In this document: piece by piece, positions 1 through 64,000 of the stretch
How positions within the stretch are numbered: position 1 is the stretch's first letter
Layout of the letters: every line of letters begins with the position of its first letter
Virus record (IMG/VR): IMGVR_UViG_3300009184_000029
Location: 1-64,000 of that record
Reading direction: 5' to 3' (one strand)
DNA: 64,000 bases
Translations under genes and position numbers: made by a program
The notes under the pieces: model-generated
What the model saw: the letters and a program-made list of their open reading frames with translations, nothing else
Told to the model about the DNA's origin: nothing
Database searches by the model: none

Positions 1-1
1 C

Positions 2-277
2 CTAATTAGAAATGGTTTAAAGTATAACGACTCTGAAACAAAGTTTGTTGAGATATATTCTGAAGATAATTTAATTTTCATACAAGATAATGGTAGAGGA
101 ATTACCCAAGATGACTTTAATTATTTATGTAAACCTTATACAAGAAAGGAAGGGCAGAAAGAAGCTGGCACTGGTTTGGGATTAAATATTTGTGTGGCAA
201 TTTTGGAAGAACACGGGTTTCAAATTACTTGTGAGAAAAATGAGATTGGTACTAAAATGAAAATAAAAATAAAATAA
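2..277 (+). CDS. Sensor histidine kinase, C-terminal HATPase_c domain (5' truncated by window edge)
   Basis: Manual frame +2 translation LIRNGLKYND...IQDNGRGI...GTGLGLNIC...KIKIK*; N, G1 and G2 boxes present; directly upstream of a REC protein. Confidence 0.9.
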   Translation, partial: LIRNGLKYNDSETKFVEIYSEDNLIFIQDNGRGITQDDFNYLCKPYTRKEGQKEAGTGLGLNICVAILEEHGFQITCEKNEIGTKMKIKIK

Positions 278-286
278 AGAAAAAAC

Positions 287-718
287 ATGATTGATTCAAT
301 TTTGTTAGTGGATGATGAGGATTTGTTCCACTTGGTTTTTGAGGACAGTTGTTCCTTGTTAGACATTACATTGTCATTAAAGAGTTTGAATAGCTCTGAT
401 GAGGCGGCTAAATTATTTGCTGACTGGCAAAAAAATTCAGATGGAAAACCTGAGTGTGTGTTTGTTGATTTAAATATTATAGGTTCATCATTTGATGGTA
501 TTGAACTTATCCGTAAGGTTAATTTTGAATATGGTAATCACGTAGTGATTGGTATTATATCTTCAAGTAACGAACCTGAAGAACAGGCTAAGGCAATTCA
601 AGCTGGTGCTCAGTTTTGGATTATTAAATCAGATGACATTGAACCAAGATTAGAAGAGTTTAGAAAAGATTACGAAGGATATAAAAACAGAACCGCACCA
701 TTCAAAGTTTATAAATGA
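287..718 (+). CDS. Single-domain response regulator (REC, CheY-like)
   Basis: ILLVDDED acidic pocket, VFVDLN phospho-acceptor Asp, ISSS, IIKS conserved Lys. Confidence 0.9.
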   Translation: MIDSILLVDDEDLFHLVFEDSCSLLDITLSLKSLNSSDEAAKLFADWQKNSDGKPECVFVDLNIIGSSFDGIELIRKVNFEYGNHVVIGIISSSNEPEEQAKAIQAGAQFWIIKSDDIEPRLEEFRKDYEGYKNRTAPFKVYK

Positions 719-1401
719 TTGTTTTAGATAAAGATACAAAGAAAATATTGATGGAAACCTTGAAGACCAAGAACATTGGTCTTGAAGGTAACATTACTAA
801 ATTAATAGATGCTCAAGACGACGAAGAGTTTAAAGAGTATCTTAAAACTTGTATTGAAAAAGATATATCGTCAAGACGGAAACGTTTAGAGATAACTAAA
901 CAAGTTCAGGTTCAGAACAAAGATTTAACCACACTCAACGAGGAGAACCAAAGAATGATGGAAGAACTCCAAGAAACATTAAAAAATGTTGAGGAGTCAA
1001 AACTAACAGTTGAAGTTCAAAACAGAGAACTAAATGAATGGAAACAGGAGAATTTAAGATTAACTGAAGAACTTCAACAAGAGATGGTTAAATCAGAACA
1101 AGCCAGAGTTGCTGCGGAAAACGCAAAGAATGAAGCTGAAAATAATTTAGATTTAATTCAAAAGAAAACTCAATTTGAGTTGATTAACAATATTGTTAGA
1201 GTTGCTCTTTATGTAATCATTGGTGTTGGAACTATAACTACTGGAATATATGTTTATTCTATGACAATAGGGATGGATACAGACATCATCGGCTCCACTT
1301 GGAGTAATATGTTTGGTATCCTGTTAACAAACAGTTTTAGTATCGTGGGAACAATACTTGGGGTGAAGTATGGTGCGAGTCCTAACAAAGATGATAAATA
1401 A
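715..1401 (+). CDS. Coiled-coil protein with two C-terminal transmembrane helices
   Basis: Long Q/E/N/L heptad-rich stretch then two hydrophobic segments; ATGA overlap with the REC gene. Confidence 0.75.
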   Translation: MIVLDKDTKKILMETLKTKNIGLEGNITKLIDAQDDEEFKEYLKTCIEKDISSRRKRLEITKQVQVQNKDLTTLNEENQRMMEELQETLKNVEESKLTVEVQNRELNEWKQENLRLTEELQQEMVKSEQARVAAENAKNEAENNLDLIQKKTQFELINNIVRVALYVIIGVGTITTGIYVYSMTIGMDTDIIGSTWSNMFGILLTNSFSIVGTILGVKYGASPNKDDK

Positions 1402-1419
1402 AAAATAAAAATTAAAAAA

Positions 1420-1944
1420 ATGAGTAGATTAAAAAGAATGTTATTCGGAGAAACCCCTTATGTGAAGGTGGAAGATAAAAATCGTTTCTATTACATGCTC
1501 CAACAGATGCAAACAAATAGATGGAAGATTACAGGAATTGTATTGTTCTTGTTCTTCTTTATCATATTTGGTATCAACATGGCGGTAATGTTTAATATTG
1601 ATATTGCGGAAAACTGGAAGGAGATGTTATTAATCCTTTTGGGAGCATTCGTTGGTAATTTGAACAAAGTAGTTGATTATTGGTTTAACTCTGAAGACAG
1701 AGATAAGATGTTAATTCAAAAAGTTGATGAAGAAGACGGAAGTAGTTTATCTAATGTAAGTGAGTTCCCAACAACTCCAAGACCACCACAACCACCAATC
1801 GTTGTAGTTACACAAGTTAAAGAAGAAACTCCTGAAGTTGTAGAAGAAACCACAACTTATACTGAACCTGAAGTATATGAGGAGCCAATCGTTGAGGAAT
1901 ACCCAACAGAGGAACCGACACAAGAAGGTGAAGAAAATATATAA
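1420..1944 (+). CDS. Two-TM membrane protein with acidic Pro/Glu-rich tail (holin-like topology)
   Basis: Two hydrophobic segments (ITGIVLFLFFFIIFG; MLLILLGAFVG) then PPQPP/EE-rich tail. Confidence 0.65.
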   Translation: MSRLKRMLFGETPYVKVEDKNRFYYMLQQMQTNRWKITGIVLFLFFFIIFGINMAVMFNIDIAENWKEMLLILLGAFVGNLNKVVDYWFNSEDRDKMLIQKVDEEDGSSLSNVSEFPTTPRPPQPPIVVVTQVKEETPEVVEETTTYTEPEVYEEPIVEEYPTEEPTQEGEENI

Positions 1945-1960
1945 CAAATAAGGATTGTTG

Positions 1961-1990
1961 AAAACCCCACTTGAAAAGGTGGGGTTTTTT
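1961..1990 (+). terminator. Rho-independent terminator
   Basis: AAAACCCCAC-TTGAAAAG-GTGGGGTTTTTT hairpin plus U-tract after the two-component operon. Confidence 0.85.
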
Positions 1991-2005
1991 ATTTATATTA
2001 GCGTT

Positions 2006-2407
2006 ATGGAAAATAATAAAGACAGAAAATATTTGGGATATTTGATATGGTTAGTATTCGTACTGCTTACGACTCATATAATTTTTAAGATAAGAAATGA
2101 TATCCAAGAAAGAAACCAACAACTTGAAAAACAAAAGAATGAATTAAAAATTCAAAAAAATGTAGATGATACAGTTGTTTGTGATACAATGATTAGTCAA
2201 CAAACTGAATCTAAACCTTGGCCAATTAGAGTCCAAAGTGTTGAAAAATCAGATGAAAAGAACACACCTAAATGGCAAGTCATTGCTGAGAATGGTATAA
2301 TGTATTATACCAATAAAAAACCAAAGGTTGGTGATATTGCTTTCTATCTAAACGATAATGATGAGATAACTGACAAGTATGGAAATGGAGTGGAAAGAAC
2401 AAGATAA
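2006..2407 (+). CDS. Hypothetical membrane-anchored protein
   Basis: Start moved to MENNK because the ORF-track extension crosses the terminator; N-terminal TM helix. Confidence 0.65.
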   Translation: MENNKDRKYLGYLIWLVFVLLTTHIIFKIRNDIQERNQQLEKQKNELKIQKNVDDTVVCDTMISQQTESKPWPIRVQSVEKSDEKNTPKWQVIAENGIMYYTNKKPKVGDIAFYLNDNDEITDKYGNGVERTR

Positions 2408-2594
2408 GAATGATTTCATTGCTTTATATAAGAATTACATTCTTCGTGTAGAACAAATGGGTCCGCAGAAATGGTGGTGGGCTGTTTATAAAGATAACGA
2501 AGATTTATGTTATGATAACCCATTTACAAGAAATGCTGAATATGGAAAAAAACTCGCTGAAGAGTGCGTCAGAGAAGACGAAACAAATGGTTAG
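2379..2594 (+). CDS. Hypothetical phage protein
   Basis: ORF in co-oriented overlapping gene run. Confidence 0.6.
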   Translation: MEMEWKEQDKNDFIALYKNYILRVEQMGPQKWWWAVYKDNEDLCYDNPFTRNAEYGKKLAEECVREDETNG

Positions 2595-2718
2595 ATTCCC
2601 AAATGAAAGTATTCCATTTGAAATTGAATTAGATATGAATGAGTTTCATCTTGAGAAAGATTTTGGAGATGAACTATTTGGGTATTGGAGAGGTGTATAC
2701 ATATCAATAAAAAAATGA
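2587..2718 (+). CDS. Small hypothetical protein (MVRFPNES...)
   Basis: Start overlaps previous stop; fills gap in operon. Confidence 0.5.
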   Translation: MVRFPNESIPFEIELDMNEFHLEKDFGDELFGYWRGVYISIKK

Positions 2719-2942
2719 AGAAATATATCCACGTAAACCAACACAAGATAAGGTCCAACAAGAAGAATAACGAGTTAGAACCTGTTATAACCATTAAAGA
2801 AGGTAGAAAGAATACTTACTGTTCTGAAGTGGAAATCTTGGGACCTAGTCGTGTTGTGTATGGTGGTAATGAAAAGACATTACTATCTTGTGGTGCTCGT
2901 GTGATAATTGAAACTGAATCTGAAATAAACATAATACGATGA
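2715..2942 (+). CDS. Hypothetical phage protein (MKKYIHVNQH...)
   Basis: ATGA overlap with previous gene; IHVNQHKI...LSCGARVIIET motifs typical of a widespread small phage protein (recall). Confidence 0.65.
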   Translation: MKKYIHVNQHKIRSNKKNNELEPVITIKEGRKNTYCSEVEILGPSRVVYGGNEKTLLSCGARVIIETESEINIIR

Positions 2943-3035
2943 ATAGAAAAACTAATGAAACTGATTTGACAGGTTTGGTAATAATGATTATTATTTTTAC
3001 AATTACACTTTTTGTAACTTTATTCTCAGTTTAAT

Positions 3036-3533
3036 ATGGCAACACTTGAATCACAATATTGGAACTTTTTAGAAAAGAATCCATCATCTACTCTTACATT
3101 TGAGGAGTGGAAACAAAAATGGGCTGATGATATGGGACCCATATTTGAGAAATTAAATAATCCACCAATTGAATGGAACCTATATCAGAGATATGCTGAT
3201 AGTTTCATAGGTCACGAAGACATCCCAAGTTTTGAATGGTTTAAACACGAACTGGAACACAACGAAGAGTTCAGGGGGAAGTATGGGGATGTTGATTCTG
3301 TATATTGTCCTGTATGTTCGGGATGTGGTGAAGATGGTTGTTGTAATGCAACAATGTGTAAAATGAGTCCTGATGGGAGTTATTGTGAATCTTACTTAAA
3401 AGATTTGAAGGTTTCCTACAAAATGGACGAGTGGTTTATGTTGAACTTGTACGAATCATTGACCGAAGAACAACGGAAACAATACGATGAAGCTTACGAA
3501 CAAATATTAGATGAGGTATATGGAAAAAATTGA
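3036..3533 (+). CDS. Hypothetical protein with Cys cluster (CPVCSGCGEDGCC)
   Basis: ORF; Cys-rich putative metal-binding motif. Confidence 0.65.
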   Translation: MATLESQYWNFLEKNPSSTLTFEEWKQKWADDMGPIFEKLNNPPIEWNLYQRYADSFIGHEDIPSFEWFKHELEHNEEFRGKYGDVDSVYCPVCSGCGEDGCCNATMCKMSPDGSYCESYLKDLKVSYKMDEWFMLNLYESLTEEQRKQYDEAYEQILDEVYGKN

Positions 3534-3762
3534 TAAACTACACGAAGAACTTGAGAACTTTGAAATGGTTCGTTATAGAATGGAGGCTGAAGGTTTCCAT
3601 TATTGTTTCAAAAACTATTCATCATTCAAAGAAGTTGAGGATGAAAAGTTCCACGAATTGAGAAGAAAGTATTTGGAGATATCTAACGAGCTTGAGGAGT
3701 ATGTCCATTCAAAGATTAACACATTACGAGATGAAATTGATGGATTGGAAGACATCATTTAA
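3511..3762 (+). CDS. Hypothetical phage protein
   Basis: ORF overlapping previous gene. Confidence 0.6.
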   Translation: MRYMEKIDKLHEELENFEMVRYRMEAEGFHYCFKNYSSFKEVEDEKFHELRRKYLEISNELEEYVHSKINTLRDEIDGLEDII

Positions 3763-3863
3763 AATAGCTATACTACACCCATTCCAAATTGTGTGGAGTT
3801 TCTTTGACAACGACGCTCACCGTATTGTAAGTAAAAGAGGACAAGAAATATTAAATAAGGAAA

Positions 3864-4970
3864 ATGAATAAATTAGACCAACAATACCAAACATTACTCC
3901 AAACCATTTTAGATTTTGGGGTGGAGAAGAAAGACCGAACTGGTACAGGAACCAAATCAATTTTTGGTTATACCATTCGTCATAATATGAAAGATGGTTT
4001 TCCACTCCTCACAACCAAGAAGATGGCTTGGAAAACTATGGTAACTGAATTACTATGGTTTTTAAGAGGTGACACCAACATCAAATACCTTGTTGATAAC
4101 AATTGTCATATTTGGGATGGTGACGCTTATAAGAGGTATTCGGTTATTGCTGGAGTATCAACCCAAGTTGAGACATTAACACAAGAAGAATTCATCAACA
4201 AAATCAAAACAGATGATGAGTTTGCTAAGAAGTGGGGTGAATTAGGTCCAATTTATGGTAAGCAATGGAGAAGGTGGCATACAGGTTGGGATGTAGTTGA
4301 AGATAAGAGTAAAGAGGCTGGCGTAAGAAGGATTGAGTATGGGATAGACCAAATCGCAAACCTAATCAACGACCTTAAAACAAATCCAGACTCAAGACGA
4401 TTAATGGTTAATGCTTGGAATGTAGGTGAGATAGACCAAATGGTTCTTCCACCTTGTCATTATGGATTTCAAGTTTATACAAGAGAGTTGAGTTTGGAGG
4501 AAAGATTATTATTGGCAGATAAAATTTGTAAAGAAATTAGACAAGATTTATATACATACTCTTTCAATAACCCAATATATACTGGCGGTATAGACCAAAG
4601 ACCAGATGATGTAGAAAGACATCATTTACTAAATGACTTAAACATTCCAACAAGAGCAATCTCTTTAATGTGGAATCAACGTTCAGTAGATACATTCTTG
4701 GGTTTACCATTCAACATTGCAAGTTATGGTTTGTTATTAACTATGATTGCAGATGAAATGAATATGGTACCTGATGAATTGATTGGTAACTTGGGTGACA
4801 CTCACATTTACCTAAATCATATTGAACAAGCAAAAGAACAGATTGGTAGAGAACCATTTCCACTTCCTAAAGTAATAGTTCAAGATGGAATATTCTGTAG
4901 TTCAGTCAGTGATGTTATTTTGGAAAACTACCAATCACAACCATCAATTAAGGCACCGTTAAGTAATTAA
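3864..4970 (+). CDS. thyA: Thymidylate synthase ThyA with two in-frame insertions
   Basis: DRTGTGT, FPLLTTKK, ELLWFLRG, LPPCH catalytic Cys, QRSVD-FLGLPFNIASY, GDTHIY-NH. Confidence 0.97.
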   Translation: MNKLDQQYQTLLQTILDFGVEKKDRTGTGTKSIFGYTIRHNMKDGFPLLTTKKMAWKTMVTELLWFLRGDTNIKYLVDNNCHIWDGDAYKRYSVIAGVSTQVETLTQEEFINKIKTDDEFAKKWGELGPIYGKQWRRWHTGWDVVEDKSKEAGVRRIEYGIDQIANLINDLKTNPDSRRLMVNAWNVGEIDQMVLPPCHYGFQVYTRELSLEERLLLADKICKEIRQDLYTYSFNNPIYTGGIDQRPDDVERHHLLNDLNIPTRAISLMWNQRSVDTFLGLPFNIASYGLLLTMIADEMNMVPDELIGNLGDTHIYLNHIEQAKEQIGREPFPLPKVIVQDGIFCSSVSDVILENYQSQPSIKAPLSN

Positions 4971-4972
4971 TT

Positions 4973-5167
4973 ATGGATAACTTTAAACACATATTAAATC
5001 GTATTAAAACCCAATTGGATGAAGTTAATTACGACAACGGAGATGTCTCAGATATTGGAAATGAAATAGGTATTGTCTTGGGTGAGTTTATAACAACTGA
5101 AAGTGAATTAAAAGATTTCATACACGGAATAAGACATGGAATGTCATTAACAAATGGAACACACTGA
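4973..5167 (+). CDS. Hypothetical protein
   Basis: ORF in operon after thyA. Confidence 0.55.
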   Translation: MDNFKHILNRIKTQLDEVNYDNGDVSDIGNEIGIVLGEFITTESELKDFIHGIRHGMSLTNGTH

Positions 5168-5624
5168 TGATTTATGGTGTCAGCATTCTGATTTACCAAG
5201 CGTAATGTCTTACGATATGCCAAAAGAAAAAAAATACCCCGATAACGTTGTATGGAGTGAAGAACGTGGATACTACGCTCACCTACTACCATACGCAACA
5301 AATGTCGGAGCTCCTGTGATTATTCCTGATAATATATCAACTTGGAAGAACGAGAAGATACTAAAGACAAACCATTACTTCAATAAAAAGTATGAGGAAA
5401 TAAAGGAACAGTATAACAAATTAGTTGAAGAGTTTGAATGGAACCAAATGGTTTATTCTGCAAATTATAACTTTCAACCCATCATTGGTGAAAAATATTA
5501 CTTGTATCGTAGAAACAATGGTGAAACTTTCTTATCATTAATAAAACCAACAGAATGGAAACAAGAGTTCATCGGAGAATTTGAGTTAGATTCTGATAAT
5601 AAGTGGAAAAAATGTCAAAATTAA
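5154..5624 (+). CDS. DUF2452-like protein
   Basis: LLPYATNVGAPVI and VYSANYNFQPIIGEKYYLY motifs recalled from the Bacteroidota DUF2452 family; needs HMM confirmation. Confidence 0.6.
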   Translation: MEHTDDLWCQHSDLPSVMSYDMPKEKKYPDNVVWSEERGYYAHLLPYATNVGAPVIIPDNISTWKNEKILKTNHYFNKKYEEIKEQYNKLVEEFEWNQMVYSANYNFQPIIGEKYYLYRRNNGETFLSLIKPTEWKQEFIGEFELDSDNKWKKCQN

Positions 5625-6244
5625 ACGAAAACATTGAATTATTTAAGTGTTATGTAAGAGCGTCACACTTTACAAAAAATGAAGAAGATAAGGACACTTA
5701 TCACAAAGCTTATGCATTTGCTCTTCAATCATTGGCTGGTAAGATATTAACATTTCACGTAATGACTGATTATGGAATGTTGAGGTCAAGAGTTCCTATA
5801 TCTGAAATTTTTATAGAAATACCTAAAAATGATATTCCATTTGATTTTAAACAATTATGGGATTGTTTTTCTGAAAATGTAAGTGTAATTACCTATGATT
5901 ATCTTTATGAAAAAAGATGCCAGGTTGTTTTAAAAGACGGGTCAAAAGTATGGGCGACTTATCTAATGACTGTTGATTGGTATAGAAATCCATATTCTGA
6001 TGAACCTTCTGATTATAAATGTGGGCACATACTAATTGCTGATGATGGTTATTTACTTTGTCAACCTAACAACAGAATATATTGGAAGGATTCTAACTGG
6101 GTAACTAAACCATTTCCAATGGAACCATCAACTTTAAAGGTTGATACACATATTGAATCAGTTGAAGCTCAATCTGATAAATGGGTGTCTGAAGATTCAA
6201 ATAACTATTATTACGAAATAAAAAACATAGAGAATGGAAAATAA
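5612..6244 (+). CDS. Conserved hypothetical phage protein
   Basis: LWDCFS, TVDW, YKCGH, QPNNRI motifs recalled from a widespread aquatic phage family. Confidence 0.65.
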   Translation: MSKLNENIELFKCYVRASHFTKNEEDKDTYHKAYAFALQSLAGKILTFHVMTDYGMLRSRVPISEIFIEIPKNDIPFDFKQLWDCFSENVSVITYDYLYEKRCQVVLKDGSKVWATYLMTVDWYRNPYSDEPSDYKCGHILIADDGYLLCQPNNRIYWKDSNWVTKPFPMEPSTLKVDTHIESVEAQSDKWVSEDSNNYYYEIKNIENGK

Positions 6245-6437
6245 TAATTGGGAAGTAAAATGGGTGACAAACGAAATTGCCCGAGGTCTTGATTACTGGT
6301 CAAGACAAGAGAACGAGAGTATGTCGTTGTATAAAGTTGAGGTTGGAGGTAAAACAATTTCAATGGACGAAACTATGACAATCACTCCAATCACTTTAAA
6401 TGATAAAAGAATAAAAATTACTGTTACAGAGGAATGA
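6234..6437 (+). CDS. Hypothetical protein
   Basis: Overlapping ORF in operon. Confidence 0.55.
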   Translation: MENNNWEVKWVTNEIARGLDYWSRQENESMSLYKVEVGGKTISMDETMTITPITLNDKRIKITVTEE

Positions 6438-7303
6438 AAGGGATTGTACTAGCAGGGGGTTCAGGAACGAGATTACATCCGCTTACATTATCGGTAACCA
6501 AACAATTGTTACCTGTGTATGATAAGCCGATGATTTACTATCCGTTGGCGACATTGATGTCTATGGGTATAAATGATATTCTTATCATATCTACACCACA
6601 AGATGAACCATTGTTCCAAAATCTATTGGGTGATGGAAGTCAGTGGGGAATTAATTTAAATTATGAAATTCAGGAGAAACCAAATGGACTTGCTGAGGCG
6701 TTTATTATCGGTGAGAAGTTCATTGGTAATGATTCTGTTTGTTTAGTTCTTGGAGATAATATCTTCTATGGTATTGATACTGATAAGGTTAAGGAACAGA
6801 TTGAGAATTTGAAAGGTGGATTGGTGTTCGGTTATCAGGTTAATGACCCTGAAAGATATGGTGTGTTGTCTTTTGATAAGAAAGGTAATGTCATAGGTAT
6901 TCAAGAGAAACCCAAGAAACCAAAGTCAAACTATGCGGTACCTGGTTTATATTTCTTTGATAATTCTGTAATTAAAGTTGCATATAATGTTAAACCATCT
7001 GATAGAGGGGAACTTGAAATCACTGATGTAATTCAATATTATATGGATAACAGTTCACTTAAAGTTCATAAGTTACCACGAGGTGTTGCTTGGCTTGATA
7101 CAGGGACATTCGAGTCATTAAATCAGGCGGGACAATATGTTGAGACCATTCAGGAGAGACAAGGTCTAATGGTAGGATGTATTGAAGAAATTGCTTATCA
7201 AAACGAGTGGATTAACTCTGAAAAATTGGAGTTGATTTCTGAAAAATATAAAAAGAATTCTTACGGAAAATATTTGAAAAAGATAATATCTAATATTGAA
7301 TAA
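6434..7303 (+). CDS. rmlA: Glucose-1-phosphate thymidylyltransferase
   Basis: GIVLAGGSGTRLHP, KQLLPVYDKPMIYYP, LGDNIF, EKP, SDRGELEITD, AWLDTGT. Confidence 0.97.
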   Translation: MKGIVLAGGSGTRLHPLTLSVTKQLLPVYDKPMIYYPLATLMSMGINDILIISTPQDEPLFQNLLGDGSQWGINLNYEIQEKPNGLAEAFIIGEKFIGNDSVCLVLGDNIFYGIDTDKVKEQIENLKGGLVFGYQVNDPERYGVLSFDKKGNVIGIQEKPKKPKSNYAVPGLYFFDNSVIKVAYNVKPSDRGELEITDVIQYYMDNSSLKVHKLPRGVAWLDTGTFESLNQAGQYVETIQERQGLMVGCIEEIAYQNEWINSEKLELISEKYKKNSYGKYLKKIISNIE

Positions 7304-7329
7304 ACTAAGGATGTTACTATATTTTATCT

Positions 7330-7644
7330 ATGAAAATTTTTGGTTTTGATATCGGTAATCACGAAGTAAATTCTTACTTAAAGTCAGTATGGACTGACGA
7401 GACAATGCAATCTAACAGCTACAGACACTTGGGGTTTTTTACCTCACGTCATTTGAGTAGTATCTTCCGTAGTAAAAAGGAAGATGGTAAAAAAATGAGG
7501 TCCACCACATATAGTTTTGGTGTTGATTTAATTTGGGTTAGATATTGGATTGCGTTTAACATTGCTTCGGAGTACGTATACCAATCCACACCAAAAAGAA
7601 AGAATAAAGGTAAAACAAAAGATTTTGATTTTTATAATGATTAA
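7330..7644 (+). CDS. Hypothetical protein
   Basis: ORF in co-oriented run. Confidence 0.5.
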   Translation: MKIFGFDIGNHEVNSYLKSVWTDETMQSNSYRHLGFFTSRHLSSIFRSKKEDGKKMRSTTYSFGVDLIWVRYWIAFNIASEYVYQSTPKRKNKGKTKDFDFYND

Positions 7645-7646
7645 TT

Positions 7647-7820
7647 ATGAATAATGAAGAATTGGTGGAAGAACTATTATGGGCTTCTCATAAAAAGGGT
7701 ATTGGTAATGAAGTTTTAGATAAGGCGAAAGAGATTCAAACCTCAATAAGAATACCTTGGGTTGATTGTGTACAAAGGGCATACATGGAATTGGATGTGG
7801 ATAACTATGAAATGGATTGA
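7647..7820 (+). CDS. Small hypothetical protein MNNEELVEELLWASHKKG... (57 aa, not in ORF track)
   Basis: Manual translation; fills the gap between 7644 and glnII on the same strand. Confidence 0.55.
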   Translation: MNNEELVEELLWASHKKGIGNEVLDKAKEIQTSIRIPWVDCVQRAYMELDVDNYEMD

Positions 7821-7828
7821 TTAAAAAT

Positions 7829-8848
7829 ATGATATACAAATTAGAATATATTTGGTTAGACGGATATACACCTGAACCAAACATCAGAAGTAAAACAAAG
7901 ATTTATAATTCAGAATCTGAACCAAACTTAGAAGACTTACCAATTTGGAGTTTTGACGGTTCGTCAACTAAACAAGCTGAGGGTAAATACTCTGACTGTA
8001 TGTTGAAACCTGTTAAGATGATTCAGGACCCACAAAGAAAAAATGGTTATTTAGTTCTTTGTGAAGTATTAAATCCCGATTTGACACCTCACTCATCAAA
8101 TCACAGAGCTCAATTAAAAGATGACTCAAATACTTGGATTGGATTTGAACAGGAATATTTCATTTATGATGGAGAGTTACCTGTTGGACATAAAAAGGAA
8201 CTTATGAAACCACAAGGTGAGTATTATTGTGGGATTGGTAATGGTAATGTTTCAGGAAGAAACATTGTTGAACATCATTTGGATGTTTGTCTATCTTCAG
8301 GTCTTAATTTAACAGGTATAAATGCTGAGGTTGCACTTGGACAGTGGGAATTCCAAGTTATGGGAAAAGGAATATTAGATTCTTGTGACCAACTTATTCT
8401 TTGTCGTTTCTTATTACAACGATTAGGTGAGACTTACGGTGTGAAAATCAATTACCACCCAAAACCACTTCACGGAGATTGGAATGGTTCAGGACTACAC
8501 ACAAACTTCTCAACCAAGTATATGAGAGAAGTTGGAGGTAAACCTTACTTTGATATGTTATTCTTTGCAATGGAACAAAACCACTCAAAACACATTGAGA
8601 ACTACGGTTCAGATAATCAAATGAGATTAACTGGTGAACACGAAACACAATCTATTGATAAATTCAGTTGGGGTGTGAGTGACAGAGGAGCATCAATTAG
8701 AGTACCACAAACTACTGAGAAAAGTAATTGGAAGGGTTATATTGAAGATAGAAGACCTGCATCAAACGCCAATCCATATTTAATTGTGAAATCGATTTCA
8801 GAAACTGTTAATATGGTTGAGATGAATTTTAAAATGGTTAATGTGTAA
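7829..8848 (+). CDS. glnII: Glutamine synthetase type II
   Basis: KLEYIWLDG, IWSFDGSST, GFEQEY, GINAEVALGQWEFQ, DWNGSGLHTNFST, RLTGEHET, DRGASIRVP, EDRRPASN. Confidence 0.95.
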   Translation: MIYKLEYIWLDGYTPEPNIRSKTKIYNSESEPNLEDLPIWSFDGSSTKQAEGKYSDCMLKPVKMIQDPQRKNGYLVLCEVLNPDLTPHSSNHRAQLKDDSNTWIGFEQEYFIYDGELPVGHKKELMKPQGEYYCGIGNGNVSGRNIVEHHLDVCLSSGLNLTGINAEVALGQWEFQVMGKGILDSCDQLILCRFLLQRLGETYGVKINYHPKPLHGDWNGSGLHTNFSTKYMREVGGKPYFDMLFFAMEQNHSKHIENYGSDNQMRLTGEHETQSIDKFSWGVSDRGASIRVPQTTEKSNWKGYIEDRRPASNANPYLIVKSISETVNMVEMNFKMVNV

Positions 8849-9288
8849 TGGAGTTAATAACGACAACAATAATGAAAAAATCTGACGAGGGTGTTCACGG
8901 TAACATTTTTGGAGGAACTTTGATGTCTCTAATTGATGACTCGGCTGCATCATATGCTGCACAGATATGTGACACTTCAAGAATAGTGACAATTAAGATT
9001 GACGAGTTATTATTTAAGAGTCCTGTTAAAGTTGGTAGTTTACTTAAAATTTATGGTAAAGTTGAAAAGTTCGGGACCACCTCAATCAAATTGTATATTG
9101 AGGTACGTAAACATAATGTTCATACTGGTAAACAAGATGCTGTAACACAAACATTTATCACATTTGTGAGGATTGATGGGGATGGTAAAGCGATACCAAT
9201 CCACGAGTACGTTAAAGTGAGGTATTATGACAGGATGGAAAAATTTGGTAGAGGTCTTTTATCTTTAGAAGAGAAAGAAAAAGTTTAA
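8848..9288 (+). CDS. Acyl-CoA thioesterase (hotdog fold, YciA-like)
   Basis: HGNIFGGTLMSLID, VTIKIDELLFKSPVKVG, FVRIDGDGK. Confidence 0.88.
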   Translation: MELITTTIMKKSDEGVHGNIFGGTLMSLIDDSAASYAAQICDTSRIVTIKIDELLFKSPVKVGSLLKIYGKVEKFGTTSIKLYIEVRKHNVHTGKQDAVTQTFITFVRIDGDGKAIPIHEYVKVRYYDRMEKFGRGLLSLEEKEKV

Positions 9289-9291
9289 AAT

Positions 9292-9594
9292 ATGACACTT
9301 GAAAAAAATGAATTATTTTTTTTGAAATGTGTTAAAGAAAAGGTTTTAGAAAAACACAATCTACCTTACCAATGTTTGTCAATTGAATTTCATGATGATA
9401 GTTTATATAAACTATATTTTATTATGAAAAACTTCCCAATGGAAGTATATCTATATCGATATGACATTATTGATGAAATTGAAAGCTTGATTAAATTTTA
9501 TTGTAAGGTGACAACTAATAAAAAAATAATGCATATGAAAGTTTACGTTGATTACAGAAGTCCTAAAGGTAATCTTTTAAATTTTGTAATATAG
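9292..9594 (+). CDS. Hypothetical protein
   Basis: ORF. Confidence 0.5.
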   Translation: MTLEKNELFFLKCVKEKVLEKHNLPYQCLSIEFHDDSLYKLYFIMKNFPMEVYLYRYDIIDEIESLIKFYCKVTTNKKIMHMKVYVDYRSPKGNLLNFVI

Positions 9595-9606
9595 TTTGAT
9601 ATAAAC

Positions 9607-9903
9607 TTAGACCGTAAAATCTAAATATATCTCATCAAATTGATATCCTAAAGAATTAATCATTGAAGAAATTAAATCCTTTAGAAATTTCTTTAACCTA
9701 CCAAGACGACCATCCTTAACTTCCAATTTAACATGGATATAAATGTTACCAAACACTATTTTGTTAGAATATGATTTAGGTAGACAATCGATTTTTACTA
9801 TTTCGTATTTTGGTAATGGAAATCCATGATTTAATTCATAAGACTTTAAGTATTTACCTTCAATCTTTTTAATACTATTAATAAAAAATTCACCGTATGT
9901 CAT
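9607..9903 (-). CDS. Hypothetical protein
   Basis: ORF; divergent from 9944 with TATTTATA box on minus strand. Confidence 0.55.
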   Translation of the reverse strand: MTYGEFFINSIKKIEGKYLKSYELNHGFPLPKYEIVKIDCLPKSYSNKIVFGNIYIHVKLEVKDGRLGRLKKFLKDLISSMINSLGYQFDEIYLDFTV

Positions 9904-9931
9904 ATATTTTAAATACTAATTGTTTTATAAA

Positions 9932-9939
9932 TATTTATA
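9932..9939 (+). promoter_or_regulatory. Putative phage late promoter box TATTTATA
   Basis: 4 nt before ATG 9944; motif recurs before dozens of genes. Confidence 0.6.
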
Positions 9940-9943
9940 ATCA

Positions 9944-10912
9944 ATGAGACACAACAAAGAAACTCAAATTATTAATCATTTATTAGAAACATTCTCACCG
10001 AAAGAATTTTCAAATTTTAATCTATACCAAGAGTTAGGTGTATATACGTTAACTTTTGAGACAATTGACGACTTTAAAAATTCAACTAAAAGAGTTAAAA
10101 ATCTTATTAATTTTATTAATGAAAATTGGTATAACATAGGTAATAAAGATTTTGAATTTATACCTGTGTTAATTGATAAGGATATTATAAACGAAAATCA
10201 TGATAAAGTAAGTGATGAAGAAATAAGTAATAAAATATCAATTATAAACCGCAAAATTGACAGTTACCTCAAGTCAAAGTATCCTTGGTGGGGAAACAGT
10301 TATATTACATCATTTGAAGAAGCGACTCATAATAATAAATTAACTTTAATTATTGAAATTGATTTAGAATTAGATAAAAAATGGGTTGATAGAAGAATAT
10401 TAAAGATTTATGGTAGTGAAAGTAATCCTGAAGGATTTTATGACGAATTAGTTTTAAGTGATTTATTTACAACTAAAGAATATAAAAAAATTGAAGAAAA
10501 TATTGAAAACCTATTCACTGCAGTTTTCGGTAAAAAATTAAACTATACTGAATTTATAATTAACTGTAACATTGATTATGAACCAATTCATGAACAATTG
10601 ACTAATGATTATAAAAATTTAGAAACTAATTTACGTAAATATAAAAACGTCCAAATAGACCCTAAATCAGTATCACCTAGCAAAAATTTCCCATTATCTA
10701 AGTTTCAAAATAATTTAACTCCTGTTGATGAATTTATAAAAGAATTACAGAATACGGGATTTAAGTTTAAAAATTATTATATTAAAGATATGGAAAGTGG
10801 TATGGGATTTAATATTTTCCCAATATCCTACACAAATGGTAAATTAAATATGTCTTTTGAACCACTCTCACCCAATAAAAATGTTATGGTAACGTTTAAA
10901 AGTAATTTTTAA
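9944..10912 (+). CDS. Hypothetical protein
   Basis: 322-aa ORF with TATTTATA box. Confidence 0.65.
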   Translation: MRHNKETQIINHLLETFSPKEFSNFNLYQELGVYTLTFETIDDFKNSTKRVKNLINFINENWYNIGNKDFEFIPVLIDKDIINENHDKVSDEEISNKISIINRKIDSYLKSKYPWWGNSYITSFEEATHNNKLTLIIEIDLELDKKWVDRRILKIYGSESNPEGFYDELVLSDLFTTKEYKKIEENIENLFTAVFGKKLNYTEFIINCNIDYEPIHEQLTNDYKNLETNLRKYKNVQIDPKSVSPSKNFPLSKFQNNLTPVDEFIKELQNTGFKFKNYYIKDMESGMGFNIFPISYTNGKLNMSFEPLSPNKNVMVTFKSNF

Positions 10913-10934
10913 TATTTATTATTTAAATAAAAGA

Positions 10935-12083
10935 ATGAGGCAAATTATAAAAAAGATACTAAAAGAAGAAGTTTTATTAAAGGAAGCAATTGAACATTTT
11001 GGTAGGTCATATTCTTATAAAGATATGAAATCAACAAGTTATAATGGTAATAATTATACTTGGTTTAATAAAATAAATGAGATTCCTTCTGAAGGTAAAT
11101 TATTTGATTTTAGTGATGATGCCTTTGAGCCAGAGATGGTAGTATTTACAAAGTTAGAAGGTAAGAATGGTAATTTTATTTTTAACAGCTCAGACTTAAA
11201 ACCAAATAAAAATGGGGATGGATTAAGTATACTGACTTCTAAATTAGTTAAAAAGTATCCTGATATATCTAAAAATTCTGAAAATATTGATTATGTTCAG
11301 GTTGCAATGAAGATTAAAAAGGACACTGCTAAAAGATACCAAAAGAAAATTAGACAAATATTTAGAGAAATATTCACACCATTAAATTTGTATGGTGTGT
11401 CAGATTCTTCACCTGACTGTGAAACAAATGAAGGAGTTATAAATTTCAAAGGAATTAATTATGGTAGAGATAATAAATTAGTTTCTAATTGGTCTGTATT
11501 AAACTATTTCGATACTAATTCAGGTGTTATAGAATACCTTCTTGAAAAATTTATGGAATCAGATGAAGGAAAACAAGTAGGTAAAGTAACAGATTTAAAT
11601 TTCGACACTACTGTTAATAAATTCGTTAAATGGTTGTATACTAATAAGGATAGTTTATTTAATCCTAAGTCAAAAGTTTTAGATGACCTTGAAGAAATAA
11701 ATTTAAGGACTATTAAAATAGGTGTACAAAATGAGCAAAGAGCAATCCCTGTTCTATTTAAATTACATAATATAGATGATAGTGGGATAACTCAGTATTG
11801 TCCTGGTTCAAAACAGGATACCTTATATGGAAGGGATTTTAAAATTAATACGGAAGAAAACTTACATTATCAAATAAAACCATTAAGAGGTTTGGTTAAA
11901 GTTGAGGGTGACAATTATATAATTAGAACATCTAATTTTAAGAAATACGGTAATACAGTCCAAAGGTTAATGTTCATCTCGGATAATAACTATTATGTCT
12001 TTAATAATGGAAACTACACTATAAATAACTATGGTGACGTTGTTACTTTTACTGAAAAGCCAATCGCTGAAGGTAAAATATAA
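10935..12083 (+). CDS. Leader-bearing protein (MRQIIKKILKEE) with possible C-terminal PD-(D/E)xK-like nuclease motif
   Basis: Leader motif; GVQNEQRA...QDTLYGRDF...YQIKP fits an E...D..G.D...QxK pattern. Confidence 0.5.
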   Translation: MRQIIKKILKEEVLLKEAIEHFGRSYSYKDMKSTSYNGNNYTWFNKINEIPSEGKLFDFSDDAFEPEMVVFTKLEGKNGNFIFNSSDLKPNKNGDGLSILTSKLVKKYPDISKNSENIDYVQVAMKIKKDTAKRYQKKIRQIFREIFTPLNLYGVSDSSPDCETNEGVINFKGINYGRDNKLVSNWSVLNYFDTNSGVIEYLLEKFMESDEGKQVGKVTDLNFDTTVNKFVKWLYTNKDSLFNPKSKVLDDLEEINLRTIKIGVQNEQRAIPVLFKLHNIDDSGITQYCPGSKQDTLYGRDFKINTEENLHYQIKPLRGLVKVEGDNYIIRTSNFKKYGNTVQRLMFISDNNYYVFNNGNYTINNYGDVVTFTEKPIAEGKI

Positions 12084-12103
12084 ATTCTCAAATATTTATT
12101 AGT

Positions 12104-12547
12104 ATGAGTCTGTTTAGCCAACTAAATAGAATTAAAGAGATAATGTTAGAATCTGAATCTAACGTTAAAATTTTTAAGTCTTTAAATTCTGACGGTGTTC
12201 ACTTCAAAGTTGGTGACAGTAATAAAACGTATGGAAGTTGTTCATTAAAGGATTTTGAAAATGCTTTAGAGTCTGAATTATTCCTTACATTTTTTAATAC
12301 TGACAAATTCAATAACAAAAATTCATACTATCTCGAAAATTTAGAGATAACCCCCAATTACAGGGGTAAGGGTTACTCCCATAAACTTTTAGATTCATGT
12401 AAACAGGAAAGCGTAAAAAACAAAAAAAAATTCATCATCATTATTGTTGATAATGATAATTTGGTGGCTAAGAACCTTTATGACAAACAAGGTTTTGTTA
12501 AGTCTGAAAGTAGTGGTAATAAATCATTATATTACTTAAAGACATAA
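12104..12547 (+). CDS. GNAT acetyltransferase with N-terminal leader (LNRIKEIMLES)
   Basis: YLENLEITPNYRGKGYSHKLL acetyl-CoA motif A; NLVAKNLYDKQGF motif B. Confidence 0.8.
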   Translation: MSLFSQLNRIKEIMLESESNVKIFKSLNSDGVHFKVGDSNKTYGSCSLKDFENALESELFLTFFNTDKFNNKNSYYLENLEITPNYRGKGYSHKLLDSCKQESVKNKKKFIIIIVDNDNLVAKNLYDKQGFVKSESSGNKSLYYLKT

Positions 12548-12567
12548 TCCTTTTTAAAAACAAAAAA

Positions 12568-12867
12568 ATGAAGACGGTAGGAAATGAAGTTGATAAGATA
12601 AGAAAAATAATGGGATTTATTTTAGAATCAAAAAAAATAGATAGACCTTATTCTGAAAAAAACAAAGTTAATTATAACAAAATGAAACATTCTGATGATT
12701 ATGTTGAACATCCTGATTTTAATCAAAAATTTGATTATATCGAGGAGATTGACCAAATTATAGAAAAATGGTCAGAGAAGTATAAAATGAGTATAGACTG
12801 TGATAACCCTAAAGGATTCTCCCAAAGAGCTCACTGTAAAGGTAAGAGTGGTAGAAGAAAAAAATAA
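12568..12867 (+). CDS. Leader-bearing small protein with CDNPKGFSQRAHC motif
   Basis: KIRKIMGFILES leader; C-terminal Cys/His motif recalled from phage head-associated proteins. Confidence 0.6.
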   Translation: MKTVGNEVDKIRKIMGFILESKKIDRPYSEKNKVNYNKMKHSDDYVEHPDFNQKFDYIEEIDQIIEKWSEKYKMSIDCDNPKGFSQRAHCKGKSGRRKK

Positions 12868-12872
12868 ATATT

Positions 12873-12900
12873 AAATCCCCCATTAATGGGGGATTTTTTT
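12873..12900. terminator. Bidirectional terminator
   Basis: AAATCCCCCA-TTAA-TGGGGGATTTTTTT between convergent genes. Confidence 0.85.
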
Positions 12901-12901
12901 A

Positions 12902-13150
12902 TTATAAACTATATACCTGTTTGTATTTGTTACCTAACAATTGTAAAGCTTTCTCGATTGCTGAGGACTTACTCTTCAACCCATTACCAACTATTTTCTT
13001 TGAATGGTAGATTATGAACTCACTAGAAACTACTTCACCTATTAACCATTTACTTTTACTTTCTTTTGCTGGTTTAAGAGTGTCTTTAATGTAGATGTCA
13101 TAAAATCCAACTTTACAAACATAACGACCTTTTGATGTTTTTTTTCCCAT
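12902..13150 (-). CDS. Hypothetical protein
   Basis: ORF with TATATTTG box upstream. Confidence 0.6.
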   Translation of the reverse strand: MGKKTSKGRYVCKVGFYDIYIKDTLKPAKESKSKWLIGEVVSSEFIIYHSKKIVGNGLKSKSSAIEKALQLLGNKYKQVYSL

Positions 13151-13179
13151 TTTTAAATGTTTTAAATATTAATAATGTT

Positions 13180-13187
13180 CAAATATA
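13180..13187 (-). promoter_or_regulatory. Bacteroidota sigma-A type -7 box (TATATTTG)
   Basis: Matches TAnnTTTG consensus upstream of 13150. Confidence 0.6.
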
Positions 13188-13226
13188 AATGTAAAAAATT
13201 AATATGTCTAATACTATTTATTAATA

Positions 13227-13592
13227 ATGAAAATTTTAATTGAATCATCGCAGATTGAGAGGTTAAAGAATTATATTACATCATATTTAGATATGATTTT
13301 TATTGCGGATGAACTATATTGGACTTATGACCACGATGAGGATGGTAATCCTGATGAAAATAAGTACATTTTCTATAGAGGAGATTTTTCAAATCAAGAC
13401 ATAGTTTTTGAGTGGATTGGTAAAGATTATTTTGGTTCAGAAGAAATTAAAAAAAATGCCCCAATAGTGTTAATAAACACTGAACAAGTGATTGATTTAG
13501 AATCTATGTTTGGAGATTTTTGGAAACCTGTATTTAAAGAATGGTTTAAGGAGAATTTTAATTTAGATGTTAAAACTGTAAATAAAGAATGA
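13227..13592 (+). CDS. Paralogue-family protein with MKILIESSQ leader
   Basis: Leader class A; ends ...FKEWFKENFNLDVKTV, similar to family C-terminal motif. Confidence 0.65.
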   Translation: MKILIESSQIERLKNYITSYLDMIFIADELYWTYDHDEDGNPDENKYIFYRGDFSNQDIVFEWIGKDYFGSEEIKKNAPIVLINTEQVIDLESMFGDFWKPVFKEWFKENFNLDVKTVNKE

Positions 13593-13631
13593 AATTGTAT
13601 TAAATTTACATGAACCCAACATTTACTAAAA

Positions 13632-13955
13632 ATGATTTTAACTACTGAAATATTAAATAAAATACTCAATTCGGATTTCATCAAAAATATCTATCCGATG
13701 ATTGACCATATTAAATCTCATATTATGTGGGATGGTGATGAAACATATCCGATGTATGATATTACTTTGAAAATATATGTGAATGACCCTGATATGACGG
13801 CTTCCAACATGTATGACAAAGGATTGGACCCACATTATTTAATTGATAAGTATATGATTTTATTGATTAAATTTTTAGGTTCGGCAAGAAATGAAATTTC
13901 TCAAATATATGTTAGTGTTATAGGTCCTGATGGTGAAATAATTTATGGTATATGA
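13632..13955 (+). CDS. Hypothetical protein
   Basis: ORF; IYPMIDHI and DPHYLID motifs. Confidence 0.6.
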   Translation: MILTTEILNKILNSDFIKNIYPMIDHIKSHIMWDGDETYPMYDITLKIYVNDPDMTASNMYDKGLDPHYLIDKYMILLIKFLGSARNEISQIYVSVIGPDGEIIYGI

Positions 13956-13959
13956 TAAT

Positions 13960-14523
13960 ATGAAAGATTTAATAAAAAAAATATTAAAAGAAGAGACGGA
14001 TATTATGGACTCTTTTACTTATTTTGAAACGTCAAAGGGTTCAAAGTATATTATAAATGACAAAGGACAATTAAGAAGATGGAAGTCTTATCACGAAAAC
14101 ACATCAGGTGAAGATATGGGATTACACTCTTGGAGTGATTTATCATTCTTTGTTGACCCATCTTATTATAGTAGTGTAAGTTCTTTTGAACAATTAAATA
14201 CTAACAAAGGATACAAAGTTGCTATAAGTAAAGATGCTGAAGGTAAAATGTTTTACATGATTTTTGATAACAATCAATGGAGACCTGCGAAATGGGAAGA
14301 TGCGTTCCCTACATATGTGAAAAACAATCCTGAATTAAAAAATAAGGTATTAAGTTGGAGATACGTAAGAGAACCTAAAATTGGGTATAATGTTGTTGAT
14401 GTCTCGTTCAAAAAACAAGGTTCAACACAACTATCAAGTTTTCACATAGGTAATACCGTATCAAGAATTGAGGATAGAATACCTGATGATGAAAGAAATT
14501 TATTTACTGGTAAACGTTCTTAA
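13960..14523 (+). CDS. Leader-bearing protein (MKDLIKKILKEE)
   Basis: Leader class B; start reassigned to the leader Met. Confidence 0.65.
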   Translation: MKDLIKKILKEETDIMDSFTYFETSKGSKYIINDKGQLRRWKSYHENTSGEDMGLHSWSDLSFFVDPSYYSSVSSFEQLNTNKGYKVAISKDAEGKMFYMIFDNNQWRPAKWEDAFPTYVKNNPELKNKVLSWRYVREPKIGYNVVDVSFKKQGSTQLSSFHIGNTVSRIEDRIPDDERNLFTGKRS

Positions 14524-14842
14524 CTTTAATGTCACTACGTAAATAATCAGGTGCCGCCCAAATATCAGATACTAAAATTTCTTTACTATTTAATAACCAT
14601 TTCATTATTAAATCTAAACAGTAAGTTTTTTTGATTGAGAAAAACTTACAGATTTCATTAACTAACATATAGTTAACTTCACAAAAACCATCTTCTTTAT
14701 CTATACATATTTGTGAAAATTCATCACCAACTGAATTTACAAAATATATTTTATTTGGACTATCTAAAGTAATTAAATCTTGGTTATTTAAGTATTTTAA
14801 AATAAACGATTCTATTTGTGATTCTTTAATTATTATTCTCAT
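14504..14842 (-). CDS. Paralogue-family protein (MRIIIKESQ)
   Basis: Aligns by eye with 21969, 24100, 24409 (YLNNQD...YFVNS.GDEF.QI...FFS). Confidence 0.75.
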   Translation of the reverse strand: MRIIIKESQIESFILKYLNNQDLITLDSPNKIYFVNSVGDEFSQICIDKEDGFCEVNYMLVNEICKFFSIKKTYCLDLIMKWLLNSKEILVSDIWAAPDYLRSDIKVKNVYQ

Positions 14843-14843
14843 A

Positions 14844-15245
14844 TTATACAAAGACTACACTTTTTATACCCATAACATTATTTTCGGGGAAATATTGACT
14901 ATAAATATCCTGTATTATGTACTTACCATGTATTGACCATAATGGGTGAGGGAGAAATGACTCAAATAATTTATCTAATTCACGACTATAATAAATTTCA
15001 CCATTACGACTTATCTTATCTAAATATCTGTATGGTACGAACAATATTAATATTTTACCATCTGAACCAAGTAGAGCAATTTTATTGTTATCATCTTCAT
15101 TATATGATTTAATCATATTTGAGATTAAAGGAATCAGTTTATTACTTAGTTTAGAGTACTGATGCTCATATTCCTTATCACGCCAATCCCTCTCAATTTT
15201 TTCAGAAATTAATTTATATTGTGATTCGGTGATGATGTATTTCAT
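14844..15245 (-). CDS. Leader-bearing protein (MKYIITESQ)
   Basis: Leader class A; TATTTATA 5 nt upstream on minus strand. Confidence 0.7.
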   Translation of the reverse strand: MKYIITESQYKLISEKIERDWRDKEYEHQYSKLSNKLIPLISNMIKSYNEDDNNKIALLGSDGKILILFVPYRYLDKISRNGEIYYSRELDKLFESFLPHPLWSIHGKYIIQDIYSQYFPENNVMGIKSVVFV

Positions 15246-15264
15246 ATGATTATAAATACAAGTA

Positions 15265-15272
15265 TATTTATA
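15265..15272 (+). promoter_or_regulatory. Putative late promoter box TATTTATA (divergent partner at 15251-15258 on minus strand)
   Basis: Each box lies 5 nt from the ATG of its gene (15278 plus, 15245 minus). Confidence 0.6.
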
Positions 15273-15277
15273 ATAGT

Positions 15278-15892
15278 ATGAACCTAAAGGAATCCATAAG
15301 AAGAATATTAAAAGAAGAAAGGAATGTTAAAAACACATTAGTGAAACTTATTGATGAGTTTGGTATTGAACAAGCCTCCAAAATTACCGCGATTTCTATC
15401 ACAAAATTAGTTCAACTATCTGATGTAAAAATTAATAATGTAATTGCTAATAAACTATTAGTTGAAAATTTAAACAAGGGTAAATTAAAAGATACCTATA
15501 AACAATTCAAGATAGAATCAAGTATAAATGATGTTTTTTATTGGCAAGGTGAATTACAAACAGGACACTATACTGATAAATACACTGAATCAATTACAGC
15601 AATGGCGACACCATTTTGGGATGGTGAAGATTATACTCCTGTTGAGATTGAGTGGTTTACTCTATTGGACAGAAGTAAACCAAATGAAGTGAAGATGGTT
15701 GTTGAGACAGAGGGTTATGGAAGTTTTTACCAAACATTTAAAGATAAAACAAGTTTTGATAGTGTAGAAGAGTTATTTAATTGGTATGAAAAAGTTTATT
15801 TACCTGGTGTATATAACATAATAATGCACTTATTACCTGAAGTGCATATTTTTATTGATGAAAAATTAGATGAGGATAGAAGAGACAATTAA
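15278..15892 (+). CDS. Leader-bearing protein (MNLKESIRRILKEE)
   Basis: Leader class B; body resembles 24774. Confidence 0.7.
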   Translation: MNLKESIRRILKEERNVKNTLVKLIDEFGIEQASKITAISITKLVQLSDVKINNVIANKLLVENLNKGKLKDTYKQFKIESSINDVFYWQGELQTGHYTDKYTESITAMATPFWDGEDYTPVEIEWFTLLDRSKPNEVKMVVETEGYGSFYQTFKDKTSFDSVEELFNWYEKVYLPGVYNIIMHLLPEVHIFIDEKLDEDRRDN

Positions 15893-16316
15893 AAGAATAT
15901 TAAGAGAGGAAACTCAGATACCTTCACCGATTAGAAGAAGGGTGTCAAATTCGGATATCGAAGAAGCGTTCCTTATTTCATTAGATAGAATAGACGATGG
16001 ACGAAAATATAGTAAAATGTCAGTAATGAAAAATGTATCATTACAGACATTTGCCAAAATGGTAATTGATGATATGATTTCGGATTTAGAACAAGAATAT
16101 TTTAATGATGAGAACAGGATTTATTTTGATAATGACGAAACATATCACGAAGAAATTAGAGTACCACTTATGAACTATTTTAGTGATAGAATTAAGAAAA
16201 GATATGGCTCAAAAGACGAAAAAATTGTGTGTCAGGAATGCGGATGGTCGTGGAATTTATCTGATGGAGGAGATGACCCATATACTTGTCATCAGTGTTA
16301 CCCCGAAAACATGTAA
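15870..16316 (+). CDS. Leader-bearing protein with C-terminal zinc ribbon (CQECG...CHQC)
   Basis: IKRILREE leader; IRRRVS motif shared with 19597; CxxC-x14-CxxC. Confidence 0.7.
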   Translation: MRIEETIKRILREETQIPSPIRRRVSNSDIEEAFLISLDRIDDGRKYSKMSVMKNVSLQTFAKMVIDDMISDLEQEYFNDENRIYFDNDETYHEEIRVPLMNYFSDRIKKRYGSKDEKIVCQECGWSWNLSDGGDDPYTCHQCYPENM

Positions 16317-16400
16317 ATTAATATGAAACTACAAGATAGGATTATACAAATTTACAATAAAAGAGAGTGGACTTAGGACCGCTGTAGTTTAGGCTACATT

Positions 16401-16433
16401 AACCCCATTGAATTCGCTACTCAGTGGGGTTTT
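16401..16433 (+). terminator. Terminator-like hairpin, part of a larger structured intergenic element
   Basis: ACCCCATTGA / TCAGTGGGGT stem, 9-nt loop, followed by TTT. Confidence 0.65.
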
Positions 16434-16445
16434 CATTTGAACAAG

Positions 16446-16453
16446 TATTTATA
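16446..16453 (+). promoter_or_regulatory. Putative late promoter box TATTTATA heading the cassette operon
   Basis: 5 nt before ATG 16459. Confidence 0.6.
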
Positions 16454-16458
16454 ATAAA

Positions 16459-17349
16459 ATGAATCTACAAGAGAATATACAAAGAATTAAAGAAATGATG
16501 GGACTCATTACCGAAGAAAAAAAAGATAAAACCATTGTTCTTTTGGATGGTACCTCGTCTGCTGGTAAATCACATACACTTAAACATTTAAAGGCCGTTC
16601 CGTATTACGAAGCGAATGACCCAAACCAATTGGTTGTTATTGCAACTGATGATTTTAGTGGAACAGGTGAAGGTGAAGGTAAAGAAGGTGAAGAAAGAAG
16701 ATTAAAATTGGACCACCCCAATATAAGACAATGGGCGAAGGAAAATGAAGATGCTGGAGTTGTATCAGGAAAATATCGTAAAGATGGTAAAGATGTACCT
16801 AAAAATCCATACGAGAAAGAATATATTGAAGGGACTGACCCAAGATTATGGTATGTGGCTCAAGAAATTAAAACAGGTCCTTGGAAAAAAATTGTAATAG
16901 ACGATATTGGTAAAGGAGTATTACAATACTTACCTGGTGTTAAATTAAAATATATTCTGTTACACACTCCATTACATGTTCTTTTAAAGAATGTCTACGA
17001 AAGAAATGAAAGGGCGAAAAATGATAAGAACTTCAAAAATGATGATAGGGATATTAAAATGGTGTTAGACCAATACTCGGAGAAATATGAGGCAACAAAG
17101 TCCAAACCTGATATTACTAAAGGGGACCCAAAAACAATATTAACTAAGAGAGGTATTACAGATTTACTTGAGACAAATGGTGTGAAGAATAAACACATAG
17201 ATGAGTTTTTAAATAGTATAAATTTAACTAAAGATGGAGATTACTACATCAAAGTTAGGGATTCATATTTGACACCTGAAACACAATTAATTAATGTTGA
17301 TAGTAAAAGAACTGTCTATTTAAAAGATATTGATAAAGAATTAAAATGA
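16459..17349 (+). CDS. Leader-bearing P-loop kinase (chloramphenicol phosphotransferase-like)
   Basis: MNLQENIQRIKEMMGLITEE leader; LLDGTSSAGKS Walker A of CPT-like type; IVIDD; lid RNER. Confidence 0.7.
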   Translation: MNLQENIQRIKEMMGLITEEKKDKTIVLLDGTSSAGKSHTLKHLKAVPYYEANDPNQLVVIATDDFSGTGEGEGKEGEERRLKLDHPNIRQWAKENEDAGVVSGKYRKDGKDVPKNPYEKEYIEGTDPRLWYVAQEIKTGPWKKIVIDDIGKGVLQYLPGVKLKYILLHTPLHVLLKNVYERNERAKNDKNFKNDDRDIKMVLDQYSEKYEATKSKPDITKGDPKTILTKRGITDLLETNGVKNKHIDEFLNSINLTKDGDYYIKVRDSYLTPETQLINVDSKRTVYLKDIDKELK

Positions 17350-17981
17350 GTTTAATACAAACCATAAAAAAAATATTAAGGGAAGAGGTCAATGAGGCCT
17401 ATTTAAAACCAAGTGAAAAATCCGAGAAATTTATTTTGGATAGATTGAATGCTATGGCTTTAGGTGCTGAAATATACCACCTTGAAAGTTATAAAACAAG
17501 ACATGATTTTGAGTTTTGTAAAAATGGAAAACAAATAATGAATCTTGCATTGTTCTTTGAAGAAACTGACGATAACACCCCAACGTCTGAAAGAAAATTT
17601 GAATCTTCAACATTATCAATACAAGAAGATTTTGTTGGTGGGATATTAAAGACTTTTCCTGTTAGAAGAAATTATCTTTATTACATGATTGAAGAATGGT
17701 TTGAGGATACTTTTTTAAGTGAAATCTCAAATATGATAGGTAGAAATGATATATCTGTTGAAGAATTATCATTTAATGATAGGACATATGCGTGTGTCCC
17801 ACCAATTAAAGAAGTACCTGAAGGAGTTACTCAAGACGAGATGATTAAGGTTATTATGAACAATACACTATGGCGTAAAAAAGATTTATTAGCGTTAGAA
17901 GAAAGAGAACCTGGGTCTATAGAATTTTTTTATTTACAAAAACTTCGTAATAATGAGGTTAATAGATTAGATAATAGATAA
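17346..17981 (+). CDS. Leader-bearing hypothetical protein (IKKILREEVNE)
   Basis: Leader class B; overlap with previous gene. Confidence 0.65.
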   Translation: MSLIQTIKKILREEVNEAYLKPSEKSEKFILDRLNAMALGAEIYHLESYKTRHDFEFCKNGKQIMNLALFFEETDDNTPTSERKFESSTLSIQEDFVGGILKTFPVRRNYLYYMIEEWFEDTFLSEISNMIGRNDISVEELSFNDRTYACVPPIKEVPEGVTQDEMIKVIMNNTLWRKKDLLALEEREPGSIEFFYLQKLRNNEVNRLDNR

Positions 17982-17982
17982 T

Positions 17983-18396
17983 ATGAACCTACAGGAACAC
18001 ATAAGAAGAGTATTAAGGGAAGAACTATATTCTCCATCAGGAGATGAATATACACCTGGCAAATTTGTTGTTCATAAATCAAATCCTATATGGAGAGAGA
18101 ACATAGAACTTACAGGTTTACAAACGTATGTGGGTGATTGTTACCAACAACATGTGGGAGGAGATGTGGAATGTAAACCATCAATATTTGCAACAGACTC
18201 ATTAAATAAAAAACAAATGTTTGATTCAACCTATGATGATGATATATGGGTTATTGATACAGAATGTGCGGGAGTTACTTGGTATAAAGATAAACATTTT
18301 GAGGGTGGAGATTACAAACACCATATAGTTACATTTGATGACATATCGACTGATTGTTTAAGATTAATACATAAGGGAACAGGGAAAAGTAATTAA
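17983..18396 (+). CDS. Leader-bearing protein, possible ADP-ribosyltransferase fold
   Basis: MNLQEHIRRVLREE leader; VVHKS...IELTGL...SIFAT...WVIDT pattern. Confidence 0.5.
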   Translation: MNLQEHIRRVLREELYSPSGDEYTPGKFVVHKSNPIWRENIELTGLQTYVGDCYQQHVGGDVECKPSIFATDSLNKKQMFDSTYDDDIWVIDTECAGVTWYKDKHFEGGDYKHHIVTFDDISTDCLRLIHKGTGKSN

Positions 18397-18397
18397 T

Positions 18398-18841
18398 ATG
18401 AATCTACAAGAACAAATATCAAGAATACAATCAATGATGGGGGTTATTAATGAAGGATTACACGACACATCATGGGAAAATGATGAGGGCGATAAAGTTA
18501 CTTTAATAGACTTACTAAATGCAACCAAAGACATACCCGTTAAGAAAATTTCTGTGAACAAGATTAAGTCCAAGTTATTAACGTGGGGTGATGATGAAAA
18601 AGAAATTGCCAAAATAGAAAAGTCTAACTTAAAATATCCGATATTAATATTTGTTGATGACAATAATAAATTCATTTCAATTATAGATGGTCATCATAGA
18701 GGGCAAAAAGCCGTAAAACACAAATTAAAAAAAATCAAAGCAAAGTTAATACCAATTAACTCTTTGCCCAAAGATATAAAAAAAGTATTTAATCGCATGA
18801 ATCAAAATGAACCTACAAGAAGAAATATCAAGAATACATGA
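18398..18841 (+). CDS. Leader-bearing ParB/Srx-like domain protein
   Basis: MNLQEQISRIQSMMGVINE leader; KYPILI...IIDGHHR motif. Confidence 0.7.
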   Translation: MNLQEQISRIQSMMGVINEGLHDTSWENDEGDKVTLIDLLNATKDIPVKKISVNKIKSKLLTWGDDEKEIAKIEKSNLKYPILIFVDDNNKFISIIDGHHRGQKAVKHKLKKIKAKLIPINSLPKDIKKVFNRMNQNEPTRRNIKNT

Positions 18842-19328
18842 GATGATGGGAGTTATATCTGAAAAGTTAGAAGATATACAAGGAACACCATTATACCATA
18901 AGACCTCAACAAGTAGAGGTATTGATATTATTAATACGGATTCATTAAGGGGGGTTTTACCATCAGGTGATTATTTAGGTAACGACAAGAGATTAGCAAA
19001 CACCAAAACACAAACAGCAATATCATTCACAAGAGATAAAAACTGGCAACCAAATAATACAATTGGTGTGGGACTTGATTCATCATTGGAAGATACGGGA
19101 ATAACATTTGTGGTGGATAGAGATAAGTTAAAGACAAAGTATAAGATAGAACCATTCAATTATCACGGAATTGACCCTGATTCAGAATATAAAGAAAAGT
19201 TTAATGAATTAGAAGACCGTGTAATGACAAATGAAATATATCCACTACACAAATATGTTATAGATATAATTTACACAGGGGATAATCCTGAAGTACAAGA
19301 AATAATAGATAGTTATTTAAATAGATGA
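18807..19328 (+). CDS. Leader-bearing protein, possible ADP-ribosyltransferase fold
   Basis: MNLQEEISRIHEMMGVISE leader; PLYHKTS...AISFTRD...ELEDRV pattern. Confidence 0.55.
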   Translation: MNLQEEISRIHEMMGVISEKLEDIQGTPLYHKTSTSRGIDIINTDSLRGVLPSGDYLGNDKRLANTKTQTAISFTRDKNWQPNNTIGVGLDSSLEDTGITFVVDRDKLKTKYKIEPFNYHGIDPDSEYKEKFNELEDRVMTNEIYPLHKYVIDIIYTGDNPEVQEIIDSYLNR

Positions 19329-19600
19329 ACTTACAAGAACAAATATCAAGAATACAATCAATGATGAGGGTTATTAATGAAAACTCGGTAGAAGATAAAA
19401 TTAATGACTTATCAGAAAAGGAAAGAACATTCCTTAAAGATTTCGGAACTGACCCCACATTAAGAAAACTAATGACATCTCAAGAGATTAAGACGGCAAA
19501 CAAATTAGTTAAGAAAGGTATGATGGAAAAAGGGACATCTGATGATAATAAATCAAATGTAATTTATTATGTTGACTCATTTGTATATAAAAGACTATGA
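19325..19600 (+). CDS. Leader-bearing small protein (possible winged helix)
   Basis: Leader nearly identical to 18398; LSEKERTFL...ANKLVKKGMM...YYV. Confidence 0.6.
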   Translation: MNLQEQISRIQSMMRVINENSVEDKINDLSEKERTFLKDFGTDPTLRKLMTSQEIKTANKLVKKGMMEKGTSDDNKSNVIYYVDSFVYKRL

Positions 19601-20598
19601 ACCTACAGGAGCACATAAGAAGAGTATTAAGAGAGGAATTATCCCCAAGGATAAGAAGAAGACTTTCTAATGATGAAATGGAAAATGAATTTCTTGAATC
19701 TTTTGAAGGTGCTTATCGTCTTACAAAAAACAGAAAGGTTTTAAGTTCACATTTTTTAGATGAGTTAGTCTACACAACAATAACCTTTATGATGGATGGG
19801 GTGCATTGGAGATTTGTTAGCACATTACCTGAAGATGAATTTTGGTATGATGATATACATCAAGAATTAGAAAATCATTATAAAGACAGAATTATACAGA
19901 TGTATAATGAAAAACAAGGAATTAATGAATCAATATTAAGGGAAGAAACTAAGTTACCTGTTTATATTAGAAGAAGGGTAAGCCCTGGTGACCTTGAGTG
20001 GTTGATTAGGGATGTTAAAATTTCTTTAAGCAGGGGAAAGAATAAAAGTGATGCCTTATATGATGCAATTCAAAATCTTATTTCATCAAACAGAGAACTA
20101 TTAAAAGATTATGATATGTTCCAAGATGTGTACGCATTTGACGAACCACTAATTAGATATATCAATTCAAAATTGGACGAGGAACCGTTAAATGAATCAA
20201 TATTAAGGGAAGAAACCTCACGTCAAAATAACTTAAAAGATATACTCTCAGATGTTGGTGTTTATAATACTTCAAAAATGGTAGGAGGTATTAAAAATCT
20301 GTATAAATTACTTGGTTTTGTTGGGACTCAAGAGGAAATGATTTTAATTGTTAACACATTAATTAAACATGATATTCCGATTATAGAAAATATATGTGAT
20401 TTTAAAATTGTACCAACTCAAAACTCATTAAAACTATATGTGGAAATACCAAAATATTATCCTATTCATCCTGATGATTATTACCCGAACAGACAAAAAG
20501 TATTACAAGCGAGAGATAACATAAGTACCATGATAAATAAAATGGGAAATGGGTTAGTAAAAGGACATGTTGTAGAAGTTAGTATAGGTAAATGTTAA
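19597..20598 (+). CDS. Leader-bearing tripartite protein with two internal NESILREET motifs
   Basis: 26-bp exact DNA repeat AATGAATCAATATTAAGGGAAGAAAC at 19924 and 20191. Confidence 0.7.
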   Translation: MNLQEHIRRVLREELSPRIRRRLSNDEMENEFLESFEGAYRLTKNRKVLSSHFLDELVYTTITFMMDGVHWRFVSTLPEDEFWYDDIHQELENHYKDRIIQMYNEKQGINESILREETKLPVYIRRRVSPGDLEWLIRDVKISLSRGKNKSDALYDAIQNLISSNRELLKDYDMFQDVYAFDEPLIRYINSKLDEEPLNESILREETSRQNNLKDILSDVGVYNTSKMVGGIKNLYKLLGFVGTQEEMILIVNTLIKHDIPIIENICDFKIVPTQNSLKLYVEIPKYYPIHPDDYYPNRQKVLQARDNISTMINKMGNGLVKGHVVEVSIGKC

Positions 20599-21296
20599 AA
20601 CAAAGAATATTAATGGAAGGGATTGAGGAAATTGGTAATTTTACCAAATTAGAAAAAGTAATAATGGAATTTATCAATCGACAAATTCCTAAAGAAAAGT
20701 TACCTGAAAACTTTCATGGTATTGCTGTTGATGTATATAACACTCAGTACGGAAAGAGTTGTAAAATAACTTTTTTAATGAAAAAACCTTTTTCAGAAAA
20801 AGACTCTGATGATTTACATGATATGAGTCTAAATGCCAAAAATTTAGTTAAGAGTTTTTTTAACAAAAAGTTTCCATATGGTGTAACTACAGGGACATCG
20901 ACTATTAAACACTACAAAGAAACAAAAGATTGGTACGATAGTCAAAAGGACATTAAAGAAATGAATCTACGACAAACTGTAAAAAGAGTATTAAGTGAAA
21001 CGACCAAAGAAGTATTGTGGTTAAGAAGGAGACTACATTCACATGAGGTAATGAGAGATTTGAAAGAAACGGTTATTGGTAACATAGAATTCTTGGATGG
21101 TCCTTGTGGATATGATACAAGTAAGGAATGGTTTGATTCCATAATGAAAACGTCTGTGGAAAACTTTATCAGTCACTGGGAAGAATTGTATGATGCTGAT
21201 GATATGGTCACCTTAGATGATTTTGTATATGAGATTATTAATGATGAATACGGGGATATGATTAGAAAGGCATATAAAAATAGAATATGTGATTAA
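20592..21296 (+). CDS. Fusion ORF with an internal in-frame leader MNLRQTVKRVLSET at 20961
   Basis: Leader class B Met in frame mid-ORF. Confidence 0.6.
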   Translation: MLKQRILMEGIEEIGNFTKLEKVIMEFINRQIPKEKLPENFHGIAVDVYNTQYGKSCKITFLMKKPFSEKDSDDLHDMSLNAKNLVKSFFNKKFPYGVTTGTSTIKHYKETKDWYDSQKDIKEMNLRQTVKRVLSETTKEVLWLRRRLHSHEVMRDLKETVIGNIEFLDGPCGYDTSKEWFDSIMKTSVENFISHWEELYDADDMVTLDDFVYEIINDEYGDMIRKAYKNRICD

Positions 21297-21302
21297 TTAA
21301 TA

Positions 21303-21602
21303 TTAATCAATAATCAATAAATTCTTAAATTCAAAACCTGTCTTACTCTCAACCCAATCTCCGATAATATTCATCGTTTCACCTCTATCTAAACTAAAAA
21401 AGGAGGATATCGTTTTTACAAAATCTTTTTTTATAAAACAATATGTTTGTTTGAAGGTGGATATTATGATTTCACGGTTTTCAATATTATAATTGTTCCA
21501 AAAGTGATAATCACCATCATTGTTTGTAACATAAAAGTTTTGTATATTAAGATAACGAAAGATTACTTTCTCTAACTGTGATTCTGTTATCAAGTATTTC
21601 AT
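21303..21602 (-). CDS. Paralogue-family protein (MKYLITESQ)
   Basis: Leader A; IFRYL...ISSFFSL...IIGDWVE. Confidence 0.75.
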   Translation of the reverse strand: MKYLITESQLEKVIFRYLNIQNFYVTNNDGDYHFWNNYNIENREIIISTFKQTYCFIKKDFVKTISSFFSLDRGETMNIIGDWVESKTGFEFKNLLIID

Positions 21603-21955
21603 ATATATAAATCAAGAAATTGTTCTAAGGTAATACCAAGAGGTCGAATACCTAAAAAGTTCATAAATTCAGATTCATCATAACTATCACCTCTATCATC
21701 AAGAATCAATGGGTGGTTTGAACTATAATTCATTTGATATAACACCTTATGATTATCATCCAATTCTATAAGATACATCGGACCATAGTTATCCATCAAA
21801 CTTCTCCTTAATAGACCATCGTAAGTAAAATGGAAATCAAAATCATTCAGTATTCCACGTATACTTGGGTCAAGCTCCACACGACCTGTGAGGTCAATAT
21901 TAAACTTATCCTTAATAAATGTTTTTAATTTAGATTCGGTGATTAATAGTTTCAT
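21599..21955 (-). CDS. Leader-bearing protein (MKLLITESK)
   Basis: Start reassigned; AATATTTATAA box upstream. Confidence 0.65.
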   Translation of the reverse strand: MKLLITESKLKTFIKDKFNIDLTGRVELDPSIRGILNDFDFHFTYDGLLRRSLMDNYGPMYLIELDDNHKVLYQMNYSSNHPLILDDRGDSYDESEFMNFLGIRPLGITLEQFLDLYI

Positions 21956-21968
21956 GTTATTATAAATA

Positions 21969-22301
21969 TTAATTAGACGGAATCTGCATCCACTCAGATT
22001 TAATATTATTGGCCCACAAACAAAAATCAATATCTACCTTTAAGGTCTCCCCAACCCATCTACCGATAGTTTCCCTAGCATCATAACCTTGCATAGAAAA
22101 AAAAGAAGCAACCTCACCAATTAATCCTGTATATATGACACATTTACTATCCTTTTTAAAATATCTAATCTGAGCATATTCATCACCTTCTGAATTTACA
22201 AAGTATACACCATCACCCTTCTCAATCTGAATGAAGTCCTGATTATCCAAGTACTTAAAGATTATTCTATCTAATTGTGATTCTGTAATTAAGTATTTCA
22301 T
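21969..22301 (-). CDS. Paralogue-family protein (MKYLITESQ)
   Basis: Close paralogue of 24409; ends WV+12aa+10aa+MQIPSN. Confidence 0.8.
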   Translation of the reverse strand: MKYLITESQLDRIIFKYLDNQDFIQIEKGDGVYFVNSEGDEYAQIRYFKKDSKCVIYTGLIGEVASFFSMQGYDARETIGRWVGETLKVDIDFCLWANNIKSEWMQIPSN

Positions 22302-22308
22302 AATTTAA

Positions 22309-22587
22309 TTAATCCGAGTGTAAGAATTTAAGTAATGCTCTAATATATTGGGAACGTTTCTCATAGAATTCAGTTTCATTACCATATTGTAAAAACTCCT
22401 CACGTCTATGTCTATCAATGAAATCTTCAATTAATCCATAAATGTGGTCATCCCTGTCAGCAGAATCTTCAAAATCTTCATCATCCATAGCGTAGTTATA
22501 ATCATCCTTAAGCGCTTTCAATTCATCTATAGAAAACCTTCTAAGTAAAAATATGTCTAACTGTGATTCGGTGATAAGGTATTTCAT
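22309..22587 (-). CDS. Leader-bearing acidic protein (MKYLITESQ)
   Basis: Start reassigned; overlapping TATCTTTG and TATTTATA boxes upstream. Confidence 0.65.
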   Translation of the reverse strand: MKYLITESQLDIFLLRRFSIDELKALKDDYNYAMDDEDFEDSADRDDHIYGLIEDFIDRHRREEFLQYGNETEFYEKRSQYIRALLKFLHSD

Positions 22588-22689
22588 TATATATAAATAC
22601 AAAGATAGGGACAAAGTTGAACTATATATATTGGGTTAATAATTTCATAAGAATATGATAATATGGTTTGTTCTTTACTTTCTATACTT

Positions 22690-23400
22690 ATGGAAATGGA
22701 ACTATCAAAGTTATTAACCATTGTTATACCTTGTAAGAACGAGGGGATAACTATCAATCAAACTTTATCGATATTAAATTTCCAAAATGGTATTGATGGT
22801 GTTAAGGTTATTGTTTCCGATTCTTCGGATGATGGAACAACATATCATTTGGAGAACAGAAACAGGGACTATTTCAATCTTGACATCATTCAGGGTGGGT
22901 TACCTAGCAAAGCAAGAAATAATGGAGCAGAACGAGCTGAAACTCCGTTTGTATTGTTTATGGACGCCGACATGATGATACTTGATACAAACTTACTTCA
23001 GGAGTGTATGGAGATGATGAGAAGAGAAAGGTTAGATTTGTTGACAACAAAGGTAAGAACAACAAACGGAAAATACAATTATGTGTTCAGAACATTTGAT
23101 TTGATTCAGGGGATAACAAGATATATCACACCATTTTGTTTAGGTGGGTTTATGTTAATGAGAAAGTCAACATTCATAACACTAAACGGATTTGATGAAG
23201 AGGCACAGGTTGCTGAGGATTACTTACTATCAAAACAGATAAAGACAAATAGATTTAAGGTATATAGAAAAACCATATTCACATTACCAAGAAGGTTTGA
23301 GAGTAAGGGATTATGGTATATGACAAAGTTAATGATAATGTCATTCCTTAACAGAAATAACAAGGAGTTTTTCTCCGACCACAATTCATATTGGAAATGA
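22690..23400 (+). CDS. Family 2 glycosyltransferase
   Basis: TIVIPCKNE, VIVSDSSDD, KARNNGA, VLFMDAD, GGFML, AED. Confidence 0.9.
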   Translation: MEMELSKLLTIVIPCKNEGITINQTLSILNFQNGIDGVKVIVSDSSDDGTTYHLENRNRDYFNLDIIQGGLPSKARNNGAERAETPFVLFMDADMMILDTNLLQECMEMMRRERLDLLTTKVRTTNGKYNYVFRTFDLIQGITRYITPFCLGGFMLMRKSTFITLNGFDEEAQVAEDYLLSKQIKTNRFKVYRKTIFTLPRRFESKGLWYMTKLMIMSFLNRNNKEFFSDHNSYWK

Positions 23401-24107
23401 GATACAGAACAATTATAATGAGTGATTTACATCTTGGCGCAAAACAATCACAGACGGACAAGATAATAAAGTTCTTGGAAGAAAACCAAACGGACAAGTT
23501 AATACTAAACGGAGATATCATAGATGGTTGGGCACTCAAAGGTAGTGGTAAGTGGACAAAGGATTGCACCAAGATATTCAGGAAGTTTATGAAGATGTCG
23601 GAGAAGGATACAAAGGTAATTTATATAAGGGGAAACCACGATGACTTCCTAAAAGATTTCATTCCGTTTAAGTTAAACAATATAAGGATTGTAAGGAAGT
23701 ATGTACATGAAGGAATGGACGGAAGAACATACTTTTGTTTTCACGGGGATGTATTGGATTTCGTTATAATGGAAGCAAGATGGTTGGCAGTAATCGGTGG
23801 ATGGTCATATGATATTGTCATTAAGTTTAATACTCTATACAACAAAATAAGAAAGTGGTTTAACTTACCATATCATTCACTGGCAAATACAATAAAACAA
23901 TCTGTTAAAGGGGCGATTAACTTTGTATCTGATTTCGAAGAAAACGCGAAAGGTTTAACAAAACAGAAGGGATATGATGTTGCGGTGTGTGGACATATTC
24001 ATCACCCGAAGTTAGAGAATGACTATATGAATTCAGGAGACTTTTGTGAGAACTCTACATGTCTTGTAGAAGATTATAATGGGGAGTGGAAAATAATTAC
24101 TATATAA
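23391..24107 (+). CDS. UDP-2,3-diacylglucosamine hydrolase-like metallophosphoesterase (LpxH-like)
   Basis: SDLHLG, LNGDIIDGW, RGNHDD, FHGD, CGHIHHP, YMNSGD. Confidence 0.85.
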   Translation: MEMRYRTIIMSDLHLGAKQSQTDKIIKFLEENQTDKLILNGDIIDGWALKGSGKWTKDCTKIFRKFMKMSEKDTKVIYIRGNHDDFLKDFIPFKLNNIRIVRKYVHEGMDGRTYFCFHGDVLDFVIMEARWLAVIGGWSYDIVIKFNTLYNKIRKWFNLPYHSLANTIKQSVKGAINFVSDFEENAKGLTKQKGYDVAVCGHIHHPKLENDYMNSGDFCENSTCLVEDYNGEWKIITI

Positions 24108-24396
24108 TTATAACTTCTTTAACTCTTCTATCCAAAGTATTCTCAACCCATCTAGCGATAACATATTTAGCATTATCAAATTCTATAGAGAAGAAATTTT
24201 TAATCTCATCAATTAACTCAAAACTTATTACACAGTCACCACTTCTAAAGTATTGGATTAATGAGTCCTTATATTCATCACCCTCTGAATTAACGAAGTA
24301 TATTGTATTTCCTTTTTTAATCTGAATAAAGTCCTGATTGTTCAAGTATATGAAGATTACTCTATCTAATTGTGATTCTGTGATTAAGTATTTCAT
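24100..24396 (-). CDS. Paralogue-family protein (MKYLITESQ)
   Basis: Close paralogue of 24409; ends RWVENTLDRRVKEVIII. Confidence 0.8.
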   Translation of the reverse strand: MKYLITESQLDRVIFIYLNNQDFIQIKKGNTIYFVNSEGDEYKDSLIQYFRSGDCVISFELIDEIKNFFSIEFDNAKYVIARWVENTLDRRVKEVIII

Positions 24397-24408
24397 TATT
24401 GATAAATA

Positions 24409-24741
24409 TTAGTTAGATGGTATTCTCAACATATATCCACGGTGGAAAGATACAAAAGGGGTGTCAGTGACCCTCATTTGGAGGGTATTCTCAACCCACC
24501 TACCAATAACTTGTTCAGAATCAGATTCATCCAAAGAAAAGAAGGAAGAAATTTCATCCATTAATTTGTAATATATCCCACACCAACCATCATCTTTATC
24601 ATATCTGATTTGAGCATATTCATCACCTTCTGAATTGGCGAAGTATATATTATCACCCTTTTCTATCGGAATAAAATCTTGGTTGTCAAGATACCTAAAG
24701 ACTATTTTATCTAATTGTGATTCGGTGATAAGATATTTCAT
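24409..24741 (-). CDS. Paralogue-family protein (MKYLITESQ) whose 3' end overlaps a CRISPR-like repeat-spacer unit
   Basis: Ends RWVENTLQMRVTDT-PFVSFHRGYM-LRIPSN. Confidence 0.8.
   Translation of the reverse strand: MKYLITESQLDKIVFRYLDNQDFIPIEKGDNIYFANSEGDEYAQIRYDKDDGWCGIYYKLMDEISSFFSLDESDSEQVIGRWVENTLQMRVTDTPFVSFHRGYMLRIPSN
24413..24495 (+). CRISPR. Minimal repeat-spacer-repeat unit with a type VI-B-like direct repeat (degenerate partial repeat, ~30-nt spacer, full repeat)
   Basis: Full repeat 24460-24495 GGTGTCAGTGACCCTCATTTGGAGGGTATTCTCAAC with ACCCTC/GAGGGT stem; partial repeat ending GGTATTCTCAAC at 24430; intervening spacer 24431-24459/60. Confidence 0.6.
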
Positions 24742-24760
24742 ATGATAATAAATACAATTA

Positions 24761-24768
24761 TATTTATA
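24761..24768 (+). promoter_or_regulatory. Putative late promoter box TATTTATA
   Basis: 5 nt before ATG 24774. Confidence 0.6.
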
Positions 24769-24773
24769 ATATT

Positions 24774-25229
24774 ATGAATCTACAAGAAAACGTAAGAAGA
24801 ATATTAAGGGAAGAATACACCGCAAAACAAATGAAGTTATTAACTCTGGCAAGTAAGGTGGGGTTACTAAAGGTAGGGAAAATGCTCGGAGGTGTAGAAG
24901 ACCTTATAAATGTGTTAGGTGATGAGTTCCTTACAACAAACAATAAGATTAAGATTATTAAGGAAATAGTAGAAACAACCGATGATGAATATATTACACT
25001 AATGGACATGAATGAAAATCCAATAGTTCTCAAGGATGAAGACGGTAAACTTTCACAAATAGAAATGATATATAGAGAAGATGTTGCAGTGTTCCATTAT
25101 GGTGGATATAAATACTCACAAGATTTAGGTGAAAGTTATATGTCTTATGAAGAACTACCAAAATATGTATTAGATGATATTTTTGATATGGTATTAGATT
25201 TCTATACAGGTACTTTAGAGAATAACTAA
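24774..25229 (+). CDS. Leader-bearing protein (MNLQENVRRILREE)
   Basis: Leader B; GLLKVGKMLGG segment resembles those in 15278 and 19597. Confidence 0.7.
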   Translation: MNLQENVRRILREEYTAKQMKLLTLASKVGLLKVGKMLGGVEDLINVLGDEFLTTNNKIKIIKEIVETTDDEYITLMDMNENPIVLKDEDGKLSQIEMIYREDVAVFHYGGYKYSQDLGESYMSYEELPKYVLDDIFDMVLDFYTGTLENN

Positions 25230-25688
25230 TTATTGATTTAATACCTCTTCCACCCCTCTTGTGAAGGGTCCAAAATATGATTCCGTTGTAGATACCTTAT
25301 GATTTAATACCTCTTCCACCTTCCAAGGAACACGAACTTTAACATCGCACGTTGTGGATACCTTATGATTTAAGACCTCTTCCACCAAATGGGCATCATT
25401 GAAAAACGCATCACCAGTTGTGGATACCTTATGATTTAATACCTCTTCCACCCAAGAAGATAGAACAGGACTAAAATCACCTGAACTCATAGAGAATATT
25501 TTAAAAAACGAATTAAAAAAATCATATCTCCACCATAAAGTACCTGACTTATCAAGTTCGAAGTACCAATGTTTATTATCCCTATTAATGAACCATATTG
25601 ACCCATTATAAGGAATAATCTCACAATCACCCAACTCTTTATATAGGTGTTTAAAAATAACTTGTTTAAATCTATCTGTAATAACCAT
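25230..25688 (-). CDS. Paralogue-family protein with in-frame CRISPR-like repeat tail (VEEVLNHKVSTT x3 + VEEVLNQ)
   Basis: N-terminal ~80 aa align by eye to the family; host-type promoter upstream. Confidence 0.75.
   Translation of the reverse strand: MVITDRFKQVIFKHLYKELGDCEIIPYNGSIWFINRDNKHWYFELDKSGTLWWRYDFFNSFFKIFSMSSGDFSPVLSSWVEEVLNHKVSTTGDAFFNDAHLVEEVLNHKVSTTCDVKVRVPWKVEEVLNHKVSTTESYFGPFTRGVEEVLNQ
25234..25452. CRISPR. CRISPR-like mini-array: 3 full 36-bp repeats + 1 truncated repeat, three unrelated 30-bp spacers
   Basis: Repeat GTTGT(G/A)GATACCTTATGATTTAA(T/G)ACCTCTTCCACC at 25285, 25351, 25417; partial at 25234-25254; spacers 25255-25284, 25321-25350, 25387-25416. Confidence 0.7.
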
Positions 25689-25692
25689 AGTA

Positions 25693-25700
25693 CAAATATA
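25693..25700 (-). promoter_or_regulatory. Bacteroidota -7 box TATATTTG
   Basis: 4 nt upstream of ATG 25688. Confidence 0.65.
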
Positions 25701-25925
25701 GTAAGAAATTAAGAAATAAACAAACTCATTCCCCCATCCCCACTTTCAGTGGTCGTTCCATTCCCCTTCGGGTCATTACACTAATGGGTACATTCATTTG
25801 TTTACTTCTTAATTTCCCCCATTGTATGAATCTATAATAAACGTACAACACTAATCTATAATAATCCCCCATAATGAAAGACACATACTATGAAGGGACA
25901 TATAGTTATACTGTTAATGGTATTG

Positions 25926-26059
25926 TACCCCATCGGGATAATGAAATACCCTAAAGGGTATGTTACACGATAAGAATATACCGTTAGGGTATAATACCGA
26001 TAGGTATAAAATGAAGGGGACAATACGAAACATATCTGTTATGTCAGGTTTAACCTGAC
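25926..26059. repeat. Cluster of short inverted repeats in a long non-coding region
   Basis: ATACCCTAAAGGGTAT (25946), TATACCGTTAGGGTATA (25977), ATACCGATAGGTAT (25994), GTCAGGTTTAACCTGAC (26043). Confidence 0.7.
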
Positions 26060-26520
26060 TATAGTGATATGAAACATATGTCCCACAATTTACCACCATA
26101 ATAATTGTCCATATCATGTGTCTATATATGAAAGGGAAATCTTAGAAACCCCGTTGAAGGACACTATAATACACTATTTTCGTTGAAGATTGTAACGACT
26201 AAAGTCTGTCCACGCCACTTTGTTAGTGTAATCTATTTTTCTCTGGAAAATGTATATAGTAAAAAAAACCCTTCTCACACTATCATGAGGACCATTTTTT
26301 TCACTTTTCATATAATCAAAAACACCCCTCACATATATGTCAGTGGGAAAAAGTGGGAACATTTACCTATGGATAATATACACATATTAACCTATATTTA
26401 TTATAGTTGTAGTGTCTAAAAGTGGTCAAGGGGATTAACCCTTAACGCGAGCTCGACTGACATTTTGACAAAATCAAATTTTTTAACAAATAAAGTTATT
26501 AACAATTTCCCCCTGACAGT

Positions 26521-26784
26521 ATGACAAACAACAATTCCATACATGACACGTTAAGAAACACGAGGGTTTTAACTGACACTTTAAGGGACCATAAGGTGGT
26601 TTACTTATATTATAATGATGAGAAGGTGGGAAGGATGGAGTTTGGGATTGTCCATTCCCCTCTCCAAGGGAATCAGTATGTGTTAAGAAGTTATAAGATA
26701 GAGAGTGACTACTCAGAGTTATTCAAGGGTGAGGAGAGTCCCATTATAACTCTGACCACCTATGTTAGGACACTAATGGTTTAA
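26521..26784 (+). CDS. Hypothetical protein
   Basis: ORF converging on 26765. Confidence 0.45.
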   Translation: MTNNNSIHDTLRNTRVLTDTLRDHKVVYLYYNDEKVGRMEFGIVHSPLQGNQYVLRSYKIESDYSELFKGEESPIITLTTYVRTLMV

Positions 26785-27157
26785 CTTGTTTCCACACCAC
26801 ACTTTTGTATTTTACTTCATTACCTCTTGCTTCCACTTCGAAGGGTGAGTTGTGGTATCCATTTTTATTAACAGATGATGCGTAGTTTTTCTTCAATCCC
26901 TTTTGTATGTGATGGGTGTATTCATGGATGACGGTACGAATAAACTTATCAACATTAACACAGGTCGATGGGTTGATGATGATGGTGTAATCATAGTCGT
27001 ACTGACCATAACAATTTGTTAACCCATTTCTAATTTTTAACTTAGGGGTTGGTTTGTTCCCGTGACCTAATATTTCACGAGTCACCTTAATGGTTTCCAT
27101 CCCCAAGGTTCTTAGTTGTTTAACACTATATGTATTTAAGTTATCTTTGAGTTTCAT
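26765..27157 (-). CDS. SprT-like zinc metallopeptidase
   Basis: CYGQY...IIINP...TVIHEYTHHIQ HExxH; SPFEVEAR. Confidence 0.75.
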   Translation of the reverse strand: MKLKDNLNTYSVKQLRTLGMETIKVTREILGHGNKPTPKLKIRNGLTNCYGQYDYDYTIIINPSTCVNVDKFIRTVIHEYTHHIQKGLKKNYASSVNKNGYHNSPFEVEARGNEVKYKSVVWKQVKPLVS

Positions 27158-27158
27158 A

Positions 27159-27578
27159 TTAGTCGATATAATTAAAAGTTAATTTACCCATGAAGTCAGA
27201 GTTATGTCTTGGACATGCGATGCCGGCCATCTTGAAGAACAAGGGGATTTGAGTTTGGTTAATCATTCTGTCGAAGTAAACTGATGCTGCACGTTTTCTT
27301 CTTTTGTAGAAATCCATTTGGGTGCCTCTCCAAGAATATTTGCTTGGGATTTTATCTTCACTGAAGTGGAACCCTGTCTTCTTCATGGTCACCTCGATGT
27401 TTAACACACGGCTATACTTCTGCTCGTTCCAATTGTATTTGTCAGTCTCCCCAACTGATACAATACGAATTGACACCTCACCGAAGCCATGCCATTCTTC
27501 TTTCATGATTAGGGTACCTTTCTTCTTTAAGAACTTCTTAACTAAGTTGGTCGATAATTTATCTTGGGTGATTGTCAT
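27159..27578 (-). CDS. Hypothetical protein (MTITQDK...)
   Basis: Start reassigned downstream of TATATTTG box at 27604-27611. Confidence 0.6.
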   Translation of the reverse strand: MTITQDKLSTNLVKKFLKKKGTLIMKEEWHGFGEVSIRIVSVGETDKYNWNEQKYSRVLNIEVTMKKTGFHFSEDKIPSKYSWRGTQMDFYKRRKRAASVYFDRMINQTQIPLFFKMAGIACPRHNSDFMGKLTFNYID

Positions 27579-27603
27579 AGTGGTGTGGTGTTTAATTGTT
27601 TTA

Positions 27604-27611
27604 CAAATATA
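27604..27611 (-). promoter_or_regulatory. Bacteroidota -7 box TATATTTG
   Basis: Consensus match upstream of 27578. Confidence 0.6.
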
Positions 27612-27948
27612 CAACAATTTTCTTCCCCCACAAAGAAAACTTCCTTTTTTTTTAAAGGCAGGTTGGAGTACACACTCCAAGCATTGTTGGTGCCAGCCCT
27701 TTATCCCCTCATCGTTATAAGGTACGTTAGGGCTAAGTTAAAACAAAAATAATTAATAAAAAATTAGGATACTAACTTTCTTCGCCGTAACTTTGTGTTG
27801 ACGCTCTTCTTATAAAAAAAAATATATAAGGCACCATGCTAAGTTACGGCGGAAATATCAAACCCCCAAATAAAGTTATGAACAACAATCAAATTGTTTC
27901 CCTCATTAATAAGGGAAACATTTATTTGGTGGGGGAATAATGTTGCCG

Positions 27949-27956
27949 TATATTTG
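27949..27956 (+). promoter_or_regulatory. Bacteroidota -7 box TATATTTG
   Basis: 4 nt before ATG 27961. Confidence 0.65.
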
Positions 27957-27960
27957 TGGT

Positions 27961-28239
27961 ATGAATAAAACATTCGACGACTTAGTATTTGTCCCCCATT
28001 TTAATAATATGGGTGGAGTACAATGTAAGATTGATACTGACAACGGTTACACCATTAGTATCGTTGGTGGTCCCTCACTATATGGTGATGGTGTTAATAC
28101 ATTCGAGGTGGCAGTTTGGAAGAGTGATGGTGACATGGGTTGGGTTAGACTATCCCCTAACGATGATGTATTAGGATACAGAAGTAAAGATGAGGTCCTA
28201 CAGATTATATCTGACATAGAGTCGGGGGTATATACATAA
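27961..28239 (+). CDS. Conserved hypothetical phage protein
   Basis: NGYTISIV...LYGDG..TFEVAV...DDVLGY motifs; start after promoter. Confidence 0.7.
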   Translation: MNKTFDDLVFVPHFNNMGGVQCKIDTDNGYTISIVGGPSLYGDGVNTFEVAVWKSDGDMGWVRLSPNDDVLGYRSKDEVLQIISDIESGVYT

Positions 28240-28255
28240 ACTTATTAACACGTAG

Positions 28256-28420
28256 GGTGGGGGGACTGTGGATATCTTTATCCCCATACGGTAGGTAGTG
28301 GCACACCCCCATATAATACCGTAGACCCCCCACCCCTGACATATGGTCATACCATACCCCCTCCCCCTGGGGTATCCCCCCCTTATATGACATATTTTCC
28401 GATTTTAGGGGGGTTAATCC
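28256..28420. other. Non-coding C-tract/G-tract cluster
   Basis: Numerous runs of 4-7 C on the plus strand with flanking G runs, unlike the rest of the window. Confidence 0.7.
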
Positions 28421-28536
28421 CGTGAATAAAATTTTATGGAATTTTTTTCTATAATGGGACCCCCTCTTTTAAAAAGGTGGGTAAAGTAAAAAATAAATTT
28501 TTGGAAAATTTTTGTATTTATTATTAAATTAGTAAT

Positions 28537-28863
28537 ATGAAAAAAGTTGTAAGATTAACTGAAAGAGATTTAATAAGACTTGTGGAAAATGTGGGTTCAG
28601 TCTATCTTAATAGGAGAACCAAATATATAGATGAAATTCTTGATGAGGTAATATCTGAAATAACTAATGGTGAATTTCATTTTGAGGATTATGATGATTA
28701 TAAGTCGGAGGTTATTTGGACAACTTTGTCTACGATGGAGTATGACGAGGGACGTGATTTACCAAAAGAATATATTGAGGATTATTTTTCATTTATGGAG
28801 AGACCTGAGTTTATTGATAAAATTAAGAGGGGATATTCTATGTTTAAGAAGAGTAGAAAATAA
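28537..28863 (+). CDS. Leader-bearing protein (MKKVVRLTERDL)
   Basis: Leader class C; GTATTTATT upstream. Confidence 0.7.
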   Translation: MKKVVRLTERDLIRLVENVGSVYLNRRTKYIDEILDEVISEITNGEFHFEDYDDYKSEVIWTTLSTMEYDEGRDLPKEYIEDYFSFMERPEFIDKIKRGYSMFKKSRK

Positions 28864-28883
28864 AATTGTATATATTTTTTATT

Positions 28884-28912
28884 AACCCTTTGGATTTTTC
28901 CAAGGGGTTTTT
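28884..28912 (+). terminator. Rho-independent terminator
   Basis: AACCCTTTGGA-TTTT-TCCAAGGGGTTTTTT. Confidence 0.75.
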
Positions 28913-28924
28913 TATTTTTGTATT

Positions 28925-29185
28925 ATGGAAGATAAGGAAAGAATACAGGAATTGGAGGGTACCATCTTTAACTTGGAGTCTGAGTTAAGGGAGAGTATTG
29001 ATAGGGAAAGAATATATAGGGATATATTATCTGAGATTAATGATTCTATTGATAATCTATTCCAACGGGAGCAGGAGAATGAGAGGTTTAGGTTTGACGA
29101 GAAGATTGATTTTAGACAGTATGTTATCAATGTGAAAAAGGATTTGAATGAGTATAGGAGATTATATAGGAATATTAATTTTTGA
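28925..29185 (+). CDS. Hypothetical coiled-coil protein
   Basis: ORF; TATTTTTG box upstream. Confidence 0.6.
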   Translation: MEDKERIQELEGTIFNLESELRESIDRERIYRDILSEINDSIDNLFQREQENERFRFDEKIDFRQYVINVKKDLNEYRRLYRNINF

Positions 29186-29187
29186 GA

Positions 29188-29316
29188 ACATGGCCCTCAT
29201 TATAAAATGTTCCCTATATGAGACGTGGGTAATTATTACCCTTATTAATTAAACGTGGGTGTTTATTACCTTCGTTCCTGAAACATGACCCCTCATTATA
29301 AAATGTTCTCTATATG
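29188..29316. repeat. Nested direct repeats (A-B-B-A)
   Basis: A: ACATG..CCCTCATTATAAAATGTTC(C/T)CTATATG at 29188 and 29283; B: ACGTGGGT..TTATTACC at 29223 and 29253. Confidence 0.75.
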
Positions 29317-29384
29317 TAAAAAAAAATTTTTGGAAATTTTTTGATAATATCCAACTATATGGTTATCTTTTTAAAAAAATATAT

Positions 29385-29891
29385 ATGGAACCTGAAGAAG
29401 ACATAATGAATATTTTAGGAGATAATGTTTTGTTAATATCGGATAATACTGCTATAACCAACTCCACCTATCGTTTAGAAAGAGGAGGACTTACAGTTAA
29501 TCCGTATATTAATAATGATTATCATATTCACCGTACTCATTCGGACATCCCCAATAAGGATGGTGAAATGGTTTTTCCTGAGTTATTGTTGAATTTAGTT
29601 AAGAAGAACAACTCAGGTATTCGTTCAATCTTGGTTGATAGTTATAGGAACGTTGCAAGATTTAGTCTTACGGATTTTGATACTGTTCCTGATTATCTTG
29701 TTTTTTTGGAGGTTAAGTATAATTGGGATTCTAATAATGTACTATCCCCCGAGAAGTTAACAGAATATATTAATACATCATTCTCTATGATGTATACTGA
29801 TATTAATTTCGTTAAGTTTCAGGTTAAAAAAATCAATATTGAAAAACGTAATTATGAGAAGGAGTTCTTTAATATGTTTATGAAAAAATAA
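29385..29891 (+). CDS. Hypothetical protein
   Basis: 168-aa ORF. Confidence 0.6.
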   Translation: MEPEEDIMNILGDNVLLISDNTAITNSTYRLERGGLTVNPYINNDYHIHRTHSDIPNKDGEMVFPELLLNLVKKNNSGIRSILVDSYRNVARFSLTDFDTVPDYLVFLEVKYNWDSNNVLSPEKLTEYINTSFSMMYTDINFVKFQVKKINIEKRNYEKEFFNMFMKK

Positions 29892-29934
29892 TTTTTTTTC
29901 CGTTGTTCCAATCCCCCCTACCCCCTTTTTTTTT
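29892..29934 (+). repeat. Intergenic motif copy 1 (T-run CGTTGTTCCAATCCCCCCTACCCCC T-run)
   Basis: Near-identical copy at 31026-31067. Confidence 0.7.
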
Positions 29935-29957
29935 CTGATGTATTTAAAGATAAAATC

Positions 29958-30662
29958 TTGATTCCAAAAAAAATATATCAAACCAATAAATTACCTCAAC
30001 CTGATTTTGCGGTTGAGAATATTAAAAATTTAAACTTGGAATATGAATATCAATTTTTCAATGACGATGATTGTGTTCAATTTATACAAAATTTTTTTGG
30101 TAATGATGTTTTAAATGTTTATCATAATATTAGGACATTGCAACACCGGGCAGATTTATTCAGGTATTGTCTTCTTTATGAATATGGTGGAGTTTATGTG
30201 GACATTGACATACAGTTATTATTTCCAATAGATGATATAATAGAGTTGTCCGAAAACTCCAAATTAATTTCCGTTAAATCGATGATTAAAGAAAATGGTA
30301 TCTACCAAGGATTTTTAATTTCCGAACCAAAAAATAAAATATTTTTAACATTGATTGAAGATATGTTAAAAACCCCGAACCCACAAGATTATCTATATCA
30401 TATAAAATTCTTTGCTGAACAACTTTTAAAAAAATCAAAACTTAATGAACTTATATTAAATGAAAAAGTGCAAATGGATGATGGAGACAATTATTTTTTA
30501 TTTAAAGAGATTACCAATGCGCAATCAAAATATGAAATTGTGGATAAAAACAACCAATTGATTTTTTGTGGGAACTCTCACGGGTATCCATATGAAGGTT
30601 ATACAAAATGTTGCCAATCCAATTTCGTTTCTAAGAAATTTTCAAAAAATTATTTTAAATAA
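29958..30662 (+). CDS. Glycosyltransferase family 32 (DxD sugar-binding, OCH1-like)
   Basis: IPKKIYQT, RADLFRYCLLYEYGGVYVDID. Confidence 0.88.
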   Translation: MIPKKIYQTNKLPQPDFAVENIKNLNLEYEYQFFNDDDCVQFIQNFFGNDVLNVYHNIRTLQHRADLFRYCLLYEYGGVYVDIDIQLLFPIDDIIELSENSKLISVKSMIKENGIYQGFLISEPKNKIFLTLIEDMLKTPNPQDYLYHIKFFAEQLLKKSKLNELILNEKVQMDDGDNYFLFKEITNAQSKYEIVDKNNQLIFCGNSHGYPYEGYTKCCQSNFVSKKFSKNYFK

Positions 30663-30702
30663 CATTTAACCCCCTTTTTATTTTTAACGTATTTATTGTA
30701 GT

Positions 30703-31014
30703 ATGAAATATATTATCACCGAGTCTCAGAATTTACAAATGAGGAAAGTTAATTTCTTGAAGAACTATATTCAGAACTTATTATCTAAGTACAAATGGTT
30801 TAAAGGTGATGTTAAGATAGATGTAACGACTTGGGATGCATCAAATAAGACATATCCTTTATATAATATTATACTAAATACAGGTGGTCGTAGTTATCAT
30901 GCTTATGATGAGGGTTTAGATATTGAGAATAATATTAATACCATGTTTGGTTTATTATTTCCTAAAGATGAAAACGGAGATTCTAGTGCGGTATGGGATG
31001 TTCTTTTTGTATAA
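30703..31014 (+). CDS. Leader-bearing protein (MKYIITESQ)
   Basis: Leader A; GTATTTATT upstream. Confidence 0.7.
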   Translation: MKYIITESQNLQMRKVNFLKNYIQNLLSKYKWFKGDVKIDVTTWDASNKTYPLYNIILNTGGRSYHAYDEGLDIENNINTMFGLLFPKDENGDSSAVWDVLFV

Positions 31015-31025
31015 AATAAAAAATA

Positions 31026-31067
31026 TTTTTTTTCGTCGTCCAATTCCCCCCTACCCCCTTTTTTTTT
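31026..31067 (+). repeat. Intergenic motif copy 2
   Basis: T-run CGTCGTCCAATTCCCCCCTACCCC T-run. Confidence 0.7.
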
Positions 31068-31089
31068 ATTTTATGATATATTTATTATT

Positions 31090-31449
31090 ATGAGAAAAGT
31101 TGTAAGATTAACGGAATCAGATTTGATTAGACTTATTAAAAAAGTTGTTAACGAATCTAAGTATGCCTCTTTTGGTAACTTTAAAAGAAAGGACCGTATG
31201 GGTGACCAATGGTTGGACGATAGAGACAGAATCGTTAGAAAGAGTGAAGAACTTTATGGAATTGGTGACGATGACGAGTTTGACACAGAAGAATTTGATG
31301 ATTTTGAATCGTATATAGAAAAATATCCTGAGGAAGATGAAAATTCTCCAAAATGGTTTAAAGGAAAAACAGGTAAAAAAATGTTTGACACTTATAGAGA
31401 AAGAACAGGAAGACCTTTTAAAATTAAAACAAGAAAAGAAAGAGATTAA
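31090..31449 (+). CDS. Leader-bearing protein (MRKVVRLTESDL)
   Basis: Leader C followed by VVNES. Confidence 0.7.
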   Translation: MRKVVRLTESDLIRLIKKVVNESKYASFGNFKRKDRMGDQWLDDRDRIVRKSEELYGIGDDDEFDTEEFDDFESYIEKYPEEDENSPKWFKGKTGKKMFDTYRERTGRPFKIKTRKERD

Positions 31450-31450
31450 T

Positions 31451-31957
31451 ATGAAAAAAGTTGTAAGATTAACTGAAAGAGATTTAATGAAAATTGTTAA
31501 AAGGGTCATTAACGAAAACGACGATATGATGGATAGTGATGACTACCAACCTCAATATGACAGAGATATGGAATCAGGTAAAGATACGATTCGTATTCCA
31601 ATGGAATATAGTGGAGTTAGAATGGAACTTGGAAGTCGTCCAACACCTGAAGATATTATATCTGCTTATAATGATACAGTTGAGGAAGGGATACCTCTTG
31701 TTAGTTATTCTGATGGTGTATTTTATAATGAGGATGATAATGAGCTTCCTGTTGATTCAGTACTTGATGAATTGAATTATGCGATTGTTGGTGAAGAGGA
31801 AATTGATTATGACGATGAGGAATATGAAGATGACATGCCGTCATACAAAACTAAATGGAGAATGCCATCTGATGATGATAATAATAATCGTCAAAGCTTT
31901 AAGGAAACCGGCAGACACCTTGGTTGGTTTAATCCCAAACGTTGGAATGATATGTAA
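31451..31957 (+). CDS. Leader-bearing acidic protein (MKKVVRLTERDL)
   Basis: Start reassigned; leader C followed by VINE. Confidence 0.7.
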   Translation: MKKVVRLTERDLMKIVKRVINENDDMMDSDDYQPQYDRDMESGKDTIRIPMEYSGVRMELGSRPTPEDIISAYNDTVEEGIPLVSYSDGVFYNEDDNELPVDSVLDELNYAIVGEEEIDYDDEEYEDDMPSYKTKWRMPSDDDNNNRQSFKETGRHLGWFNPKRWNDM

Positions 31958-32004
31958 AACATATTAAATTATACAACCCCTCCAATAACAGTATTATTGG
32001 ACTG

Positions 32005-32030
32005 ACCCCTTGGATTTCCCAAGGGGTTTC
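32005..32030 (+). terminator. Rho-independent terminator
   Basis: ACCCCTTGG-ATTTC-CCAAGGGGTTTC; same family as 28884. Confidence 0.7.
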
Positions 32031-32053
32031 TTGTTTTTATGGACAACTTTATA

Positions 32054-32061
32054 TATCTTTG
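32054..32061 (+). promoter_or_regulatory. Bacteroidota -7 box TATCTTTG
   Basis: Upstream of ATG 32088; a second TATCTTTG at 32297-32304 precedes 32309. Confidence 0.6.
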
Positions 32062-32087
32062 TAAGGTTATATAAAAAAACACACATT

Positions 32088-32291
32088 ATGAAAAAAGTAT
32101 TATTTTATTTCTTCATTTTTATTCTCTTCATTTTATCAGGTGTTTACTTGTCATCATGTAATACACAGAAGGGGTATAATTATTCTCAACACCAAAAGAA
32201 GTCTCAACAGATGCATAGACAGACACAGAGGGTTAACAAACATAGTCACGACCAACTTAATCATAAGTGTTCACCAAAGAAACGTAGATAA
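32088..32291 (+). CDS. Small predicted lipoprotein
   Basis: MKK + hydrophobic stretch + LSSC lipobox; basic His/Gln-rich body. Confidence 0.65.
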   Translation: MKKVLFYFFIFILFILSGVYLSSCNTQKGYNYSQHQKKSQQMHRQTQRVNKHSHDQLNHKCSPKKRR

Positions 32292-32308
32292 GATAGTATC
32301 TTTGTTAA

Positions 32309-32641
32309 ATGGTTAATAAGGTTATTGATTTATATGTAAAAAATTTCTTGGTCTATCATTATGATGGATGGTATTGGATTATTAATCCAAATACTAAAGA
32401 ATGGGTTGTTAACGTTGCTGATAGTGGTTATACTTTTTTTAGTAGGGATTTTTGGACAACGTTTTCTAAGTTCTACCCATCAAAGGATTTAACTAAAGAT
32501 ATTCATAATTGGGTTAGTTATAAATTGGGAGTCCCTATTGGAAAACATTGTCATCCTGATTATGTTCCTCATGAATATAATTGGAAGGATGAGTTTGACG
32601 AAAGTGTGATTGATGAAGTGATTAATAATGGGGTTAAATAA
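32309..32641 (+). CDS. Distant paralogue-family protein
   Basis: YWIINP...SGYTFFSRDFW..FSKF...IHNWV resembles the N-domain of 25230. Confidence 0.55.
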   Translation: MVNKVIDLYVKNFLVYHYDGWYWIINPNTKEWVVNVADSGYTFFSRDFWTTFSKFYPSKDLTKDIHNWVSYKLGVPIGKHCHPDYVPHEYNWKDEFDESVIDEVINNGVK

Positions 32642-32686
32642 AAATTTTTTTATTTTATAATATATTTATATATAAATTAAAATATT

Positions 32687-33112
32687 ATGAAAAAAGTTGT
32701 TAGACTAACAGAATCGGATTTAATTAAATTGGTTAAAAGAGTTATTAGAGAAGAAGAGGGTGCAAATGACCCAGGTGACCCATCCTACAGCCGTTTGGCT
32801 GAAGAACTTTCAAATAAGGTAAGAAATTTATTTTTACCAACCTCTAAATTTTGGGCAGATTATCAAGGAACTATCAATGATGATGAGGAAGGGGCTGTAG
32901 CAGCTTTTGAGTCTTGGTGGAATACAAATGTAGCACCTCATATGAGTAAATTTAGTGGAGATAATGCTAAAAGTTTGGATACGGCATTTAAACAAATTAA
33001 AGAGGCTCTTTTAGGTGATACGTCAAATGATACAGTTAGTTGGGTTATTTATGTCAAAACTATGGATGGTAGGATAGACCAACGTCATTTTGAGGTTGAT
33101 ACCGACTTCTAA
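32687..33112 (+). CDS. Leader-bearing protein (MKKVVRLTESDL...VIREEE)
   Basis: Leader C. Confidence 0.7.
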   Translation: MKKVVRLTESDLIKLVKRVIREEEGANDPGDPSYSRLAEELSNKVRNLFLPTSKFWADYQGTINDDEEGAVAAFESWWNTNVAPHMSKFSGDNAKSLDTAFKQIKEALLGDTSNDTVSWVIYVKTMDGRIDQRHFEVDTDF

Positions 33113-33128
33113 TTAAAGAAATAATATT

Positions 33129-33157
33129 AAACCCCATTCTTATGAATGGGGTTTTTT
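33129..33157 (+). terminator. Rho-independent terminator
   Basis: AAACCCCATTC-TTAT-GAATGGGGTTTTTT. Confidence 0.85.
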
Positions 33158-33181
33158 ATTTGGTAAGGTATTTATTATAAT

Positions 33182-33580
33182 ATGAAGTATAAAGTAACAA
33201 AAGAACAATATACTAGTTTTGTTAATAGTTTGATTAAGGTTTTTTTCGGTAATGTTAGAACTGCTAAAAGCCGTACATTTGATAGAATGGAATTGCTCAT
33301 TGATGATGAAGAAATTGGGTGGGTTGCTTCTGGTATAAATCCTGATTTATCCGATAATTGTAAATTTGAACTTATTATTTATACTGACACTCTTAACAAA
33401 ATTAAAAATTTTGCTCCTTTATTTAGAAAAAAGTTATTTGCGAAATTGATGATTGCCCATTTCTCAAAATTATTGAATATGAATATCGATTGTTTTTGGA
33501 TTGATGAAGGTCCGGGATACGGTGAAGAGGAAATATTTACTCACAGAATTAAAAATAAGAAAAAGAAAAAAAAGAAATAA
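33182..33580 (+). CDS. Leader-variant protein (MKYKVTKEQ) with poly-Lys tail
   Basis: GGTATTTATT box; leader A variant. Confidence 0.6.
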   Translation: MKYKVTKEQYTSFVNSLIKVFFGNVRTAKSRTFDRMELLIDDEEIGWVASGINPDLSDNCKFELIIYTDTLNKIKNFAPLFRKKLFAKLMIAHFSKLLNMNIDCFWIDEGPGYGEEEIFTHRIKNKKKKKKK

Positions 33581-33604
33581 TTTTATTGATTGGGATTTTT
33601 GTTA

Positions 33605-33612
33605 TATATTTG
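33605..33612 (+). promoter_or_regulatory. Bacteroidota -7 box TATATTTG
   Basis: 4 nt before ATG 33617. Confidence 0.65.
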
Positions 33613-33616
33613 TCCT

Positions 33617-34114
33617 ATGAATTTATCTGACTACACTTTTGACCAACTCATTGAATTAAAAAATGAAGTTAATTCCCTAATCAATTCTTTTGAGGATGGA
33701 TATTTTTATATCTGTGATGTTCGCTCTTATGGTAGACAATGGAAAGAGAATCATGTAAACCCACATACACTTCAGGAACTATGTTATCAATATTATGGTG
33801 ATGAGGGTATTGTGGATGTATATACAAACAATCCTAATTTGAATATTGATAACTATGGTGGGGTAAATTACTTTAAATCGGAAGAAGATTACAACGCATG
33901 GAAAGAATGGAATTATTTGACAAAAAGAATTCCTATTATGGAACAGGAGCTTGATGAGTGGGATAACCGAGACAATGTTTCATTCAACCGACGACCAATT
34001 TTTACACCTTATTTTACTCGTGAAACAGTTGATGAGTATAAAAAACAACTCGCGGAGTATAATATGAATTTTGACAAACCTGTCCCTCTTGATTATAAGT
34101 ACAATGAGGAGTAA
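33617..34114 (+). CDS. Hypothetical protein
   Basis: Start reassigned after promoter. Confidence 0.65.
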   Translation: MNLSDYTFDQLIELKNEVNSLINSFEDGYFYICDVRSYGRQWKENHVNPHTLQELCYQYYGDEGIVDVYTNNPNLNIDNYGGVNYFKSEEDYNAWKEWNYLTKRIPIMEQELDEWDNRDNVSFNRRPIFTPYFTRETVDEYKKQLAEYNMNFDKPVPLDYKYNEE

Positions 34115-34122
34115 TCTATCTT

Positions 34123-34147
34123 AAACCACTGTTAATAGGTGGTTTTT
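34123..34147 (+). terminator. Rho-independent terminator
   Basis: AAACCAC...GTGGTTTTT. Confidence 0.65.
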
Positions 34148-34169
34148 GTTTTTAGAGGTATTTATTTAT

Positions 34170-34457
34170 ATGAAAGTCATAATTACAGAATCTCAGGTTG
34201 AAAAAGTAATCAATGTTTTTTCTAAGTTTTTGAATAAAGATTCACGTAAAGGTGTATGTAATGTCACGATTGATTATGACGATATGATGGATAGGTTTGT
34301 TTTAAATATTTTTTTTGATAGAATGTATTTGGTCAATTTAGATAGTGGTGGTAAACAAACAAATTTTATAGTTAAAGTTGTGAATGAGTATGGTAACTTG
34401 TTTAGAAGTTTATCAAGTAGAAATCCATTAATTTATCAACACTACGATGATTGTTAA
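34170..34457 (+). CDS. Leader-bearing protein (MKVIITESQ)
   Basis: Start reassigned; GGTATTTATT upstream. Confidence 0.7.
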   Translation: MKVIITESQVEKVINVFSKFLNKDSRKGVCNVTIDYDDMMDRFVLNIFFDRMYLVNLDSGGKQTNFIVKVVNEYGNLFRSLSSRNPLIYQHYDDC

Positions 34458-34462
34458 TTTAT

Positions 34463-35176
34463 ATGGATAAAAGAGCTGAACTATTATTTAAATTATTTGA
34501 AAAATCTTTAAGTGGTGGAATCGATGTTTACGGTATCACAGTATTACCGTCAGGTAAGTATACTGATGAATCTATATTAGATGGTATGTACAAAGTACCA
34601 TTACTTAAAATTAAAAATCCAGATAATTTACCATTTTCATATTATTCATTACATGATTTAATATATACCATGTTTAGTGAGTCTTCTTTAATTAAAGCTG
34701 TCGGTTTACCTAATGGTTATATATTACATAAAGCGATTAATAAATTTATAAAATTTGATAATTTTAATTTTCGTGATTTCCACATCCCCGATGAAATATA
34801 TAAAAAGTTATTAAACTGTTTAAATACTGACTCGGTTGAGATAAAATTTAGGGACGGGTCCAATACCATATTTACAATAAAGTGTAAATATTTTATTGAT
34901 AATGATTTTGATATGTACTGGGATTCTGATGAAGAATTTAAAATTGATATATCAATTAAAGTTGAAAGTCTATGGGTTGAGAAACTTGAAGAAAATGAAT
35001 ATTATTTTGAAACTGATGAGGAAGAGATTATGGCTACAGTTTACGAAATATATGGTGACGAACCTTATCTTTTTGAACAACCTATATGGGGTTGTATTAG
35101 TCAACGTTTAACTGATTATATCACGTTTTTAAATACTGAATGGCAATCTGTTTCAGTTAATATATATGTTAAGTAA
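34463..35176 (+). CDS. Hypothetical protein
   Basis: ORF; NPDNLPFSY motif. Confidence 0.6.
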   Translation: MDKRAELLFKLFEKSLSGGIDVYGITVLPSGKYTDESILDGMYKVPLLKIKNPDNLPFSYYSLHDLIYTMFSESSLIKAVGLPNGYILHKAINKFIKFDNFNFRDFHIPDEIYKKLLNCLNTDSVEIKFRDGSNTIFTIKCKYFIDNDFDMYWDSDEEFKIDISIKVESLWVEKLEENEYYFETDEEEIMATVYEIYGDEPYLFEQPIWGCISQRLTDYITFLNTEWQSVSVNIYVK

Positions 35177-35188
35177 GTATTTATATAT

Positions 35189-35668
35189 ATGGAAAAATCT
35201 GTATTAGAAAATTTAAACGATAAAATTATTTTTTTCTTTATAAAGAAAATTGAAGAAAAGTGTGATATCTCTTTGGACGATTCTGATTTTATTGAATCAT
35301 GTGATGATGTTAATAATGCAATGCGTTTAACTAAATCTTTAGATTATATTGATTACGATTTTATTGCTGAAATTTATAATTTAAATAAGGAAAAGTTTTC
35401 TGAGAAAAATCTTACACCTCCTTTGAATAGACCAACATGTCACGAATATTCATTTGGAATGTATGAAACAAGAATTGAAACAGTTAATAGTGAATATACT
35501 GGAACTATGAGCTCATATTCAGAAAAAAATCTGAGAGAAATTATAGATATCTCCAACAGTAACGGAGATTTGTATTATTGGGATTATCCCGAAACTCATA
35601 GAGAATACTTAGATGGTGAAACCACTGACAGTGGTTTTATTGCCAAATCAATAACAAAAATTAAATAA
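35189..35668 (+). CDS. Hypothetical protein
   Basis: TATTTATA at 35178-35185. Confidence 0.6.
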   Translation: MEKSVLENLNDKIIFFFIKKIEEKCDISLDDSDFIESCDDVNNAMRLTKSLDYIDYDFIAEIYNLNKEKFSEKNLTPPLNRPTCHEYSFGMYETRIETVNSEYTGTMSSYSEKNLREIIDISNSNGDLYYWDYPETHREYLDGETTDSGFIAKSITKIK

Positions 35669-35675
35669 TATAGAT

Positions 35676-36821
35676 ATGAGTGATTTAAAATTTATTATTA
35701 CTAAAGTTCTTAAAGAGGCTGTTGGAGTTCCTGATAATATTGATTTTGTTTCTGAACAAGTATTTAATAAATTTATTAAATCTATTGATAAAAATTCCGA
35801 TTTTTCAGACTTAGATGAGTCAATACATATAATTAAAGTAAATAAAGATATTGGTGATTTAAAAATCAAAAATGTAATTATAACTTTAAAATTAATGGAG
35901 GGTAAAAAAATTGAACCCGTAGCATATCAAAACGCGAGTCAGGCGAGACTAACTTTTGATTTAAGAGTTGAATATAGAAAATTTTCAGGAAATGTTGATA
36001 TTGAAATAATAATGGTATCACCTAAAAAAGTAACTGGGAAGGACATCATTAGTTTTTTTAAAAATGACAAGGCGGAAACTGTTGCAACACTGTCCCATGA
36101 ATTAAAACATACTTATGATAAACATAAGAAAAGTACTGAGGGAATGAAACAAAGAATAGACTATGACATATATTCTGAGAGAAACTTCCCAATATCTACT
36201 ATAAATAAATTTTTGATTTCGTTGTACTACACTACCGTTATTGAGAATTTAGTTAGAGCCCCTGAAGTTTACACAAATTTAAAATTGAAAGGTACTGAAC
36301 AAACTAATTTTTATGAAAATTTCATGGATAATCAAACGATAAAAAGATTGTTATTCATTAGAGATTATAGTTATGAAAATTTTATTCAAGATTTACGTGA
36401 AAATATTGAAGAGTGTAAACTTTTTCTAAAAATTATTAATAAGTTTGACAGTTCAAAAAGTGATGATGAAATCATACAGGATTGTTTAAAATATATTCAC
36501 TTAAACATTACTAATTGGAGAGTGGATAAAATTAATTTTTATTTTTCTCAGTACATTTTTTTAAATCCATTTAAACAAATGGATTTCTCTCAGAAATTTG
36601 AAAATGAAATTAAAAAATATCAAAATAATCCATCTGATTTTTTTAAAGATGAAATTGTTAGAATGAAAAATGTTGCGGGGAAAATGATTAAAAAAATATC
36701 AAAAGTTTATTCTTTGTTCAAAACAAACACCAACGAGTCAATACAAAACTTTGATTTGTACCATAAATACAAAAAAAATGAACAATCATATAGTAATAAA
36801 CTGAATAAAATAAAAAAATAA
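35676..36821 (+). CDS. Leader-bearing protein with HExxH motif (putative zinc metalloprotease)
   Basis: IITKVLKEAVG leader; TLSHELKHTYD; C-terminal TNES. Confidence 0.55.
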   Translation: MSDLKFIITKVLKEAVGVPDNIDFVSEQVFNKFIKSIDKNSDFSDLDESIHIIKVNKDIGDLKIKNVIITLKLMEGKKIEPVAYQNASQARLTFDLRVEYRKFSGNVDIEIIMVSPKKVTGKDIISFFKNDKAETVATLSHELKHTYDKHKKSTEGMKQRIDYDIYSERNFPISTINKFLISLYYTTVIENLVRAPEVYTNLKLKGTEQTNFYENFMDNQTIKRLLFIRDYSYENFIQDLRENIEECKLFLKIINKFDSSKSDDEIIQDCLKYIHLNITNWRVDKINFYFSQYIFLNPFKQMDFSQKFENEIKKYQNNPSDFFKDEIVRMKNVAGKMIKKISKVYSLFKTNTNESIQNFDLYHKYKKNEQSYSNKLNKIKK

Positions 36822-36834
36822 TATATTTATTATT

Positions 36835-37161
36835 ATGAGAAAAAGTTACAGTAAAATAAGACACATTCAAGAATCTAATACATTATTAGAAAATAGAAGA
36901 AGAACAATAATGGAACAAGTTCCTCCGGCTCCAGCACCTGCTGCAACACCCCCGACACCTGCTCCCGCACCTGTACCTGCGACACCACCTGCGACAGCAC
37001 CTGTACCAGGACCTAATCCACCCGCACCCGTATCTCAAGAGGTTGCCGATTGTACTCCAGGTGTTACAGGTTCTTTAGATGCTAACGGTATGTTAACAAA
37101 ACCTGATGGAACTAAATGTAAAGTTGTTTGTTTATCAGGAACACCTCCAACTGCAGGATAA
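36835..37161 (+). CDS. Pro/Ala-rich protein with leader (RHIQESNTLLE)
   Basis: PAPAPAATPP low-complexity linker after IME. Confidence 0.6.
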   Translation: MRKSYSKIRHIQESNTLLENRRRTIMEQVPPAPAPAATPPTPAPAPVPATPPATAPVPGPNPPAPVSQEVADCTPGVTGSLDANGMLTKPDGTKCKVVCLSGTPPTAG

Positions 37162-37183
37162 TTTTAAAAATATAGTATTTCTG

Positions 37184-37207
37184 AAAAACCCCTTTTGGGG
37201 TTTTTTT
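37184..37207 (+). terminator. Rho-independent terminator
   Basis: AAAAACCCC-TTTT-GGGGTTTTTTT. Confidence 0.85.
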
Positions 37208-37241
37208 ATTATATAAGATATTTATATTATATCAAAAAAAC

Positions 37242-37616
37242 ATGAAAAAAATTGTAAGACTTTCTGAGAACGATTTATTTAGAATAGTAAAAAAAGTTCT
37301 ATTAGAAGAAGAATTCGGTTATGTAACATCTGACCTAAAAGATTGTAAAATAGAGACTAATTCATTTAAATCAAAAAAAGAAGAAGACGTTATTAAAATT
37401 TTAAAAGGAGGGTCAACTAAGTTTAAGGTAACCGGAATTAACGGGGATGTTTATTTTAATGGTAAACAACATAAGTTAGGTGGAGCAATTTTAACTCCTA
37501 ATACTACAATAAAAATGGGACCAAACTCAAGTGTAAGAATGAGTGGTATGGGTATGCCAGAATGTTCTTTGAGATATACCCCTAACGGAATAGAATTTTC
37601 ACCACAATACGCATAA
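37242..37616 (+). CDS. Leader-bearing beta-rich protein (MKKIVRLSENDL)
   Basis: Leader C; body FecR-like by eye (KVTGINGDVYF...TIKMGPNSSVR). Confidence 0.6.
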   Translation: MKKIVRLSENDLFRIVKKVLLEEEFGYVTSDLKDCKIETNSFKSKKEEDVIKILKGGSTKFKVTGINGDVYFNGKQHKLGGAILTPNTTIKMGPNSSVRMSGMGMPECSLRYTPNGIEFSPQYA

Positions 37617-37617
37617 T

Positions 37618-38811
37618 ATGAAATTAATAATTACAGAAACTCAATTAAAATACTTAATAACTGAGGGTAAAGAGGTTATTGGGGGAACTTTTAGTACAGA
37701 CTTGGAGAACTCTCCAAAACATCATAGTAAAAGGGCTTTTGGTAATTGGCAATCTGATAATGCTTGGGATATTTTTTCACCTCCTGGTACTGTAGTTAAT
37801 TCCTACACTGAAGGAACTGTAAAACGTGTTAGAGTAACTAATAAAACGACAGGAAAAGTTTTTGGTACACAAATCACAGTTGAGGGTGAAAATGGTTATC
37901 CTGATATATTTTACACACATTTAAAAAATGTAAAATTAGAAAAAGGGGATAAGGTTAAAGTTGGTGATTATATTGGTGAAATATCTGAATGGGATACTGC
38001 ACCTAAGATAACTCACGTTCATATAGGACTTCCGGTTGGTCAACATTTAAGGGATTTATTAAATAAAAAAGATTCTAGTAAAATATTTTCAGGTGATAAA
38101 ACAGTTTCAAACACTGATGATGAAAAACCTGAAAATAAAGAATTTGAAAAATCATCTGAAGTAAAAAAAGATGAAAGAATTGAAAACGGTAAAGTTAAAA
38201 TCACTGGCAATTTTGATAGTGAACAACTTACTAACATTAATTTTTTAATTGATGAAATGAACAAAGAAGGTATAACTGACCCTTATGCTCAAGTTGGAAT
38301 ATTATCGGTTATTAAAAAAGAGTCAGGATTTAAACCAAAAAGTGAAGTGTCTTACCATAAAACAAGTAACGAAAGAATAAGAAAGTTATTTGGTAAAAGA
38401 GTTGCAAACTATAGTGATTCTGAATTAGACGAATTAAAGAAAGATGTTAAGAAATTCTTTAATGTGATTTACGCAAAGACAGTTGGTAATCAAGGTGGTA
38501 GTGATGGGTATAACTACAGAGGTAGAGGATTTAATCAGTTGACCGGAATTAAAAATTATGAAAAATACAGTAATATGATTGGTATGGGTAGTCAATTAGT
38601 CCAAGACCCTGATTTGGTTAATGACCCTAAAATTGCTGCGAAAATTGCTCTTAAATTTTTTACAAAAGGTAAACCAGCATCCGAATTTCCTAAATTTACT
38701 TCAAAAGAAGAAGCTGCGATTAAGTTTGCAGATATTAATGCAGGTGGTGGACGTAGTTCTCATAGAAATAGTGCATTAAAGGCTTCTGAAAATTTTGAAG
38801 TTGTTGCTTAA
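37618..38811 (+). CDS. Peptidoglycan hydrolase: M23 peptidase + GH19 lysozyme-like domain, with leader
   Basis: AWDIFSPPGT, YTHL, HVHIG (M23); KESGF, YNYRGRGFNQLTG..NY (GH19); MKLIITETQLKYLITE leader. Confidence 0.8.
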   Translation: MKLIITETQLKYLITEGKEVIGGTFSTDLENSPKHHSKRAFGNWQSDNAWDIFSPPGTVVNSYTEGTVKRVRVTNKTTGKVFGTQITVEGENGYPDIFYTHLKNVKLEKGDKVKVGDYIGEISEWDTAPKITHVHIGLPVGQHLRDLLNKKDSSKIFSGDKTVSNTDDEKPENKEFEKSSEVKKDERIENGKVKITGNFDSEQLTNINFLIDEMNKEGITDPYAQVGILSVIKKESGFKPKSEVSYHKTSNERIRKLFGKRVANYSDSELDELKKDVKKFFNVIYAKTVGNQGGSDGYNYRGRGFNQLTGIKNYEKYSNMIGMGSQLVQDPDLVNDPKIAAKIALKFFTKGKPASEFPKFTSKEEAAIKFADINAGGGRSSHRNSALKASENFEVVA

Positions 38812-38835
38812 AAATAAATCCTGAATAATTTAATA

Positions 38836-39441
38836 TTACTTAGAAAGGTGATTCATTAAAACCCCACCCAAAGCGGTAGCGTGTACCTGTAAGTGATTAA
38901 TAGATTCAATTTCCAATTTTGTTTTTCTTTTGGTATAATCAATCCCTAAAGTTCCTATGAACTTACCATCAATTGTTTTAATTGCGAATAAATAACCTGA
39001 TTTACAACCATTTTCTTCTGCGATATATTTTAAACCAAAAGTTGAGATTGATTCGTCTTTAAAATCAGGTATTTCTATAACATCATTCATTAATAATTCA
39101 TTTATTGATTTACTAAATAAATTAACTGGAATATTGTGAAAGTTTGATTGGATTGAATTCACACCAACATGAACAGTTTCGTAAATTACACTGAATTTCG
39201 CCATAGATTTACCTGTAGGATAAAAATTACCTCCGTTATGGAATTGAGTTATCCATACTCTATCGGCTTTAAATTCTTCTTTAATATGTTCTATTCTTGA
39301 TGTTACTAATTCTGAAACTTTAAGAGTCTCATGTACTAAATCAGGCTTAACTTTTCTCTTATTTAAATAATCTTTTGCTATAATTATTAATAGAGGACCT
39401 AATACTCCTGTTATAAAAGCTACAACTATTTCTATCGACAT
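38836..39441 (-). CDS. Single-TM protein with possible GAF-like soluble domain
   Basis: N-terminal TM; KADRVWITQFHNGG...GCKSGYLFAIKTIDGKFIGTLGIDY GAF-like strands. Confidence 0.6.
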   Translation of the reverse strand: MSIEIVVAFITGVLGPLLIIIAKDYLNKRKVKPDLVHETLKVSELVTSRIEHIKEEFKADRVWITQFHNGGNFYPTGKSMAKFSVIYETVHVGVNSIQSNFHNIPVNLFSKSINELLMNDVIEIPDFKDESISTFGLKYIAEENGCKSGYLFAIKTIDGKFIGTLGIDYTKRKTKLEIESINHLQVHATALGGVLMNHLSK

Positions 39442-39501
39442 AAACTAAATAATATATTTATAAATAATAAATATATTTTTTTTCAAAAAAAACAATAATA
39501 A

Positions 39502-39882
39502 ATGTCAGAATCTGCAGGAATAATAGTTAAAGTTAATGATGAAATTTTACTTTGTAAAAGAAGCGAAAGTGTAAATCATGGTGGATATTGGTCTCCACCT
39601 ATGGGTGGGGTTGAAAAAGGGGAATCCCCTGCCGAGGCGGCTGTCAGAGAATTTAAAGAAGAAACTAATATTAGTATAAAGGGTACTCTTAAAAAAATAA
39701 TAAAATTAGATAACAAAATCACAATTTTTTTAAGTGTGAAAAATACTAAAATAAAACCTGATTTAGATAAGGCTAAAGATGGGTTTGAACACAGTGAATG
39801 TGGTTATTTTAAAGATAAAGATTTAGACGATTTAAAAATAAGTCAAAAATTTTTAAAGGTATATAGAGAAATTTTAAATTAA
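39502..39882 (+). CDS. NUDIX hydrolase
   Basis: GGVEKGESPAEAAVREFKEETN Nudix box. Confidence 0.92.
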   Translation: MSESAGIIVKVNDEILLCKRSESVNHGGYWSPPMGGVEKGESPAEAAVREFKEETNISIKGTLKKIIKLDNKITIFLSVKNTKIKPDLDKAKDGFEHSECGYFKDKDLDDLKISQKFLKVYREILN

Positions 39883-39910
39883 CAATGTATTTATAATAAA
39901 ACGTATAACT

Positions 39911-40270
39911 ATGTCAAAAATTAACGAGTATCAATTAAATAAATTGGCCATTAGAATAAGTGAGTCAATGAAGAAAGAAAATAAAAAAGAGGTTAAAGAG
40001 TATGTAAATCCAAGTCCTATGGGTACTCCTGACGCTATTTTAACAATCATATTAACTGCAATTGGCATGTTGTCAGTTGCTGGTTCTCATATCATTGTAC
40101 CTTTTGTTAAAGGTATGATATCTAAACTAAAAGAGATGGGAGCGGATGAGGAAGCTGAAGAAGCTGAAACAAAACTGAAGATGAAGATGAAAAAAGGTAA
40201 AGGAATGGATGATGAAGAACGTTCAAAAATTAAAGAAAATTACCTAAGAAGAAAAAGAAGATTAAGATAA
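39911..40270 (+). CDS. Membrane-segment protein with (I/L)xE motifs
   Basis: KINE, RISES, C-terminal IKEN; central hydrophobic helix. Confidence 0.55.
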   Translation: MSKINEYQLNKLAIRISESMKKENKKEVKEYVNPSPMGTPDAILTIILTAIGMLSVAGSHIIVPFVKGMISKLKEMGADEEAEEAETKLKMKMKKGKGMDDEERSKIKENYLRRKRRLR

Positions 40271-40284
40271 TCATTTAATAAATG

Positions 40285-40317
40285 AAAAAACCTCACAAAT
40301 TTGTGAGGTTTTTTTTT
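40285..40317 (+). terminator. Rho-independent terminator
   Basis: AAAAAACCTCACAA-A-TTTGTGAGGTTTTTTTT. Confidence 0.85.
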
Positions 40318-40335
40318 GACTATCAAAATTTTTAT

Positions 40336-40343
40336 TATATTTG
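40336..40343 (+). promoter_or_regulatory. Bacteroidota -7 box TATATTTG
   Basis: Upstream of ATG 40360. Confidence 0.6.
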
Positions 40344-40359
40344 TGTAAATACTAATAAA

Positions 40360-40518
40360 ATGAAAATCAAATTAACCGCCTGCATGTGGGCATTAGCATT
40401 AAGTTTATTATTAATCTTCAACAGTCAAGATGATTTCTCATTTTACACTGGAATTGTATTAATAATCATCCAATCTCTTTTATGGGGAAATCTAATGGGT
40501 AAACTAAAAAATGATTAA
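40360..40518 (+). CDS. Small two-TM membrane protein
   Basis: Start reassigned; two hydrophobic segments. Confidence 0.55.
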   Translation: MKIKLTACMWALALSLLLIFNSQDDFSFYTGIVLIIIQSLLWGNLMGKLKND

Positions 40519-40940
40519 TTAACTGATAGTACTTCTAAATCAAAAATTAGAGTTTTACCTGCTAATGGGTGGTTAGCGTCTAATGATGCTACTCCGTCAC
40601 CAATCTCCATTACTTTAACTCTGATTGGACCCATATCGCTTTCTCCAATTAATTCATCCCCAACTTTAACATCTGTTGGTAACATGTCTAATTTAATGTC
40701 GCTGATTAATTCTCCGCGATATTCACCGTAGGCATTTTCTGACGTGATTGTTACAGTCTTCTTATCACCCTCTGACATATCGATTAGGCCGTCCTCAAAA
40801 CCTTTAATTAGTTCTCCGTTACCTACTGTAATGTTCAAAGGCTCTCTACCTTCGTTTAATGAGGAATCGAAAACCGTTCCGTCCTCAAGTCGTCCAGTAT
40901 AATTAACTGAAACTTTACTTCCTGTTTTAATTTTATTCAT
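40515..40940 (-). CDS. FKBP-type peptidyl-prolyl isomerase (SlyD/FkpB-like)
   Basis: VSVNYTGRLEDGTVFDSS, LIKGFEDGL, AYGE, DANHPLAGKTLIFDLEV. Confidence 0.93.
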   Translation of the reverse strand: MNKIKTGSKVSVNYTGRLEDGTVFDSSLNEGREPLNITVGNGELIKGFEDGLIDMSEGDKKTVTITSENAYGEYRGELISDIKLDMLPTDVKVGDELIGESDMGPIRVKVMEIGDGVASLDANHPLAGKTLIFDLEVLSVN

Positions 40941-41086
40941 AACCAATTATAATATTTTTTTAGTATTAGTTAAAGTAATTTACAAAATTAATTTTGGAAA
41001 TTAACACTAAAACTATAATATTTTTATTTCTATCCTTGTTAATAATGATAGTCCAAGTTTTTTGGAAATAATAATATTTATTAATT

Positions 41087-42493
41087 ATGAGAAAAATTAT
41101 TTCAGAAAGTGGTATAAGAAACATTAAAGAATTATCTGACAGATATAAAAAGGCAAAAATATATTTTCATATGGATTTAGACGGTGTAACTACCGCAATT
41201 GCCATGAAAAAATATTTGGAGGATAACGGAATTAGAGTTGTTGATTCTGAATTAATACAATATGGTGACAAAGAATGGTCGATAAAAAAACCTGATGCAT
41301 CAGGAGAAATAATGCCTGTTTTAGTAGACTTTGCCCACGGAAAACCGATGTTTGTAATTCATACTGACCACCATGACAGACAAGCTGGTGTAGAAAAGGA
41401 GACTTCTACAAATTTTAGACCATCAAGGTCAAATGTTGAAACGATATCACAAGTTGTATCACCTAAAGAATTATTTCCTAATAATGACATATCATTAATA
41501 TCTACAGTTGATTCAGCAAATTTTGCAAGTAATGACATATCGGTAGAAGAAGTAATGACATACGCATTCAAATTAGATAAAGATGAAGCGTTAAGAAAAA
41601 ATAAGTTTTTGTTAGGATTAGTTACTAATAAATTACTATTAGCATTTAAAAACAAACCCGGATTTTTAGAAACACTTGTTATGGAATGTTCTCCGTCATT
41701 GTTGAATATATATTTAACAATTAGAAAGATAATGAGGGAGAAAGGTTTTAGTGGGATTAAAGACTTAGAAAAAAATAGAGACAAGTATATTAAGGACATG
41801 TCTAAAAACCAAAAGGTTGAAATAATTGGTAATATAATTAGTCAGTATGGTGGGGGTTATATGGTACCTCAGGGGTCTTTTGATAGATATACCCCATTTA
41901 GAAATAATCCTGAAGCAGATTTTTTAGTGATGGCATGGCCTAACGGATTATTACAGGCATCCTGTAATCCATTTAAAAAAGAAAGAGAATTGAAAGGGGT
42001 TAATTTAGGTGAAATTGCCGAAGAAGTATTATCTAATTATGAGTCAGAACTAAAAAGTAAAAAAATACCTTTATCGACTATTAAATGGATTTCAGAATTA
42101 AAGGCAAATGATAATTCTGTAGGTTTTACATTTAAGGATTTTGCTGCAATTTATGGTGAAAAAATATTAGATTTAGATAACGGTTTCAAATATATTGTTG
42201 AAATTAAAAAAATGATGTCAAAATTATTTTCTGAGTTAACAGAAAATGAACTTAGATTTTTAGATAAAATAGGTATAAGTGCTTGGGATTTTATAAGTGC
42301 CAATTCTGGTGGACATAAATGTATTACGAATATTTCAGGATTAAATTATATTAATAGAAGTAATAGACCACCATCAGATAAACGAACCGGTTCAAAATCT
42401 GAAGGGGATATTTATTTTATATCTTTACTAAAAAATATGCAAAAAGATTTTGTGGATATTTTACAGGAAAAAATAAATGAGTCTAAATATTAA
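41087..42493 (+). CDS. DHH-family phosphoesterase with leader (MRKIISES)
   Basis: FHMDLDG, LVDF, TDHHD, RPSRSN, SGGH. Confidence 0.7.
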   Translation: MRKIISESGIRNIKELSDRYKKAKIYFHMDLDGVTTAIAMKKYLEDNGIRVVDSELIQYGDKEWSIKKPDASGEIMPVLVDFAHGKPMFVIHTDHHDRQAGVEKETSTNFRPSRSNVETISQVVSPKELFPNNDISLISTVDSANFASNDISVEEVMTYAFKLDKDEALRKNKFLLGLVTNKLLLAFKNKPGFLETLVMECSPSLLNIYLTIRKIMREKGFSGIKDLEKNRDKYIKDMSKNQKVEIIGNIISQYGGGYMVPQGSFDRYTPFRNNPEADFLVMAWPNGLLQASCNPFKKERELKGVNLGEIAEEVLSNYESELKSKKIPLSTIKWISELKANDNSVGFTFKDFAAIYGEKILDLDNGFKYIVEIKKMMSKLFSELTENELRFLDKIGISAWDFISANSGGHKCITNISGLNYINRSNRPPSDKRTGSKSEGDIYFISLLKNMQKDFVDILQEKINESKY

Positions 42494-43202
42494 TATCAAA
42501 CTCATATATTACACTATTGATAAAATCTTCAATATTTAAACCAAATCTAAAATCAATATTATAATTTTTTAAATCGAACATAAATGTTCCTTGAGACCCT
42601 TCATTAATTTCCCATCCTGAACCAACATAATTACTTATTAACTCGTATAGGTAATCTTCTAAATCGGCAGGTATTGCAAAAATTGAATCATTTGAATCTC
42701 GCCCTGACTCAATATATCCACTATCTCCCGAACCTTCAAATTGAACGTCAAATGTTTCAATTTTTCTTTCTTTTTTTACTTCATTTAATGTGTCTATAAT
42801 ATTTTCCGGTAGGTTATCCTTATCAATTTTTACATACTGACTATCAGTATCATAAAATTGTAATGACTGACTTATCTTTACTTTATTATTTTTAAAATCA
42901 AATAAAAATGATAATTGACAATATCCTGTAATGTCATAACCGCTGGACTCATCCCAATCAATAATATCAAAATTATCTTCCGCAAATTCGCTAAATACGA
43001 AATCTAAATATTTTCTAACATCTTCAGGAAATTTAATACCATAGACATAGAAATTATAATCAAGGTGATTGTCTCCGTCATACACTGAAAAATTTTGTTC
43101 AAATTTATCATGTCCATAAGACATACAGATGTATTTAATTTTTTTTAACATCTTTTTTGAATCGTCACCTTTCAAATAGTTTTCCAATAATTTAATTTCC
43201 AT
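42483..43202 (-). CDS. Hypothetical protein, DUF6878-like C-terminal domain
   Basis: FEGSGDSGYIE...GWEINEGSQGTF motif (recall, unverified). Confidence 0.55.
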   Translation of the reverse strand: MEIKLLENYLKGDDSKKMLKKIKYICMSYGHDKFEQNFSVYDGDNHLDYNFYVYGIKFPEDVRKYLDFVFSEFAEDNFDIIDWDESSGYDITGYCQLSFLFDFKNNKVKISQSLQFYDTDSQYVKIDKDNLPENIIDTLNEVKKERKIETFDVQFEGSGDSGYIESGRDSNDSIFAIPADLEDYLYELISNYVGSGWEINEGSQGTFMFDLKNYNIDFRFGLNIEDFINSVIYEFDINI

Positions 43203-43214
43203 ATGTATAAATAT

Positions 43215-43568
43215 TTAATCTTCAAATTCTAATTTAATCGTTTTCAACATCCAAATAGGCTTTTCATTTTTTTCAATTGCCATTAACCATTCTTTTGCCG
43301 AAGGAATGTAGTTATTACAATCTTCCTTCACATGTTGTTCACCTACGTATCTTGTATAAACTACTTTGTCGTCACTATTTGTAAAAGAGGTACCAAATTT
43401 TTTTTCCATTTCAAAAATACCCTCACTATGATGTCTAAACATCCTGTGTATTGAATGTCCGTACCAAGATTTAGTTTCATCTAACCATTCATGTAGATGG
43501 ATATAGTCTTCCCATTTTCCACCAAATTTTTTTGCTGAACTTTTAGAATGTAAAATAGGATGGGCCAT
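43215..43568 (-). CDS. DUF6915-like His-rich protein
   Basis: MAHPILHSKSSAKKFGG...HEWLD...HRMFRHHSEGIFE...EQHVKED (recall, unverified). Confidence 0.65.
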   Translation of the reverse strand: MAHPILHSKSSAKKFGGKWEDYIHLHEWLDETKSWYGHSIHRMFRHHSEGIFEMEKKFGTSFTNSDDKVVYTRYVGEQHVKEDCNNYIPSAKEWLMAIEKNEKPIWMLKTIKLEFED

Positions 43569-43839
43569 TAGAGTGGTCTATTGAAGTTGTTATTATTATA
43601 TCTTTATCTTTACCTGTAAATTTCCAAGCATCTGTTATTAAAATTTCTAATCCATATGGATAAATGTCTATTGCTTGATAATGATTGGTTGGGACTAATT
43701 TTGCGGAAACCGACCATTTTTTAGTATTGGTTGAAAGAAAACAAGATTCAATTATTATTTTAGAATCTTTACCAAAATACTCATCTATCTCTGTTTTATA
43801 GAGTTTATTTATCGTCCTTTCAAGATATTTTTTGGTCAT
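43543..43839 (-). CDS. Hypothetical protein
   Basis: ORF in minus-strand run. Confidence 0.55.
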   Translation of the reverse strand: MTKKYLERTINKLYKTEIDEYFGKDSKIIIESCFLSTNTKKWSVSAKLVPTNHYQAIDIYPYGLEILITDAWKFTGKDKDIIITTSIDHSNGPSYFTF

Positions 43840-44273
43840 TAATTAATCCAAGAGTTAATGTTTAAAAATCCATATTTATTTAAATGATATAAATTTACAA
43901 TAAGTAAAAATATTGGAATCCAAAGAGTTGTACTGTCAAGACAAACATGGTACATAACAATACCAAAATTTATAGGTAGAAGTAAAAATGGTGAAACCCT
44001 TAGACCGAATCCTCTTATAAATGATATCCCACAATAAATTTGAATAATTGCAATTGAAGGTAATATGAACCCTGAATGTTCCACACCCTCCCAAAATAAC
44101 CGAGTGTGTTCAGGATGTGCGATTTTAAATAGACCAATTAATTGATTTAATCCTGCAATAAAATAAATTATTCCATAAATAAATCTAAAAATTTTGCCGA
44201 AAGGAATTTCAGAGATAAACGACTCTCTTATCCTATCAAAGGATTCTTCTAATGATGATAAATTTTTTTCCAT
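43839..44273 (-). CDS. DoxX-like membrane protein
   Basis: IFRFIYGIIYFIAGLNQL, LLLPINFGIVMYH; about four hydrophobic segments. Confidence 0.65.
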   Translation of the reverse strand: MEKNLSSLEESFDRIRESFISEIPFGKIFRFIYGIIYFIAGLNQLIGLFKIAHPEHTRLFWEGVEHSGFILPSIAIIQIYCGISFIRGFGLRVSPFLLLPINFGIVMYHVCLDSTTLWIPIFLLIVNLYHLNKYGFLNINSWIN

Positions 44274-44324
44274 AATAATATATAACAAAAATAACAATTT
44301 GTCACATTAATTCAAGTCAAAAAA

Positions 44325-44465
44325 TTATCTTCCCTGTCCTCTATATTGTTTTTTATAATTTTTAGACTTTTTATTTGAAGTTTGTTTTTTAGAGAACTTA
44401 CCAACTCTCTTAGTTCCAAAATTTATTTTACTACTACTTGCGGATTTTGTTATTTTTTGAGCCAT
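44325..44465 (-). CDS. Small basic protein MAQKITK...KKQYRGQGR (46 aa, not in ORF track)
   Basis: Manual translation; C-terminal K..YRGQG motif recalled from small conserved phage proteins. Confidence 0.7.
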   Translation of the reverse strand: MAQKITKSASSSKINFGTKRVGKFSKKQTSNKKSKNYKKQYRGQGR

Positions 44466-44555
44466 AATTTTGTTTTACTATAATTATTACCTACAATATA
44501 ATATTTATCATAAAAGAACTTAGGTTCATAAATTTTAAATCCACATAAATGGATA

Positions 44556-44759
44556 GTGATGACTTGGAGACAAATATTCCACAAGAACGTGGCAACATAC
44601 TGTCTAATGGTTGGGATGTTTTTCAACCCCTTAGGCTTCGACATCATTTTCAAAATGATTCTAGACTCGACAAATTCCTATTGGATTACCACAGGGATTT
44701 TTTATGGTATATCTCTATCATTTTTTGGGTTATATTTCTTTTTTCGTAAAAAACAATGA
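44556..44759 (+). CDS. Small two-TM membrane protein
   Basis: FFNPLGFD motif between hydrophobic segments; ATGA overlap with next gene. Confidence 0.55.
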   Translation: MMTWRQIFHKNVATYCLMVGMFFNPLGFDIIFKMILDSTNSYWITTGIFYGISLSFFGLYFFFRKKQ

Positions 44760-45346
44760 AACTTAATAAAATTATATTAGAGTCTGTAAATGATAAAATT
44801 AATATGTCTGAAGGATTAATATTTCATATTAAAAATGAGATACCAATTACCGAAAACATATATAGACCAAACTCTAAATTTTTTTTAGAATTGTTTAATG
44901 AAGTTAGAAAATTAAATAAATTAGGTGTAATTTACCTTAATGAAAATGAAGAAGAGGTAATCAATACTGAAATTGGTAAGAGAGTTAAATTATCAAATGG
45001 TAAAGTAGTTAATTTAGATTTACCATATGTAATCCAAGATTTGAATGAGGCCGATTATAATGGTAAAAATGTACAACTAAATAGACCAATGAGAAATTCA
45101 GGTGGTAATAAAAAATATGTTGTATATGTGAAAAACCCATCCTCAGGTAAAGTAAAAAAAATATCTTTTGGTGATGTACACGGAGGATTGACTGCAAAAG
45201 TTTCTAACGCACAAGCCAGAAAATCATTCGCCGCAAGACACCAATGTCATAATAAGAAAGATAAGACAAAGGCAGGATATTGGGCGTGTAGAATAAATAG
45301 ATACGGTCATTTATGGGGTGGAAAGACCTATCCAGGGTATTGGTAA
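44756..45346 (+). CDS. Conserved phage protein with basic C-terminal domain
   Basis: KIILES and LNEA motifs; KKYVVYVKNP..GKVKKISFGD...ARKSFAARHQC..KTKAGYWAC. Confidence 0.7.
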   Translation: MKLNKIILESVNDKINMSEGLIFHIKNEIPITENIYRPNSKFFLELFNEVRKLNKLGVIYLNENEEEVINTEIGKRVKLSNGKVVNLDLPYVIQDLNEADYNGKNVQLNRPMRNSGGNKKYVVYVKNPSSGKVKKISFGDVHGGLTAKVSNAQARKSFAARHQCHNKKDKTKAGYWACRINRYGHLWGGKTYPGYW

Positions 45347-45347
45347 T

Positions 45348-45614
45348 ATGAAACCATATCAAGACTCAAAAATTAATAATAACGAAAAAATTCGTACCTT
45401 TACTCAAGAAATTGATTCAGGTGAATTGATGTGGCATAGAGATAGAAAAGACAGGATTGTTGAAATAATTGAGAGTGATGGGTGGAAATTACAATTAGAT
45501 AACGAACTTCCTATTGATATGACAGTAGGTAAAAAATACTTTATACCCGAAGGGATTTATCATAGAACAATTAAAGGTAACGGTAATTTGGTGATTAAGA
45601 TAATTGAGAATTAA
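45348..45614 (+). CDS. Cupin-like small protein
   Basis: ELMWHRD...WKLQLD...YFIPEGIYHRTIKG. Confidence 0.65.
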   Translation: MKPYQDSKINNNEKIRTFTQEIDSGELMWHRDRKDRIVEIIESDGWKLQLDNELPIDMTVGKKYFIPEGIYHRTIKGNGNLVIKIIEN

Positions 45615-46240
45615 TTATTCTTTTTCATTTTTGATACAATCTTAGTCAAGAATTTTTTAACCGTGACCCCCACGGTAACACTCGTTAAGTACATTAAGAT
45701 TCTTTTAACTATCTCTTCAACACTTAACGAAAGGATATCCCCCTGACTTACTAAACCGTATATTATTGGTAATATTGGTATAACAAAAGTAAAACCAATT
45801 ATTTTTGAAATATTATCAATGTATATTCCCACACTAGATAAAAAAGACAAAAAATTGTCTTTTATTCTTTCAGCTTTAGGTAATAAATCTAAGAAAAATT
45901 GATACAATCCCTTTTCAATTAATTTATCCTTAACTGTATTAAAAAATTTTTTATTTTGGTAAAGTACTGAGAATAATAAACCCGACAATACTAAAAATCT
46001 ATCTGAATCTGAAAATTCAGGAAATTTCCCTTGGATAATATCATTCAATGGTGACATAAACCCACCAATGGAAGCACTCCAAGATAAAAGAATCCCAAGG
46101 TCTAAATTAGTTTGTTTTTTAACCTCATCTAAAATTGATTCTCCTAATTTTTTAGATTCATTGGAAATATTTTCAATATCATTAGATGCTGATTCTAAAA
46201 TCAATTTTTTTCTCTGTAAATCTGTAATATAAACTTTCAT
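45611..46240 (-). CDS. Leader-bearing membrane protein (MKVYITDLQRKKLILES)
   Basis: Start reassigned; TATTTATA upstream; hydrophobic segments. Confidence 0.6.
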   Translation of the reverse strand: MKVYITDLQRKKLILESASNDIENISNESKKLGESILDEVKKQTNLDLGILLSWSASIGGFMSPLNDIIQGKFPEFSDSDRFLVLSGLLFSVLYQNKKFFNTVKDKLIEKGLYQFFLDLLPKAERIKDNFLSFLSSVGIYIDNISKIIGFTFVIPILPIIYGLVSQGDILSLSVEEIVKRILMYLTSVTVGVTVKKFLTKIVSKMKKNN

Positions 46241-46280
46241 TGTATTTATATAAATATAAATAATTTTTAAATATTTTTTT

Positions 46281-46859
46281 ATGAGTAAATTAAATCCTGA
46301 AGTCGAGATAGGAGATAGAATAATTTGTTTGTCGATGAAAGGTGAGAACGATTTTATGGGTGAAAAAGGAGTAGTCACTGGACAAAATGAAATGCAAATT
46401 TTTGTGAAATGGGATAATAAGGGGTCATCAATTTCAATGTTAAAAGATGAGGATAAATGGTTAAAAGAGGAAGATTACCATAAGAAAAGAAAACTAAAAG
46501 AGTCTTCTTATCTTAATGTTAATGAATTAGCCGAACACACAAAAGTTTTGAAATATTTTAAAATGCCAGAAATAAAAAAATATTTAGATTTATTACGAGA
46601 AACAAGTATAGTTAATATGTTATCATCGTCCCCATACCTTTACATGGGTAAGAATACTTTGAAAAAAGAACATTACAATGTAGATAGTGAAAGTTTTGAT
46701 GATTTAGTTGACATGGCTGATAAGGTAAAAGAAATTATGATTAGAGGAGCCATGAAAGTAATTGAAGATGAAGGAAAAGAAATAACTATTGAAAATGTTA
46801 ATAGAACTGTACAAAGATACGCTCCAAAAATATTAATGTTTTGGGTGAAACATTATTAA
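46281..46859 (+). CDS. Hypothetical protein (SH3-like N-terminus; YLDLLRETSIVNM motif)
   Basis: ORF. Confidence 0.6.
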   Translation: MSKLNPEVEIGDRIICLSMKGENDFMGEKGVVTGQNEMQIFVKWDNKGSSISMLKDEDKWLKEEDYHKKRKLKESSYLNVNELAEHTKVLKYFKMPEIKKYLDLLRETSIVNMLSSSPYLYMGKNTLKKEHYNVDSESFDDLVDMADKVKEIMIRGAMKVIEDEGKEITIENVNRTVQRYAPKILMFWVKHY

Positions 46860-47089
46860 ATTAAGAAAACTGGGTTCTGTTCTCCAAAATGTCCACCGAT
46901 AATGTTGTAGTCAAAATATTCATGGGCATCTTCTTCATTCATGTCTTCCATAAGTTTTTGAATTATTTTTTCTTTCGAGTATAAAACTCTGTTTCCATTA
47001 CCAAATTCTTCAACAACGCCTATAATACAGTCATCAAATCCTGTTAATAGAACCGCTCCTTCAGCATTTTCGTTTATGTATTCAATCAT
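46856..47089 (-). CDS. Conserved small phage protein
   Basis: LTGFDDCIIG...VLYSKEKII..LM...EEDAHEYFDYNI.G..FGEQNP. Confidence 0.7.
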   Translation of the reverse strand: MIEYINENAEGAVLLTGFDDCIIGVVEEFGNGNRVLYSKEKIIQKLMEDMNEEDAHEYFDYNIIGGHFGEQNPVFLI

Positions 47090-47586
47090 AGTAATTCTGA
47101 TAAATTAATCCCATCAATATCTTTATCACTCATTTTTAGTTTGAATGTAAACCCTGCAGTCATTTTAGTAATAGTCTCCTTAACTTCTTCAACACTGTCC
47201 CATTTAATTGAAACCTCGTGTTCAGGAGAGTATACCTCATCAACCAAATAATTAACAATTGTTCCACTTTGTAGAGTTAAGAATCCGTGAGCATATCCGA
47301 TAGGGACATATAAACTATCACCTTCATTCATCATGAATTCAAAAGTTTTACCGAAATTTGGGTTTAGTTTATCTACACAAACACAAAAATCCAAAATTCT
47401 ACCTTTAATTACCATTACTTCTTTTGCTTGAGACTTTGGGAATTTTTGTAGATGTAGTCCTCTAAATACAAACATATCGTCATTAATACTAATATTTGAT
47501 TGAACCCATTTATCGGATAATTTAATTGGGACGAAAAAACCTCTATGGTCTTTAAAAATTGGTTGTTTACTTAATTCAGGTATCAT
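47086..47586 (-). CDS. rmlC: dTDP-4-dehydrorhamnose 3,5-epimerase
   Basis: FKDHRGFF, QSNIS, FRGLHLQ, GRILD, YVPIGYAHGFLTL, YSPEHE..IKWD. Confidence 0.92.
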   Translation of the reverse strand: MIPELSKQPIFKDHRGFFVPIKLSDKWVQSNISINDDMFVFRGLHLQKFPKSQAKEVMVIKGRILDFCVCVDKLNPNFGKTFEFMMNEGDSLYVPIGYAHGFLTLQSGTIVNYLVDEVYSPEHEVSIKWDSVEEVKETITKMTAGFTFKLKMSDKDIDGINLSELL

Positions 47587-47654
47587 ACACTAAATTTAAT
47601 AATAATACTTTTTTTTGTCAAATAGATATGTCAATATATTTATAAATAAAAAAT

Positions 47655-48137
47655 ATGAACTCGTATTTCCTAAACATTAGCAACGAAGAAAAAAATTCAA
47701 TTGCTGAAAAACATAGAACTTTATATAATGGATTCCAAACTATGAAAATCCATAAGACAAATGAAACCCCATTAAATGTTGAGGATTTGGCATTAGATAA
47801 AGGTGGAGTTACTCTAACCTCTAAAAATGAAATATCAACTTATACTAACACTATGTATATGACAGAATCTAAATCTGAAGAAGTATGTGAGGAGTGTGGT
47901 AAAATGTATGAGGGTGAAGGAGAAACTTGTGAATGTTGGAAAAATGAGATGTATGAAGGGGAAGTATGTGAGGAGTGCGGTGAGATGTATGAAGGAGAAG
48001 TATGTGAAGAGTGCTCAGGGATGAAATACGAGTATGAGAACATCGAAGAGTCAATACAGTTAAAATCTAAGTCTAAACAAGTACATGAAAGTATTGAAAA
48101 GACTTTAGATATGTTTAGAAGATTCGGAAACAAGTGA
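47655..48137 (+). CDS. Leader-bearing protein with EVCEECG/MYEG repeats
   Basis: ISNEEKNSIAEKH leader; three EVCEEC units. Confidence 0.65.
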   Translation: MNSYFLNISNEEKNSIAEKHRTLYNGFQTMKIHKTNETPLNVEDLALDKGGVTLTSKNEISTYTNTMYMTESKSEEVCEECGKMYEGEGETCECWKNEMYEGEVCEECGEMYEGEVCEECSGMKYEYENIEESIQLKSKSKQVHESIEKTLDMFRRFGNK

Positions 48138-48138
48138 T

Positions 48139-48468
48139 ATGAAAATACAAGAAATAGTTGATTATTACTATAATTCAGATATCAACTGTTTAAAAGTTTC
48201 ATTTAGGTTAAAAACTGACCAAATGAACCAAATAAGGGAAACCGAATTTGATATAGACGACATAAAACAATGGGGATATGATATTGTTTTTAATGAGAGT
48301 TTAATATCAGAGTCTACACAATTTTATTTTGAAGATGAAAACGAAGATTATTTTTTTGAAGAAGTTAATGAGGAAGTTTTGGAGGTTGATGAGGATTCTC
48401 TATTAGAATTCTTAAATGAGTATTACAACGAAAACCCTAAAAAATTACCTAAGACTTCACTTTTTTAA
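48139..48468 (+). CDS. Acidic hypothetical protein
   Basis: ORF; LNEYYNENPKKLPK C-terminus. Confidence 0.6.
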   Translation: MKIQEIVDYYYNSDINCLKVSFRLKTDQMNQIRETEFDIDDIKQWGYDIVFNESLISESTQFYFEDENEDYFFEEVNEEVLEVDEDSLLEFLNEYYNENPKKLPKTSLF

Positions 48469-48542
48469 AACCAATTACGGTTATTTTTTTTCATTTTACA
48501 AATATATGTAATAATTCTTTTAAAAATACTATTTATTAGAAA

Positions 48543-48812
48543 ATGAAAAAAATCATCAATTCATACGACGTTATACTTTCAGTTATGAACGTAGTTAATG
48601 AACAAGAAGGTGGAGATACTGGAGGTGGGGCAAGCACATCAACTGCAACTGCAACAAAGTGGGAATCCGGTGTTAAAAGAGGAAAGGCTAATCCGATTGA
48701 TTCAAAAATTAAATGGGAATCAGGGTTAACAAGAGGAAAGGCTAATCCGATTGATTCAAAAACTAAATGGCAATCAGGGTTAACAAGAGGAAAAGCTAAC
48801 CCATTGAGTTGA
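48543..48812 (+). CDS. Protein with three 18-aa KW(E/Q)SG..RGKANP repeats
   Basis: VVNEQE motif then 54-bp tandem repeat. Confidence 0.7.
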   Translation: MKKIINSYDVILSVMNVVNEQEGGDTGGGASTSTATATKWESGVKRGKANPIDSKIKWESGLTRGKANPIDSKTKWQSGLTRGKANPLS

Positions 48813-48853
48813 TTTTTTTACTTTTTATAATATTTATAGTATAAACAAACATT

Positions 48854-49606
48854 ATGGGTAAAAATGAATTAATCGAGAGGTTCAAATTACTAAGTAAATA
48901 CGATACTTCAACAACCTTAACTGAAAATTTCAAAAAGTCTGATTTAATAAAAGAGGATAACTCTGACATCGCATTAGCTGCCGGAGCGGGAGCTGCCGCA
49001 GGTTCTTTTATACCTGGAATTGGGACTGCAATAGGAGCGGGAATTGGAGCCTTAGGGGCTTGGTACGCAACTAAAGATTCAGGACCTCAAGAGAGAGTTA
49101 GAATGGCATTTGATTTATGTAATAGAGTACCTGCCGACAAACAAGGTGAAAAACTTGTTGACGGTAATGCAATAGCGGATTCTATATATGACGCAATTGA
49201 CGGTTTGGGAACTGACGAGGAGGCTTTAGGGACTGCGTTCTCTCAGATTCAGTCTATTGCTGATATGTGTGCAGTTAAAAAAGCTTACGAAGGGACTTAT
49301 GGTAAAGATATATACAATGAACTTGATGGTGACATTGATTCTGATGAAGATTGGATGGTTATTTTAAGACCTTTAAGAAATATTCTTGACGCTCAAGCTC
49401 AACAAGCTCAACAATCGACTACAACAACTCAACCAACTCCAAACCCAACAGGCCAAGGATGGGAGAAATACCCATGTGTTGTTACAAACGCTAAAAGTTA
49501 TGATGCGGCAACAAACACGTATAAAGATGAAACATGGACATTTACTAACGATGGAAAAATGAGTAATGGTAAGGTCAGTATTTGTTATACATGTTCACCA
49601 AGTTAA
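48854..49606 (+). CDS. Glycine-zipper helix + annexin-like repeat protein
   Basis: ALAAGAGAAAGSFIPGIGTAIGAGIGALGA; IYDAIDGLGTDEEAL...VKKAYEGTYGKDIYNELDGD. Confidence 0.65.
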   Translation: MGKNELIERFKLLSKYDTSTTLTENFKKSDLIKEDNSDIALAAGAGAAAGSFIPGIGTAIGAGIGALGAWYATKDSGPQERVRMAFDLCNRVPADKQGEKLVDGNAIADSIYDAIDGLGTDEEALGTAFSQIQSIADMCAVKKAYEGTYGKDIYNELDGDIDSDEDWMVILRPLRNILDAQAQQAQQSTTTTQPTPNPTGQGWEKYPCVVTNAKSYDAATNTYKDETWTFTNDGKMSNGKVSICYTCSPS

Positions 49607-49621
49607 TCAATAGGAATAATA

Positions 49622-50869
49622 ATGAGTTATAAAAATTTAAAAATATCTGACACTGAAAAGAAGTTAATTCTTGAATCTCATAATGGGGGACAAAATTCTC
49701 ATGTTATGGCGATGAATATCTCAGTTGATGGTAAATATATGGTTGTTTTTGATAACCTAATGGACCTTAAAACCAATAAAAATTTAGGTAACATATGGGA
49801 AAACAAAGATGCCTTCAATACTATAGTTGAACATCTATTTAGTTTAAATCCGGATTCTGAACATAGAGAATATATTAATGAATCTGAAGTGATTCAAGAT
49901 ATATGGTATAAAGTTGATGAGATTAAATTATTTGTTAAGGAGAATATTAATTCTGCAGAAAATTTAATTACTGAAGGTTTTTGGGGTTGGGTTAAAGAAA
50001 AGGCTGGTCAAGCTTGGGAAGGAGTAAAGAGTGTTGGGTCTATGGTTGGTAAAGGTATTATTTGGTTATTAAGAAAACTAAGGTCATTTTTATATCATCC
50101 TGTTGGTATTGCGTTAGACATAGTATTAACTGCGACAGGTATCGGAAAACTAGCCCCCATGATTATGTGGGGAGCAGTTGTTTGTTTAGATATATATGAA
50201 TTATTAACAGGAGATTATGCTGAGGAAGATAAAAACTTACCGATGTGGGCAAGACTATTATTTTTAGCGGTTGATTGTTTAGCATTGGTTTTTACAGGTG
50301 CCGTATCTAAAACAGTTAGAGTTGGAGTTGAGTCAGTGTTAACAGGTGCTAAAGGAATGACAGGAATATTAACTAAATTTCCAAAACTAGCGTCTTTCTT
50401 AAAAGGATTCACAGGATTTCTTCCAAAGATAATTGCACCTATAAAAAGTTTTTTACAATGGGTTGGAAAGAGTATTCCAGCAACAAGTAAATTTGTTGCT
50501 AAAATAAGTTCAGGTATGGACAGAATTTTTGCCGAAGTTGGTCAACTTTCTATGAAACATCAACAAACTGCATACCAACAAGCTGCACAATCGGCTTCTA
50601 AACAGTTAGGAAAAAATATTACTCAAAAAGAATTAAGTGCTGCCGCAACACAACAAGCGAAAAAAGGATTTAAACAGGCAGCAATTGCGACAGGAGTGAT
50701 AGGGGCCGCTCACGTAGGATTATCCGCATTATCAGGAGATGAAAATAAATCAGAAGAAGAAATTTCAAATACTACACCTGAAGAAAATAAAATGTTGGCT
50801 CAACAATTTTCGAGCACAATTGAACAGGACCCTGAGTTCGAAAAATTAAAACAAGAATTATCCCAATAA
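49622..50869 (+). CDS. Large leader-bearing protein with multiple amphipathic/hydrophobic helices
   Basis: ISDTEKKLILESH leader; internal INES and LITE; Gly/Ala-rich TM-like segments. Confidence 0.65.
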   Translation: MSYKNLKISDTEKKLILESHNGGQNSHVMAMNISVDGKYMVVFDNLMDLKTNKNLGNIWENKDAFNTIVEHLFSLNPDSEHREYINESEVIQDIWYKVDEIKLFVKENINSAENLITEGFWGWVKEKAGQAWEGVKSVGSMVGKGIIWLLRKLRSFLYHPVGIALDIVLTATGIGKLAPMIMWGAVVCLDIYELLTGDYAEEDKNLPMWARLLFLAVDCLALVFTGAVSKTVRVGVESVLTGAKGMTGILTKFPKLASFLKGFTGFLPKIIAPIKSFLQWVGKSIPATSKFVAKISSGMDRIFAEVGQLSMKHQQTAYQQAAQSASKQLGKNITQKELSAAATQQAKKGFKQAAIATGVIGAAHVGLSALSGDENKSEEEISNTTPEENKMLAQQFSSTIEQDPEFEKLKQELSQ

Positions 50870-50876
50870 TAAAATT

Positions 50877-52193
50877 ATGAAAGCAAATTTTTTAATATCA
50901 GAAGATGAAAAAAGAAGAATATTAGGTCTTCACTTGACAGAAAACTTGGTACATGGTACATCGAAAGATAAAGAGTTGATAAAAGAAATTCAAAGTATTG
51001 TTAAAGGTACTGCGGAGACTTTAGTTGATGTTGGAAAAAATAATAAAGTTTTTTTCCAAGATTTAAAGGCCGCGATGGAGGGTATCGGAATAACTGGTGT
51101 TAAAAGTGTTGAGGAATTTAGTGCCGCGATTAAAGATGGTAAAATTACCGCAACTGACGCAGTTAAAGTTTATTCTAAACTTTTTGAGATGAACAAAAGT
51201 TTGGCCCAAGAAGTTTTAGCAACTGTTAAAGAATCCCCATCATTTAAAGATTTAGTTAATTTATCATTCCCACAAGGAAAAGCGTTCTTAAACGCTGAAG
51301 GAAAACTTACCGCAGATGCGGCTAAGAAAATGGAATTGATTAAAAATTATTACGCTAAGGTTGGTTTAAAACCTGAGGCCATCGAGGGAGCAATTAAAGA
51401 ATTAAAGGCGGGTGGATTATCAAGTGAGATTAAATTTGCCGGTAGTAGAACTGCGGATGTTGCTAAAAATATTGCGAAGGTTGAGGGGTCGGCTTTAGGT
51501 AAAGAACTAGCACAAGGTGGTTTAGTAAAAGATGCTGCACAGGCAGGAATTAAACAAGGTACTAATGTTAAAATGGTAACTGTTGTTGATGGTAAAGCGG
51601 TAATCAAAGACGGACCTGTAGAATTATTTAAGACAGGTAAAGAATATTTCATTAAAATGCCATTATGGAAAAAAGTAGCATCAATTGGAGCGTTGGCAGG
51701 TTTAATTTACTTATTAACAGGTGATAGTGATGCATCAATCATAGTACCGCCACAAGCATCACCAATACTTGATAATGAGCTTTATTTCCCACCATATGTT
51801 ATACAAAATGATTGTAAAGTGTTAACTACACCAAAACGTACAGTACGAAATGAACCCGTTAAACCTGAACCCGTTAAACCAGTTGATTCTGAACCTGTTA
51901 TTAGTCCTATTGTTGGACCAACACCTTCACCAAGTCCAGAACCTTCGCCAAGTCCAGAGCCAGTTAATGTTGAAGGATTTGCCGGTAGAACTGATTTAAC
52001 AAAAGGTGAATGTAAAGGATTCTTCCAAATCATTGATAGTAGAGACGAACAAAGTGGTGGTAAAACTGCAAATGATAAAGAATTAACAACAATTAAAGCG
52101 TGTCTTCAACAATATAACTTTGTTGGAGATAAACACGGTAAATTGAAGAGAAGATACGGATTAAGTGGAAGTGGAGGAGATAAAGCAATCTAA
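50877..52193 (+). CDS. Large leader-bearing Ala/Lys-rich protein with TM segment and Pro-rich linker
   Basis: ISEDEKRRILGLHLTE leader; VASIGALAGLIYLL; PVKPE/PSPSPE repeats. Confidence 0.65.
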   Translation: MKANFLISEDEKRRILGLHLTENLVHGTSKDKELIKEIQSIVKGTAETLVDVGKNNKVFFQDLKAAMEGIGITGVKSVEEFSAAIKDGKITATDAVKVYSKLFEMNKSLAQEVLATVKESPSFKDLVNLSFPQGKAFLNAEGKLTADAAKKMELIKNYYAKVGLKPEAIEGAIKELKAGGLSSEIKFAGSRTADVAKNIAKVEGSALGKELAQGGLVKDAAQAGIKQGTNVKMVTVVDGKAVIKDGPVELFKTGKEYFIKMPLWKKVASIGALAGLIYLLTGDSDASIIVPPQASPILDNELYFPPYVIQNDCKVLTTPKRTVRNEPVKPEPVKPVDSEPVISPIVGPTPSPSPEPSPSPEPVNVEGFAGRTDLTKGECKGFFQIIDSRDEQSGGKTANDKELTTIKACLQQYNFVGDKHGKLKRRYGLSGSGGDKAI

Positions 52194-52207
52194 TATTTAT
52201 TAAAGAT

Positions 52208-52966
52208 ATGAAAAAAGAAAAACAAAATTTAAATGAATCATTAAGTAGAATTAAAAACCTCTTTCAACACGAAAGAGGTGTTGTTATATCTGAACAAAGT
52301 TATCGAACTTTATTAAATGAAGAAGCCGCTAAGGGAGATTATTCGAATCCCTATGTTGATTCTGAAATGACAGGAGACGTTGATACTGTTCAACGTATTT
52401 TGGATTTACCAGTTTATCAAACAGGGTTGGAAAGTATAAAAAGTGTATTAGATAAATATGTCAATAAATGGGCGAAAAACGAAGAAAACCCTGCTAATCC
52501 AATCATTGTACCAGCACTTAACAGATTAGGGGAATTGTATACTATAGATGAAAGTGGAGATTCTTTGTATAATGACATTTCATCAATAGGTGAAAGAACC
52601 ATGGGAACCACTGCGATAAATCTTAAAAGACAATGTTTAAATATTTTAATTAATGCTCAAAGCCAACAAGCTCCGGCACCTCAGGCACCAGAAATAGTTT
52701 TAAAATGGGGAGATGGAAGTGAAGCTTCTAAATGTTTTACTCAGATAAAAAAAGACGGACATAGTGTTACGTTAGAAAAATCAGATGATGGGGTAGAATA
52801 TTTTTTGATTGCTTATACTGACCCTTCACTTAAACCCGGATATTTCTATAGAGACGGTGAATTGGCATATGAAGATGTAAATAAACCTGGTGAATTTATT
52901 AGTAAAAAATGGGCTTGTAGTGAACAACCTGATGGAAATGGTAGATACAACATACAATATATTTAA
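52208..52966 (+). CDS. Leader-bearing protein (LNESLSRIKNLF)
   Basis: LNES, ISEQ, LLNEE motifs; possible degenerate annexin-like helix bundle. Confidence 0.6.
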   Translation: MKKEKQNLNESLSRIKNLFQHERGVVISEQSYRTLLNEEAAKGDYSNPYVDSEMTGDVDTVQRILDLPVYQTGLESIKSVLDKYVNKWAKNEENPANPIIVPALNRLGELYTIDESGDSLYNDISSIGERTMGTTAINLKRQCLNILINAQSQQAPAPQAPEIVLKWGDGSEASKCFTQIKKDGHSVTLEKSDDGVEYFLIAYTDPSLKPGYFYRDGELAYEDVNKPGEFISKKWACSEQPDGNGRYNIQYI

Positions 52967-52970
52967 TAAT

Positions 52971-54872
52971 ATGAAAAAAAATATAATTTTAGAAACAGGT
53001 TCGGACCCAAGAAGTAAAAGAATGGCCGCTGCCAATAATACAAATAAAGGCGCTGCGAATAAAGGTACGGCAAATAAAGGTGGTACATTATGGACTCAGT
53101 CGCCATTTAAAGATAATGTATCAGCTAACAAGTTTAGAGCTTGGGTTAATAGTACTTACCCTACGGTTGCAACATCTGTTAATTTATCTCCAGAAGGCTC
53201 ACAAACCAATTCATATAGAAATTCTTACATTAAAAAGGCTTGGGAATACCCAACAACCACTGGAGGTAAATTAGGTGATGAATATTTAAAAACTGCTGAT
53301 GGACAGGCTTTAGGTGGAGGAGGTCAACCAGCTCCAGAAGCTGAAGACCTATCTATGTGGAATGATAAGGCTTATTGGACATCTCAAGCGAATACAAAAT
53401 GTTTACTTTCATTGGGTAGTAACTCAGTATTCTCAATTTCAAAGAAAGGAGTTTCAACCCCTATGTTAGGTGTTAACACAACACAAGGTCAAACTTATTA
53501 TTTTGACATGAAAGGTGGGGTTTTCAATAATAAGGGACAATCACTTGGTTTATCTTATTCTTGTGATGGTGACAAGGTAAATTTCTTTCAAGCTGGAACA
53601 AACGAATCAGGACTTAGTTTTAATACAACAAGTTTTCCTAAATTATTTGGTCAACAAGGAACTGTTCAAGGACAACCAAGTCCAACAGGGACAACTGAAA
53701 CAAAAGTTGATATTGGAATTGACGGATTAACCGCTGCGGGTATTACAACCGCTGAGGCGATTAAAGAAATGAATCAATTTAACCCTGCTAAATGTGGTCC
53801 AATCATTCAAAAGTATTACGAATTTGCGGTTAATAATGACCCTATCGAAGTTATTTTAAAACAAGTACCAGGTGGTAATGCAGGAGAAAGATTAGCGAAT
53901 CTTGCGAGAATGCAGATTAATGTTGAGGCTTGTAAAAGAATTATCGTTAATGATGCAGGTGGATTATTTAAAGGAAGAGGTGAGACCGAAAGTGCATTGG
54001 CAAGTTTCTTTAAAGGAAATAGACAAATTAGAAAACAACTTGAATATTTGGCAAACCCATCAAATCCTGTATTAAGATTACCTGACCAAGGGGTTTCTGC
54101 TAATAACCACTTCAAAACATTACAACAATCCTACGGTACTGCAACACAAAACAAAACGTTTAGTGATGAAGCAAAAAAAGAAATTTCATCTTATGTATTT
54201 AAAGAATCTATCAATAAGAGTGACAAATTAATTAATGAAATTGTTTCAGGTAAAATATCTAAATTAATTTCTGAAAATAATAAGAAATTATTAAATGAAA
54301 CAAAATTAATTTCTGAAAGATTTAATGTTATTAAAAATTCTTACGGTAGAATATCTAATGATAAATTTTATCATATGTTAATTAGAGAAACAATTAATAT
54401 GCAAAATAAGGGTTATAATGAAAACTTAATTTGTGAAGGATTATTTGATGATATATTCAGAGGTCTATTTGGTGGTGTTGAAGATACTGCAAAAGAAGAG
54501 TTGTTAGCATATCTATTAAAATTAATGGGTATTGAGAATAATAGTTATCTGTATAACTTATTAATTGTTGCCTTTGGTAACGTTCCAATCGCTGATATTC
54601 CTAAATTGTTTACTGATTGTAGATTTGTTACAAAAATATTCGCGGAATCTATACCTGAAGCAATGATTAGAAAAACTCAAGAAGGTAAAGGTTATGGTTC
54701 AGGGGTTTATGATGTTATTCGTAACACACTGGTAGACGCGATTGAATCTACAGAATTCGTATCAGGTTTAGAATCTAAATTAGGAAACATGATTTGTCCT
54801 TTAGTTGATAAAGTTAAAGGTAATATGGAAAGAGAATCATCTAAAATTAAAGAAATGTATTCAACAAAGTAA
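52971..54872 (+). CDS. Large putative virion protein (MKKNIILETG)
   Basis: Start reassigned; IILE at N-terminus; cluster of INE/ISE/LNE/ICE motifs near C-terminus. Confidence 0.65.
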   Translation: MKKNIILETGSDPRSKRMAAANNTNKGAANKGTANKGGTLWTQSPFKDNVSANKFRAWVNSTYPTVATSVNLSPEGSQTNSYRNSYIKKAWEYPTTTGGKLGDEYLKTADGQALGGGGQPAPEAEDLSMWNDKAYWTSQANTKCLLSLGSNSVFSISKKGVSTPMLGVNTTQGQTYYFDMKGGVFNNKGQSLGLSYSCDGDKVNFFQAGTNESGLSFNTTSFPKLFGQQGTVQGQPSPTGTTETKVDIGIDGLTAAGITTAEAIKEMNQFNPAKCGPIIQKYYEFAVNNDPIEVILKQVPGGNAGERLANLARMQINVEACKRIIVNDAGGLFKGRGETESALASFFKGNRQIRKQLEYLANPSNPVLRLPDQGVSANNHFKTLQQSYGTATQNKTFSDEAKKEISSYVFKESINKSDKLINEIVSGKISKLISENNKKLLNETKLISERFNVIKNSYGRISNDKFYHMLIRETINMQNKGYNENLICEGLFDDIFRGLFGGVEDTAKEELLAYLLKLMGIENNSYLYNLLIVAFGNVPIADIPKLFTDCRFVTKIFAESIPEAMIRKTQEGKGYGSGVYDVIRNTLVDAIESTEFVSGLESKLGNMICPLVDKVKGNMERESSKIKEMYSTK

Positions 54873-54890
54873 TTTTAATTTTATAGTATA

Positions 54891-54921
54891 AAAAAAAGGG
54901 ACAGTTTAACTGTCCTTTTTT
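54891..54921. terminator. Bidirectional terminator
   Basis: AAAAAAAGGGACAG-TTTAA-CTGTCCTTTTTT between convergent genes. Confidence 0.85.
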
Positions 54922-55411
54922 ATTTAAAATCATTTTGATAATCAATCCAAATATCATGTAGGTATTTACCAATTGAATCTGAAAATATTGTAGGTTCTGT
55001 TGGTTTTTTTTGTAATTTCATACCTGTTTCATTTAGTAATTTATCTCCCTTTTTAATGTTACAAGGGCTACAACAAGTTACCAAATTATCCCAAGAGTTA
55101 CCACCTCCTTTTGATTTAGGTATTAAATGGTCAATCGTAAGATTTTTTTTACTACCACAATAAACACAAGAATAATTATCTCTTCTCATTATTCTATTAC
55201 GATTTACTCTAGTTCTACGTCTTTTAAATGACACGTAACTTAATAGTCTTATGATTATTGGTCTTAAAAATTCTTTAACTCCGCAAACCAACGGTTCCTC
55301 CGAAGATTTAACAATCTCAGCCCTACCTTTATAAACTAAATTAAATCCTCTATTAAATGTTGTTACATTTAATGGACTATAATCATAATTAAGTACTAAA
55401 ATACCATTCAT
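54920..55411 (-). CDS. HNH endonuclease (McrA-like)
   Basis: LVLNYDYSPL; RRDNYSCVYCG, TIDHLIPKSKGG, WDNLVTCC..CN..KG. Confidence 0.92.
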   Translation of the reverse strand: MNGILVLNYDYSPLNVTTFNRGFNLVYKGRAEIVKSSEEPLVCGVKEFLRPIIIRLLSYVSFKRRRTRVNRNRIMRRDNYSCVYCGSKKNLTIDHLIPKSKGGGNSWDNLVTCCSPCNIKKGDKLLNETGMKLQKKPTEPTIFSDSIGKYLHDIWIDYQNDFK

Positions 55412-55476
55412 AATACACAATTATAACAAAAAAAATTGAATTTACAAATAAGTATTAGTATAATTAATAATATACA

Positions 55477-55611
55477 ATGGACCCAAAAGTAAAAAAAATT
55501 GAAGTAGAAGAAATAAAGCCAAAAACTGAAAATTTATCAGAAACTGAATCAAATAGTAAGGATACTTTTTCTGATTTATGGGATAATTTTAGTGGAACAC
55601 ATTTTATTTAA
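55477..55611 (+). CDS. Small acidic protein (44 aa, not in ORF track)
   Basis: Manual translation MDPKVKKIEVEE...WDNFSGTHFI*. Confidence 0.45.
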   Translation: MDPKVKKIEVEEIKPKTENLSETESNSKDTFSDLWDNFSGTHFI

Positions 55612-55614
55612 TAT

Positions 55615-55791
55615 ATGTACGTAATTTTAAAACACATTAAGAACAAAACTAACAAGGTTTTACCTGTTATTTTGGTCGACAACCAAAGTGAGATATTGGA
55701 ATTCAACTCATTAGACGAAGCTGAAAAAATGAGGGACATATTCCAAAAAAACTCAGATAGTGGTTATAAATATGAAGTGAAAAAAATATAA
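55615..55791 (+). CDS. Small hypothetical protein (58 aa, not in ORF track)
   Basis: Manual translation MYVILKHIK...LPVILVD..SEILEF...NSDSGYKYEVKKI*. Confidence 0.65.
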   Translation: MYVILKHIKNKTNKVLPVILVDNQSEILEFNSLDEAEKMRDIFQKNSDSGYKYEVKKI

Positions 55792-55819
55792 TTTCTTTTG
55801 TGAAATAGGAATTTATTTA

Positions 55820-55827
55820 TATATTTG
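55820..55827 (+). promoter_or_regulatory. Bacteroidota -7 box TATATTTG
   Basis: Upstream of ATG 55845. Confidence 0.6.
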
Positions 55828-55844
55828 TAGAAATAATTACCACT

Positions 55845-56741
55845 ATGAAAAACATACTATTCTACGCAACAATCATCACAATCTCATACTTAGTATTTGA
55901 TAAGTATACTACTGAAAACAATCCTTTGTTGAAAGCAAAGATTGAGCAGGTTGTAGAATCTAAAGTTCAAAAATTATACTCACCTGAAATTGACAATACT
56001 GAAGTATTATCAGATGTTGACAATGTAGTAGTTGTAGATAATGATGAGACATCTTATGTACAAAACAAAAATGGTGGTAGTGCTTACAAACTTGAGGGTA
56101 ACGTTGCAGTAGTTACAGTTTTCTTGACTGATGTTAATATGGGTTATGGAAACGAAAGTAAAGTGATGTCAAGTGTGAATAACGCTGAGCGTTGGTTGAA
56201 AACCAAAGCCGCTGAGTACGGGAAAGAAGTTAATTTCATCAACTACGAATATGGTAAGAGTAAGTTAGTTTCATTCAACACACCTCAAGGATGGTCAAGT
56301 GCGGGTAATTCATTCAGTTCTTACACCACATTACAAAAATTTGAAGATACTCCATCAGGAATTATTGATTTCGCAAAATCTCAGAACTGTGACCAAGTTG
56401 TTGTTTTGTTTGTATCTAACGGAAACGGACGTTCATACGCTATGGATAATTACTTAGCATCAAATGTGGTTTTAGACTACGATGTGATTTTCGCACCTAA
56501 CAATGTGGCAAATGAAACTCAAATTGCTCACGAAATGTTACACTTATTCGGAGCTGTTGATTTATATTCATTGAATGGTCAATCACAGGATAAGACCTCA
56601 ATGTTACCACAATTCAAAAGAGATATCATGGCTAATGTTTCTAACAACCTTTCAGTTACTGAATTCAGTCCATTCACCGCTTGGACAGTTGGTTTGACTT
56701 CTGAGAAAAATTCTAACTACGATATCTTGGCATCAAGATGA
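55845..56741 (+). CDS. Membrane-anchored/exported zinc metallopeptidase
   Basis: N-terminal signal anchor; IAHEMLHLFGAVDLY; DIM Met-turn. Confidence 0.75.
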   Translation: MKNILFYATIITISYLVFDKYTTENNPLLKAKIEQVVESKVQKLYSPEIDNTEVLSDVDNVVVVDNDETSYVQNKNGGSAYKLEGNVAVVTVFLTDVNMGYGNESKVMSSVNNAERWLKTKAAEYGKEVNFINYEYGKSKLVSFNTPQGWSSAGNSFSSYTTLQKFEDTPSGIIDFAKSQNCDQVVVLFVSNGNGRSYAMDNYLASNVVLDYDVIFAPNNVANETQIAHEMLHLFGAVDLYSLNGQSQDKTSMLPQFKRDIMANVSNNLSVTEFSPFTAWTVGLTSEKNSNYDILASR

Positions 56742-56829
56742 TTAAAAAGTGGATTATAAAAAATACAGTTTTCTTATTAACTTTAACCCTTATATTAGGT
56801 TATATCGTTAGAAAGTTAATTTAAGAAAT

Positions 56830-56906
56830 GCCCCCATAGCTCAGCTGGATAGAGCAACAACCTTCTAAGTTGTGGGTCACACGTTCGAATCGTGTTGGGG
56901 GTACCA
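56830..56906 (+). tRNA. tRNA-Arg(UCU)
   Basis: Acceptor GCCCCCA/TGGGGGT, D-arm AGCTCAGCTGGATAGAGC, anticodon arm ACAAC-CTTCTAA-GTTGT, TTCGAAT loop, encoded CCA. Confidence 0.97.
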
Positions 56907-56912
56907 TTTTTA

Positions 56913-57632
56913 TTAATGAGGAGCACTCACCAAGTAGTAATCACCTGTTTCTAATTCAGGTAGATAAGATTTTTTCACTTGGTTACCATAATTACTAACC
57001 ATAATAGATTTGTTCTTTTCCTTATCATGTATGATGTCAGAATCAATTCTTTCGTCTTCATCATATAATAATAATTTATCCATTAAATTTTTATCGTAAG
57101 ATATATAATACATTCCTCGTGTTTCATATTCATCGTAGTCATCAGTATATCCGTTTCCATCACATTCATAACACGTTTCATTACCTTGTCCTCCACAATT
57201 ATCACAAGTTACTTCACCATCCCCATCACAGTATCCACAATTATCCCCCTCATCGTCAGTACCATCTCCATTACATTCTGAACATTCAATTTCACCACTT
57301 GAGTCACAATCATTACAGTTTACGGTTCCATCACCACCACAATATTCACAACTTATTTGAGTGTAATTTGACTCTATTTCAGCAATATCAAATCTAAAAA
57401 TATTACTAACTATCGTTTCATAATATTTTTCATAATTTAAATCATCAAATGATATTGATAAAAGAAAACAAATAACAGATAACTCTTTATCATTAAAATT
57501 TCTAAAAAAATTTTGTAATAGATTATCTTTTCTAAAAAAATGAAATATATCATCTGCGGTTTTAATCTTATTTTTCAATAAGATTAATTTAACTCTATTA
57601 TTTACGTATTTTAATAGTTTATCCTTTTCCAT
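56913..57632 (-). CDS. Protein with DnaJ-type CxxCxGxG zinc-finger repeats, no J domain
   Basis: CEYCGGDG, CNDCDSSG, CSECNGDG, CGYCDGDG, CDNCGGQG, CYECDGNG. Confidence 0.75.
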   Translation of the reverse strand: MEKDKLLKYVNNRVKLILLKNKIKTADDIFHFFRKDNLLQNFFRNFNDKELSVICFLLSISFDDLNYEKYYETIVSNIFRFDIAEIESNYTQISCEYCGGDGTVNCNDCDSSGEIECSECNGDGTDDEGDNCGYCDGDGEVTCDNCGGQGNETCYECDGNGYTDDYDEYETRGMYYISYDKNLMDKLLLYDEDERIDSDIIHDKEKNKSIMVSNYGNQVKKSYLPELETGDYYLVSAPH

Positions 57633-57649
57633 ATATTTATAAATATATG
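57630..57649. promoter_or_regulatory. Perfect 20-bp palindrome holding two divergent TATTTATA boxes and both start codons
   Basis: CATATATTTATAAATATATG equals its own reverse complement. Confidence 0.75.
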
Positions 57650-58414
57650 AAAGAGTTGTTATCTGAGGAAATTCAAAAATTTAACAAATTATCTAAATTC
57701 AGTTTTGTTAATGAAGGCGCAAATGCATCTTCATTACGTTCACATGTCGAATCTTTAGGATATAGTAGTAAATCGACTATGGATGAGTCAGGTGACTTAA
57801 ATGGTGACTTAGTTGAGGTTTTGAAAAAATTGGCAACAATGGTTAAAAAGTATAAACCTGATGTTAAATTAAAATTTGGTTCAGGTAACGATAAATTTCA
57901 TAGAAGATTACGTTATGTTAGTAGACATACTAAAGGAGAGGCGGTTGATGTTACAATAGATTCACAAAATTCAAAACTTATTGATGAATTAAATAAATTA
58001 TTTTGTTATATCAGAAAAGAAAACGATGGTTTTAGTTTTATAGATGAGTATAACCATCCATCTAAAGCTTCAACAGGTGGACACTATCATTTTTCATTTA
58101 GAGCTGGAAAACCTGAAGACACAAGAAGTACAAAGTCAATTTGTTCAGGAGTTGATTTATCAGAATTTGATGATTTTAAAGATATATCAAACATTGACGA
58201 TGGTGAATATAAGGATAAGAAAATGAAAGATTTAATTTCTAAAATTTCAGATGAATATGAAAAACCTGAATCTGAGGTTGAATCAAAAATAAAGGAAAAA
58301 CAAAAAACTGAAGGTAATGATTTTATAGAATCATTATTTAAGATGTTTATGGATGAGATTCCTCTTGAAGAAAAAATTAATGAGAGTCTTAAAAGAATGA
58401 AAAAATTAATGTAA
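57647..58414 (+). CDS. M15/Hedgehog-fold peptidase with leader
   Basis: SRHTKGEAVDV and GGHYHFSF zinc motifs; LLSEEIQKF leader; C-terminal KINESLKRMKKL. Confidence 0.7.
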   Translation: MKELLSEEIQKFNKLSKFSFVNEGANASSLRSHVESLGYSSKSTMDESGDLNGDLVEVLKKLATMVKKYKPDVKLKFGSGNDKFHRRLRYVSRHTKGEAVDVTIDSQNSKLIDELNKLFCYIRKENDGFSFIDEYNHPSKASTGGHYHFSFRAGKPEDTRSTKSICSGVDLSEFDDFKDISNIDDGEYKDKKMKDLISKISDEYEKPESEVESKIKEKQKTEGNDFIESLFKMFMDEIPLEEKINESLKRMKKLM

Positions 58415-58974
58415 TGAAAAAACCATTTAACTTTTTTAAATCATATGATGAAATGGAATCAACAACTTTCATCCCATATAGTAAAACAAAAACTAAAGTT
58501 GTTAGTATGTTTGATGGTGTTGTTTCTAGTATTGATTTAGATAAAAAAGTAAAATTAACAACTGAACATGATATTAACGGGTTTGAATTTGATATTGAGT
58601 ATGTTAACGACACTGAAGACGAATATTCTACACCTGATATTAAGGTAAATAAAAAAAGTAAAGTTAGTGAAGGAGAGACTTTATTTTTTATGTCACCTGA
58701 TGTTAATTTAACTGTAACATTTATTGTTGGATTCTCAAAGTACAATTTTGAAAATTTTGTATCAAAATATAAAAATAAAATTGATGTTAAGGATGATAAA
58801 AAGGAGGATAAAGAAGATAAAGGAAAAGAAAACAATTTAACTGCACCTGGTAGTTTAAATTCTTTTTTTGATGAGTTACTTTTAAAACCGATTTTAAATC
58901 CATTGTCAGGTAAGAAACCTATTGAAGAGAATATAAAAGAGGATTTAGAAAGATTTAAAAAACTAATAAAATAA
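58414..58974 (+). CDS. Degenerate M23-like domain protein
   Basis: VVSMFDGVV...TTEH...KVSEGETL; C-terminal IEENIKEDLERFKKL. Confidence 0.5.
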   Translation: MKKPFNFFKSYDEMESTTFIPYSKTKTKVVSMFDGVVSSIDLDKKVKLTTEHDINGFEFDIEYVNDTEDEYSTPDIKVNKKSKVSEGETLFFMSPDVNLTVTFIVGFSKYNFENFVSKYKNKIDVKDDKKEDKEDKGKENNLTAPGSLNSFFDELLLKPILNPLSGKKPIEENIKEDLERFKKLIK

Positions 58975-58997
58975 AAAAGGGACGTAAGTCCCTTTTT
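58973..58997. terminator. Bidirectional terminator
   Basis: AAAAAAGGGAC-GTAA-GTCCCTTTTT between 58974 and the tmRNA 3' end. Confidence 0.85.
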
Positions 58998-59000
58998 ATA

Positions 59001-59394
59001 TGGTGGAGATGCCGGGGGTCGAACCCGGGTCCAAAAAAGTTTACCATAAAACACTACACGCTTAGGTTATTGTTTTTCTAAACAATCCAAAACTTCACAA
59101 TTCCCTTATTTTATAGTGGTTCGGTTTACTGAGAACTAATCCTCCACTTTGTTTCTTTTTGGGTAGAAACCACACCACAACTACGACTTCTGTTGCAAGG
59201 TTGTATGTCTGCCGACCCCTAGTAGGTTAATCCTAGATTAAGCTACAGATACTTCTTCAGTACGGATTAAACCGATTGTAGAAAGTTTGTTGATAACGTT
59301 GCCGTTTGTAATTTGAACCAGTTTAACGGAGTTAATTCAGCTCCGGCGTGCGTTTTATGACTAATCCATTCCTGTCAAAGCCAAAAACATCCCC
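59001..59394 (-). ncRNA. ssrA: tmRNA; predicted tag reading frame 59303-59238 GNVINKLSTIGLIRTEEVSVA*
   Basis: 5' GGGGATGTTTTTGGCTTTGACAGG; 3' CCCGGGTTCGACCCCCGGCATCTCCACCA; acceptor GGGGATG/CATCTCC with G-U; 394 nt. Confidence 0.93.
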
Positions 59395-59415
59395 ATAAAT
59401 CAAAGAACTATTGTA

Positions 59416-59423
59416 CAAATATA
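59416..59423 (-). promoter_or_regulatory. Bacteroidota -7 box TATATTTG for the tmRNA
   Basis: About 21 nt upstream of the mature tmRNA 5' end. Confidence 0.6.
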
Positions 59424-59467
59424 TAAATATATTCTTAAATACACAACTATTTATTTTAAAATATTAC

Positions 59468-60541
59468 ATGTCATTATATTATAAATTAATTGATTTTAGG
59501 GATGGTAAAATTGATAGTACTGACCTTAGACGTTCGGACGATAGTGGAGTATTAAGAGTTGGTTCAGTTACTAATAATCGAAGTAGAAGTTTAATAACTT
59601 TAAATTTTGATAATTTAGACTACTTTAAAATAATATTTCCTAATGACGATAATAATAATTCGTATATAATAAATTTTTTGTTTAGTTATTATGGAGGTGG
59701 TGGTAGTTTATTTTTAGATGATTACTATTTTAATGATGAAGAGTGGGATGAGGGTTATATTTATGATTATTTTTCAGAAGAAAATAAAAAATTATTCAAA
59801 GACATTTTATTAAAAATTTCGCCAAAAAACGCAATATTACTTAGTGATAGTGAAAATCGTAGAGAACCTTTTATTTTTATTAAAAATAATTTTGAACGTT
59901 ATGTCGACGACATTGTTTCGGAATATGCTCATTATTATGATGAATGTTTACAGGAAGGTGCAAAAAAATATATCTTAAATAAGTCATGTAATGTATTAAC
60001 TAATTTTGGAATATTCACAAAATCATGTGCATCAAAATATTTCACAACGGTAGGTAATTTAATAAAATTATGGGATAATTCTTCAGTTAATAAGGATATT
60101 GATTCATTTATAGATTTTTTGGGAGAATTTGTTGAAGAAAATAATTTACATATTGATGAGGATTTATGGGAGGACTATTACTCTTATTATGATTCTATGA
60201 ACTTTGACAGTGAAGGGTTTAATAGTAGGGTAAATAGGTATTTAGAACAAATATCTGACAAGGTTGATGAAGATTTAGATTCGGAGGTTTTCCAAAAAAA
60301 CATTGAGCTAAGTGAACTAATGAGTAAACTAGATTATAAATTTGGAGCTTGGTACAATTTTCCAAAAAGTAAAAATTTTGGTGAAAAATATGATTATATA
60401 TTTAGAATTGATGTGATTGATAACGGTAAAATAGAATGTGTGTTTAAAAGAAGAGGTGATACTTATGAATCTATTGAAAGATTTAAAATGACCAAAGAAG
60501 AATTTACTAATTTTTTAAACCATCCTGAGCTTTTTAGTTAA
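59468..60541 (+). CDS. Conserved hypothetical acidic protein
   Basis: Start reassigned; ends FTNFLNHPELF. Confidence 0.65.
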   Translation: MSLYYKLIDFRDGKIDSTDLRRSDDSGVLRVGSVTNNRSRSLITLNFDNLDYFKIIFPNDDNNNSYIINFLFSYYGGGGSLFLDDYYFNDEEWDEGYIYDYFSEENKKLFKDILLKISPKNAILLSDSENRREPFIFIKNNFERYVDDIVSEYAHYYDECLQEGAKKYILNKSCNVLTNFGIFTKSCASKYFTTVGNLIKLWDNSSVNKDIDSFIDFLGEFVEENNLHIDEDLWEDYYSYYDSMNFDSEGFNSRVNRYLEQISDKVDEDLDSEVFQKNIELSELMSKLDYKFGAWYNFPKSKNFGEKYDYIFRIDVIDNGKIECVFKRRGDTYESIERFKMTKEEFTNFLNHPELFS

Positions 60542-60549
60542 TTTTTCAC

Positions 60550-60557
60550 TATCTTTG
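60550..60557 (+). promoter_or_regulatory. Bacteroidota -7 box TATCTTTG
   Basis: 4 nt before ATG 60562. Confidence 0.65.
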
Positions 60558-60561
60558 TATT

Positions 60562-61374
60562 ATGATTGAAAACTTAGATTTCCTTAAACAGGTACTTTCC
60601 GTGCCAACCCATTCATTTCAAGAAGACGAAATGATTGAATTTTTAATTCAACACCTAACATCTAAAAAAATAAAATTTAAAGTAGATGAAATGGGTAACA
60701 TTTATGTGACAAAGGGAGAAATTTCTGATGGGGAATATTATCCATGTGTTGTTGCTCACACCGACACAGTACACCCAATAGATACTATCAATATTAATGA
60801 AGAATATTTGTTAGATTCTAAAGGAAATAAAAGTTTAAGTCTGAAAGCTTATAATGACAGTGGAAATCCTACAGGTATTGGAGGTGATGATAAATGTGGA
60901 GTATTTGCGTGTTTACAATTATTAGATGAATTGGACGTAATAAAAGTTGCGTTTTTTGTATCTGAAGAAGTTGGTTGTATTGGGTCAAAAAATGCTGATG
61001 AAAATTTCTTTAAAGACGTGGGATATGCAATTCAATTTGATGCTCCAAATGACTATATGGTTACTGAATATTGTTTTGGGGTTAAACTTTTTGAAACTGA
61101 CTCTATATTCCATAATTCGGCAAAAAAAGTTTTAAATGAAAACATGTTGTCAACTCCGAAGTTTGAAAAACATCCGTATACTGATGTTTGGCAATTAAAG
61201 AAAAAGTTTGATTTTTCATGTATCAATCTTTCAGTTGGTTACCACAGTTACCACACAAAAAATGAATATGTTGTTGTTGAAGAAGTATTAGCTGGACTTA
61301 AATCAGGATTACTCTTGATACAGGAGTTAGGTAATAAAAAGTACAAATACGTTAACGAAAAATTTGTTCTATAA
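60562..61374 (+). CDS. M20/M28/M42-clan metallopeptidase
   Basis: CVVAHTDTV, GGDDKCG, SEEVG, QFD, GYHSYH. Confidence 0.85.
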   Translation: MIENLDFLKQVLSVPTHSFQEDEMIEFLIQHLTSKKIKFKVDEMGNIYVTKGEISDGEYYPCVVAHTDTVHPIDTININEEYLLDSKGNKSLSLKAYNDSGNPTGIGGDDKCGVFACLQLLDELDVIKVAFFVSEEVGCIGSKNADENFFKDVGYAIQFDAPNDYMVTEYCFGVKLFETDSIFHNSAKKVLNENMLSTPKFEKHPYTDVWQLKKKFDFSCINLSVGYHSYHTKNEYVVVEEVLAGLKSGLLLIQELGNKKYKYVNEKFVL

Positions 61375-61401
61375 AAAAAGGGGAAGTTATTCCCCTTTTT
61401 T
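61373..61401. terminator. Bidirectional terminator
   Basis: AAAAAAAGGGGAA-GTTA-TTCCCCTTTTTT. Confidence 0.8.
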
Positions 61402-63432
61402 CTTTCTTGTTTTCTTTTGTTTTTCAGAGTCTTTTATTAATACCTCTTCTGATTCATTAATAGAAATTTCATATTCTTTATCTATTACGATATTATTTTT
61501 CAAAACTTCATCTGAAATAAAATCTTCGATTTTTTCTTGTATTGCTCTTTTTAGAGGTCTTGCTCCATACACTTCATCAAATCCAATTTTTGAAATAAAG
61601 TCGATTACAGTTTGGTCAAATTTAATTTTATACCCAAGACTTTCCAATCTATTCTTTAATATAGAAACTTCAGAATAAACAATTTTTTGAACGTCACTAT
61701 CTTGTAAGGTATTAAATATAATTGTTTCATCTAATCTGTTAATGAACTCAGGTGCAAAATAATTTTTAAGTTCTTTTGTTAAAACACTCTTTTTTGCCTC
61801 TTCATTTTTATATACGTTATTACTTGTACCGAATCCAATACCTGAACCAAACTCCTGCATTTTTTTAACTCCAATATTTGAGGTCATGATAATTAAACAG
61901 TTTTTAAAATTAATCTTTCTACCAAAACTATCTGTCATATACCCCTCATCTAAAAGTTGTAATAACGCTGAGAATATATCTTTATGTGCTTTCTCAACCT
62001 CATCGAATAATACAACTGAATATGGTTTTGTTTTAACTTGTTCAGTTAATTGACCACCTTCTTCATACCCAATATAACCAGGAGGTGAACCTATTAATCT
62101 TGAAACACTGTGTTTTTCTTGGAATTCACTCATGTCAACCCTGATTAAATTATTATCACTTCCAAAAATTTGTTTTGCAAGTTCTTTGGCGAGTAATGTT
62201 TTACCAACACCTGTCGAACCTAAAAATATGAATGAACCAATTGGTTTGTTAGGGTCTTTAATACCTAAACGATTTCTTCTTATCGATTTTGAAATTTTTT
62301 GAATCGCTTCTTTTTGACCAATGACAGATTTATTTAATTCTTCTTCCAAATTAATTAAAGCATTTTTATCATCCAAAGTTAATTTTGTCAAAGGTATTTT
62401 TGTCATCATTGATACTACCTCATAAACTAATTCATCTGAAATATCTTTTCTATTATTCAATAAATCCTGTTCAAATTTCTTTTTTTCAGTTTCTAATTGT
62501 CCAATAATCTTTTTTTCTTTGTCCCTAAGACTTGCGGCCTCTTCATAATTTTGTTTCTTAACAACTGTTATTTTGAGTTGTCTAATTTCCTGAGCTTTCT
62601 TTTTTAATTCCTCAATAATTTCAGGATTCTTAACATCAACCTGTGCTCTTGCTCCAACTTCGTCTAATATATCAAACGCTTTATCAGGAAATTCTCTATC
62701 TGTAATATATCTTTCCGCTAAATCGACACAAATTTGTAAAATTTCATCAGAATATTTTACTTTATGGTAATTTTCATATTTGTCCCTAACATTTTTTAAT
62801 ATTTGTAAAGTTTCATCTTTTGTGGATGAATTAACAATTACTTTTTGAAATCTTCTATCTAAAGCACCATCCTTTTCAATTTGTTTTTTGTATTCATCTA
62901 AAGTTGTTGCACCAATACATTGAATTTCTCCTCTTGATAATGCAGGTTTTAAAATATTAGATGCGTCTAAGGTACCTGAAGCGTTACCCGCTCCAACTAT
63001 AGTATGAATCTCATCAATGAATAATATTACGTTTGGATTTGCTTGAATTTCCTCCAATATCACCTTCAATCTTTCTTCAAATTGTCCTCTATATTTAGTA
63101 CCGGCAACAACTGAATTTAATTCTAACGATAAAATTCTTTTATCTAATAGATTTCGTGGGCAATCTCCTTCAAATATTTTCATTGCCAATCCCTCAACAA
63201 TTGCGGTTTTACCACACCCTGGTTCTCCAATAATAATTGGGTTATTCTTTTTACGTCTAGATAAAATTTGCGCAATTCTAACTATTTCAGTCTCCCTACC
63301 AATTACAGGGTCCAATTTACCTTCTTCCGCAAGTTTGATTAAATCCTTACTGAAGTTATCTAAAACTGGTGTTTGTGAACCACTATCATTATTTTTTGAA
63401 GGTTTAGAACCTTCCCCGATTGAATCTGTCAT
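61387..63432 (-). CDS. clpC: ClpC-like Hsp100 AAA+ ATPase lacking the N-terminal repeat domain
   Basis: LDPVIGR, GEPGCGKT, KYRGQFEER, FIDEIH; UVR-like NYEEAASLRDKE; GSTGVGKT, DEVEKAH, IGF loop, YGARPLKRAI. Confidence 0.9.
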   Translation of the reverse strand: MTDSIGEGSKPSKNNDSGSQTPVLDNFSKDLIKLAEEGKLDPVIGRETEIVRIAQILSRRKKNNPIIIGEPGCGKTAIVEGLAMKIFEGDCPRNLLDKRILSLELNSVVAGTKYRGQFEERLKVILEEIQANPNVILFIDEIHTIVGAGNASGTLDASNILKPALSRGEIQCIGATTLDEYKKQIEKDGALDRRFQKVIVNSSTKDETLQILKNVRDKYENYHKVKYSDEILQICVDLAERYITDREFPDKAFDILDEVGARAQVDVKNPEIIEELKKKAQEIRQLKITVVKKQNYEEAASLRDKEKKIIGQLETEKKKFEQDLLNNRKDISDELVYEVVSMMTKIPLTKLTLDDKNALINLEEELNKSVIGQKEAIQKISKSIRRNRLGIKDPNKPIGSFIFLGSTGVGKTLLAKELAKQIFGSDNNLIRVDMSEFQEKHSVSRLIGSPPGYIGYEEGGQLTEQVKTKPYSVVLFDEVEKAHKDIFSALLQLLDEGYMTDSFGRKINFKNCLIIMTSNIGVKKMQEFGSGIGFGTSNNVYKNEEAKKSVLTKELKNYFAPEFINRLDETIIFNTLQDSDVQKIVYSEVSILKNRLESLGYKIKFDQTVIDFISKIGFDEVYGARPLKRAIQEKIEDFISDEVLKNNIVIDKEYEISINESEEVLIKDSEKQKKTRKKKGE

Positions 63433-63521
63433 AAATATTTTTTTAAAATTTTAGTAATAAAATTCATAAAATTCAATGATTAACTTTCTTAAAAAAATTA
63501 TTATATTTAAAATAAAAAAGT

Positions 63522-63764
63522 ATGGCAATCAAAAGAGAAATAATCGAAGGGACAAAAATAATTTGTGAAATCGAATCATCGAACATTGAAAAGACTACCT
63601 ATGATACCCAATCTAAGAAATTAGTAGTCGAGTTTAAAAATAATGTTGAGTACGAATATGAGGACGTACCACATCAATTGTATACACAGTTTAGAATATC
63701 TGAATCTCAAGGGGCTTTTTTCAATAAAAACATTTCAAAAAATTTTAAATATAAAAGATTGTAA
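63522..63764 (+). CDS. KTSC domain protein
   Basis: ESSNIEKTTYD...LVVEFKNN.EYEYEDVP...ESQGAFFNKNI. Confidence 0.88.
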   Translation: MAIKREIIEGTKIICEIESSNIEKTTYDTQSKKLVVEFKNNVEYEYEDVPHQLYTQFRISESQGAFFNKNISKNFKYKRL

Positions 63765-63785
63765 TAAATCGTATATTTATAATTT

Positions 63786-64000
63786 GTGAGTGATAACATT
63801 TTAAAAAGCTTCGAAGTTAAAGAAACACTTAATCCCAAAGTTTGGGATGACTATAAATCTTTGGATAATGCCAAATTAAAATCTGACATTAGAAAAAGTC
63901 TTCTTCAGGTTGCTGAAGAATTTATTTATTTTGTAGATGTTGATTTGGAAATTAGTGATATCGTACTAATGGGTTCATTAGTTAACTTTAATTGGTCCAA
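63786..64000 (+). CDS. Pol-beta-like nucleotidyltransferase, N-terminal part (3' truncated, GTG start)
   Basis: Manual translation ...TLNPKVWD...IRKSLLQVAEEF...ISDIVLMGSLVNFNWS; TATTTATA at 63774-63781. Confidence 0.65.
   Translation, partial: MSDNILKSFEVKETLNPKVWDDYKSLDNAKLKSDIRKSLLQVAEEFIYFVDVDLEISDIVLMGSLVNFNWS

Follow-up and report, generated by a model that had tools for sequence, protein, structure and literature searches.

The 3ʹ end of a jumbo-phage gene is organized as a CRISPR-shaped array of repeats and cassettes that is translated as part of the gene product, as judged from sequence, and this arrangement gives a large protein family interchangeable 10-residue end pieces. The gene is located within a 64,000-nucleotide stretch of DNA (hereafter the window) that corresponds to positions 1 to 64,000 of the 222.8-kb IMG/VR contig IMGVR_UViG_3300009184_000029. 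A preliminary description of this locus had proposed a solitary type VI-B (Cas13b)-like direct repeat with one spacer, located antisense to a virion-leader gene. Our analyses instead indicate that this element is the last unit of an array whose reading frame is continuous with that of the gene, and that it is most likely not a free-standing antisense RNA. Similarity between the repeat and type VI-B repeats of Flavobacterium is far beyond chance expectation. The arrangement is best viewed, with moderate confidence, as a CRISPR-derived (VI-B/II-C-type) array that has been fused to and translated with a phage gene. A role as a Cas13b decoy or guide is possible but unsupported. The features of the locus are listed below.

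Features of the locus and of related genes in the window (positions refer to the window).
Position	Strand	Feature	Sequence or encoded product
24409..24741	-	Family-1 gene (110 aa) with an N-terminal MKYLITES motif, a confidently predicted alpha/beta domain and a C-terminal repeat-cassette-repeat module	
24460..24495	-	Full 36-nt repeat; on the plus strand, the Cas13b-like repeat of the preliminary description	Encodes V83-T94 (VENTLQMRVTDT); plus strand reads GGTGTCAGTGACCCTCATTTGGAGGGTATTCTCAAC
24470..24486		Hairpin inside the repeat	ACCCTC (24470-24475) and GAGGGT (24481-24486) closing the loop ATTTG
24431..24459	-	29-nt hypervariable cassette (the 'spacer'), 38% G+C against 30.5% for the window	With the next G encodes PFVSFHRGYM
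24419..24430	-	Truncated terminal repeat, the first 12 nt of the repeat, exact; GGTATTCTCAAC at this site lies 65 nt upstream of its copy at 24484-24495	Read in the +1 frame gives LRIP; 24409-24418 then gives S-N-stop
25230..25688	-	Family-2 gene (152 aa), homologous to family 1, whose ORF runs through a 4-repeat array	
25230..25452	-	Family-2 array: full repeats at 25417-25452, 25351-25386 and 25285-25320; cassettes at 25387-25416, 25321-25350 and 25255-25284 (30 nt each); truncated repeat plus stop codon at 25230-25254	Full repeats VEEVLNHKVSTT
24100..24396	-	Array-less paralogue	Ends WVENTLDRRVKEVIII-stop
21969..22301	-	Paralogue with a tail of the same length that looks like a fossil unit	Ends IPSN-stop

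Each sequence feature named in the preliminary description proved to be present at or immediately next to the position given for it. The one exception to its wording is the partial upstream copy of the repeat, which had been called degenerate but is exact over 12 nucleotides. The claim that the element occupies the same W-V-E position in the protein as the array that begins at 25230 also was confirmed, because the two proteins are homologous (BLASTP E = 2e-5) and the two repeats align in the same codon register.

To evaluate the resemblance to type VI-B repeats, for which the preliminary description had invoked a Bergeyella repeat, we used three published repeats. The element matches those of F. 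columnare and F. branchiophilum (PMC5395568) at 23 and 25 of 36 positions, respectively, and that of PspCas13b (bioRxiv 10.1101/2023.03.10.532141) at 19 of 36 positions. The score of 25 is the single best among all 127,930 36-mers of the window on both strands, and the family-2 repeats rank second to fourth, on the coding strand. Apart from the repeats of these two arrays on either strand, nothing in the window exceeds 22. Among 200,000 random composition-matched 36-mers carrying the same hairpin, none reached 25 and the probability of reaching 24 or more was 5e-6. By comparison, true VI-B repeats of different genera share 22-29 of 36 positions with each other. The score of 25 against the F. 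branchiophilum repeat is obtained on the plus strand, whereas the coding strand scores 20-21 and the family-1 consensus scores 22 on the coding strand. Repeats from array-bearing genes score 21-25, but the homologous 36 nucleotides in nine other array-less relatives from related phages score only 13-16. However, families 1 and 2 align best to VI-B repeats in different registers or orientations relative to their homologous codons, and part of the likeness could therefore be convergent or coincidental.

The family-1 gene belongs to a large and unannotated protein family. We identified 57 related loci in viral contigs and at least 1,723 clusters of proteins of ~110 amino acids, none of which is named and none of which has a Pfam domain. 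An AlphaFold2 model of the family-1 protein (pLDDT 85.6) places the last predicted helix at residues 72-87, which contain WVENTL. Searches of Pfam, PHROGs, PADLOC and NCBIfam returned nothing for the family-1 and family-2 proteins, and a blastn search with positions 21-27 kb of the window against GenBank phages produced no match. A fold search against PDB gave nothing below E = 0.3, and the only matches among predicted structures (BFVD) were uncharacterized proteins of uncultured phages. The model of the family-2 protein was of low confidence (pLDDT 52) and suggests only short helices on a disordered string.

Related phages revealed that the unit is not solitary, but rather represents the one-unit state of arrays that carry 2-4 full repeats in relatives. 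The family-1 consensus repeat is GTTGAGAATACCCTCCAAATGAAGGTCACAAACACC, and arrays contain up to four full repeats plus a truncated one, always starting at the V codon of WVEN. Their inserts are 29, 30 or 31 nucleotides long, and these lengths occur in similar numbers. The cassette sequence at this position is unrelated in every relative. The C-terminus LRIPSN or LRIPSK followed by a stop codon is the +1-frame reading of the first ~18 nucleotides of the repeat. In contrast to the variable tails of these genes, the tail of the paralogue at 21969..22301 is conserved in the locus designated L051. In the sister family 2, arrays have up to nine units, and all 145 distinct units have inserts of exactly 30 nucleotides. 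Thus, near-identical repeats separated by dissimilar inserts of nearly constant length, which define a CRISPR array in the structural sense, are observed in both families.

Several lines of sequence evidence indicate that the arrays are translated. In family 2, only 1 of 116 unique cassettes has an in-frame stop codon, against 31, 72, 47, 32 and 44 in the other five frames, and intact ORFs that run through the arrays reach 264 amino acids. Both repeats carry stop codons in both alternative frames. Substitutions between orthologous cassettes fall 8/11/21 on codon positions 1/2/3, with 20 synonymous and 16 non-synonymous changes, and cassette G+C content falls across codon positions 1, 2 and 3 (0.46, 0.40 and 0.35), as expected of coding sequence. 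In family 1, none of 23 cassettes of 29 or 31 nucleotides has an in-frame stop codon, and in-frame two-unit proteins exist of the form X10-VENTLQMRVTNT-X10-LRIPSN. The family-1 cores also are non-random in composition (W 4.3%, D+E 4.6%). However, the coding-like codon composition of family-2 cassettes and the tryptophan-rich family-1 cores fit in-situ evolution under selection as well as they fit filtered acquisition.

The cassettes also turn over in a manner that parallels the dynamics of CRISPR arrays. Distances between cassettes are bimodal, with either at most 6 differences or about 22 of 30, and they centre on 22 of 30 mismatches, as for random sequence. Two related loci, L060 and L063, have 100% identical gene bodies of 236 nucleotides but different gene-proximal cassettes, such that cassettes change faster than point substitutions accumulate. 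Unique cassettes lie near the gene, with a mean relative position of 0.24 against 0.56 for shared cassettes (p = 5e-5), whereas older cassettes are shared distally. The full repeat is adjacent to the gene and a truncated distal repeat is present throughout. The polarity of the arrays therefore points to the gene's own strand rather than to an antisense RNA.

Conservation of the hairpin and of the peptide in orthologues had been proposed beforehand as a test of the RNA interpretation, and the refuting condition is half fulfilled, in that the peptide is conserved. Across 39 distinct repeats, 70.5% (gene strand) and 81.2% (plus strand, with G-U pairs allowed) of stem cells remain paired, which is no better than column shuffles (246/500 and 297/500), and no covariation was detected. 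The perfect 6-bp stem is present in only 11 of the 39 repeats. We also considered whether G-U pairs could reveal the transcribed strand of the hairpin, but this was rejected because the asymmetry is explained by Leu and Arg/Lys codon changes and neither strand exceeds shuffled controls.

We searched for a Cas13b partner and for the origins of the cassettes without success. The largest ORF of the window encodes a ClpB-like AAA protein of 681 amino acids, PADLOC, Pfam and NCBIfam gave no Cas hit among about 40 ORFs, and no cas Pfam domain appears in the next ~20 kb beyond the window. A scan of 185,579 species genomes for the repeat core yielded only two hits, inside unrelated genes of Methylomonas and Acholeplasmataceae MAGs, one of which reads as an SSB-like gene, and both were rejected as chance matches. 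A permissive Rfam search of positions 24300-25600 returned no CRISPR-DR family and only chance snoRNA-like hits. No protospacer was found for any cassette in ~0.7 Mb of related phage DNA or in the window, in IMG/VR (four cassettes), in JGI metagenomes (one cassette) or in GenBank phages (about 35 cassettes), although the collection scans considered exact matches only and therefore provide weak negative evidence. The only exact matches to the cassette at this locus in IMG/VR and in JGI metagenomes are from the same phage.

On the gene's strand, the full repeat supplies the end of the domain's last predicted helix plus the next few residues, the cassette supplies a hypervariable 10-residue peptide, and the truncated repeat, read one base out of frame, supplies the conserved C-terminus and the stop codon. 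Our data establish that the same gene in related jumbo phages carries 1-4 such units and that a sister family carries up to nine, that the arrays are kept open in the gene's frame, that cassettes are mutually unrelated, rapidly gained and lost and newest next to the gene, and that the repeats are significantly similar to those of Flavobacterium VI-B systems. Beyond this, we infer that the architecture descends from a VI-B/II-C-type CRISPR array that became fused to the gene at its GTTGAGAA codons, and that it may still be written by a Cas1-Cas2 integrase with a 36/30-nt ruler supplied by the host. We likewise infer that the phage uses it as a cassette-exchange device to diversify the C-terminal peptides of a multi-copy family. 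By further inference, these proteins may be packaged in the head and injected, because they carry a T4-style N-terminal targeting motif. The original interpretation is thus partly supported: the element is a unit of a CRISPR-array-like structure, has a significantly VI-B-like repeat and is homologous to the array at 25230, but its proposed solitary, antisense and non-coding nature and its association with Cas13b are not supported.

Perhaps the most serious alternative, although we consider it unlikely, is that the arrays arose purely by protein-level repeat evolution with no link to CRISPR. In this view, a hypervariable C-terminal core flanked by conserved segments, as in multi-core precursor peptides or arms-race effector tails, would be diversified by recombination among many paralogues and by diversifying selection, and both the VI-B likeness and the 36/30 geometry would be coincidental or convergent. 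Maintenance of the ORF, the bias towards synonymous substitutions, the compositional bias and the absence of detected protospacers and cas genes are consistent with this possibility. In addition, some cassettes are ancient and diverge gradually (for example TKMFVIDEFPL, TKMFVIDEFNM and TSMFEIDDDNR), a few family-1 cores have intermediate similarity to each other, and the WVEN codons at the start of the repeat are ancestral because they also are present in array-less paralogues. However, the 3ʹ flank of each cassette is conserved as DNA (GTTGAGAATACC) in all three reading frames, being read as VENT, as LRIP or as a TGA stop, and so it is not conserved as protein. Insert lengths in family 1 vary by one nucleotide in either direction, out-of-frame downstream units persist in some arrays, and cassette distances show almost no intermediates. 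Moreover, the VI-B likeness has p < 1e-5 for two repeats that were singled out on independent grounds and it tracks the presence of an array, and no peptide-maturation enzyme lies nearby.

Less likely still is a functional cas-less VI-B mini-array or RNA anti-CRISPR, as initially proposed, whose RNA would be bound or processed by a host Cas13b as a guide against competitors or as a decoy. Translation of the gene strand would then be incidental, or would serve only to keep the transcript intact. The 36-nucleotide repeat has a central stem and loop of the same form as a VI-B repeat, and the plus-strand order of repeat remnant, 29-nucleotide spacer and full repeat matches the spacer-then-repeat layout of a Cas13b guide. 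With G-U pairs allowed, 81% of stem cells stay paired on the plus strand, and published searches for solitary repeats mask ORFs and found none of type VI, such that this unit would have been missed (PMC10651486). However, the terminal GUUG/CAAC helix that closes VI-B repeats into one long hairpin is not formed, because the plus strand reads GGUG...CAAC and the gene strand GUUG...CACC. The predicted fold is no better than shuffles (z = -0.75, against -2.5 to -3.7 for three real repeats) and is weak for the family consensus, the stem lacks covariation as described above, and the family-2 repeat has no central stem at all. On the gene strand indicated by array polarity, the single cassette is followed only by a 12-nucleotide repeat stub. 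Promoter-like sites number 10 against 11.4 expected by chance, and the plus-strand site is within this expectation. Neither a matching bacterial array, nor a cas13b gene, nor protospacers were found in the searches described above. Decoy, hijack and sponge functions nevertheless are not excluded.

Other origins appear less plausible. Ectopic integration of a new CRISPR into unmodified gene sequence was judged less likely because array-less paralogues are not repeat-like beyond the first ~9 nucleotides, and a diversity-generating retroelement was rejected because whole cassettes are replaced rather than adenine-specific changes accumulating, and because no template repeat is present. Although the hairpin alone is unremarkable (34 of 200 shuffles fold as well) and a 12-mer with one mismatch allowed occurs 0.37 times per shuffled window, a chance hairpin and repeat in an ordinary gene tail is refuted by recurrence of the same module at the same codon in dozens of loci and as multi-unit arrays.

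The closest known systems are the type VI-B arrays of Flavobacterium, which are filled in trans by type II-C Cas1-Cas2 (PMC8092290; repeats in PMC5395568). These likewise have 36-nucleotide repeats with unrelated inserts of 29-31 nucleotides, a variable end next to the leader (here the gene) and a degenerate terminal repeat, and the repeat identity of 22-25 of 36 is as close as that between Prevotella and Flavobacterium VI-B repeats. The family-2 repeat ends in ...TATCCACAAC, and the leader-distal GTTGT repeat end is singled out for in-trans acquisition (PMC8092290). The phage arrays differ in that they lie inside an ORF, are kept in frame and translated, have no cas gene in view, lack the terminal helix (and, in family 2, the central stem), match no repeat detected in a bacterial genome and have no detected protospacers. 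Virus-borne cas-less mini-arrays and solitary repeat units that act as RNA anti-CRISPRs (PMC10651486) also comprise one to a few repeat units on a viral genome that resemble a CRISPR repeat, with no cas genes nearby. However, those units are intergenic, directly downstream of a promoter and at least 90% identical to a host repeat, and none of type VI has been reported, whereas this unit lies wholly within an ORF, is 69% identical at best and is under peptide-level selection.

Other comparisons are instructive at the protein level. Cyanobactin PatE-type multi-core precursors have a conserved leading domain, one or several hypervariable short cores that each follow a copy of a conserved segment, and many paralogues. 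Here, however, the follower is VENT... after internal cores but LRIPSN after the last one, which is the same DNA in a different frame, insert length varies, whole cassettes turn over with new ones at the gene-proximal end, and the neighbouring genes encode a GT2 glycosyltransferase, a metallophosphoesterase and a weak SprT-like hit rather than maturation enzymes. False-CRISPRs, which are tandem repeats inside protein-coding genes, share the repeat-spacer appearance and the absence of companion cas genes but are defined by a lack of spacer diversity (PMC5294841), which does not apply to these cassettes. T4 internal head proteins (PMC9026906) are small, fast-evolving, multi-copy proteins with a shared N-terminal capsid-targeting propeptide of ~10 residues, but have no cassette arrays. 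The cleavage consensus of the gp21 protease is hydrophobic-x-Glu, and the phage motif ends in I-T-E. The motif MK[YLV][LI]ITES occurs on six ORFs, with MKLLITESK on a seventh, and residues 1-8 of the family-1 protein precede the first predicted helix and have low pLDDT. A T4-type portal (Portal_T4), a gp21-family protease (Peptidase_S77) and Gp23 are encoded just beyond the window, and by analogy the proteins that carry the motif may be packaged.

Structures of this kind are systematically filtered out by current methods, because searches for viral mini-arrays and solitary repeats mask ORFs (PMC10651486) and CRISPR finders discard in-gene arrays as false positives (PMC5294841). Even if the link to CRISPR is only ancestral or convergent, the locus still defines a very large, unannotated phage protein family (at least 1,723 clusters) with a cassette-exchange mechanism that no current model explains. 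A more far-reaching possibility, which remains doubtful, is that a CRISPR-type integrase with a 36/30-nt ruler, probably the host's II-C/VI-B adaptation module acting in trans, writes new 30-nucleotide cassettes into the 3ʹ ends of translated phage genes, such that each 'spacer' becomes a new 10-residue peptide on a family of possibly head-packaged and injected proteins. If the inferred CRISPR origin holds, this would be the first type-VI-like repeat structure seen on viral genomes, and the first case of CRISPR-array architecture, and perhaps CRISPR integration chemistry, being used to diversify a protein rather than to store nucleic-acid guides.

The sequence features set out in the preliminary description are real. 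The plus-strand 36-mer reads exactly as written there, with a stem formed by ACCCTC and GAGGGT that closes an ATTTG loop. Its last 12 bases, GGTATTCTCAAC, recur exactly in a second copy (which had been called degenerate), and the 29 bases between the two copies are richer in G+C than the window (38% against 30.5%), as had been claimed. The whole element lies inside an open reading frame (ORF) on the minus strand. On that strand, the 36-mer constitutes codons V83-T94 (VENTLQMRVTDT), the 29-mer plus the next G gives PFVSFHRGYM, and the second copy of the 12-mer is read one base out of frame as LRIP, followed by S-N-stop. The two copies are 65 nt apart, which is not a multiple of three, and therefore the duplicated 12-mer is conserved as DNA rather than as peptide. 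The coordinates of the features discussed here are collected in the table below, in which L-numbers denote related loci from viral contigs.

Coordinates of the repeat element, its relatives and neighbouring features
Feature	Location	Strand	Description
Family-1 ORF	window 24409-24741	-	Contains the whole element
36-mer repeat	window 24460-24495	+ (as read)	Codons V83-T94 on the minus strand
Stem	window 24470-24475 and 24481-24486	+ (as read)	ACCCTC with GAGGGT, loop ATTTG
Second copy of the 12-mer	window 24419-24430	+ (as read)	Exact
Family-2 gene	window 25230-25688		Homologous to the family-1 ORF
Sigma-70-like site	window 24399-24426	+	TTGATA, 16 nt, TATTCT, preceded by TG
Inverted repeat	window 25705-25737 / 25784-25816		33-nt arms, 79% complementary, 46 nt apart; just upstream of the family-2 gene
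Paralogue with fossil-like tail	window 21969-22301	-	Tail of the same length, also ending in IPSN-stop
N-terminal motif MK[YLV][LI]ITES[QK]L	window 21573-21593, 22272-22292, 22558-22578, 24367-24387, 24712-24732 (all -), 34179-34199 (+); also the ORF 21599-22030 (-)		Heads at least seven ORFs from at least three unrelated families
Auxiliary-looking genes	window 7817-8848, 6434-7303, 22663-23400, 23391-24107	+	A glutamine-synthetase-like protein, a nucleotidyl transferase, a GT2 glycosyltransferase and a calcineurin-like phosphoesterase; the last two sit in the middle of the paralogue cluster
Tandem repeats	window 48653-48807 and 47945-48014		54 nt x 2.9 copies (89% matches) and 36 nt x 1.9 copies (94% matches); both periods are multiples of three
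tRNA-Arg	window 56830-56906	+	Anticodon TCT; the only tRNA in the window
tmRNA	window 59001-59394	-	Full length; Rfam RF00023, 133 bits, E = 7.5e-52; not reported by ARAGORN
Family-1 multi-unit arrays	L002 5247-5481, L004, L005, L011/L012, L033 5241-5343		Gene-proximal insert of 31 nt in five of the six distinct arrays
Loci with several arrays	L073 3219-4600; L077 624-3853; L070 3397-3828		Several arrays within a few kb, made entirely of cassettes seen nowhere else (17 in L073)

The window is bases 1-64000 of a 222.8-kb IMG/VR contig, and the genome is phage-like. In addition to the tmRNA and tRNA-Arg, the window encodes thymidylate synthase, a ClpB-like AAA protein and an endolysin-like protein, and just beyond it lie a terminase, a T4-type portal, a gp21-family prohead protease (Peptidase_S77) and Gp23. 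The ORF belongs to a family (family 1) with several tandem paralogues in the window and 57 related loci in viral contigs of up to 322 kb. In a large protein collection the family comprises at least 1,723 protein clusters, none of which is named or carries a Pfam domain. AlphaFold2 predicts a confident alpha/beta domain (pLDDT 85.6), in which WVENTL sits at the end of the last helix, residues 72-87. A fold search gave no PDB match, and the only predicted-structure matches are uncharacterised phage proteins.

The unit is the minimal state of real arrays, rather than the solitary repeat that had been proposed. In relatives, the same gene ends, from the same V codon, in arrays with a 36-nt repeat (consensus GTTGAGAATACCCTCCAAATGAAGGTCACAAACACC) and unrelated inserts of 29, 30 or 31 nt. 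There are up to four full repeats plus a truncated one, as in L002, and the truncated last repeat is followed by a conserved TAACTAA. One paralogue in the window carries a diverged repeat and ‘spacer’, and its tail is conserved between phages, including at L051, such that it looks like a fossilized unit that is no longer variable. The gene that represents family 2 in the window is homologous to the family-1 ORF over its whole length (E = 2e-5), and its own repeat, VEEVLNHKVSTT, aligns with VENTLQMRVTDT in the same codon register. Relatives of this second gene carry up to 9 units.

These arrays are translated. In family 2, all 145 distinct units have inserts of exactly 30 nt, so the period is 22 codons, and only 1 of 116 unique cassettes has a stop in the gene's frame, whereas the other five frames have 31, 72, 47, 32 and 44. 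Intact ORFs of up to 264 aa run through the arrays and end in the truncated repeat. Both repeats contain stop codons in both alternative frames, so an open frame through several units cannot be accidental. Furthermore, orthologous cassettes differ mainly at third codon positions (21, against 8 and 11 at positions one and two), with 20 synonymous and 16 non-synonymous changes, and cassette G+C falls from 0.46 to 0.40 to 0.35 across codon positions.

In family 1, first inserts are 29 nt (13 cases), 30 nt (9) or 31 nt (10) long, and none of the 23 inserts of 29 or 31 nt has an in-frame stop. A 29-nt insert yields ...X10-LRIPS(N/K)-stop, a 31-nt insert stops at the repeat's GT-TGA, and a 30-nt insert reads on into the next repeat. 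Among the 120 closest proteins the X10-LRIPSN form dominates, although this ranking favours tails like that of the query, and in-frame two-unit proteins also exist among them. The 89 distinct cores are compositionally odd (W 4.3%, D+E 4.6%, K 3.1%). In five of the six distinct family-1 multi-unit arrays the gene-proximal insert is 31 nt (the sixth is 29 nt). The ORF therefore stops at the TGA of the next repeat and the older in-frame units downstream are silent, such that only the newest cassette would be displayed.

The cassettes nevertheless behave like CRISPR spacers. Pairwise distances are bimodal, with at most 6 differences for orthologues and otherwise about 22 of 30, as for random sequence, and with almost nothing between. 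Cassette maps look like spacer maps, in that distal cassettes are shared in conserved order with internal deletions, whereas unique cassettes concentrate next to the gene (mean relative position 0.24 against 0.56, p = 5e-5). Two loci, L060 and L063, have 100% identical 236-nt gene bodies yet entirely different proximal cassettes, and therefore whole-cassette turnover outpaces point substitution, although a few cassettes are old and diverge gradually. The loci that hold several arrays of otherwise unseen cassettes show how large the cassette pool is.

We compared the window with three printed type VI-B repeats, the only ones used for this comparison. The element scores 25/36, the best of all 127,930 window 36-mers, and the next three are the family-2 repeats, on the gene strand, at 23-24. 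Apart from the repeats of these two arrays on either strand, nothing else exceeds 22. Random composition-matched hairpins reach 24 with P = 5e-6 and never reached 25. True VI-B repeats share 22-29/36 among themselves, whereas II-C and V-A repeats score 8-16 against the phage repeats. Array-bearing family-1 repeats score 21-25, but the homologous 36 nt of array-less paralogues score only 13-16.

VI-B repeats are near-palindromic, so the window's family-1 repeat scores 20-21 and the family consensus 22 on the gene strand. Array polarity favours that strand. The full repeat is next to the gene, the stub is distal and new units appear gene-proximally, and distal cassettes are shared between one- and two-unit proteins. 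In F. columnare, the VI-B array is transcribed from its leader and is filled in trans by the II-C Cas1, and the two 36-bp repeats share their leader-distal GTTGT end (PMC8092290). The family-2 repeat ends in TATCCACAAC, against TATCTACAAC in F. columnare, in the orientation expected from the gene-proximal variable end of the arrays.

A role with Cas13b was evaluated in several ways. Real repeats fold into a closed hairpin of -11 to -12 kcal/mol (z = -2.5 to -3.7), whereas the window repeat lacks the closing helix (z = -0.75), the family consensus folds weakly and family 2 has no central stem. Stem pairing across 39 distinct repeats was no better than in shuffled columns. No Rfam CRISPR-DR family matches. 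A sigma-70-like site, whose -10 element lies inside the truncated repeat, points along the plus strand, but the number of such sites in the region is within chance expectation. No cas gene was found among about 40 window ORFs or in the next ~20 kb, a search that left out about 140 kb of the genome. No array with the repeat core was found in 185,579 species genomes, where the two hits are chance matches inside unrelated genes. Likewise, no protospacer was found in ~0.7 Mb of related phage DNA or the window, in IMG/VR for four cassettes, in JGI metagenomes for the window cassette (where the only match is the same phage at 99.99% identity), or in GenBank phages for about 35 cassettes, although the collection scans were restricted to exact matches.

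Among alternative explanations, a purely protein-level origin fits the selection data and remains possible, although we consider it doubtful. It does not explain the DNA-level conservation of the 3ʹ flank in all three frames, the +/-1-nt length variation, the bimodal cassette distances, or the fact that VI-B likeness tracks array presence. A functional Cas13b guide or decoy, as had been suggested initially, fits the plus-strand geometry but is improbable. It fails the structural, genomic-context and non-coding criteria. The initial interpretation is partly supported. Chance is excluded.

Our analyses establish that the element is coding sequence and is the one-unit form of a repeat-cassette array, that the arrays are kept open and their peptides are under selection, that the cassettes turn over in a polar, CRISPR-like manner, and that the repeats are VI-B-like. 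From these findings we infer, without having shown it, that a VI-B/II-C-type array was fused to the gene at its GTTGAGAA codons, and that it is now used, possibly still through host Cas1-Cas2, to swap C-terminal peptide cassettes. The N-terminal motif shared by several ORFs, MKYLITES in this protein, looks like a capsid-targeting or protease-cleaved propeptide when considered together with the nearby T4-type portal, Peptidase_S77 and Gp23. By inference only, this motif and the gp21-type protease suggest that these are T4-style head-packaged proteins, a class known for arms-race variability (PMC9026906).

Follow-up and report, generated by a model that had tools for sequence, protein, structure and literature searches.

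Can a CRISPR array be at the same time the 3' end of a protein-coding gene? CRISPR arrays are regarded as non-coding, and we know of none that is translated. The question is raised by a small gene on the minus strand of the window, that is the whole stretch of 64,000 nucleotides of phage DNA that was analysed. A first reading, made from the sequence only, had described three 36-bp repeats and a truncated fourth, separated by spacers of exactly 30 bp and lying in frame inside this gene, with one substitution in each of two repeat copies, spacers that are mutually unrelated and contain about 40-43% GC, and a convergent gene ending next to the array. All these elements were confirmed at the positions given below: the 36-mer GTTGTGGATACCTTATGATTTAATACCTCTTCCACC has three copies in the window (none of 100 shuffles gave any match), the tandem repeat finder TRF returned a period of 66 across the array, and the convergent plus-strand ORF ends at 25229. 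The parts of the locus are the following.

25230 to 25688, minus strand: the whole ORF of 152 amino acids, N-domain plus translated repeat-spacer array, with its TAA stop codon at 25230-25232 (from the ORF list)
25689 to 25830, minus strand: a long, imperfect, conserved hairpin directly 5' of the start codon (5' UTR or promoter region), whose membership of the element is uncertain
25453 to 25688, minus strand: gene body, residues 1-79, a folded alpha/beta domain on the leader side of the array
25417 to 25452, minus strand: repeat 1, gene-proximal and newest, without mismatch to GTTGTGGATACCTTATGATTTAATACCTCTTCCACC, encoding VEEVLNHKVSTT
25387 to 25416, minus strand: spacer 1, gene-proximal, encoding GDAFFNDAHL, unique to this phage and matching parB at 29 of 30 positions
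25351 to 25386, minus strand: repeat 2, one mismatch to GTTGTGGATACCTTATGATTTAATACCTCTTCCACC, synonymous (GTA to GTC)
25321 to 25350, minus strand: spacer 2, encoding CDVKVRVPWK, an old unit common to many relatives and found in the arrays of other sub-families
25285 to 25320, minus strand: repeat 3, one mismatch to GTTGTGGATACCTTATGATTTAATACCTCTTCCACC, synonymous (TCC to TCT)
25255 to 25284, minus strand: spacer 3, distal, encoding ESYFGPFTRG, which is the trailer-end unit in relatives too
25230 to 25254, minus strand: terminal repeat, degenerate and truncated, with 21 nt conserved at 25234-25254, reading VEEVLNQ and then stop

Base 25452 is shared, being the last base of the final Trp codon of the gene body and the first base of repeat 1, and the ORF terminates within the truncated fourth repeat. 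The GC content of the three spacers is 43%, 43% and 40%, compared with 30.5% for the window. A protein identical to the 152-residue product is present in a metagenomic protein set (P0001). Rfam recognised neither a CRISPR direct repeat nor any other family on the array, its matches in the whole window being one tRNA and one tmRNA.

Chance does not explain the array, nor is it a protein repeat of the ordinary kind. We favour, as reasonably probable, the explanation that the phage carries a CRISPR array whose repeat belongs to the Flavobacterium type VI-B (Cas13b) family and which is joined in frame to the 3' end of a small gene and served by host machinery in trans. The first support for this explanation comes from the repeat itself, which is identical to the F. 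columnare CRISPR-2 repeat at 23 of 36 positions and to the F. branchiophilum repeat at 21 of 36, values reached by at most 2 of 20,000 shuffles. Variants of the repeat in other phage lineages reach up to 27/36; the closest known repeats are 64-75% identical. The resemblance is strongest in the last 14 nt, of which 12 to 14 are identical to the better-matching VI-B type across the comparisons; in the variants, this segment either equals that of the F. branchiophilum type in full or agrees with the F. columnare type at 13 of 14 positions. The known VI-B arrays of Flavobacterium (F. columnare CRISPR-2 and F. branchiophilum CRISPR-5 to 7) have the same 36-nt repeats and 30-nt spacers, and they share with the phage array a variable end beside the leader, transcription from the leader into the array and a leader-distal repeat end in ...ACAAC. 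The initial guess of VI-B geometry is therefore borne out for the 36/30 units and the family of the repeat; the 5' end of the phage repeat is GGTG and not GTTG.

The same comparison fixes the sense of the putative guides. The orientation of the array relative to the gene is the leader-to-array orientation of VI-B arrays, and the phage repeat aligns with the published VI-B repeat in mRNA sense. Since spacer 1 is also antisense to parB mRNA (see below), the guide sense corresponds to the gene's own mRNA strand, which contradicts the earlier proposal of guides made from the plus strand by read-through from the convergent gene. The phage array also departs from the Flavobacterium VI-B arrays: it sits in a coding gene and is translatable, it has no cas13b nearby, its exact repeat is absent from the 185,579 cellular genomes searched, and its central hairpin is weak. 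The repeat folds into a 5-bp terminal stem and a central stem of 3-4 bp (-5.4 to -6.3 kcal/mol), while the Flavobacterium VI-B repeats, with the same topology, form a central hairpin of 6-7 bp (-10.9 to -12.2 kcal/mol). Because of this weakened central hairpin, binding by Cas13b is uncertain.

The second line of evidence is the turnover of the spacers. Comparison of their number and order among relatives revealed fast, polarised turnover adjoining the gene body, in line with the sequence-only reading, which had proposed that the gene body may act as a leader. Singletons represent 53% of the gene-proximal units and 17% of the terminal ones, and in pairs of arrays whose N-domains are 90-97% identical the first unit is shared in 3% and the last in 19%. 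The order of the units is conserved among relatives, with internal losses, and the repeats depart more and more from the consensus along the array, with 4.0 mismatches at the proximal unit and 12.4 at the terminal one, the terminal repeats being the most degenerate across the family. The unit encoding CDVKVRVPWK is retained in 30 of 120 proteins, across sub-families. The array is thus variable at its leader end and conserved at its trailer end, where the terminal repeat is degenerate: new 30-bp spacers enter beside the gene body with a fresh 36-bp copy of the repeat, and older units drift to the 3' end, where the repeats decay. Against a CRISPR array counts the observation that the "leader" just upstream of repeat 1 has no conserved DNA motif.

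The third line concerns the origin of the spacers, which are foreign in composition. Their GC content of 0.40-0.425, compared with 0.32 in the gene bodies, bears out the earlier remark on their composition, and the GC3 of the window ORFs is 0.22. What varies is a DNA block of 30 nt that is out of step with the codon frame, and the last residue of each peptide is limited to NNG codons. The peptides encoded by singletons have the amino-acid composition of a random translation of spacer DNA (r = 0.90), whereas the shared, old peptides depart from it (r = 0.69). At least one spacer comes from a bacterial chromosome: spacer 1 matches a chromosomal parB gene at 29 of 30 positions, in a parA-parB-DUF5683-dapB-lepB synteny on a contig of 41-50% GC. 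In the phage mRNA this spacer is antisense to parB mRNA, a single case for which the chance of coincidence is 0.5. An exact look-up of the proteins of the parB contig returned only the same 7.9-kb contig. The search of the spacers against other DNA was otherwise negative: five spacers matched only the arrays themselves in IMG/VR, one of these five gave no protospacer in the GTDB genomes either, about 45 spacers (arrays from L001 and L010) gave none in the INPHARED isolated phages, and within the phage pan-genome, represented by the window and 72 loci (650 kb), the only matches were 11-13-mers attributable to chance and one of low complexity (21/22), with no second copy of any spacer in the window or related loci. 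A single protospacer in all these searches counts against the reading as a CRISPR array.

Under the favoured explanation, the host adaptation complex would insert the spacers in trans, and both integrase and effector would be supplied by the host. The host VI-B arrays themselves have no cas1 or cas2 of their own, acquire their spacers in trans and carry many self spacers, and those of F. columnare are served by the Cas1-Cas2 of a II-C system (PMC8092290). Because the repeat-spacer units lie in crRNA sense, host Cas13b probably binds or processes the array mRNA. The outcome could be either that Cas13b is loaded with guides carried by the phage, for example against the parB mRNA of the host, or that Cas13b is soaked up. 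Translation would be retained because it secures the expression of a long array within an mRNA, and also because the tail itself may have gained a function.

That the array is translated, and that its translation matters, follows from the reading frames. Stop codons in the gene frame are absent from 748 codons in a first set and number 2 in 1,584 codons of a larger set of 144 distinct spacers, both of them in the last spacer, compared with 20-139 in each other frame across the two sets (51-139 in the 144-spacer set). Among the spacer substitutions, 18 are synonymous and 17 non-synonymous, where 23-30% synonymous would be expected (P = 2e-4 to 7e-3), corresponding for retained spacers to a dN/dS of about 0.3, an estimate from 35 substitutions. 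The near absence of stops and the synonymous bias show that translation is under selection; essentially only stop-free spacers are present, and therefore the whole array stays translated. While a generic CRISPR array is non-coding, an uninterrupted ORF is found here in essentially all members, and the suggestion that the array diversifies the translated tail held, the spacers varying while the frame stays open.

The variation of the repeats is likewise enriched for synonymous change. At the synonymous sites of repeat 1, the entropy is 0.75 bits versus 1.31 in the gene body, where synonymous variation is normal right up to repeat 1, and the synonymous sites at the ends of repeat 1 are unusually conserved. 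The repeats are therefore under both protein-level and nucleic-acid-level constraint. The sequence-only reading had taken protein-level selection on spacers and free synonymous change in repeats as signs against it; the former and a synonymous enrichment of the repeats were found, but they coexist with the CRISPR-like signals and do not refute it.

The protein encoded by this locus is predicted by AF2 to be a folded alpha/beta domain of about 90 residues (residues 1-90, pLDDT about 90) followed by a disordered tail of 22-residue units, in which 12 residues are constant and 10 are encoded by the spacer. The product of repeat 1, VEEVLNHKVSTT, forms in this model the final part of the domain's last helix, and the C-terminus of paralogues that have no array aligns with it. 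The N-domain is a distant paralogue of a multi-copy family of small proteins within the window. No family was found for the ORF or the N-domain in Pfam and PHROGs, Foldseek returned nothing with E <= 0.001 for the N-domain in the PDB, and its matches in BFVD are uncharacterised phage homologues only; the idea of a compact protein-plus-array system with the N-domain as its protein component thus received no support, with neither a structural nor a family match. Array-less paralogues were also considered as carriers of a solitary VI-B-like repeat at their 3' end, and this similarity was not significant. In metagenomic data, more than 1,136 homologous proteins belong to the N-domain family; their lengths increase in steps of 22 residues, and at 50% identity the family falls into 449 clusters. 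Of the 148 family representatives listed, about half have 22-residue periodic tails, and in distant members these tails persist although the DNA repeat has decayed.

These data raise the alternative of a protein-diversification device, in which host adaptation would write random, foreign-derived peptides of 10 residues into a disordered tail, the useful ones being retained; the repeat would keep only the ends needed by the adaptation complex, and the role as RNA guide would be lost or secondary. The purifying selection on the spacer-encoded peptides suggests that protein, not RNA, may be the main product, and the periodic tails that outlast the DNA repeats in distant members point the same way. 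An almost wholly stop-free frame, old peptides that are non-random beside random-like singletons, the wide retention of CDVKVRVPWK, and a repeat that conserves the synonymous sites of its ends while its central hairpin is weakened all agree with this alternative. We nevertheless hold it to be rather unlikely. The 14 nt at the 3' end of the repeat track the two Flavobacterium VI-B types across phage lineages, which is easier to explain by compatibility with the effector or the crRNA; moreover, the N-domain has no known function, the tail is disordered in the AF2 prediction, and the measure of selection stems from just those 35 substitutions. Combining both outputs, one may tentatively imagine, as a possibility on the doubtful side, a dual-output diversification in phages of freshwater Bacteroidota, in which host integrases write foreign 30-bp DNA, each insert yields a Cas13b-type guide and a 10-residue peptide, and selection acts on the peptides.

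Could the phage itself provide the machinery? The gene-plus-array was found in more than 60 viral contigs. The 44 arrays in the first 18 IMG/VR loci all consist of 36/30 units and are all fused to the same N-domain ORF, the sole exception to this geometry being a conserved 42-bp repeat variant with a 6-nt insertion, and 48 further loci were found beyond these 18. Every array located via the repeat sits on a viral contig, the N-domain family occurs on jumbo-phage contigs of up to 326 kb, and a megablast of 5 kb around the locus found no relative among the INPHARED phages. A degenerate 30-nt core of the repeat gave no match in 185,579 species-representative cellular genomes, and hence no host array with the exact repeat is known. 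PADLOC and Pfam scans of the 112 ORFs verified that the window has no cas gene, the only Cas-like signal being the weak "Cas9" hits (3e-7) of one ORF for an HNH endonuclease. The search for cas1, cas2, cas9 and cas13b was negative both in the 64-kb window and in about 650 kb of related loci (more than 50 contigs). There was no cas gene in the 10-kb flanks of one relative or among the large ORFs of all loci, and no cas13b, csx27 or csx28 adjoining the array in the window and flanks. The ORFs of about 830 residues beside some arrays are SusC/TonB-receptor-like or have no family match. Both the absence of cas genes and that of a host repeat match count against the reading as a CRISPR array.

Some huge phages carry CRISPR-Cas systems of their own, and a phage-autonomous system, in which these jumbo phages of 200-330 kb would encode adaptation and/or effector genes outside the window and the flanks examined, would account for a repeat seen on viral contigs and in none of the cellular genomes; the window represents about 28% of a genome of 222-229 kb. 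We consider this quite improbable, given that the window and the related loci yielded no cas-like ORF, that the arrays occupy a hypervariable region of small paralogous genes, where close relatives may have or lack a three-array cluster with no large gene linked to it, and that the repeat clearly belongs to the Flavobacterium VI-B family, whose host arrays already use trans-acting adaptation. Finally, an ordinary protein tandem repeat with hypervariable linkers, changing its units by unequal recombination and resembling CRISPR by coincidence, would fit an in-frame, translated array under protein-level selection whose first repeat contributes to the structure of the domain and aligns with the C-terminus of array-less paralogues, and CRISPR-like false arrays in ORFs are a known class of artefact (PMC5294841), but this explanation is close to refuted, since recombination is unable to make unrelated new 30-bp blocks, since these blocks are foreign in GC, random-like in translation, offset from the codon frame and in one case 29/30 identical to bacterial parB, since genuine CRISPR repeats of Flavobacterium, with equal 36/30 geometry, are homologues of the phage repeat, and since novelty is strongly polarised to the gene body.

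How does the phage-borne array that we favour compare with other known systems? Orphan or mini arrays and solitary repeats carried by viruses (archaeal viruses, huge phages) rely on host Cas proteins, and some of their spacers are aimed at hosts or competing elements. Like them, the phage array has no cas genes and presumably uses host machinery. Known virus-borne mini-arrays are non-coding and usually close copies of the host repeat, whereas the phage array is in every member an open reading frame, in which a conserved protein domain stands as the "leader" and the repeat is adapted to encoding a helix; it does not copy a host repeat as far as the cellular genomes searched can tell, with no core match and the nearest repeats at 64-75% identity. 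Multi-core RiPP precursors such as the cyanobactin PatE have hypervariable cassettes between conserved recognition sequences, and they share with the phage ORF a leader-like N-terminal domain and conserved segments, themselves DNA-conserved, flanking short hypervariable peptides. The phage peptides differ by being random-like and by varying as a 30-nt block out of codon register. Diversity-generating retroelements direct adenine-specific mutagenesis to the C-terminal part of a protein and so diversify it; those of phages are, like the array, phage-encoded, but the array varies by whole foreign 30-bp cassettes. Neither RiPP maturation enzymes (protease, cyclase, radical SAM, YcaO) nor a reverse transcriptase were among the 25 of 41 matched Pfam families listed for the 112 window ORFs, and the neighbouring genes of a relative had no Pfam hit except one glycosyltransferase.

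RNA anti-CRISPRs such as Racr are phage-encoded mimics of repeats or guides that sequester Cas proteins. Both they and the phage array are phage transcripts with CRISPR-repeat-like sequence that could occupy a host effector; they are small, non-coding and show no spacer turnover, whereas the phage array gains spacers and is translated. One such RNA anti-CRISPR is rAcrIIA1 (bioRxiv 10.64898/2026.06.03.729762). The false arrays in ORFs (PMC5294841) resemble the phage array by regular repeats and "spacers" in coding sequence and by the absence of cas genes, but have no foreign spacers, polarised novelty, homology to real repeats or protospacers, all four of which the phage array has, the protospacer in one case. 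The VIPR systems (bioRxiv 10.64898/2026.10.15.759431), considered as another candidate, use a different kind of guide RNA and are unrelated. In the literature, nothing was found on the repeat, the peptide motif or a "translated CRISPR array".

A large and widespread family thus combines CRISPR-type memory and an open reading frame in one array. If our interpretation is right, host adaptation complexes can find a landing pad in a phage, which then inherits what they insert, the leader of an array can be a coding gene, and constraints on RNA, DNA and protein can act together on the evolution of repeats. Filters that drop "arrays inside ORFs" as false positives would then discard real biology. 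Were the dual-output reading true, CRISPR machinery would be making an "adaptive library" at the protein level. The locus offers a natural case in which random-sequence peptides arise at a defined position before selection sorts them, and a single place to test how peptides evolve de novo, how phages manipulate Cas13b and how adaptation works in trans.

The array is probably best read as a VI-B-type CRISPR array fused in frame to a phage gene, whose RNA and translation would both count. The sequence-only reading had described it accurately, and its repeats, spacers and in-frame position were all reproduced. Three copies of the 36-mer (starts at 25285, 25351 and 25417, 0-1 mismatch) lie at 66-bp spacing (100 shuffled controls gave no match to the 36-mer), and a fourth copy survives as a 21-nt remnant at 25234-25254. 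The three 30-bp spacers are 40-43% GC, against 30.5% for the window. The whole array lies inside a single ORF of 152 amino acids (25230-25688, minus strand), in which the repeat is translated as VEEVLNHKVSTT and which ends within the truncated last repeat (VEEVLNQ-stop). Two other tandem repeats of the window, unrelated in sequence to the array, have a 54-bp unit (48653-48807, 2.9 copies, 89% matches) and a 36-bp unit (47945-48014, 1.9 copies, 94% matches).

Compared in the sense of the gene and its mRNA (GGTGGAAGAGGTATTAAATCATAAGGTATCCACAAC), the phage repeat is identical, ungapped, at 23 of 36 positions to the CRISPR-2 repeat of Flavobacterium columnare ATCC 49512 (PMC5395568) and at 21 of 36 to that of F. 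branchiophilum, either value being attained by at most 2 of 20,000 shuffles. The variants of other phage lineages reach up to 27/36; over the last 14 nt they either equal the F. branchiophilum type (AGGGTAAACACAAC) or match the F. columnare type at 13 of 14 positions, so that the phage repeat follows one host repeat type or another at its 3' end. CRISPR-2 has 36-nt repeats and 30-nt spacers (PMC5395568, Table 4) and was identified as the VI-B array by elimination, because the table in that article lists CRISPR-1 with cas9 and cas1. Judged by its sequence, the phage repeat is a member of the Flavobacterium VI-B repeat family; VI-B was among the types proposed earlier from the 36/30 geometry, and the homology (21-27/36) bears this out. 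The VI-B locus of F. columnare has a 36-bp repeat but neither cas1 nor cas2, gains spacers in trans via II-C adaptation proteins, is transcribed from leader to array and readily acquires self-targeting spacers (Hoikkala et al., PMC8092290). The phage array is oriented to its gene body (the N-domain, residues 1-79) as a VI-B array is to its leader. Of the stable central hairpin that Flavobacterium VI-B repeats form, the phage repeat keeps only a weak stem.

A DNA search with the 21-nt repeat core retrieved 18 IMG/VR loci with 44 arrays, all 44 of exact 36/30 geometry; the longest hold 8 or more repeats, and two or three arrays frequently stand in tandem, each after its own copy of the N-domain gene. 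A further 48 loci, on contigs up to 326 kb, came from a profile search, and the protein database contributes more than 1,136 homologues that have neither a name nor a Pfam domain and whose lengths rise in 22-aa steps (130, 152, 174, 196, 218 and so on). Clustered at 50% identity, the N-domain family falls into 449 groups; a 22-aa periodic tail is present in 70 of the 148 listed representatives that were examined, and distant members retain such tails with decayed repeats. Close relatives carry tandem clusters of two or three gene-plus-array units (L014 4412-10218, L018 5708-10979), and the cluster is absent from the counterpart region of the window (~18427-19596), which marks the arrays as accessory elements of a hypervariable region. 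The only exception to the 36-bp repeat length is a frame-keeping 6-nt insertion that gives a 42-bp repeat reading VEDVLSHNVKVSTT (L004 ~2073-2174), also present in L005, L009, L010, L015, L017 and L018 and inherited across many relatives.

Spacer content differs among close relatives as it does in CRISPR arrays. When unit content and order were compared, as the earlier reading had advised, order was kept, with internal losses, and novelty was concentrated next to the gene body: singletons make up 53% of the units at the first position and 17% of those at the last. Pairs with N-domains 90-97% identical have the first unit in common in 3% of cases and the last in 19%, the trailer-end units common to relatives being CDVKVRVPWK, ESYFGPFTRG and DVEMSVMNYV. 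The further a repeat lies from the gene, the more mismatches it has (4.0 rising to 12.4). CDVKVRVPWK, with its variants CDVEVRVPWK and YDVEVRVPWK, occurs in 30 of 120 homologous proteins (e.g., P0030, P0034, P0037), in arrays of differing sub-families with differing terminal motifs; this unit either has existed for very long or passes between arrays and is kept by selection.

The spacers appear to be captured DNA. They are 40-42.5% GC, against 32% for N-domain bodies and 22% for the third codon positions of window genes; the amino-acid composition of singleton decapeptides follows a random translation of spacer DNA (r = 0.90) and not the make-up of the N-domain (r = 0.47). What varies is a 30-nt stretch of DNA that does not coincide with codon boundaries; it begins at the third base of the repeat's last Thr codon and ends before the repeat's first G, so that the tenth residue is restricted to NNG codons. 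A metagenome scan covering the window's gene-proximal spacer matched it at 29/30 positions within chromosomal parB on a 7.9-kb bacterial contig (L020), the other match being the phage itself; no further protospacers turned up in the window plus 72 related loci, for about 45 spacers compared with INPHARED phages, or for five scanned in IMG/VR, one of them also in GTDB genomes. The contig is 41-50% GC along its length and reads parA-parB-DUF5683-dapB-lepB, a synteny which, like the DUF5683 and DUF5684 families, we take to be typical of Bacteroidota. In the phage mRNA this spacer is antisense to the parB mRNA. A Bacteroidota host is also indicated by a SusC/TonB-dependent-receptor-like protein in a divergent relative (CarboxypepD_reg, Plug and OMP barrel domains), an unusual phage cargo encoded next to the array gene (L063 1390-3885, minus strand). 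Similar ORFs of ~825 aa occur in L059, L060, L066 and L068, and no family match was found for the large ORF beside the array gene in L060.

In the 44 arrays, found via DNA alone, the ORF is unbroken from the start codon through all repeats and spacers. The gene frame of 68 distinct spacers holds no stop in 748 codons, against 20-61 in each of the other five frames; in 144 distinct spacers it holds 2 in 1,584, against 51-139. Both in-frame stops lie in an array's last spacer (L053, L071) and only shorten the tail; each of these spacers precedes one further recognisable repeat, so that nonsense mutations apparently trim arrays at their distal end. Between orthologous spacers, 18 substitutions are synonymous and 17 non-synonymous, where 23-30% synonymous would be expected (P = 2e-4 to 7e-3), and synonymous change is enriched in repeat variants too. 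Such selection would suit an array that writes random peptides into the tail of a scaffold for selection to filter, a reading we hold to be rather unlikely. Synonymous sites are far more conserved in repeat 1 (0.75 bits) than in the gene body (1.31 bits), above all at the repeat ends (e.g., 0.26 bits at the four-fold degenerate GTG of the first Val), which shows that the nucleic acid is constrained in addition to the protein.

The window is part of an AT-rich jumbo phage, and its sequence is found on JGI contig Ga0209087_1000003 (229,298 bp) besides IMGVR_UViG_3300009184_000029 (222,829 bp). Its genes include thymidylate synthase, a ClpB-like ATPase, an M23 peptidase, sugar-nucleotide enzymes, a tRNA and a tmRNA; auxiliary genes unusual in phage are a response-regulator receiver domain (287-718, plus strand), a glutamine-synthetase-like ORF, an FKBP isomerase, a dTDP-sugar epimerase, a nucleotidyl transferase and a NUDIX protein. 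The tmRNA gene (59001-59394, minus strand; Rfam RF00023, 133 bits, E = 7.5e-52) was missed by ARAGORN; a link to the array is conceivable, if effector-cut array mRNA left ribosomes on non-stop ends. Residues 1-79 of the array ORF are distantly paralogous (~21% identity) to a family of small proteins, starting MKYLITESQLD, of which the window has at least 6 copies; repeat 1 aligns with the conserved C-terminal WVExxL segment of that family.

Array-less paralogues (MKYLITESQLD...WVENTL...) in the window
14504-14842, minus strand, array-less paralogue
21303-21602, minus strand, array-less paralogue
21969-22301, minus strand, array-less paralogue
22309-22587, minus strand, array-less paralogue
24100-24396, minus strand, array-less paralogue
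24409-24741, minus strand, array-less paralogue
32309-32641, plus strand, array-less paralogue

The array-less family, for which no family match was found, shares fold-level ancestry with the N-domain; additional window ORFs have only the MKYLITESQ N-terminus in common with it. AlphaFold2 predicts residues 1-90 as folded (pLDDT ~90), with VEEVLNHK of repeat 1 closing the last helix and the tail beyond disordered. No relatives of the ORF or N-domain were found in Pfam, PHROG or PDB, and BFVD matches are uncharacterised proteins of uncultured freshwater phages only. Upstream of the gene, ~830 nt without a long ORF (25689-26520) are conserved, at 73-86% identity in relatives, and fold strongly (z = -5.0), with a hairpin of ~125 nt directly before the start codon (25689-25830, minus strand) that is too conserved for a covariation signal; the region may represent either an ncRNA or an element of the 5' UTR.

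The window holds no cas gene, as the sequence-only reading had noted, and none was found in the relatives' flanks or in the large ORFs of ~650 kb of loci; weak 'Cas9' matches by PADLOC in the window are most likely an HNH endonuclease ORF. None of 185,579 species genomes contains the repeat core, and no conserved DNA motif was found just before repeat 1. With no cas gene, no cellular repeat match, a weak hairpin and no leader motif, the integrase and any effector are what we infer rather than observe. A phage-autonomous system, for which the lack of a cellular repeat match might speak and the lack of cas genes in the phage loci searched does not, is improbable, and an ordinary protein repeat, which would account for an unbroken frame, is hardly credible beside the CRISPR signatures: a homologous repeat, the 36/30 geometry, polarity, decay of the terminal repeats, spacers of foreign composition and one protospacer.

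Together with the near-absolute protection of the frame, these signatures are best explained by a fused VI-B-type array fed in trans by host adaptation machinery, which would supply the spacers. Rho-dependent termination acts within untranslated CRISPR arrays, and translation might shield a long array in mRNA from premature termination; the selection seen on the peptides suggests that such shielding is only part of the explanation. Orphan arrays carried by phages, and RNAs that mimic repeats, are already known. Our literature search turned up nothing on the repeat or the peptide motif, nor on CRISPR arrays that are translated or code for protein, and no case is known of an array that forms an ORF in all members, has a protein domain for its leader and encodes a portion of this domain in its repeat. 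The RNA of such an array may provide guides for host Cas13b or a Cas13b sponge, its protein may be a scaffold with a growing random-peptide tail filtered by selection, and the array may yield both at once.
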